Positions 1-25,501 of a stretch of 25,501 bases of DNA are shown here, piece by piece. The translations under genes and the position numbers were made by a program. Origin of the DNA: Verrucomicrobiota bacterium. Its GTDB lineage: Bacteria > Verrucomicrobiota > Verrucomicrobiia > Limisphaerales > CANJSG01. Below the pieces are notes generated by a model that had not been told where the DNA came from, made no database searches, and was given only the letters and a program-made list of their open reading frames with translations. The stretch spans positions 1 through 25,501 of the forward strand of contig JBBQXJ010000070.1 of NCBI GenBank assembly GCA_038209745.1, read 5' to 3'. How positions within the stretch are numbered: the stretch's first letter is position 1; every line of letters starts with the position of its first letter.

Positions 1-1
1 G

Positions 2-1377
2 ACCCATCCCTATGACATCTATGCCGCCGCTCTAACAGAGCCGCTCCGCAGGACGCTTACGGTTGTCACGACACGGATGTTGAACAATTCAAACACCGTG
101 GTCGGGGTGCTCGTTTCTCGGCAGGGTTCGCACATACGAGAGTTTGGAATTTCCGAGGCCACGCCCCACTACCAGGCATCAACCCCAGCTCTGGCGTTCG
201 GCGGGACCAACTATCTCGTCACCTTTTTTAGCGGAGGCGACATCCGTGGCATGCGCGTGTCACGAGATGGCTCTCTATTAGATGGGCCCGACGGATTTCA
301 GATTTCGACCGGAGGCAATTCGGGTTCGCGCGCGCTTCCATCAGTCGCTTGGGACGGCGAGCGCTTTCTCGTAGTTTGGCAAAAATATGGGGAAGGAGTG
401 GAAGGCGAAAGTGTGATCAAGCAGATCCGCGGCGCGTTTGTCCATCGTGACGGCAGCGTGGGGCCAGAGATTGCCATCGGACCTGCGAATTTCGAAAAAA
501 CGAACAAGCCTACGCGTCCGTTGCTTTTGGAGACGGTCAGTACCTTGTCGTTTGGGAGGACAACCGTTGGGCTGTTCAACCCAGCTATGAATCCGACCTC
601 GTAGGTGCTCGTGTAAGTGTGGATGGCACTGTTTTGGATCCCGAAGGTATTGTCGTTTCGCGAGCTCCAGGAAATCAAATGCGCCCCCACATTGCGTTCG
701 GCGGGACAAACTTTTTCGTCGTATGGCAGAACGACCCGGACACCACCAATCAAGAATTGCAAATCTTCGGGACAAGGGTCTCCCGTGATGGAGCATTGGT
801 GGACAGTTTGGCAGCTCCTGACGGACGTCCTATTTGCACGAATTCGCCAGCTGGAGCGCCACGAGTGGAATTTGATGGAGAGCGATATGTCGTGACGTGG
901 ACTCTCGATGGATACGTAAGCAACAATTCCAAAGCTGGCATCTATTTGGCCCGATTCGATCTAGACGGAAACCTGATAGATGGGACTGATCCGAAAAACG
1001 CAGGAGTCCGAGTAGACGTAGCTGATCCGGACTGCTTCGCTTGCCGTTCTGTCTATTCTGACCTCGGTTTTGACGGGAGTAGCTACTTTGTCGTGAGTCT
1101 ATTAAATCGGGAGGTTTCTAACGGTCCTCTGAAGGAAATAATGGGGAAGCTGGTCGGACGGCAGGGAGTTCTTCACGACCCAAAAATCAGCAACGATGGC
1201 TGTCTCGAATTGCTGTTCGATAGAGAACTCGGGACAAAGTTTGTCCTTGAGGCGACTGAAGATTTTGGGTCTTGGCGAACGGTCGATGGACTCAGTTCCA
1301 CTAACCGCATGTTGCTCTTTCGTGATTGTTCTCCAAGAGGCCAAACCGACCGCTTCTACAGAGTCCGACAAGATTAG
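2..1377 (+). pseudogene. Frameshifted, 5'-partial secreted repeat protein with PxVAFxGxxYLVVW-type repeats and a C-terminal 'FYRVR' domain
   Basis: Frame 2 is open from the window start and gives the repeats STPALAFGGTNYLVTF and LPSVAWDGERFLVVWQ. After the A6 run at 495-500 the repeats continue in frame 1: YASVAFGDGQYLVVWED, RPHIAFGGTNFFVVWQ, PRVEFDGERYVVTW, SDLGFDGSSYFVVS, ending ...QTDRFYRVRQD* at 1377. One extra A joins the two ORFs (77..604 and 619..1377). This could be a sequencing error rather than a true pseudogene. Confidence 0.7.
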
Positions 1378-1441
1378 CAGAGAAATGGGTCAGTCTTTGT
1401 TCCAAATCGCTGTGACAGCTGACTTGGGGCAGAACCAGTGG

Positions 1442-1615
1442 CTAGCAGCCCAACAGACAAAAGACCGACTGCGTGACCTCCTCGGCCAAGTGGGCGTCGC
1501 CGAGCTGGCGGCGGGCGGCACTGAAAACCAGATCGACATGGCGCTTCACCAGTTCCGCAAAGGCGGTGTCGGAGCCGTCTTGGACGAATTCCCGGATCAG
1601 GTCGGCGTCGTGCAT
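1442..1615 (-). pseudogene. Truncated ECF-type sigma-70 factor (N-terminal region 2 fragment only, 57 aa)
   Basis: Manual translation from ATG at 1615: MHDADLIREFVQDGSDTAFAELVKRHVDLVFSAARRQLGDAHLAEEVTQSVFCLLGC*. The AFAELVxRH...V(F/Y)SAARRxLGDAHLAEEVTQxVF pattern is a typical ECF sigma region-2 start. It stops at TAG (1444-1442) with no region 4. It is too short for the ORF track. Confidence 0.85.
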
Positions 1616-1719
1616 GTTCAGAGAGAAGTTCCCGGTCGCGCGGCAAAGTAACAGGATTTGTTGTCTGGCTGGCTAAGGGGTTCTGCGGGCTTCAGATTCA
1701 GTCCTGTTTTGAACATCGC

Positions 1720-2610
1720 ATGAGACCCATTGGACATATTGCAGACGCGGGGCAGGCGCACCGGTTTTCCGACTATCTGGCGGCGAACGGCATGGCGACG
1801 GATCTGGATCGGGAGGCGGACGGGCGGTTCCTCGTGTGGGTCGTGGAGGAGGAACACATCGCGGAGGCGAAGGCGGCGTTGGCCGAGTTCGTGGCTTCGC
1901 CGGGGGCCCCGAAGTTCCTGGGGCATGCCGGCAGCGCCGAACGCAAGGAACGCGCCGAGGAGGAAAGCCAAGCGGCCTATGCGAAGCGGATCCGGACCCG
2001 CAAGAGCCTGATGCCACGGATGACCTCGCGCGGGGTCGGGCCGTTGACCTTCGCGCTGGTCGGCATCTGCGTCGCGGTGGCGGTGTATTCGATGCTCGGG
2101 TCGCGGCGGGAACTTCTGGAGAAGATGTTCATTGAAAATCCGGACCTGCCGGGGTTCCTGACCGCCGTGCGGCAGGGAGAGGTCTGGCGTCTGTGGTCGC
2201 CGATCTTCCTCCATTTCAGTTTGGCGCACATCGTCTTCAACATGATGTGGCTCTTCAATCTGGGGAGCATGATCGAAGGCCGTCTCGGCACGCGGACGCT
2301 GGCGTTGCTCGTGTTCGTGACGGGCCTGCTCTCGAATCTCGCCGAACGGATGTCGGGCAGCATCCATTTCGGTGGCATGTCGGGCGTGGTCTACGCGCTG
2401 ATCGGCTATGTGTGGATCCGGGGGAAATACGATCCGGCTTCGGGTGTCGGACTGGATCCGCAGAGCCGGATGATCAGCCTGGTCTGGCTGGTGGTCTGTA
2501 TGACCGGAATGGTGGGTCCGGTCGCCAACTACGCCCACTTTTCCGGACTGATCGTGGGAATGGCCTGGGGCTGGATCGCAGCTTCGACTTCCCGGCGCCG
2601 GCCGGAGTGA
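1720..2610 (+). CDS. glpG: Rhomboid-family intramembrane serine protease GlpG with N-terminal cytoplasmic domain
   Basis: WR motif (EVWRLWSPIFLHFSLAHIVFNMMWL), catalytic GMSG and NYAHFSG, about 6 hydrophobic segments, and a GlpG-like N-terminus (AHRFSDYLAANG). Confidence 0.9.
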   Translation: MRPIGHIADAGQAHRFSDYLAANGMATDLDREADGRFLVWVVEEEHIAEAKAALAEFVASPGAPKFLGHAGSAERKERAEEESQAAYAKRIRTRKSLMPRMTSRGVGPLTFALVGICVAVAVYSMLGSRRELLEKMFIENPDLPGFLTAVRQGEVWRLWSPIFLHFSLAHIVFNMMWLFNLGSMIEGRLGTRTLALLVFVTGLLSNLAERMSGSIHFGGMSGVVYALIGYVWIRGKYDPASGVGLDPQSRMISLVWLVVCMTGMVGPVANYAHFSGLIVGMAWGWIAASTSRRRPE

Positions 2611-2724
2611 TCCGGGAGGGGCAGGACTTCAGCCCGTGCAAAATCTTTTCTGGGTGATGGCAAGAAAGGGCCGATTGGGTTTTTGTTTGGTCAGACCAGT
2701 GGTCGGCTGTCCGTGCAATTCATC

Positions 2725-4098
2725 ATGAAGTCCCAAATTACGGTCGCGGAGTTCTTCGCCTTGTTGTTCGCCCGTTCACCCGCTCCCGGCGTCTTGGTCG
2801 TGGCCTCGGCGTTGGTCGCGGCATCCGCGTCGGCCAACGGCATCTATCACAACGGCTCCGGCGCGCGTGCGATGGCGCTCGGCGGCGCCGGCACGGTGGT
2901 GGAGGACGATCCTTTGAGCGCGATGGCGGCCAACCCGGCTTCGTTGACCACGGTCGCCGGTCCGGCCTTCAGTCTTGGAGCGGTCGGTTTGATCGCGGAG
3001 GGGAAGTTCAGCAACGCCGCAAACCCTTCCGGAGTGGATCTCGGGACGACCGCGGGCTTTGGCGGGGAATTGGCCCTGTCCATTCCGCTCTGCTCCCGTG
3101 CGACGATCGGCTTCGGGTTCACGCCTGAATCCACGCTGCGGGCGGAGTGGGCCTACAATGACACCAATCCCGGTGCCACCGGCAATGCGCTGGTGCCGGG
3201 CGGGGTCAGCTACGGATTCCAGAAACACGAGTCGGAGATCATCGTCCTGCGGACCGCGCTCGGCCTGGGCGTGAAGATCACCGAAGCGCTGTCGGTCGGG
3301 GCGAGCGTCGGTCTGCTCTACAACGACAACCGGCTGACGGCGCCGTATGTCTTCCAGAGCCACCCCGGGCTGGCCGGATTGAAGACCCTGCTCGATCTGA
3401 GCGCGGAGGGTCTCGGGTTCGACGGGCAGATTGGCGCGCTGTGGCGGCCCACGCCGGGCTGGAGTTTCGCCGTGGCTTGGAAGAGTCCGTCGGTCGTGCA
3501 TGCGAAGGGGAACGCGAACGGGGACGCCGGCACCCAGCTCGGGGCGCCCTCGGTCCCGTTCCACTACGACGCCGAGGTGCAGAACCATTTTCCGCAAACA
3601 GTCTCGCTCGGCACCGCTTGGAAACCGGCGGAACGCTGGCGGCTCCTCGGCCAGATCGATTGGATCAACTGGTCCGACGCGTTCGACGTGCTGCGGGTCC
3701 GGTTGAGCAATGGCGACAACTCGACGATCAACGGCGTGCTCGGCACGACGTCCTTGAACGACGACGCCCCGCTCCGCTGGCGGGACACGTATGTCTTCAG
3801 AACCGGCGCCGAATACGATCTGACCGATTCCATCACCCTGCGGGCCGGCTACAGCTACGGTCGCAGCCCGGTGCCGGATGAGACGCTCACGCCGCTGACC
3901 GCCGTGATCCTGGAACACACGATCGGTCTCGGAGCGGGTTGGCACCGCGGCCGTTGGCAGGTGGACGCCGCCTGGCAGTGGGACTTGCCGACCACCCGTG
4001 ACGTCGGAACGAGCGCGTTGCAGGCGGGCGAATACAGCAACAGCTCGGTCAAGGCGGGGATCCACACGTTGGCGCTGACGGGAACCGTGAGGTTCTGA
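2725..4098 (+). CDS. OmpP1/FadL-family outer-membrane transporter for hydrophobic compounds
   Basis: Signal peptide (...ASASA), then NGIYHNGSGARAMALGGA...AMAANPASL, amphipathic beta strands, W-RDT...GAEY...LRAGYSYGRSPVP, and a terminal Phe. ATG 2725 is preferred over TTG 2683. Confidence 0.85.
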   Translation: MKSQITVAEFFALLFARSPAPGVLVVASALVAASASANGIYHNGSGARAMALGGAGTVVEDDPLSAMAANPASLTTVAGPAFSLGAVGLIAEGKFSNAANPSGVDLGTTAGFGGELALSIPLCSRATIGFGFTPESTLRAEWAYNDTNPGATGNALVPGGVSYGFQKHESEIIVLRTALGLGVKITEALSVGASVGLLYNDNRLTAPYVFQSHPGLAGLKTLLDLSAEGLGFDGQIGALWRPTPGWSFAVAWKSPSVVHAKGNANGDAGTQLGAPSVPFHYDAEVQNHFPQTVSLGTAWKPAERWRLLGQIDWINWSDAFDVLRVRLSNGDNSTINGVLGTTSLNDDAPLRWRDTYVFRTGAEYDLTDSITLRAGYSYGRSPVPDETLTPLTAVILEHTIGLGAGWHRGRWQVDAAWQWDLPTTRDVGTSALQAGEYSNSSVKAGIHTLALTGTVRF

Positions 4099-4177
4099 GA
4101 ACAAGGCGAGCCGGGCAGAGACCGGCCACGATGCGCCTGCTTGCGGCGAGTTGAACGGCGGACCGTTCGGCACCGGA

Positions 4178-4888
4178 TCAACTGATCAGCAACAAGCGCG
4201 CGGGCTGGCCGGGAATCGATGCCGGTGCGCGGTGGATGCACGGGGGAACGGGACTGCCGGGATATTCCACGGCGATACGCCAGAGATGGCCGAGGCCGAA
4301 GGAAAACGGCTGCGCCCGCGGGTTCGGAGCGTAGTGGAGGTCGTAGCAGTTTTCGTTCAGGTATTCGAGGAAGTCGGCGTCGTCTTTCCCTCCGAAACAC
4401 CGGAGCAGTTCGGCGCGGGTTTCGGGGATGTCCACCCGCCGTTGCGCCTCGTCGTTGCGCAGCCCTTCGCTGGTGGGCCCGGTGTAGGTGCAAAGGTAGG
4501 TATCGGTGTCGGTCGTGGCGCTGTCCGCGTGGAACGAATAGACGTCCGTGCGCACGGCTCCCGGGTCATCGTCGCGCGGATAGTCCTGGATACAGTCGAG
4601 AATCGGGGCGAGCCCGTGGTCCCGGAGGAGTCGCTGGTCTGCCAGGAGGATTTCGATGGCGGCCAGACCCGCGACGCTCAGCGGGAGGCTGCGAAGTTGC
4701 GCCTCGTCGAGGTGGGCGATCCCGTCGACGGCACCGAGGCGTTCCACGACCTCGCCGAAGTCGCCCGCAAGGGTGCGCTGCCAGCAGAACGCGTTGACGC
4801 CGTCCCCAAACGGGGTCGTCACCAGTTCATGGAAGCTGCCCACCATCCGGATGCGGCTGTAGCTGGGAAGCGGGATCAAAGGAGTCAT
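4178..4888 (-). CDS. DUF1826-like protein (putative Fe(II)/2OG-type oxygenase fold)
   Basis: Motifs SFHAD...LCTYTGPTSE...IHRAP...RLLLIS (HxD...H triad) resemble DUF1826. Natural amino-acid composition, 236 aa. Confidence 0.7.
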   Translation of the reverse strand: MTPLIPLPSYSRIRMVGSFHELVTTPFGDGVNAFCWQRTLAGDFGEVVERLGAVDGIAHLDEAQLRSLPLSVAGLAAIEILLADQRLLRDHGLAPILDCIQDYPRDDDPGAVRTDVYSFHADSATTDTDTYLCTYTGPTSEGLRNDEAQRRVDIPETRAELLRCFGGKDDADFLEYLNENCYDLHYAPNPRAQPFSFGLGHLWRIAVEYPGSPVPPCIHRAPASIPGQPARLLLIS

Positions 4889-5116
4889 TTACGATTCAAG
4901 AACCGGCACGACATCGCACGAAAACGAGTTCGGCGCCGAGGTTGCCGGGGAAGAAAATGGCGAATCGGCCGGGCGGGGGGCAATCGTGAACTCCGGGTTT
5001 CCTCGGTTGCGGGTCGATTTGCGATGGATCTGATTTCTTGTCCGGGAAAGGGCTGGAGTGGTGAGGAATATCGCGTCTCCGTCCATTGCTGGCTTGCACT
5101 TCCGCCGGCCGACCTT

Positions 5117-7600
5117 ATGCAGCTCCGGTCGTATCCGGTGGACGCTCAAACCAAATCATCTCCGTTCGTGGCCGCTCTGGGCGTCGGCGCCTTCACCCAG
5201 GGTGTCTTGTCGGCTCTCAAAGCCGACGGCGCACGCGTGGCCACCTACCTGACCCGGGACTACGCGCACCACGGGCCGGGACTCGTCGGTCCGGTCTTCG
5301 ATTCGGCCCTGGAACCGAACCCGTGCCCGATCTTCCGCACGGACCGGCCGGATCTGGTCCTCCCCATGTCGATCGAGTGGCGGCGGAGTCCTTGGGCGGA
5401 CGAGTTTCTCACGCTCGGCATCCCGTTTCTCTGTCCGACAGGCGCGGGCCTGGATCTGGAGCTGGACCGGGACTTTGCCCGCCGGCTTTGTGAACGGTTC
5501 GGGGTGGCGTTTCCGACCGCCTTCGTGGCCCGGGACCAGGCCGAGGCCGAGGCGCTGGTGCGGCAACATGGGAAACCGTTTGTCCTGAAGAACCCGCGCT
5601 GTGGTCCGTCCACTCCGATCCACACGATCGTCTGCGAAACGGTCGAGGACACGCTGGGCTGGCTGCCACGGCTGGACTACGCGGACGGCGTCTTTTTGCA
5701 GGAATACCTCGGACGCGCCGAGGCCGGGCACATCGCGCTGGTCAGCGCGGGCGAGATCCATTCGCTGGTCACGAACCAGGAATACAAACGGGCTTTCGAT
5801 GGCGACATGGGGGTGGTGGCGGGTGCGCCGATGGGCGGCTTGATCGAGCGGGATCCGGAGGATCGCCATGGGCTGTGCCGCGACCTGCTCCGGCCGCTGC
5901 TGCCTTGGTTTCGCGAGGTGGACTTCCATGGTCCGGTGCAGGTGACGGCGATCCGCCATGGGGGCCGGTGGCACGTGCTGGAATACAATGTGCGACTCGG
6001 CATCACTTCCGGACCGATGATCTGCCGGATGCTGGCGAATCCGTTGGAGACTTTGATGGCCTGTGCGCGGAACGAAGCGTTGTCGCCGCAATGGCGCGAA
6101 GGTCGGCGCTTCGGTTGTTCGGTGACGCTGGCGGGCTACGGCTATCCCTTCACGAAGATGGAGGGGCCGCGAGTGCCAGTCGTTCGTAGGCCGGCCATCC
6201 TCGTCCGGCCAGAAACTGCGAAGAACTTGCCGGATAAGGATACGGAAGTTCTCTGGAACGAAGTCGCCCTGTCGGAAGCGGGCGAGCTCGAGGCGACGGG
6301 TCATCGGCTCTGCGACGTGGCGTCATTGGCTCCGACGCTGTCGGCGGCGATTGCCTTAACCTATGCCGAGATCGGCCAATGGCGCAGCCTCGGCAGCTAC
6401 TTTCGGCGCGACGTCGGGCAGTCGCTCTGGCCGCCGGGTGTGGGCGCGGCGGGTCCCCGGGTGGAAACGGTGCCGGTGCGGGCCGCCTGGATCGAGATCG
6501 ACCACGCCCAGTTGCAGCGGAACTTCGAAGCGATTGTTGAGCGGGCCCGGGAAGCGAATCCGGACCAGCCTGCCCAGATCCTCTTCGTCGTGAAGGATGA
6601 CGGGTTCGGCCACGGCGCGGTCCAGACTTCGCACACGGCGTTGGCCTCGGGCGCCTCGCGATTGGCGGTCGCGACGGTGGGCGAGGCTTTGGAGTTGAGG
6701 CAGGGCGGCATCGACGCGCCGATCCTGGTCTATGGCGAACGTTCGCCGGATGAACTGGTCGAGTGCCTGAAGCACGGTCTGACCGTCTGCGTGAACGATC
6801 TGGCGACGCCGAACCTCCTCGGAAAACTCGCCATGGAACTGGGAATGAAAGCCCGCGTTCACCTGAAGATGAGCACCGGTATGAACCGGCACGGAGTCGA
6901 TTGGGAATCGGTGGCGGAGATCGGAGCCGCAGTCGGGCGGATTCCCGGGATCGAGATCGAGGGCGTGTTCAGCCACTTCGTCATGGCGGACGCGGCGGAT
7001 CATACGGTGTCGCTGGAGCAGGTGGAGCGGTTCCGCCAGGCGGTCGGCCGATTGAAGAACGCGGGGGTGCGGCCCGTGCTGCGGCATCTCTGCAACTCGG
7101 GCGGTTTCCTTAATTTTCCCCAGGCACACTTCGACATGGTCCGGCTGGGGATCCTGCCGCTGGGTTGGTATCCGTCGGACGATCTGCCCGAGGTGCATGG
7201 ATTGGCCCCGATCATGTCGGTCAAGGCGCGCGTCGCCTTGGTGCGGGAGATAGCGGCCGGCCAGACCGTCGGCTACGGCCGTCGTTATCGGGCCGAAAAA
7301 ACGCGGCGGATCGCAGTGCTGCCGATCGGCTTCGGCGACGGATATCCGCGCCTTTTGAACACGGGCTGTGTCCTCCTGCATGGCCGGCGCGTGCCGATTC
7401 GCGGCGGAGTGACGATGGACGCCATCATGGTCGACGTGACCGACCTGCCCGAAGTCGTGGCGGGCGACGAAGCCGTGTTGATGGGCGGCCAGGGCGGTGA
7501 ACAGATCTCGGTCCACGAGCTGGCCGGCGCCGCCAACACGGTGTCCTATGACATTCTCGTTCGTTGGAGCAGCCGGATGGAGCGGATTCATTTGCGATGA
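5117..7600 (+). CDS. alr: Fusion protein: divergent PurD(GARS)-like ATP-grasp ligase (about 5117-6420) plus alanine-racemase-family PLP enzyme (about 6478-7600)
   Basis: N-terminal part: PFVLK, FLQEYLG, QEYKRAFDGDMG, VLEYNVRLG, AGYGYP and YFRRDVG, collinear with PurD. C-terminal part: AWIEID..L.RN, VVKDDGFGHG (PLP Lys at 6593), HLKMSTGMNR, GVFSHF, HLCNSG, VGYGRRY, VTMD, TVSYDIL. No stop lies between the two parts. The start is ATG 5117 or GTG 5138; the track's extension to 4151 is antisense to the DUF1826 gene. The symbol applies to the C-terminal domain only. Confidence 0.85.
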   Translation: MQLRSYPVDAQTKSSPFVAALGVGAFTQGVLSALKADGARVATYLTRDYAHHGPGLVGPVFDSALEPNPCPIFRTDRPDLVLPMSIEWRRSPWADEFLTLGIPFLCPTGAGLDLELDRDFARRLCERFGVAFPTAFVARDQAEAEALVRQHGKPFVLKNPRCGPSTPIHTIVCETVEDTLGWLPRLDYADGVFLQEYLGRAEAGHIALVSAGEIHSLVTNQEYKRAFDGDMGVVAGAPMGGLIERDPEDRHGLCRDLLRPLLPWFREVDFHGPVQVTAIRHGGRWHVLEYNVRLGITSGPMICRMLANPLETLMACARNEALSPQWREGRRFGCSVTLAGYGYPFTKMEGPRVPVVRRPAILVRPETAKNLPDKDTEVLWNEVALSEAGELEATGHRLCDVASLAPTLSAAIALTYAEIGQWRSLGSYFRRDVGQSLWPPGVGAAGPRVETVPVRAAWIEIDHAQLQRNFEAIVERAREANPDQPAQILFVVKDDGFGHGAVQTSHTALASGASRLAVATVGEALELRQGGIDAPILVYGERSPDELVECLKHGLTVCVNDLATPNLLGKLAMELGMKARVHLKMSTGMNRHGVDWESVAEIGAAVGRIPGIEIEGVFSHFVMADAADHTVSLEQVERFRQAVGRLKNAGVRPVLRHLCNSGGFLNFPQAHFDMVRLGILPLGWYPSDDLPEVHGLAPIMSVKARVALVREIAAGQTVGYGRRYRAEKTRRIAVLPIGFGDGYPRLLNTGCVLLHGRRVPIRGGVTMDAIMVDVTDLPEVVAGDEAVLMGGQGGEQISVHELAGAANTVSYDILVRWSSRMERIHLR

Positions 7601-8397
7601 AACTTCTCTTTTCCGAATGGAAATCGGACTACGCCACCTACACCTATCCCTACGTGGTCTGGGGCATGCCGGAGGCCGGTGAAACGGCGCCGGACTTCTT
7701 CGAACGCGGCCTGTTGCCGGCGGCGCCGGACCTCAGCCGCTACTACGTCTGCCGGAATGTGCGGGTGGACTTGGCGAAGTTCCAGCCGTCGTCGGAGAAC
7801 CGCCGCATCCTGCGCAAAGGTCAGGGGATCGCCTGCGAATTGGTTCCTCGATCCGCCTACGAGTATTCGGAGACCAAGCGTGCGGCATGGAAGGCCTATG
7901 CGGACCAGCGCTTCGGCGAGGACATCATGTCCTTCGCCCGGCTGGACCGGTTGATGTCGTCGCCCGTGATCTCGCACCTTCTGGTCTTCCGCGAAGAGGC
8001 CACCGGGGCGGAGATCGGCACGGTGCTGATGTATGTCGATGGACCGCGCGTGGCCTACTACTACTATGCGTTCTTCGAGCTGGGCGGACTCTCGAAGAAT
8101 CTCGGCATGTTCATGATGACGGCAGCGGTGGAACGATTCGCCACGGAAGGCTTCGCCGCGATCTATCTGGGCACCTGCTACTCGGAACGCGCCCTCTACA
8201 AGACCCAGTTTCCGGGCGTGGAATTTTTCAACGGCGCCTGTTGGTCGTCGAACCTGGACGAACTGAAATACATGGTGCGTCGCGAACTAAACCCGGTGGA
8301 CAAACACGCCTTCGAAACGCCGGAGTTCCTCGGCCTGTTCTGGAACGGTTCACTGGAAGGGCTGGCGGAACGATCGGGCTTCAAGATCGGGAGTTGA
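7597..8397 (+). CDS. ATE1/Bpt-like aminoacyl-tRNA-dependent transferase (GNAT fold), divergent
   Basis: CRNVRVDLAKFQPSSENRRILRK resembles the end of ATE_N. YYYYAFF...NLGMFMM...IYLGTCY...LYKTQF..VEFF resembles ATE_C (LG.../YLG.../YK..F). ATG 7597 overlaps the upstream stop (ATGA). Confidence 0.7.
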   Translation: MKLLFSEWKSDYATYTYPYVVWGMPEAGETAPDFFERGLLPAAPDLSRYYVCRNVRVDLAKFQPSSENRRILRKGQGIACELVPRSAYEYSETKRAAWKAYADQRFGEDIMSFARLDRLMSSPVISHLLVFREEATGAEIGTVLMYVDGPRVAYYYYAFFELGGLSKNLGMFMMTAAVERFATEGFAAIYLGTCYSERALYKTQFPGVEFFNGACWSSNLDELKYMVRRELNPVDKHAFETPEFLGLFWNGSLEGLAERSGFKIGS

Positions 8398-8537
8398 GCG
8401 GCTGGCGTTAGGGGGCCCATTTTGGTGCGGGGCGGGGCTGTTTTCCGATTCCATAGAACAGGCGGTTCTGACCAAGATGGGGCATTCCTGAACATCCCGG
8501 CGTGCGTCAACGTCCTACCTCACCAACCCCCAACTCT

Positions 8538-9914
8538 ATGGCATCAAAGAATCAACCCACCTTTCGCTACCAAGTTTCGCGCCGTCGCTTCCTCTACAGT
8601 TCCGCGCTCGGTGCCGCTGGCGCGATCCTGTTGCCCGGGTGCGCAACGACGCCCAACCCGCGTTTCAAGTCGCCGAACGAGAAGCTGAACATCGGCGTCA
8701 TCGGTGCCGGCGGCAAAGGCTCGTCCGACACCGACAGCTGCGCGAGCGAGAACATCGTCGCGCTCTGTGACGTGGATTCGGACACCCTCGACGAACGTGG
8801 CAAAAAGTATCCCGGCGCCCGGAAGTTCACCGACTTCCGCGTCATGCTGGAGCAGATGAAGAACCTGGATGCGGTGATCGTCGCCACGCCGGACCATATG
8901 CACGCGCCGGCCGCTGCAACGGCGATGAGGCTCGGCCTCCATGCCTATGTGCAGAAACCGCTCACACACGATGTGTTCGAGGCGCGAACCCTGCGCGAAT
9001 TGGCCCGCAAATACGGCGTGGCCACGCAGATGGGCAATCAGGGCAGCGCCGAGGACGGATTGCGCCGCGCGGTCGAGGTTGTTCAGTCGGGGGCGATCGG
9101 CGGCGTCCACGAGGTCCATGTCTGGACCAACCGGCCCATCTGGCCCCAGGGCATCGCGCGGCCGACCCGGGTGGATCCCGTGCCTTCGACGCTCAACTGG
9201 GACGGATGGATCGGCTCGGCGCCGATGCGGCCTTTCTGCAAGGACACCTATCACACGTTCAAATGGCGTGGCTGGGTCGACTTCGGCACCGGCGCTTTGG
9301 GCGACATGGCGTGCCACACGGCCAACATGCCGTTCCGCGCGCTGAAGCTTGGCTTCCCCATCAGCATCGAGGCGTCTTCCACTGGAATGAACGGGGAGAC
9401 TTGGCCGTCCAGTTCGCGGATCCGGTTCGAGTTTCCCGCGCGCGAAGGCATGCCTCCGGTCACGCTCTTCTGGTATGACGGCGGCGCGAAACCGTCCGCC
9501 GACACCACTTCCGAGATCATGTCCATGATGAACAAGGGCGGCGGCAAGAAGGAGCTGCCCACCAGCGGCTGTCTTTTGGTCGGCGACAAGGGCCAGCTGT
9601 TCTCGCCCGACGACTACGGTGCGAAGTTCTTCCTGCTGCCGGAAAAGAACTTCGAAGGCTACCAGGGCCCCGCCATCACCATTCCTCGTTCGCCCGGTCA
9701 TTACGTCGAGTGGATCAACGCCTGCAAGGGCGGCCCCGCGCCCTACTCGAACTTCGAGATCGCGGCCTACCTGACCGAGATCATCCTGCTCGGCTGTGTG
9801 GCGCTGCGAGCCGGCAAGAAGATCGAGTGGGACGGACCCAACCTCCGGGCGACGAACGCGCCGGAAGTCACGGAATACGTCCGTCGCAAGTATCGCGCCG
9901 GCTACAGCCTGTAG
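8538..9914 (+). CDS. Gfo/Idh/MocA-family oxidoreductase, Tat-exported, probable lipoprotein
   Basis: SRRRFL twin-arginine motif, LLPGC lipobox, IGVIGAGGKG Rossmann motif, VATPDHMH, YVQKP, QMGNQG, and WRGWVDFGTGALGDMACH. Confidence 0.9.
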   Translation: MASKNQPTFRYQVSRRRFLYSSALGAAGAILLPGCATTPNPRFKSPNEKLNIGVIGAGGKGSSDTDSCASENIVALCDVDSDTLDERGKKYPGARKFTDFRVMLEQMKNLDAVIVATPDHMHAPAAATAMRLGLHAYVQKPLTHDVFEARTLRELARKYGVATQMGNQGSAEDGLRRAVEVVQSGAIGGVHEVHVWTNRPIWPQGIARPTRVDPVPSTLNWDGWIGSAPMRPFCKDTYHTFKWRGWVDFGTGALGDMACHTANMPFRALKLGFPISIEASSTGMNGETWPSSSRIRFEFPAREGMPPVTLFWYDGGAKPSADTTSEIMSMMNKGGGKKELPTSGCLLVGDKGQLFSPDDYGAKFFLLPEKNFEGYQGPAITIPRSPGHYVEWINACKGGPAPYSNFEIAAYLTEIILLGCVALRAGKKIEWDGPNLRATNAPEVTEYVRRKYRAGYSL

Positions 9915-9929
9915 GCCGCGCCTACTTCG

Positions 9930-9968
9930 ATCCCGCCGCCTGATAAAGGCGGCGGGATTTTTGCTTTT
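9930..9968 (+). terminator. Rho-independent terminator
   Basis: Perfect 12-bp stem ATCCCGCCGCCT / AGGCGGCGGGAT with a 5-nt loop, followed by TTTTGCTTTT, 15 nt after the oxidoreductase stop. Confidence 0.85.
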
Positions 9969-10034
9969 GGGGTGCTTCCGTAAACCGGCTCCTTGAGCTG
10001 CCGCGGGAGATCGTCCATCGTTCTCAACACATCT

Positions 10035-11336
10035 ATGCGCGCCAAGACCCTCGTCCTCGCTCTGTCGCTTCTCGTTTCCTTGACCGCTCCGGCCCAGGAG
10101 CTGGAGACCCGCCCCAATCTGCCCGGCCTCGAGAAGTTCTCTCCGGTCAAGGCGCCGAAGCCGTCCGGCCTGCTTCTGAAGAAGGGCGACCGGCTCGCCA
10201 TCATCGGCGACTCGATCACGGAGCAGCGCCTCTACTCACGGATGATCGAGACCTACCTGACGGCCTGCACGCCGGAGCTGGGCATCACGGCTCGGCAGTT
10301 CGGCTGGAGCGGCGAGACGGCCGAGGGCTTCGTGCGCCGGATGACGAACGACACGCTGCGCTTCCATCCCACCGTCGCCACCACTTGCTACGGCATGAAC
10401 GACCACCGTTATCGTCCCTATGACGAGCCCAACGCGCAGTGGTATCGGATGAACCAGACCACCGTGGTGCGCGCCCTGAAGGACGCCGGCGCCCGGGTCG
10501 TCCTCGGATCGCCCGGTTGCGTCGGCAAGATGCCGTCCTGGGTCAAAAGCGCCGACGGCACCATCGACGACCTCAACGACAGTCTCTGCAAGTTCCGCAA
10601 CATCGACATCGAGATCGCGAAGTCCGAGGGCGTGAACTTCGCCGACGTCTTCTGGCCGATGCTGACGAGCTTCGTCGACGGACGTCAGCGCTACGGCGAC
10701 GACTACTACATTTCCGGCAAGGACGGCGTGCATCCCGGCCTCGCCGGCCAGATCGTCATGGCCCATGCCTTCCTGAAAGGCATGGGGCTCGACGGCGACA
10801 TCGGCGCTTTCACGGTCGATCTTGGGGCGGACAAAGCGACGGCCAGCGCGGGCCATGAAGTGGTGGGATTTGCCAACGGGGAACTGAAGCTGAACAGCTC
10901 TCGCTATCCCTTCTGCGCCCAGGGCTCCTTGAACGAGGACAACTCCATCCGCTCCGGCATGACGCTCGTTCCGTTCAACCAGGAATTGAACCGCTTCATG
11001 CTCGTGGCCAAAGGCGGCAGCGCGGCCAAATACAAAGTGACCTGGGGCTCCGCGTCCAAGACCTACACCGCCGACGAGCTGGCCAAGGGAGTCAACCTCG
11101 CGGCCGACTTCGCGGTGAATCCCTTCACCGCCGCGTTCGAAAAGGTGGACGCCGCCGTCGCGGCCAAGCAGGAGTATGAAACCCGGCAGATCAAGATGCT
11201 CTTCCACGGTCCCGAAGGCCATGCCGACCCGGACATGACGGCCACGTTGACCGAGGAAGCGCGCGCGCCTTTGGCGGCCGCCATCGCTCGTTCCCATCCC
11301 GCCGTGGAACACACGATCCGTATCGCGGCAGAGTGA
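10035..11336 (+). CDS. Secreted SGNH/GDSL hydrolase (esterase)
   Basis: Signal peptide MRAKTLVLALSLLVSLTAPA. Block I GDSIT, block II GWSGET, block III GMND, block V DGVHP. Confidence 0.88.
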   Translation: MRAKTLVLALSLLVSLTAPAQELETRPNLPGLEKFSPVKAPKPSGLLLKKGDRLAIIGDSITEQRLYSRMIETYLTACTPELGITARQFGWSGETAEGFVRRMTNDTLRFHPTVATTCYGMNDHRYRPYDEPNAQWYRMNQTTVVRALKDAGARVVLGSPGCVGKMPSWVKSADGTIDDLNDSLCKFRNIDIEIAKSEGVNFADVFWPMLTSFVDGRQRYGDDYYISGKDGVHPGLAGQIVMAHAFLKGMGLDGDIGAFTVDLGADKATASAGHEVVGFANGELKLNSSRYPFCAQGSLNEDNSIRSGMTLVPFNQELNRFMLVAKGGSAAKYKVTWGSASKTYTADELAKGVNLAADFAVNPFTAAFEKVDAAVAAKQEYETRQIKMLFHGPEGHADPDMTATLTEEARAPLAAAIARSHPAVEHTIRIAAE

Positions 11337-11550
11337 GCCGCGGATCCGGTGAGGGGCAGGGGACTTTCCAGGAAGGAGTCGATCGAAGGATCGGCGGTTG
11401 GCGTTTCACCGCCGTCGAGACGGCCCCATCCAGTTCGAATCGTCTTCCGCTGTTCCTGGGGAATTGGCTCTCTTGGGCGAGCTGAACTTTTTCCAGGACG
11501 GCTGGATTCACGGGCCTTCAGAGTCCGTCTCGGGCGACGAGGTGTCGGGG

Positions 11551-14190
11551 CTATTCGAAGCCGCTACCGGCCGGCTTGGTGGGTTTCCGGACGGAGGTGG
11601 CCTGCGGCAAGGGCGGGGTGATCAGGTTCAACTCGTGGATCGACCAAAAGAGCCCGTCGACCGAGCCGGTCTGGTTGATCCGGATGAACTTGGCCGAGAC
11701 GGGCCGGAAAAGGATTTCGAGCAACGCCTTGTGCCCTTTCCCTTTTGCGATCGGGGTTCCCCAGTTCTGCCCGTCGCCGGATATCTGGACGGTGTAGCCA
11801 CGCGGATAATCCCCGGTGGAACCGGCGGCATCGAGGAGGATGCCGGAAATCCGGGTGGCCGCAGGCAGTTCGATCTGGAACCACATGCCCGGCCGTTGGC
11901 TGGTGCCGGTGTCGAATCGGGTGCCAAGATCTCCGTCGATGGCGGCCTTGACCTTGTCGTTGTTTTGGCTGGCGGAAAGTTTCCAGGCGGCGCGATTGGT
12001 CAGAAACTGGGGCAGGGAGGCGACCAGTTCGTCCACGGTCCACGGCTCGGTGCGGTTGGCCAATCCAGCCCGCAAGCGGGCGACTTCGTTGGTGCCGACC
12101 GAGGATGCATGGTTCCCGAAGCTGTTGCGGACGTAGGACGACACGGCGGCGATCCAGGCGTCGTCGTTGCTTTCCATCGAGACCATCTGGGCGTCGTATT
12201 TCTTGCCTGCGACGGGGCCGGTCAATCCCTTGAGGAGGACTTTGACCACGCCTTCGCGCGGTCCGCCGACGGTCTTCGAGCCGGCGAGCGAAGGGGCGAG
12301 GGTCGTGCCGGGGGCGGCTCCGGCGAGGGGCATTCCTTTGCCGTCGTCGCCGTGGCAGCTGAAACACAGTTCCTTGTAGATGGTCTGGCCTTTTTTGAGG
12401 ACACGACGGTCGTCGGCGGTCAGTCCGTCGGCGCCCGGAGGCGGGGCAAGCAGGCGTTCCGCGACCGTCTTCACCCCGGCGAACGAACTGGCGGAGCCGG
12501 TGCTCTCGACCAATTGCTCGGAGCCGTGCAGGCCCAACATCCGGGACGTCATCATGGCCTGCATGACCACGGCGGCATCGGGGTCCTTCAGCATGGCGAG
12601 GATGTCCGGCTCGAGCGCGGGGTCGCGTTGCTTGAAGAGGTGTTCGCCGGCGCGGATCGCGGCGAGGCGCACTTGCGGATGGCGGTCCTTCAGCGTCTCC
12701 CGGATGAAGACGGGGTCGATCGAGTCCAGGCCTTCCAGGGTCCAGAGGGCGTGGATGCGGGCGAGATGGTCGGGATGGGTAAGGGCCATCTGCCGCAGCG
12801 CAGGCACCACGGACGTGTCGCCTTTGAGCACGAGAAGCTTTTGTGCGGTGTCGCGCCACCAGCCGTTGGGGTGGGCGAGATGGGCGACGAGTTCGGCGGG
12901 CGATTCGTCGAGCATGTGGGGCTGGGGGCCGGGTTTGAAATCGTCGTGGACCAGGCGCCAGATGCGGCCGCGACCGAAATTGTTCTGGAGTCCGTTCTCT
13001 TCGATCCTGGGCCGGAGGAACGAGCCGGGCCGGGTCCAGTTGCCCTCCTGAATGATGCCGCGATACATGTCCACGATGTAGAGCGTGCCGTCGGGGGCGG
13101 TGACCATGTTGACGGGGCGGAAGTTCGGATCGCTGGAGCGGATGAACTCGGACTTCTCGTAGGGATTGCTGAGATAGGTCAGGCCTTCGCGGACCTCGAC
13201 CTTGGCGCGGCGGATGAGTCGGCCGACGGGTTCGCCGAACAGGAGGTCGCCGCGCAGATCGGCGGGCAGGCGGTCGCCGCGGAAGATGTCGTCGCCGCAG
13301 GTGGCGGTGAAGTGGTTCAGGGTCTTGTCTTCGGGGCGGAAGCGGACTTCGCCGCCCTGGACGTCGGCCAGGCCGACGATCGGCCAGACTTCGCGGAAGC
13401 CGGGAGCGACTTCGCTGGGGAGGCGGAAATCGAGGTAGGCGATGGGGACCTGGAAGTTGAGCGGCCCGACTTCTCCGCCGGCGTTGATGAACCAGGGCTT
13501 GCCGTAGTTGTCCTGGGTGAGTCCCCACTGGCCGCCGTTCGGATGGGTGTCCTCGCGGACCACATTGGTGCCCACGAGACGCAGCCGATAGGCGTTCACG
13601 GCCTGGTAGATCCAGTTGTCCTGGCTCCAGATGAGGCCGCTCTGCTGGTGCTCGAGGTTTCCGCCGCGTCGGCCTCCCTTGTAGAAAATCTCCTTCGTGT
13701 CGGCCACGCCGTCGCCGTCCGTGTCGCGGTAGAGATACAGATCCTCCGTGTCGGTCTCGTTGATCAGGAGCCCGTCGGCCAACGGCAGGATCATGCGGGG
13801 CAGCACCAGCTTGTCGGCGAAGACAGTGTGGCGGTCGAAGTTGCCGTCGCCCTTGGAGGACCAATGGAGGGAGACACGACCAACGGGCGCGTTCTCGTCC
13901 GTGCCGTCGATGTCCTGCATGTAGCTGCGCAGTTCCGCGACGAACATGCGGCCATTGCCGTCGAACGCGGCCACGACAGGTTCCCGGATGATCGGATCGG
14001 TGACGACGGGCTCCAGATGATAGCCGGGTTGAAGCTGGAAGGCCTTCAGGCTCTCCGACACGTCGAGGTAGGGGACTTGCCGGATCTTGGGCGTCGCGGG
14101 CGGGACCTCCGCGGCGGCCTGGGCCCTTGGCGCGGCGACGACGAGGGAAACTGCGGCAAAGGCGCGGGTCAGGTTGACGATTGGCTTCAT
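11551..14190 (-). CDS. PVC-type haem-binding membrane-bound dehydrogenase-like protein (beta-propeller, HEAT-like repeats, cytochrome c, F5/8 type C domain)
   Basis: Signal peptide from ATG 14190. SLKAFQLQPGYHLE..EPV..FDGNGRMFVAE, FRPVNMVTAPDGTLYIVDMYR, GRGRIWR, HPNGWWRDTAQ, CFSCH haem motif, and a C-terminal discoidin-like AAIDGDLGTRF...WFQIEL...WSIHEL. Confidence 0.85.
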   Translation of the reverse strand: MKPIVNLTRAFAAVSLVVAAPRAQAAAEVPPATPKIRQVPYLDVSESLKAFQLQPGYHLEPVVTDPIIREPVVAAFDGNGRMFVAELRSYMQDIDGTDENAPVGRVSLHWSSKGDGNFDRHTVFADKLVLPRMILPLADGLLINETDTEDLYLYRDTDGDGVADTKEIFYKGGRRGGNLEHQQSGLIWSQDNWIYQAVNAYRLRLVGTNVVREDTHPNGGQWGLTQDNYGKPWFINAGGEVGPLNFQVPIAYLDFRLPSEVAPGFREVWPIVGLADVQGGEVRFRPEDKTLNHFTATCGDDIFRGDRLPADLRGDLLFGEPVGRLIRRAKVEVREGLTYLSNPYEKSEFIRSSDPNFRPVNMVTAPDGTLYIVDMYRGIIQEGNWTRPGSFLRPRIEENGLQNNFGRGRIWRLVHDDFKPGPQPHMLDESPAELVAHLAHPNGWWRDTAQKLLVLKGDTSVVPALRQMALTHPDHLARIHALWTLEGLDSIDPVFIRETLKDRHPQVRLAAIRAGEHLFKQRDPALEPDILAMLKDPDAAVVMQAMMTSRMLGLHGSEQLVESTGSASSFAGVKTVAERLLAPPPGADGLTADDRRVLKKGQTIYKELCFSCHGDDGKGMPLAGAAPGTTLAPSLAGSKTVGGPREGVVKVLLKGLTGPVAGKKYDAQMVSMESNDDAWIAAVSSYVRNSFGNHASSVGTNEVARLRAGLANRTEPWTVDELVASLPQFLTNRAAWKLSASQNNDKVKAAIDGDLGTRFDTGTSQRPGMWFQIELPAATRISGILLDAAGSTGDYPRGYTVQISGDGQNWGTPIAKGKGHKALLEILFRPVSAKFIRINQTGSVDGLFWSIHELNLITPPLPQATSVRKPTKPAGSGFE

Positions 14191-14538
14191 GGGCTGGAGC
14201 GGTCTTGTCGGCGGAATTTGGATCACGGACTGCGCGCGGTTCGGAACGAAGGGCGGCACGCGGTGTGGGACCGAGGCTAGCGTTCCCCTATTCAGCATGG
14301 GAACAAAAGATCTCCTCCTAATTTGGCGAGGACCCCATGGCGCGCCGAAGCGGACCGGCCGGGCAGAGCTCAGCCGATCGGTGGCGGGGATCGGGATGAG
14401 GGGAGGAGCCGACGAGTCCCAATCGGATGGGTCATGCCCAATTATCGTGCGGCGTCCGCCGGGGCGTCGCGGACGGCGGGACTGCCGCAGGCGTGCGAGC
14501 CGAGATCGAGCAGCGTGCGGATAACGCCCCGGGAGCGG

Positions 14539-15792
14539 CTAGCCGATGAACAGCGGGACCATGTGACGGGCGTAGATGTTCTCGGTCACGTTCTTGGCGA
14601 CGACCGCCTCGTTCGCCTCCAGCAGGTCGAGGTAGCGGGCCCCCTTCTTGGCGGCCAGCTTGAACGAGACGTGGACGAGCTGGCGGAGGCTGGCGTTGAA
14701 TTCCGGATGGCCGGGGATGTGCCGCAGCGCATTGGCGAGCTGCGTTCCGGTCCAGCCGTTGACCGTCTCGGCGGAGGGCAGTTTGGCGCGGTCGATGTCG
14801 ATGACCGAAGCGTAGGGGCCGCACAGCTCGTCGATGTGTTCCAGCGCGTAGGCGTAGATCTCCTTGGCGAGGGCGAGTCCGTCGCCGCCCGCTTCGGACA
14901 GGCCGATCATCTCCTCCAGCCAAGTGGTGCCGGCGGTCTTGATGTGGAGGCCGGCGCCGGTGCGCTGGAGGGCGCGGCGGATGATCGGGTAGAGGGAGAA
15001 TTTGTCGCTGCCGCTGTGGACGCTCAGCTTGAGGTTCGTGGGCAAACCATAGCGGGCTATCGCGTGGGCGATGACGGCGAGGTCGTCGTTGAACTCGCGT
15101 TCGAACTGGGCGAGGTCGCCCACGTAGTCCACGCCCTTGTTGAAGCGGCCGGTGAACTTCGGCGCGATGGTCTGCACGCGGAGGCCTTCGTCGGCGAGCA
15201 GGGTGAGGATGACGAGCAGTTCGGGCGGGGTCTGGGGAGCGTCGGTCTCGTCCATGGAGACCTCGGCGATGAACTTGCCTCCGCCTCCCTTGGCCGTGGC
15301 GATGTGGCGGTAGATCTTGCCGGCCTCCTGGACGGCCAGCAGGTATTTGCCGGCGATGCGGGCGAGCTCGGATTCGGTGGTGACGAACGGCTCGGCGATC
15401 CCGGGAATGCGGATTTCGCCGATCAGTTCCGGATGCTTCTGGAGGAAGGAGCTCAACGCCTCGGGCGCGGCGGGCTTGGCGATGCTGTCGGCGACATCAA
15501 GCGTGAAGAAATCGGAGCAGCCCAGGAAGCGCTCCACCGTGTCGAGCCGGATGTGGTCGGCGTCGACATGCCACGCATGGCTCCAGCCGGCGGACTGGAC
15601 CGCCGCTTGGGCTGCATCGAAGACCGACTGCGGCTCAGAGCCGATGAAGCTGTGCTCGCGGTTGGATTTGTTCCAGACCGGGGAGACGATGATGCCCTTG
15701 TCGGCCAGCATCTGGAAGGCGTGGAGCTGGGCCTTGGCCTGGTGGGCGAAGCGGTCGCCGACGCCGAATGAGAAACGTTCGAGAGTGTGCAT
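14539..15792 (-). CDS. uxaE: Tagaturonate/fructuronate epimerase family protein
   Basis: SFGVGDRF, VDADH, EVSMDET, LSVHSGSDKFSLY and HIKTAGTTWLEE are characteristic UxaE-family motifs. 417 aa from ATG 15792. Confidence 0.85.
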   Translation of the reverse strand: MHTLERFSFGVGDRFAHQAKAQLHAFQMLADKGIIVSPVWNKSNREHSFIGSEPQSVFDAAQAAVQSAGWSHAWHVDADHIRLDTVERFLGCSDFFTLDVADSIAKPAAPEALSSFLQKHPELIGEIRIPGIAEPFVTTESELARIAGKYLLAVQEAGKIYRHIATAKGGGGKFIAEVSMDETDAPQTPPELLVILTLLADEGLRVQTIAPKFTGRFNKGVDYVGDLAQFEREFNDDLAVIAHAIARYGLPTNLKLSVHSGSDKFSLYPIIRRALQRTGAGLHIKTAGTTWLEEMIGLSEAGGDGLALAKEIYAYALEHIDELCGPYASVIDIDRAKLPSAETVNGWTGTQLANALRHIPGHPEFNASLRQLVHVSFKLAAKKGARYLDLLEANEAVVAKNVTENIYARHMVPLFIG

Positions 15793-15955
15793 GAAAGGAA
15801 TTCTCCGGATCGTGCCTGTCGGTGTCTTCGGTTGGCAAGACGGGCGGGGTGCAGTTTTTGCCGGGATCCGGTGCAAAGCGAAGACCGTGGAGCGGGGCGG
15901 ACGAAGAACGCAAGTTTTGGGGAGCTTTTCCGGATCACGGCCGTCTAATCGCGAC

Positions 15956-17137
15956 ATGAAGACACGCGCTCTTATCCTTCTGCTTCTGGCGGCGTTGATG
16001 GTCGGCAGAGCGGAGGCTCGCATCAAGCTGGTCGCGCTGCCGGACCGGGCCCGCACGGTGGTTTCGTTGGCCCAACTGGGTTCGACGCTGGTCGAGGAGG
16101 AACGCGTCATCTCGCTGCAAAAGGGGGTGAACTCCATCGACTTCTCCTGGAGCGGGGTCGGCATCGACGCCGATTCGATCCAGGTGCAGGTGCTGGGCAC
16201 CACGAACGTCGTCCTGCTCAACACCAGTTTCCCGCCGAACGAGCAGTCCTTGATCTGGGAGTTCAACAGCCCCGCAGCCAAGGAGGAGCGCGTGCGGATC
16301 TCGTATCTCCTGAGTGGCGTGAACCGGGACGTGGTCTACAGGGCCGTCGCCGCTCCGGACGAGAAGTCGCTCACTCTGCGCACCTATCTGCGGCTCCGGA
16401 ACGATTCCGGAGAAGACCTGGAAGACGCCGAGCTGGCACTCGGATTCGGTGCGGATCTGAAGAAGTCCGTCGCCCACGAGGAGGTGCTGGAAATGCAGGT
16501 GGGCCGCACCGAGGGGGTGCCCGTGCGCAAGGTGCTCAATTGGGATTCGCAGGCGCAGGCGTGGGATCCGGAATACGAGAAGAACACGGTGGGCCTGCCC
16601 CTGACCTATCTGATGACCAATTCCGTCGCGGGCAAGCTGGGCCAGTTCACGTTGCCCTATGGAAAGGCCCGCATCTTCATCAAGACGAAGGATGCCCCGG
16701 CCGACGCGGGTGGCGAGACCACGGACGGAGTTGCCTTCACCGGAGAAGACTGGGTGCAGCTCACCCCGTTGGACCGGGAAGTGAAGCTGACCATCGGCCA
16801 AAGCCGCGACGTGAAGGTCACGCAGCGGCAGGTGAAGAACGACCGGATCAATATCCGCCGGAACACGAGCAACCAGGAAGTCGTCTGGGACACGGAAGAG
16901 GAGTTTCGGATCGAGGTGGAGAACTTCAAGAAGACGCCGGTCGATCTCGTCGTCACGCAGCACGTCCCGGGCTATTGGAAACTGGATTCCAGCAGCCATC
17001 CCTACGCGAAGAAGGACGCCTTCACCTTCGACTTTCCCCTGACGCTGGCCAAGGAGACGACGGGCACGAACAAGACGGTGGTCACCTTCAAGCTGAACCG
17101 GCTGAACGTGCAGGGCGACGAACCGCAGAACTACTGA
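15956..17137 (+). CDS. Secreted DUF4139/DUF4140-like protein (paralogue 1)
   Basis: Signal peptide MKTRALILLLLAALMVGRAEA. LVEEERVISLQKGVNSIDFSW..IDADSIQ, LRNDSGEDL, LPYGKARIF, FTGED..TP..EVKLTIG..DVKV. Confidence 0.7.
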   Translation: MKTRALILLLLAALMVGRAEARIKLVALPDRARTVVSLAQLGSTLVEEERVISLQKGVNSIDFSWSGVGIDADSIQVQVLGTTNVVLLNTSFPPNEQSLIWEFNSPAAKEERVRISYLLSGVNRDVVYRAVAAPDEKSLTLRTYLRLRNDSGEDLEDAELALGFGADLKKSVAHEEVLEMQVGRTEGVPVRKVLNWDSQAQAWDPEYEKNTVGLPLTYLMTNSVAGKLGQFTLPYGKARIFIKTKDAPADAGGETTDGVAFTGEDWVQLTPLDREVKLTIGQSRDVKVTQRQVKNDRINIRRNTSNQEVVWDTEEEFRIEVENFKKTPVDLVVTQHVPGYWKLDSSSHPYAKKDAFTFDFPLTLAKETTGTNKTVVTFKLNRLNVQGDEPQNY

Positions 17138-17156
17138 ACCGGAAGGAACCGAAGCC

Positions 17157-18626
17157 ATGAACCCGATTCACACCATGCTTTCATCCAACGAAAATTTCGC
17201 CGTTTCCACTGATCGGAAGAACCCACCCATGGCCCCTCCGAGGAGGGGAATTTGCGCAGCGCCGAAGAACGTTCTTTCCGGTTTGGTGAATCCCCTCCCC
17301 GAAGCGGTCCGGGGTGGGTGGGCCACCGCGTTGCTGTTGCTCGTGCTGTTCATGGCCGGCCCGGCCCAAGCCCGCGTGAACGTCGTGTCGCTCCCGGGGC
17401 GCGATTCCGTCCAGCTCACGATCTACAATTCCGTGGATCTCACGCTGGTGAAGGAGACGCGCCATCTGACCTTCCGCAAGGGGATGAACCGGCTTGAGTT
17501 CAGCTGGGCCAACACGTTGATCGACCCGACCTCGGTCGAGTTCCGGGCCTTGACCCATGCCGACCAGGTGGACGTGTTGGACGTCAGTTTTCCGCCCCGC
17601 GTCAACAACACGCTGGAGTGGCGCATCCAGTCCGAGGTCGCGGGCGACGTGGTCGTCGAGATCCGGTATTTCACCAGCGGCATCCGTTGGGACGCGGACT
17701 ACGTGGTGGAAGCGGCCCAGGACGAGAAGACCGCCGGGTTGACCGGCGGCGTGCGCGTGACCAACAACTCCGGCGAAGACTACGAGAACGCGCAGGTCCG
17801 GCTCGTCGTCGGCACGATCAAGCTGGTGGAGGAGATCGCGCAATTGGCGCAACAGGGCCGGCCGGGCGGGCCCACGGCACGGCCGGTTGCACCTTCCGCG
17901 ATGGCGACTCCATTGGCCGCGACGATGCGCCGGAGTCTGATGGATCGCCTCGACAAGGCCGAGGCACGGGTGAAGGAAGTCGTGAAGGAAGCGCTCTCCG
18001 AATACTTCCTCTACACGGTCGAGGGGCGGGACACGATCCCCAGCGGTTGGAGCAAACGGCTGCCGTCGTTCCATGTCGCCGCCGTGCCGTTGATCAGCCT
18101 CTTCAAGTTCGAGAAGGAACGATTCGGAGAGCAGGTGATCCGCCACTACACGCTCAAGAACGACAAGGCCAGCAAGCTGGGCGACGCACCGTTGCCCGAC
18201 GGCGCGGTGAAGGCGTTCCGCCTCCGCAACTCGGAAGGGCTCCATGAATTCGTCGGAGCCACCCGGACCAAATACATCCCGATCGGCGAGGAGACGGAAC
18301 TGGAGCTGGGCAACGATCCCGAGGTGCAGGTCAAGCCGGTGATGATGAACTGGGAAAAGACCGACCTGCGCTTCGACGACAAGGGCAAGGTCATCGGCTG
18401 GACCATCAAGGAGACCTGGGAGATCGACCTCCAGAATTCGCGCCTCATCGACGTGCTGGTGGACGTCCGGCGGAACTTCAGCGGCGACTGGACCATGACC
18501 ACCGACGCTGCCCGCGAGAACTTGGACGCGAACAAGGTGAAGTTCCTCGTCCCGCTCAAGGCGCGCGAGCAGCGCAAATTAAGCTACACCGTGGCGACCC
18601 GATATGGCGCCAACGCGACGCGGTAG
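17157..18626 (+). CDS. Secreted DUF4139/DUF4140-like protein (paralogue 2)
   Basis: Purine-rich GGAAGG upstream of ATG 17157, which lies 19 nt after the preceding stop. Signal h-region ALLLLVLFMAGPAQA. VQLTIYNSVDLTLVKETR, IDPTSV, NNSGEDYENAQVRLVVG, PLPDGAVK, FVG..IPIGE..LELG. Confidence 0.75.
   Translation: MNPIHTMLSSNENFAVSTDRKNPPMAPPRRGICAAPKNVLSGLVNPLPEAVRGGWATALLLLVLFMAGPAQARVNVVSLPGRDSVQLTIYNSVDLTLVKETRHLTFRKGMNRLEFSWANTLIDPTSVEFRALTHADQVDVLDVSFPPRVNNTLEWRIQSEVAGDVVVEIRYFTSGIRWDADYVVEAAQDEKTAGLTGGVRVTNNSGEDYENAQVRLVVGTIKLVEEIAQLAQQGRPGGPTARPVAPSAMATPLAATMRRSLMDRLDKAEARVKEVVKEALSEYFLYTVEGRDTIPSGWSKRLPSFHVAAVPLISLFKFEKERFGEQVIRHYTLKNDKASKLGDAPLPDGAVKAFRLRNSEGLHEFVGATRTKYIPIGEETELELGNDPEVQVKPVMMNWEKTDLRFDDKGKVIGWTIKETWEIDLQNSRLIDVLVDVRRNFSGDWTMTTDAARENLDANKVKFLVPLKAREQRKLSYTVATRYGANATR
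17221..17319. repeat. 99-bp imperfect palindromic REP/MITE-like element inside the CDS
   Basis: Left arm ACCCACCCATGGCCCCTCCGAGGAGGGGA (17221-17249) matches the reverse complement of 17291-17319 (ACCCACCCCGGACCGCTTCGGGGAGGGGA) at 23 of 29 positions. Confidence 0.7.
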
Positions 18627-18662
18627 GCGCCCAGGAAAAGGTCCCGGGTCGGGAGAACGGGT

Positions 18663-21600
18663 CTACTGGTTCACCCGCACCCGGAACACCTCGCTGCCGG
18701 AGCCTTTGACGGTCCGGACTTCGTTGGTGCCGGGAGCGGGCGCGGCGGGGAGCTTGATCAAGCTGTTCCAGGCGCCCGTGGTGATGGATCCGCGCTGCTG
18801 CACCTCGTAGGCGACGCCGCCGGCGGCCGGCCAACGGAGCACGACGTCCGATCCCATGATCGACAATTGCACGCGGAGCACGCTGGCCGCATCCGCCGGA
18901 CTGGTGCCCGCGATGAATTCCTGGGCGTTGCTCGCTCCGTCGAGGTCCTTGTCCAGCGCAGCATCGGTCGGATCCTTCGGGTCGAGGCCGTAGAGTGTTT
19001 CCCAGGCGTCGGGCAGTCCGTCGTGATCGGAATCCGGACTGGTTGCGGAGAAGACTCCGGGTGATGGAGCCGCCGCGATCCAGGCGGTCGGATCGGTGCC
19101 GGGCAACGATGGTGCGGCGAGTTGCAGCGAGAGCCCGGAGCCATCGGCGTTGGTCGGCCAAGGTGCCTGGTCGAAGAACACGGTTTCATCGACCATGACC
19201 CAGCCGACCGGGTCGCCGGGCAGGTCTGGAGATTGGGGTTTCTCCAGTGTGATCTGGCCGGAGCGGTTCGACAGTTTTCCGGACCACGGACCGAGGATCG
19301 GCAAGGAAAGATTGGTGATGCCGAATGCGGAGCGGAAGGCGGTTAGCTGCGCGGAGTCGGTCGGAGCGAAACCGACCACGAGGACCTGGCCGTTCGCGGG
19401 CAGGTTGAATCCCGCCGGGAAGTCGAACTTCACGTCGCCGTCGATCCGCCAGACGCCGGCCTCGTTCGAGAAGTTCGTTCCGTAGGCGGCGGCTCCGGTG
19501 ATCTCGATGAATTCGTCGCGGGTGTTGTCGTTGGTCGAACCGGGAGCCGGTGCGGGATGGAAGTGGACTTCTGTCAGTCGTGGCGCGTCGGGCCGGTTTG
19601 CATTGGCGGCGTCGCGGGTGCGCGGCGTGAGCGGGGCCCAGACTTCCGGGGAGTTGTGGGGCCGTCCCCAGGACCCGCCGTTCTCCTGCGCGGGGAACCG
19701 GACGGCGTCCACGACATGGTCCGACCCGTCGCCGGGCAAATGGGAGAGGAAGACCTGTTCGCCCGCCTTGTTCAGACCGAAGCCGGTGTTCGTCGGGTTG
19801 TGGAAGCCCGTCACTTCGTCGAACGAGATGTAACTGTTGGCCCGGACCCAGGTTTCGGGCGGGATCATCCACTTCTTCAAATTGTTGGCGTCGTCGCTCA
19901 GATACCAACCCGAGCGGAGGATCACTCCGGTCGGGAACGGGGTGTGCAGCTCGATCCAGTCGTTGGAGTCCTGCTCCTGCGTGTAGTCCGTGTGCGCTAC
20001 GATCTCGTTGAGCACGATGAAGTCGGTCGGTTCCGGATCCGCGGCGCCGGGCGAGCCGTTGATGCGGGCGCTGGCGCGCCAGTTGAAGGGGTAGTCGAGC
20101 GAGCCGTTGGGTTCGTTGGTCATCGCCCGGGATACCGGGACCAGCGAATGCCCGGTGCCATCCGCCGCGATGGGCCACAGGCGGCTGTCTCCATAGGTGA
20201 ACGAGACGAGTTCCGGGCCGGCTGCGGCCGACTTCAGGGTCACGGTTTCTCCGCTGTCGCTCAGGCTGCCGCTGTAGGGGCCGAAGACCGGCACTTCGGG
20301 ACCGATTCCGTAGTGGGAACGAAAGGCGGCGAAGCCCCCGGCTGGATCCGCCTGGACCACGAGCGCGTAGGCTCCGGGCGCGAGCGTTGCGTCGGGAGGG
20401 AAGGTAAACGAGATCCCGGCGGTGAAGCTGGCTCCCCCGAGATCCAGCGTGGTGTCGGCGGCGGCATTGTGCAGCTCGACGAACTCATAGGCCGAGCCGG
20501 CGGGCGGATTATACATCAGTTCGGTGATCCGCAGGCTGTCGGCGAGAGCGGCGGCGTTGTCGGGTGCCCCGGCGATGAACTGGACGGGGGCGGACCAATG
20601 GCTGGCCCGGCCGGTGGAATCCGTGAAGCGCACGCGGGCCCGGTAGGTGTGGCCGACCTGCAACACCCCGGCGGGGATCGCGCCGTCCGCGACGTAGGTC
20701 GCGAGTTCGCCGCTTTCCCAAACGGGTTCGATCTCATACTTCCAGGGCTCCGCCGCGAGGTAGGAGGGCGCGTTGGTGGAGGAGACCTCGCCGACGCGCC
20801 ATTTCATCGTGGCGAAGGGGTTGGCTCCGAGAAAAGCCGAGGCGCGGAAGGTGAGCCGGTTCACGGGAAATCCGTTCGATCCGGTGTGGGCGATGACGGG
20901 TTGCTGGGGGATCGCGGCGTCGGCCGCGATCGAGTCCAGACTCCGCGGATTCGCGGCGGAATTGGTGGCACGGAAGAGCAGGTAGGTCTTCATGCGGTCC
21001 ACCGCGCCGTTGAAGCTTCCGCCGACCTTGTAGTAACGGCCGGTGCCGGCCTTGCCCACGGAGGACGAGTAGGTGGAGCTGCTCATCTTGGGGTTGTAGT
21101 CCCACTGCGAACGGTCGGCGTCGAGCAGGGTCGGGCCGTCGGCCGGGCCGCGCAGGAGCGAGGCCTGTTCATCGATCAACCGCCAGCCCTCGTCCCCGTT
21201 CATCAGAAGGTCGCGCATCTCGCGGATCCGGTTCTGCCATTCGCGCCAGACGGCGGGTTGGGTGGCCGGACCGGCGAGCAACCGCTGTTTGATGGCGTCC
21301 ACCCCGCCGCAATTGGCGTCATACATGTTCTCGGCCCAGGTGAGGTCGAGATCCCAGGGGACCACCTGCCAGATCCCGTTGGTCGGATTGCGGTAGTAGA
21401 AATAGTTTTTCCCGTAGCAGACGTCGTAGTGGTGGATGCCCTGGACGACGGTCTGATAGCTGAGGTAGGCGGGGAGGTTGAGGTTCGTCCGCCACCAGGC
21501 CTCGGTGGCGCCGGTGTAGTGCCCGAGGAAGGCGTTGAGGTCGGATTTGTCGGACGGTCCGCCGGGTCCGAGGTTGTTCGGGTCTCCCGTGCCGTTCTCC

Positions 21601-23687
21601 ATCTTGTAGAAGTTGCCGTCGGGCAGCCCATGCTCGTCCAGCAACTGGCCGTCCTCCTGTTCGAGCGCGAGGTAGAGGCCCCAGAAGTCGCCGGAATACT
21701 GGTCGGGCGGGGCCTGGTCGGGTTCGTCCACGATCCGGAACTGGATGTAGGCGGTGTTGGGAGCGGGCACGCCGGCGAGGTTGAACATCCGGAGGCCGAC
21801 CGATTCGAACATGCCCTGTTCGCCGCGGTGTTGAAAGTCGCCCTGCTGGATACAGGCGCCGAGGTTCAGCTTCTTCCACGGAGCGCCGTATTTGCGACCC
21901 CAGCTGTCTCGTGGCTGGAATTCGTGGCCCCGGTTCAGGTCGAACTTCCACATGTTCTTCACCATCGCATAGCGCCAGACGCCGCCGCGGGCTCGGTAAT
22001 GGACGTGGTCATAGACCCTCCCGTCGTAGACCAATGTGCCGGCCGAAAGATAGGCATCTCCCCCATAGCGGCTGAACCACGTGGAAGCCTCCACCACGTA
22101 CTTCTTGGAGATCAATTGATACACGGGCAGCCGGTTCATCTCGTTGGAGGACACCGTGAACTCCGTGCCGAGCGGGCCGGCGGAGGCGGGATTCACCGCG
22201 CCGCTCCAAGCCGGGACGCCGTCGTAGACGTAGTAGGCGAAGTTCGGCTGCGGATCGTCGGTGTAGGGCACGCGGATTTTCTGACCGGTGGTATCCGCCA
22301 CGGTGATGCGGTAGCGGATCAACCGGCGATGCTCCTGCACTGCGGCCGGAATCGTGGCCGTGAAGACGTCGTCTCCGGCCACCGCGTCGCCGTCTTTGCC
22401 GGTGTCGTCCATGGCGACGGTCGTCCAGTTCGTGAAGTAGGCAGGGTCGGTCAGTTCGATGTAGTTGCCGGGCTCGACCACCTGGTATTCCAGCGACACG
22501 GAGGCGACGCCGTCGGGATCCGTCACCTTGGCCGAGACGTGGACGGCTTCACCGCTGCGCGGCTGGTTCGGGTTGTGGGAGACCTGACGCGTCTGGGGCG
22601 GGGCCGAGTGGGAGAAGACCGCGTTCTTCCGGCCGGGAGTCGGGCCGTCGGCACGGGCGGCCGAAGACGCGTGGAGGCGCAGATCGAGGAAGCAATCCGA
22701 ACTGCCGGACAGGAGGGTGTTGAGCAATTGGATGGCGATGACGTTCGTCCCGGCGACCAAGTAGCCCGAGGGATCGGGCAGGGAATTGGTTTCCCAGGCG
22801 TTGCTCTCGCGGGTGGTCGCGGAGGTGCCGTTGTAGGGCAGGTCGCCGGGCGAAGCGTTCGCATTTAGCACGTTCACGCCGTTGATCCAGACCTTGAAAC
22901 CGTCGTCGTAACGGGCGTCGAGGACGAGGCCGGCGGCGTTGTCGAGGTTCGTGACCACGAACGTCGTCCGCAGATAGACGGTCGAATAGTTGCCGGCCAT
23001 GTCGTCCAGCGGCGTGTTGATCGCGAGCACTGGATCATAGCCGATCGGCATCGTGCCGCTGGGCCAGGCCGCGGCGTCGAACGTCCCCAGCCTCCACGCG
23101 TCGGAAGGCGACGACGGTTCGTCGATGCCCTTGATGTAGCTCCAGCTGACGCCCGCCGGGATCGGATCCGTCGCGGTCACCGGCAGCGTCTGTCCTTGGG
23201 ACGCCCGCCAACTGCCACCGAGTCCGTTGTCCAGGGTGGGATGGATCAGCTCGATGGAATAGCCCGGGGCGTCGCCGACAGTCGGCCAGGGAAAGCCCGC
23301 CGCGTAGTCCACTTCGTCGACCTTGTCGCCCGCCGCGTTTCGCAGGACGACGTCGTCGCCCTCGTTGGCGAGCCGACCCGCCCAGGGACCGAGGGCGACC
23401 GCGCCGAACTTGGCTTGGAGTGCGGCCGGATCCTCCGCCACCACGACAAAGCCCCCGGCGGGAATCGACGCGCCGGCCGGAAACGTGAACTCCACCGCCG
23501 TGGTCAACCGCCAGCCCGCGAGATTCACCGTGCCGGGGCCGGTGTTGTGCAGCTCGATGAATTCGACGGGCTCCGTCTTCACGTCCGGGTTGGAGTGGAT
23601 CTCGTTGATCACGATTTCGGCGAGGGAAGAGCGGGGGGCGAAGGCACAGAGCGCCGTGCACAAAATAAGGCGACGGAGTAACATCAT
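18663..23687 (-). CDS. Large secreted lamin-tail-domain / CotH kinase family protein (1674 aa)
   Basis: Signal peptide from ATG 23687 (or 23684). Four LTD-like starts: IVINEIHSNP..EFIELHN, LRITELMYNP..EFVELHN, IVLNEIVAH..DWIELH, RLTEVHFHP..EFIEI. Jelly-roll module (YLRTTF..YDDGFKVWING), CotH core (RARGG, WKFDLN, GLYLALEQ, HHYD..KNYFYY..PWDLDLTW), DSDHDGLPDAWE Ca-binding motif, and a C-terminal ...EVFRVRVNQ. Confidence 0.85.
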   Translation of the reverse strand: MMLLRRLILCTALCAFAPRSSLAEIVINEIHSNPDVKTEPVEFIELHNTGPGTVNLAGWRLTTAVEFTFPAGASIPAGGFVVVAEDPAALQAKFGAVALGPWAGRLANEGDDVVLRNAAGDKVDEVDYAAGFPWPTVGDAPGYSIELIHPTLDNGLGGSWRASQGQTLPVTATDPIPAGVSWSYIKGIDEPSSPSDAWRLGTFDAAAWPSGTMPIGYDPVLAINTPLDDMAGNYSTVYLRTTFVVTNLDNAAGLVLDARYDDGFKVWINGVNVLNANASPGDLPYNGTSATTRESNAWETNSLPDPSGYLVAGTNVIAIQLLNTLLSGSSDCFLDLRLHASSAARADGPTPGRKNAVFSHSAPPQTRQVSHNPNQPRSGEAVHVSAKVTDPDGVASVSLEYQVVEPGNYIELTDPAYFTNWTTVAMDDTGKDGDAVAGDDVFTATIPAAVQEHRRLIRYRITVADTTGQKIRVPYTDDPQPNFAYYVYDGVPAWSGAVNPASAGPLGTEFTVSSNEMNRLPVYQLISKKYVVEASTWFSRYGGDAYLSAGTLVYDGRVYDHVHYRARGGVWRYAMVKNMWKFDLNRGHEFQPRDSWGRKYGAPWKKLNLGACIQQGDFQHRGEQGMFESVGLRMFNLAGVPAPNTAYIQFRIVDEPDQAPPDQYSGDFWGLYLALEQEDGQLLDEHGLPDGNFYKMENGTGDPNNLGPGGPSDKSDLNAFLGHYTGATEAWWRTNLNLPAYLSYQTVVQGIHHYDVCYGKNYFYYRNPTNGIWQVVPWDLDLTWAENMYDANCGGVDAIKQRLLAGPATQPAVWREWQNRIREMRDLLMNGDEGWRLIDEQASLLRGPADGPTLLDADRSQWDYNPKMSSSTYSSSVGKAGTGRYYKVGGSFNGAVDRMKTYLLFRATNSAANPRSLDSIAADAAIPQQPVIAHTGSNGFPVNRLTFRASAFLGANPFATMKWRVGEVSSTNAPSYLAAEPWKYEIEPVWESGELATYVADGAIPAGVLQVGHTYRARVRFTDSTGRASHWSAPVQFIAGAPDNAAALADSLRITELMYNPPAGSAYEFVELHNAAADTTLDLGGASFTAGISFTFPPDATLAPGAYALVVQADPAGGFAAFRSHYGIGPEVPVFGPYSGSLSDSGETVTLKSAAAGPELVSFTYGDSRLWPIAADGTGHSLVPVSRAMTNEPNGSLDYPFNWRASARINGSPGAADPEPTDFIVLNEIVAHTDYTQEQDSNDWIELHTPFPTGVILRSGWYLSDDANNLKKWMIPPETWVRANSYISFDEVTGFHNPTNTGFGLNKAGEQVFLSHLPGDGSDHVVDAVRFPAQENGGSWGRPHNSPEVWAPLTPRTRDAANANRPDAPRLTEVHFHPAPAPGSTNDNTRDEFIEITGAAAYGTNFSNEAGVWRIDGDVKFDFPAGFNLPANGQVLVVGFAPTDSAQLTAFRSAFGITNLSLPILGPWSGKLSNRSGQITLEKPQSPDLPGDPVGWVMVDETVFFDQAPWPTNADGSGLSLQLAAPSLPGTDPTAWIAAAPSPGVFSATSPDSDHDGLPDAWETLYGLDPKDPTDAALDKDLDGASNAQEFIAGTSPADAASVLRVQLSIMGSDVVLRWPAAGGVAYEVQQRGSITTGAWNSLIKLPAAPAPGTNEVRTVKGSGSEVFRVRVNQ

Positions 23688-23928
23688 GATTCGTGGGAAA
23701 GCTTCGGGGAACATATCGGCCGCAGCGAACGAGTGACAAGGGGACGATTGGCGCGGGCGCGAGAATCGCCTTCCCCAAGCGAAGGGTTGCTGGCAGCCAC
23801 TGGGCCGCAAGCCAGTGAGCCACCTTTCGACCCATCTCTTCCTCTCGTGGTCACGTTCTTTCGATTTCGTGGGGACTTCCAGACAGACTCTGACATCGGA
23901 CACGGCATGTCGGAGCCGGCCCCGGGTC

Positions 23929-24035
23929 GCGAGGCGTCTTGGACTGCGCCGGTGCTCCGGCGCTTTTACACGCGCTCCGTCCCCGGCACATCCTCCCCAA
24001 AGCGGCGCGGCAGTACCTCGCTCCAAAAGCTTCGC
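23929..24035. repeat. Intergenic REP-like inverted doublet (REPIN-like)
   Basis: Left arm GCGAGGCGTCTTGGACTGCGCCGGTGCTCCGGCGCTTT contains the internal hairpin GCGCCGG-TGCT-CCGGCGC. The reverse complement of the right arm is GCGAAGCTTTTGGAGCGAGGTACTGCCGCGCCGCTTT. Both start GCGA.GC..TTGGA and end CGCTTT. Confidence 0.65.
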
Positions 24036-24063
24036 CATGGTTTGGCCCTCTCTCCACCCGCCC

Positions 24064-24621
24064 ATGACCGACACCCTCGCTCCATCCCAAGGCCTTCCCT
24101 CCCGATTCACGGAGAACGACCGCCACCGTATTGGCGAGGCACTGCGGCGGCAGGGCTCCATCCTCGGTTACGAACCCGCTTCCACCGATCTCTACCACTG
24201 GAGCCACCAGAACCGCGACTGGCTCGATCTTGGCAGGCTCCACGGCGCGTTCCGGCTGTCCCAGACCGATCTCGACCGCGCCGAATCGGTCGAGACCACA
24301 GCCCATCGCTGCCTCACGGTGGAAAACGAAGCCAGCTTCCACGAACTGGTCAAGCTGCGATCCGGAGCGCTGCTCCTCCAGACCCGCTTTCCAGGATCCG
24401 CCACGCTGGCTTTGCTCAAGCAGCTGCCCGAGGCCCTGGAATTCCACCACTTCGGCGACAGCGACGAAGCGGGCTCCGAGATCCTGCGCGATCTCCGGGA
24501 ACGATCTGGAAGAAATTTCCAGCCGCTGCACATGGAGCGGGGACGGTTGGCTGCGGAACAGGAGGCGCTGGGCGCGCCGCGCGACGAATGGCCTTTCTAT
24601 CCGGCCACAGGATCTTGGTGA
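24064..24621 (+). pseudogene. Short Toprim-domain ORF resembling the DUF2220/Wadjet JetD C-terminus; probable deletion remnant
   Basis: CLTVENEASFHEL...FHHFGDSDEAGSEILRDLRE gives the Toprim E and DxD motifs of the DUF2220/DUF2399 type. Only 185 aa, with no N-terminal CAP/DUF3322 domain and no neighbouring jetABC genes. Confidence 0.65.
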
Positions 24622-24692
24622 TGGGGCCCGGAGTTCCGCCGACATTCGGCTGAATCCAGGACCGGTGAACAAGGTCTCCTTTGAACAATCGG

Positions 24693-25501
24693 ATGAAAAC
24701 TTCGGACATTATTTTCAGCAGCTTCCAGATCGCGGGCTTCAAGCGGTCCATGTCCTTGGTTTCACGAAAGTGGTTCGGGGCGATCCTTGTCTTTGGAATG
24801 GCGGCACACGCTCTGCAGGCCGCCGAGACGGTTGCTTCGGCCGAACCGTTCGGGACTTGGCGGGCCACGGTGAAGAATCCCTCGGGGCATGGCGTCGCCT
24901 TTGCTTTGAAAATTTCTACTGCGGCGGCCGTGTCGGTTGGAGCGCCTCCCGGTGCAGTCTCGTTGTCGGGTGAATTGGTCAATGACGCCGATCGGTTGGT
25001 GTCATCGGGCGGTTGGCTGGACGGGCAGACGCTCACGCTGCGCTACGATTTCTACGACGCAGTGCTGACGGCCAAGATCGATGGCGACCAATTGCAGGGT
25101 TCGTTCGCTCGCCAGTGGGAGAAGCAGACCTTGACCCGCGAGCTCCATGCCACGCGGAACGTTCCGGAGAAATCGACGGGCGCGGGCGTCGTCGATTTGA
25201 CCGGTGACTGGGTGCTCAAGGTCGGAGAAGGGGCGAAGCAGCGGCTTTGGCGGGCGGCTTTCCGGACGACCCATGGCTTGGCCTCCGGCACGATCATTCC
25301 GGTGAGCGGGGATTGGGGCAGCATGAACGGCGGCTGGACGAAGGAGGGCGCGCTGACGTTGAACCGGTTCGACGGCATCAATTCGCGTCTTCTCGAACTG
25401 TCGCTGCAACCGGACGGCACGCTCTCGGGCTTTGTGGATCTGGGATTGTTTGATCCGACGCGCAAAGTGGTCGCCCAGCGGATGACGGAGGCCAATCGGG
25501 C
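24693..25501 (+). CDS. Secreted protein, 3'-partial; resembles the N-terminal beta domains of long TlpA-type thiol-disulfide oxidoreductases
   Basis: Frame open from ATG 24693 (or 24750) to the window end, and absent from the ORF track. Signal peptide ...RKWFGAILVFGMAAHALQA, then GTWRATV, LTLRYDFYDAVLTAKI, DLTGDW, GTIIPVSGDWG, LTLNRFDG, PDGTLSG. The CxxC domain is not visible in this window. Confidence 0.6.
   Translation, partial: MKTSDIIFSSFQIAGFKRSMSLVSRKWFGAILVFGMAAHALQAAETVASAEPFGTWRATVKNPSGHGVAFALKISTAAAVSVGAPPGAVSLSGELVNDADRLVSSGGWLDGQTLTLRYDFYDAVLTAKIDGDQLQGSFARQWEKQTLTRELHATRNVPEKSTGAGVVDLTGDWVLKVGEGAKQRLWRAAFRTTHGLASGTIIPVSGDWGSMNGGWTKEGALTLNRFDGINSRLLELSLQPDGTLSGFVDLGLFDPTRKVVAQRMTEANR

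Follow-up and report, generated by a model that had tools for sequence, protein, structure and literature searches.

Among described systems, the closest likenesses to the locus analysed here are racD-aslA of Lactococcus lactis and Racfm-Aslfm of Enterococcus faecium. PMC4155827 and PMC2922099 describe in these bacteria a racemase gene that is co-transcribed, in one operon, with an ATP-grasp D-Asp ligase which decorates Lys-3 of the peptidoglycan precursor with the D-residue, as well as GNAT-fold enzymes of the BppA/Fem type that add L-residues from aminoacyl-tRNA. A further likeness is the bifunctional MurF-Alr family (NCBIfam model NF008897), in which an Alr domain is likewise the C-terminal partner of an ATP-dependent ligase that helps to make cell-wall precursors. 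Peptidoglycan containing ornithine besides DAP is reported for Opitutaceae in PMC5303756. The locus described below lies in the window, by which we mean the whole 25.5-kb stretch of DNA that was analysed, and brings all three enzyme classes of the racemase/AslA/Fem logic together in one operon. However, unlike the L. lactis and E. faecium systems, its host is a Gram-negative-type Verrucomicrobium. Its racemase is a PLP-dependent Alr and not of the Asp/Glu type, its ligase is derived from PurD and belongs to another family than AslA, and its transferase is ATE/Bpt-like, with no match to the FemAB model PF02388, a model that also matches nothing elsewhere in the genome. The MurF-Alr likeness is limited as well, since the racemase partner here is a PurD-like ATP-grasp domain and no Mur ligase, and the Alr part scores 258 bits against NF008897, far under the cut-off of 804. 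We give about even weight to the reading that the locus is a three-enzyme module for equipping peptidoglycan precursors with a side chain, be it a branch or a cross-bridge residue.

The first gene of the module is a fused ligase-alr ORF on the plus strand (5117-7600), which translates into 827 aa without an internal stop. The PurD-like ATP-grasp domain occupies 5117..6439 (residues 1-441) and ends in the family-specific motif SLWPPG, followed by a Gly/Ala/Pro-rich linker of 13 residues, VGAAGPRVETVPV, at 6440..6478 and by the alanine racemase domain at 6479..7600, with its TGA stop at 7598-7600. In context, the junction reads SLWPPG-VGAAGPRVETVPV-RAAWIEID (6422-6502). The frame is open upstream of 5117, and an ATG at 5024 is a possible alternative start that would give a protein of 858 aa, exactly as long as database cluster P0003, which is 99% identical. 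The second gene, also on the plus strand (7597..8397, 266 aa), encodes an ATE/Bpt-like homologue of GNAT-fold aminoacyl-tRNA transferases, and its ATG at 7597 overlaps the upstream stop as ATGA, as the original prediction had it. The fusion claimed there is also real: domain scans recover both sets of domains in the ORF and in 12 independent protein clusters of 806-858 aa, and the ligase reads through in frame into alr at four genome loci (L013-L016), so that an assembly error is not the explanation. Stand-alone ligase relatives end in SLWPPGxx and a stop, and in unfused relatives a stop codon and a spacer of 8-570 nt (mostly 20-41 nt) sit where the fusion has its linker. Fusion is limited to the closest relatives, namely 4 of 80 loci, whose ligase parts are all at least 71% identical. 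It arose recently, within a single clade, is not what defines the system, and can be read as the late consolidation of two genes that were already co-transcribed. Scanning the 16 other long ORFs of the window revealed no pur, mur or ddl gene, again in line with what had been proposed.

Profile searches place the ligase domain in the vicinity of PurD (GAR synthetase) but not within it. The domain passes the Pfam cut-off for GARS_A (31.1 bits versus 27), stays under that for GARS_C (24.3 versus 34.8), and does not reach the TIGR00877 purD equivalog cut-off of 288 bits (76.7 bits; 78.1 in the genome scan). A PDB profile search with the domain returned PurD enzymes only, the best being 2ip4 (E 2e-31), and the first 13 listed PDB matches of an AlphaFold model that includes the ligase (pLDDT 85.5) are likewise all PurD. 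The modelled ligase aligns with PurD structures at TMq 0.68-0.76 over about 440 columns, and the two have the four-domain N-B-A-C fold in common. Across the ligase family and canonical PurDs, residues E115, K158, E202, K224, E289, N291 and R293 are invariant, of which we take E289 and N291 to be the Mg site. When the ligase is aligned to the Aquifex PurD residues listed in PMC8880213, E115, K158, E202, K224 and R293 are retained, and R118 is found at the place of Lys103. The substrate-site motifs of PurD, namely GGREH in the N-domain, the B-loop, and SQDHK and GDPE near where glycine and PRA bind, fare differently. In all aligned members of the ligase family, GGREH has become GVG[AS]F[AT]H, the B-loop GLAAGK has become NPxC[SG]PxSP, SQDHK has become NQEYK, and GDPE has become G[IV]T[ST]G, one residue shorter, whereas the canonical PurDs in the same alignment retain all four. 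Roles for R13/E14, D295 and the B-loop in PurD are described in PMC2978367. By our own placement, human R13/E14 and D295 would fall on the GGREH and GDPE motifs, respectively. The ligase has retained the ATP-grasp catalytic residues, for the nucleotide and the acyl phosphate alike, and has lost the PurD substrate motifs; acyl-phosphate chemistry on a small amino acid is probably common to both enzymes. It is a paralogue of PurD that exists alongside a canonical purD elsewhere in the genome (503.7 bits against TIGR00877, on C11), and a separate purD of this kind had been part of the original prediction.

The racemase domain gives a very different picture. Residues 455-826 match Ala_racemase_N with 197 bits and Ala_racemase_C with 141.5 bits (PF01168 and PF00842; cut-offs 24.1 and 25), and the domain scores 318.3 bits against the TIGR00492 alr model, whose cut-off is 168. 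The VanT-G serine racemase model gives 295 bits, under its cut-off of 460. VVKDDGFGHG (residues 491-500) and VGYG (718-721) are both present and are presumably the motifs of the catalytic PLP-binding Lys and the second-base Tyr. No other alr in the genome scores above the cut-off, and all five relatives checked have one alr each, which in four of them is the copy adjoining the ligase. Because its equivalog score clears the alr cut-off by a wide margin and no second alr was found, here or in these five relatives, the racemase is by its sequence the housekeeping alr, neither a dedicated copy nor a specialised one. The idea that all three domains had diverged and become co-specialised therefore fails for the racemase. 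The related question of whether these are the only purD and alr of the genome came out divided, given that the alr is indeed the sole one and a canonical purD is found elsewhere. A canonical ddl is also present elsewhere in the genome, and having one alr alongside ddl is an indirect sign that the racemase acts on alanine.

The transferase begins with MKL(L/V)FSE, a start that is conserved in its relatives. Its sole curated sequence matches are to the bacterial arginyltransferase (Bpt) models of NCBIfam and are weak (best E 2e-12; 46.8 bits versus a cut-off of 267). Pfam ATE_N and ATE_C gave no match at E up to 0.1, and just Acetyltransf_6 appeared, at E 0.053. Remoter members of the same family (P0237, P0247 and P0145, with 37.6, 35.6 and 33.3 bits) do rise over the Pfam ATE_C cut-off. 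The predicted structure (pLDDT 89) has human ATE1 as its top PDB match (8tzv, E 8.3e-9, model TMq 0.58), and yeast ATE1 entries reach TMq 0.48-0.56 against the model. After ATE1, the fold matches include the aminoacyl-phosphatidylglycerol synthases A-PGS/MprF, FemX (structures at ranks 3-10, TMq about 0.41), L/F-transferase and Sba18; all of the top PDB matches are aminoacyl-tRNA-dependent transferases. At a general level, then, the folds of the three enzymes fit the chemistry originally proposed for the locus, that of a racemase, a carboxylate-amine ligase and an aminoacyl-tRNA transferase. Although ATE1/Bpt proteins are its nearest kin, the transferase is far under their equivalog cut-offs and, unlike them, is found beside alr or among mur/dcw genes, with nothing linked to proteolysis nearby. 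This context (alr; mur/dcw in homologues) argues for a likely acceptor other than a protein N-terminus.

Conservation of the trio was assessed from both sides. On the ligase side, using the 80 best of 398 genome loci with a ligase relative, racemase and ligase genes are adjacent and co-oriented in 67, with alr downstream on the same strand either as a separate neighbouring gene (63 loci) or fused (4 loci); in 66 of these 67, no more than 600 bp separate alr from the stop of the ligase. The transferase follows directly behind alr in 36 of these 80 loci and is found 2.3 kb away on the other strand in two more, and no further neighbour is conserved around the ligase. An independent transferase-side set, comprising the 34 Verrucomicrobia-type loci with more than 1.3 kb of upstream sequence, has alr directly upstream in 25. 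Where alr-transferase loci had enough upstream sequence, 7 of 18 showed no ligase nearby. A survey of 151 genomes from this order gave 52 with the ligase and 54 with the transferase; 49 have both, 8 have just one of the two and 94 have neither. Five further genomes in which the ligase is not beside alr all still contain a transferase orthologue. Synteny and co-occurrence thus bear out the expectation that the three domains stay together across genomes, whether fused or split, and the linkage to alr could be partly operon hitch-hiking with an essential gene. The distribution is patchy: of 110 high-quality genomes in the order, 39 have the module, a sample of 300 genomes representing other families of the phylum yielded it once, and just one of three congeners has the ligase; the module is therefore dispensable. 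At four loci of another lineage (L063, L065, L076 and L085), the gene directly upstream of the ligase is not alr but a ketohexokinase-like PfkB sugar kinase, an arrangement that would suit a sugar-amine acceptor.

The strongest pointer to function is given by distant homologues of the transferase. The transferase profile was used to fetch 80 metagenome loci, 27 of which are distant (29-40% identical to the protein in the window). All 27 have a gene for a Mur ligase, MraY or a PBP on the same fragment, and the homologues are embedded in mur/dcw clusters, where the gene immediately before them is typically murE or mraY. For example, L112 reads MraZ-RsmH-PBP-MurE-[ATE-like]-MurC-like-MurB-MurA-MurF-like, L101 reads MurE-[ATE-like], and L128 and L104 read MraY-[ATE-like]-MurC-like-PLP enzyme and both have an ATP-grasp gene in the vicinity. 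Beside the Verrucomicrobia-type trio itself, mur queries found no mur gene in any of 53 metagenome loci, and the ORF scan found none in the window, so it is alr, together with the distant homologues of a single member of the trio, that provides the link to peptidoglycan. Within the list of products first considered, these 27 loci favour a non-canonical peptidoglycan modification and leave an NRPS-independent peptide less favoured. We propose tentatively, with a confidence somewhat short of even, that the ATE/Bpt-like proteins form a family, separate from Fem and so far overlooked, of enzymes that branch peptidoglycan in a tRNA-dependent way, which would act from between murE and a murC-like gene in uncultivated low-GC bacteria and be paired in Verrucomicrobia with a PurD-derived ligase that installs D-alanine.

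In a peptidoglycan side-chain pathway of this kind, the Alr domain, as the ordinary alanine racemase of the cell, would supply D-alanine. The PurD-derived domain would then activate the carboxylate of a small amino acid, most likely D-Ala, as an acyl phosphate, much like PurD with glycine, and attach it to the stem peptide at a free amine, for instance the one in the side chain of the diamino acid at position 3; alternatively, the acceptor may be the residue added in the third step. In that third step, the ATE/Bpt-like enzyme would move an L-amino acid or glycine from aminoacyl-tRNA to a free amine of the same precursor, in a Fem-like manner. We infer the peptidoglycan target, D-Ala as the acid of the ligase, the tRNA-borne residue, the acceptor atom, the order of steps, channelling and indeed all substrates. 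Besides the absence of mur genes next to the trio, the patchy distribution, the sugar-kinase loci and the possible hitch-hiking with alr, it speaks against peptidoglycan as the target that the only solved relatives of the ligase act on the amine of a small sugar phosphate, not on a nucleotide-peptide.

That same preference for a small phosphosugar amine is a point in favour of a soluble product, either cytoplasmic or secreted. The trio may make a D-Ala pseudopeptide or an aminoacylated amino-sugar phosphate, with the ligase coupling a small acid, D-Ala or some other, to a sugar-amine, and with the transferase extending it from aminoacyl-tRNA, which corresponds to the earlier notion of an NRPS-independent peptide. 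The sugar kinase directly upstream of the ligase at the four loci named above, the patchy, accessory-like distribution and the lack of mur genes beside the Verrucomicrobial trio would all agree with this, and tRNA-dependent GNAT-fold enzymes are also known from antibiotic pathways, with Sba18/Sbb17 among the fold matches. Still, a soluble product seems unlikely to us, as the 80 loci show no conserved neighbour of the trio with a transport, tailoring or regulatory function, the racemase is the only alr of the cell with no dedicated paralogue, the PurD motifs for handling phosphoribosylamine have been lost, and the distant transferase homologues are in mur/dcw clusters in 27 of 27 cases. The linkage of the ligase to the sole alr could also reflect some handling of D-alanine other than branching. 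The ligase might make a D-Ala-X dipeptide for MurF, or take part in recycling or salvage of D-Ala peptides, and the transferase might edit the same pool. ATP-grasp enzymes that make D-Ala-D-X dipeptides are described in PMC2922099, and the MurF-Alr fusion family NF008897 exists; but with a canonical ddl in the genome, a ligase that is PurD-like and not Ddl-like, and a tRNA-dependent transferase left without a clear role, such a function is improbable.

For the transferase, the nearest curated families as well as the top structural match are arginyl/leucyl-tRNA-protein transferases, and no second ATE_C-type gene was found in the genome. Both facts would fit an N-degron-type enzyme that aminoacylates protein N-termini, in which case the ligase would modify proteins or be functionally unrelated, and the gene order would reflect co-regulation only. 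We consider this quite improbable in view of a score of 47 bits where every Bpt equivalog cut-off is far higher (267 for the best match), the missing ATE_N and ATE_C matches at E up to 0.1, and two features that would not be expected of such an enzyme, namely how closely its occurrence follows that of the ligase (both in 49 genomes, a single one in 8) and the mur/dcw surroundings of its homologues. It is scarcely probable at all that the ATP-grasp domain serves as an additional GAR synthetase, or as some other isozyme related to purines, whose place beside alr is incidental. The full four-domain PurD fold, the restriction of PDB sequence matches to PurD and the annotation of stand-alone relatives would allow it, but a canonical purD of 504 bits is available elsewhere, the ligase itself scores 77-78 bits where 288 are needed, GGREH, GLAAGK and GDPE are all replaced, and neither the linkage to alr in 67 of 80 loci nor the co-occurrence with the transferase would be accounted for.

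Should the peptidoglycan reading be correct, little-studied lineages would have enlisted a PurD paralogue and an ATE1/Bpt relative for the decoration of peptidoglycan, and close bacterial kin of the eukaryotic N-degron arginyltransferase would have the cell wall as their target. With its D/L side chain, the peptidoglycan would be of a chemotype so far undescribed for these Gram-negative-type lineages. Branched or D-Ala-bearing muropeptides would be predicted for one large Verrucomicrobial order, in roughly one genome out of three, as well as in the uncultivated low-GC bacteria that have the transferase in their dcw clusters. Cell-wall chemotypes to which canonical mur genes give no clue would thereby become accessible through genetics. 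The transferase would represent a third sequence family in tRNA-dependent envelope chemistry, after FemAB and the aminoacyl-PG synthases. No description of the trio, or of an ATE-like gene in mur clusters, was found in the open-access literature and bioRxiv, subscription journals being outside the scope of the search. In the source databases, stand-alone relatives of the ligase are annotated as phosphoribosylamine-glycine ligase and two of the fused clusters as alanine racemase, and both annotations would be corrected.

A single open frame of 827 codons on the forward strand (5117-7600) joins a PurD-like ATP-grasp ligase to an alanine racemase, and an ATE-like transferase gene follows on the same strand, its ATG at 7597 forming an ATGA overlap with the upstream stop. 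The original prediction, made from the sequence, described just such a fused PurD-like/Alr ORF with an overlapping ATE1/Bpt-like gene, and the observation is borne out by domain scores, structural models and translation, that is, by the results for the ORF, its domains, the junction and the downstream gene. The true start of the fused ORF is uncertain, since the frame is open further upstream and a start at the ATG at 5024 would make the protein 858 aa long, as is protein cluster P0003, which is 99% identical to the fused protein. Residues 1 to ~441 are PurD-like: in the proposed domain scan GARS_A is matched with 31 bits and GARS_C scores 24 bits, under its cut-off (Pfam), and TIGR00877 gives 77 bits against a cut-off of 288 (NCBIfam). 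A PDB search with the ligase family profile found PurD enzymes only (best E 2e-31), and an AlphaFold model (pLDDT 85.5) superposes over ~440 columns on 13 PurD structures, which outrank every other ATP-grasp enzyme in the fold comparison. The racemase (residues 455-826) exceeds all curated cut-offs well, for instance TIGR00492 with 318 bits against 168. The Bpt (bacterial arginyltransferase) models match the transferase weakly (47 bits; cut-off 267). The two parts of the fused protein meet at ...SLWPPG-VGAAGPRVETVPV-RAAW..., and the stand-alone ligases, ~455 aa long and 42-61% identical, all end SLWPPGxx. A stop or frameshift in the linker, named beforehand as a way in which the prediction could fail, is not what is seen, as 12 protein clusters from independent sources (806-858 aa, 73-99% identity) carry both domain sets and four genome loci (L013-L016, ligase part 71-81% identical) continue in frame across a similar linker. 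The fusion is therefore real, but limited to the nearest relatives. Genome G444, with an open frame of 854 aa, seemed to carry another fusion of independent origin, but its ligase terminates at a stop codon and alr is a gene of its own. An Rfam search of the window found no riboswitch and no other RNA, and consensus scans of 4700-8700 found neither promoter nor terminator.

Ligase relatives occur in 398 species genomes, mostly labelled Verrucomicrobiota, and neighbourhoods were counted in the best 80 of the 398 loci. The expectation that the domains would stay together, fused or split, holds for many of these: alr lies downstream on the same strand in 67 of the 80 (fused in four), starting less than 600 bp after the ligase stop in 66 and 1.5 kb after it in the remaining locus, L092. 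An ATE-like gene directly follows alr, at -4 to +235 bp, in 36 of the 80 loci, and in two more it lies 2.3 kb off on the opposite strand; 25 further ligase-alr loci lack it although more than 1 kb of sequence lies downstream, and four leave no room for it. In the other 13 loci alr is not next to the ligase (11 with room for it, two without). All-against-all clustering of ORFs over the 80 loci revealed no further conserved neighbour. A further 80 metagenome contigs were collected independently with a transferase profile; 53 of them count as Verrucomicrobial in type, their transferase being at least 46% identical to that of the window. Among the 34 of these with more than 1.3 kb upstream, alr directly precedes the transferase in 25; in the 18 with at least a further 1.5 kb, the ligase sits directly before alr in eight, and farther upstream in three, and seven show none within range. 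Because of these upstream counts, the tightest link within the trio is the alr-transferase pair. The ligase may sit elsewhere, as in genome G440, where it is 13.6 kb away.

A GFO/IDH/MocA oxidoreductase gene directly downstream of the trio (8502-9914, forward strand) is 80% identical in the nearest relative, L013, and does not belong to the module, because it is not kept in other loci. A divergent 236-aa ORF on the reverse strand (4178-4888), with a weak DUF1826 match, has a counterpart beside the trio in none of the 80 related loci. In four loci without an adjacent alr, a ketohexokinase-like kinase gene (PF25270, PfkB-type) lies directly upstream of the ligase on the same strand (L063:4674-5792, L065:4704-5822, L076:4089-5231 and L085:4148-5284). 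The ligase of that lineage may thus have some tie to sugar phosphates, and its downstream neighbour in L063 and L065 is an unannotated ORF of ~425 aa.

When both queries were run on the same 151 genomes of the window's order, the ligase was found in 52 and the transferase in 54, with both in 49, the ligase alone in three, the transferase alone in five and neither in 94; these counts are descriptive and carry no test, as the set is made of related genomes, many incomplete MAGs among them. Co-occurrence elsewhere, on which the original prediction depended, is thus seen. In five further genomes where the ligase lies away from alr, a transferase orthologue is present in every case (E about 1e-121 to 1e-124), and in one of them it follows alr. 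Outside the family, one of 300 genomes sampled across the phylum (G242, a single-contig genome, perhaps of a cultured strain) has the ligase, as ligase-alr-transferase, and in the three other genomes of the window's genus the ligase is present in one and the transferase in all three. The module is therefore accessory and patchy, and it is dispensable. In two genomes, G400 (contig C23, L093) and G325 (C40, L096), an ATE-like gene stands alone with no alr or ligase within the fetched sequence, and a ligase search of both genomes found none; G400, 92% complete, is from the same genus as the window.

The window's own genome (92% complete) carries a canonical purD on contig C11 (504 bits) and a canonical ddl on C20 (264 bits), and the ligase as a stand-in for either was ruled out by the presence of both. 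Separate canonical copies of purD and alr had been anticipated; this holds for purD and fails for alr, the fused Alr being the only alr match. Five relatives likewise have exactly one alr over the cut-off, in four of them the copy beside the ligase. As the sole alr in these genomes, the racemase is, judged by sequence, the ordinary cell-wall enzyme, and the proposal of a diverged, dedicated paralogue has to be dropped. On the same contig as ddl, in the dcw region, the murE model is matched in pieces by the candidates L180 and L181 (G000:C20:48954-51234), the best piece reaching 103 bits and every piece falling under the 257-bit cut-off; these fragments may reflect a MurE that has diverged and, with it, an altered residue at position 3.

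The active site of the ligase can be compared with that of PurD through the Aquifex residues described in PMC8880213 and a HMMER alignment to 2yw2. The ATP and acyl-phosphate residues Glu100, Lys103, Lys143, Glu192, Lys214 and Arg287 are retained as E115, R118, K158, E202, K224 and R293, and E289 and N291 are likewise invariant. Of the residues that hold glycine, Asp212 becomes E222 and Glu292 is lost in a one-residue deletion, with GDPE replaced by G[IV]T[ST]G. The N-domain GGREH of PurD corresponds to GVG[AS]F[AT]H, and the conserved B-loop GLAAGK (PMC2978367) to NPxC[SG]PxSP with two invariant cysteines. In that source, Arg13/Glu14 and Asp295 are proposed to position PRA and serve as base, and these residues would map onto the GGREH and GDPE motifs. 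Since the ATP and acyl-phosphate residues are kept and the glycine and PRA motifs are changed, the ligase looks like a competent ATP-grasp catalyst with substrates other than those of PurD.

In the case of the transferase, the N-terminus MKL(L/V)FSE is kept in relatives, and the model (pLDDT 89) has human ATE1 as its nearest structure, followed by aminoacyl-phosphatidylglycerol synthases, FemX, MprF, L/F-transferase and Sba18, enzymes that all depend on aminoacyl-tRNA. Sequence searches of the PDB, with the single protein or the profile, gave no match, so the link to ATE1 and FemX comes from fold comparison. No FemAB gene was found in the window's genome. An exhaustive profile search for the family gave 582 representative clusters, 136 of them at E up to 1e-30, and members farther out in the family score over the Pfam cut-off for ATE_C. 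One cluster, P0204 (809 aa), fuses an ATE-like domain to a PPDK_N ATP-grasp-type domain and a PEP-utilizers mobile domain; a metagenome scan with it found no relative. An apparent ligase/transferase chimera, P0148, was set aside as evidence: its first ~250 ligase residues run straight into the last ~130 transferase residues, so that it is probably a deletion or assembly artefact.

Distant homologues, 29-40% identical to the window's transferase, account for 27 of the 80 metagenome loci (G+C 0.27-0.55), and each of the 27 shares its fragment with a gene for a Mur ligase, MraY or a PBP. Pfam and NCBIfam scans show three arrangements: MraZ-RsmH-PBP-MurE-[ATE-like]-MurC-like-MurB-MurA-MurF-like (L105-L114 and L129; MurE of L112 reaches 409 bits, over its cut-off of 257), MurA-x-sigma factor-MurE-[ATE-like] (L100-L103), and MraY-[ATE-like]-MurC-like-PLP-dependent (PALP) enzyme with an ATP-grasp_3 gene nearby (L104, L124 and L128). 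By domain assignment, the third is a non-homologous trio that again joins a transferase, a PLP enzyme and an ATP-grasp ligase. Its PALP enzyme is threonine-synthase/dehydratase-like on two low-GC contigs (L104:6001-12002 and L128:2672-9259). Mur queries matched none of the 53 Verrucomicrobial-type metagenome loci, and the 25.5-kb window likewise holds no mur gene beside the trio.

In known systems (PMC4155827 and PMC2922099), an ATP-grasp ligase encoded in one operon with the matching racemase attaches the D-amino acid of a peptidoglycan side chain (racD-aslA; Racfm-Aslfm), and GNAT-fold Fem/BppA enzymes attach L-amino acids and glycine, taking them from aminoacyl-tRNA. The locus has the same three enzyme classes, its members coming from other families. 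These classes, the tie to the sole alr and the transferase family's association with murE and mraY elsewhere make a peptidoglycan side-chain module the best explanation, to which we would give about an even chance. By analogy to glycyl-phosphate formation, the PurD-like enzyme would activate an acid, most likely D-Ala; we infer this acid, as we do the acceptor of the ligase and the order of steps. Ornithine accompanies bridged cross-links in other phyla. The peptidoglycan of Opitutaceae contains ornithine besides DAP, as reported in PMC5303756, which fits the side-chain reading.

A soluble D-Ala-containing metabolite as the product is unlikely and still a serious rival, because the Verrucomicrobial trio has no flanking mur gene, PurD relatives take small sugar-phosphate amines as substrates, the kinase gene precedes the ligase in four loci of another lineage, and the module is dispensable; the enzyme classes shared with racD-aslA and Fem/BppA speak for the side chain. 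Some other role in D-Ala dipeptide handling, in a genome with a canonical ddl, is improbable. Human ATE1 is the closest structure to a transferase whose distant homologues sit in mur clusters, and that it is a protein N-terminal transferase seems quite improbable. Least likely, and very improbable, is a second GAR synthetase: the ligase shares the ATP-grasp residues of that enzyme but differs in the GGREH, GLAAGK and GDPE motifs, and these losses, together with the canonical purD elsewhere in the genome, argue against it.

The open-access and bioRxiv literature searched gave no description of the trio or of ATE-like genes in mur clusters, and NCBIfam has no specific model for the ligase or transferase family. 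The logic of the module is known and the enzymes that carry it are new; the trio is of clear interest to cell-wall and tRNA-transferase specialists. Farther along the window, an ORF at 19557-22868 (forward strand) with a weak Endonuclease_5 match is probably spurious, as it lies antisense to an 1832-aa ORF (18663-24161, reverse strand) that carries two Lamin Tail Domains and a CotH kinase domain.
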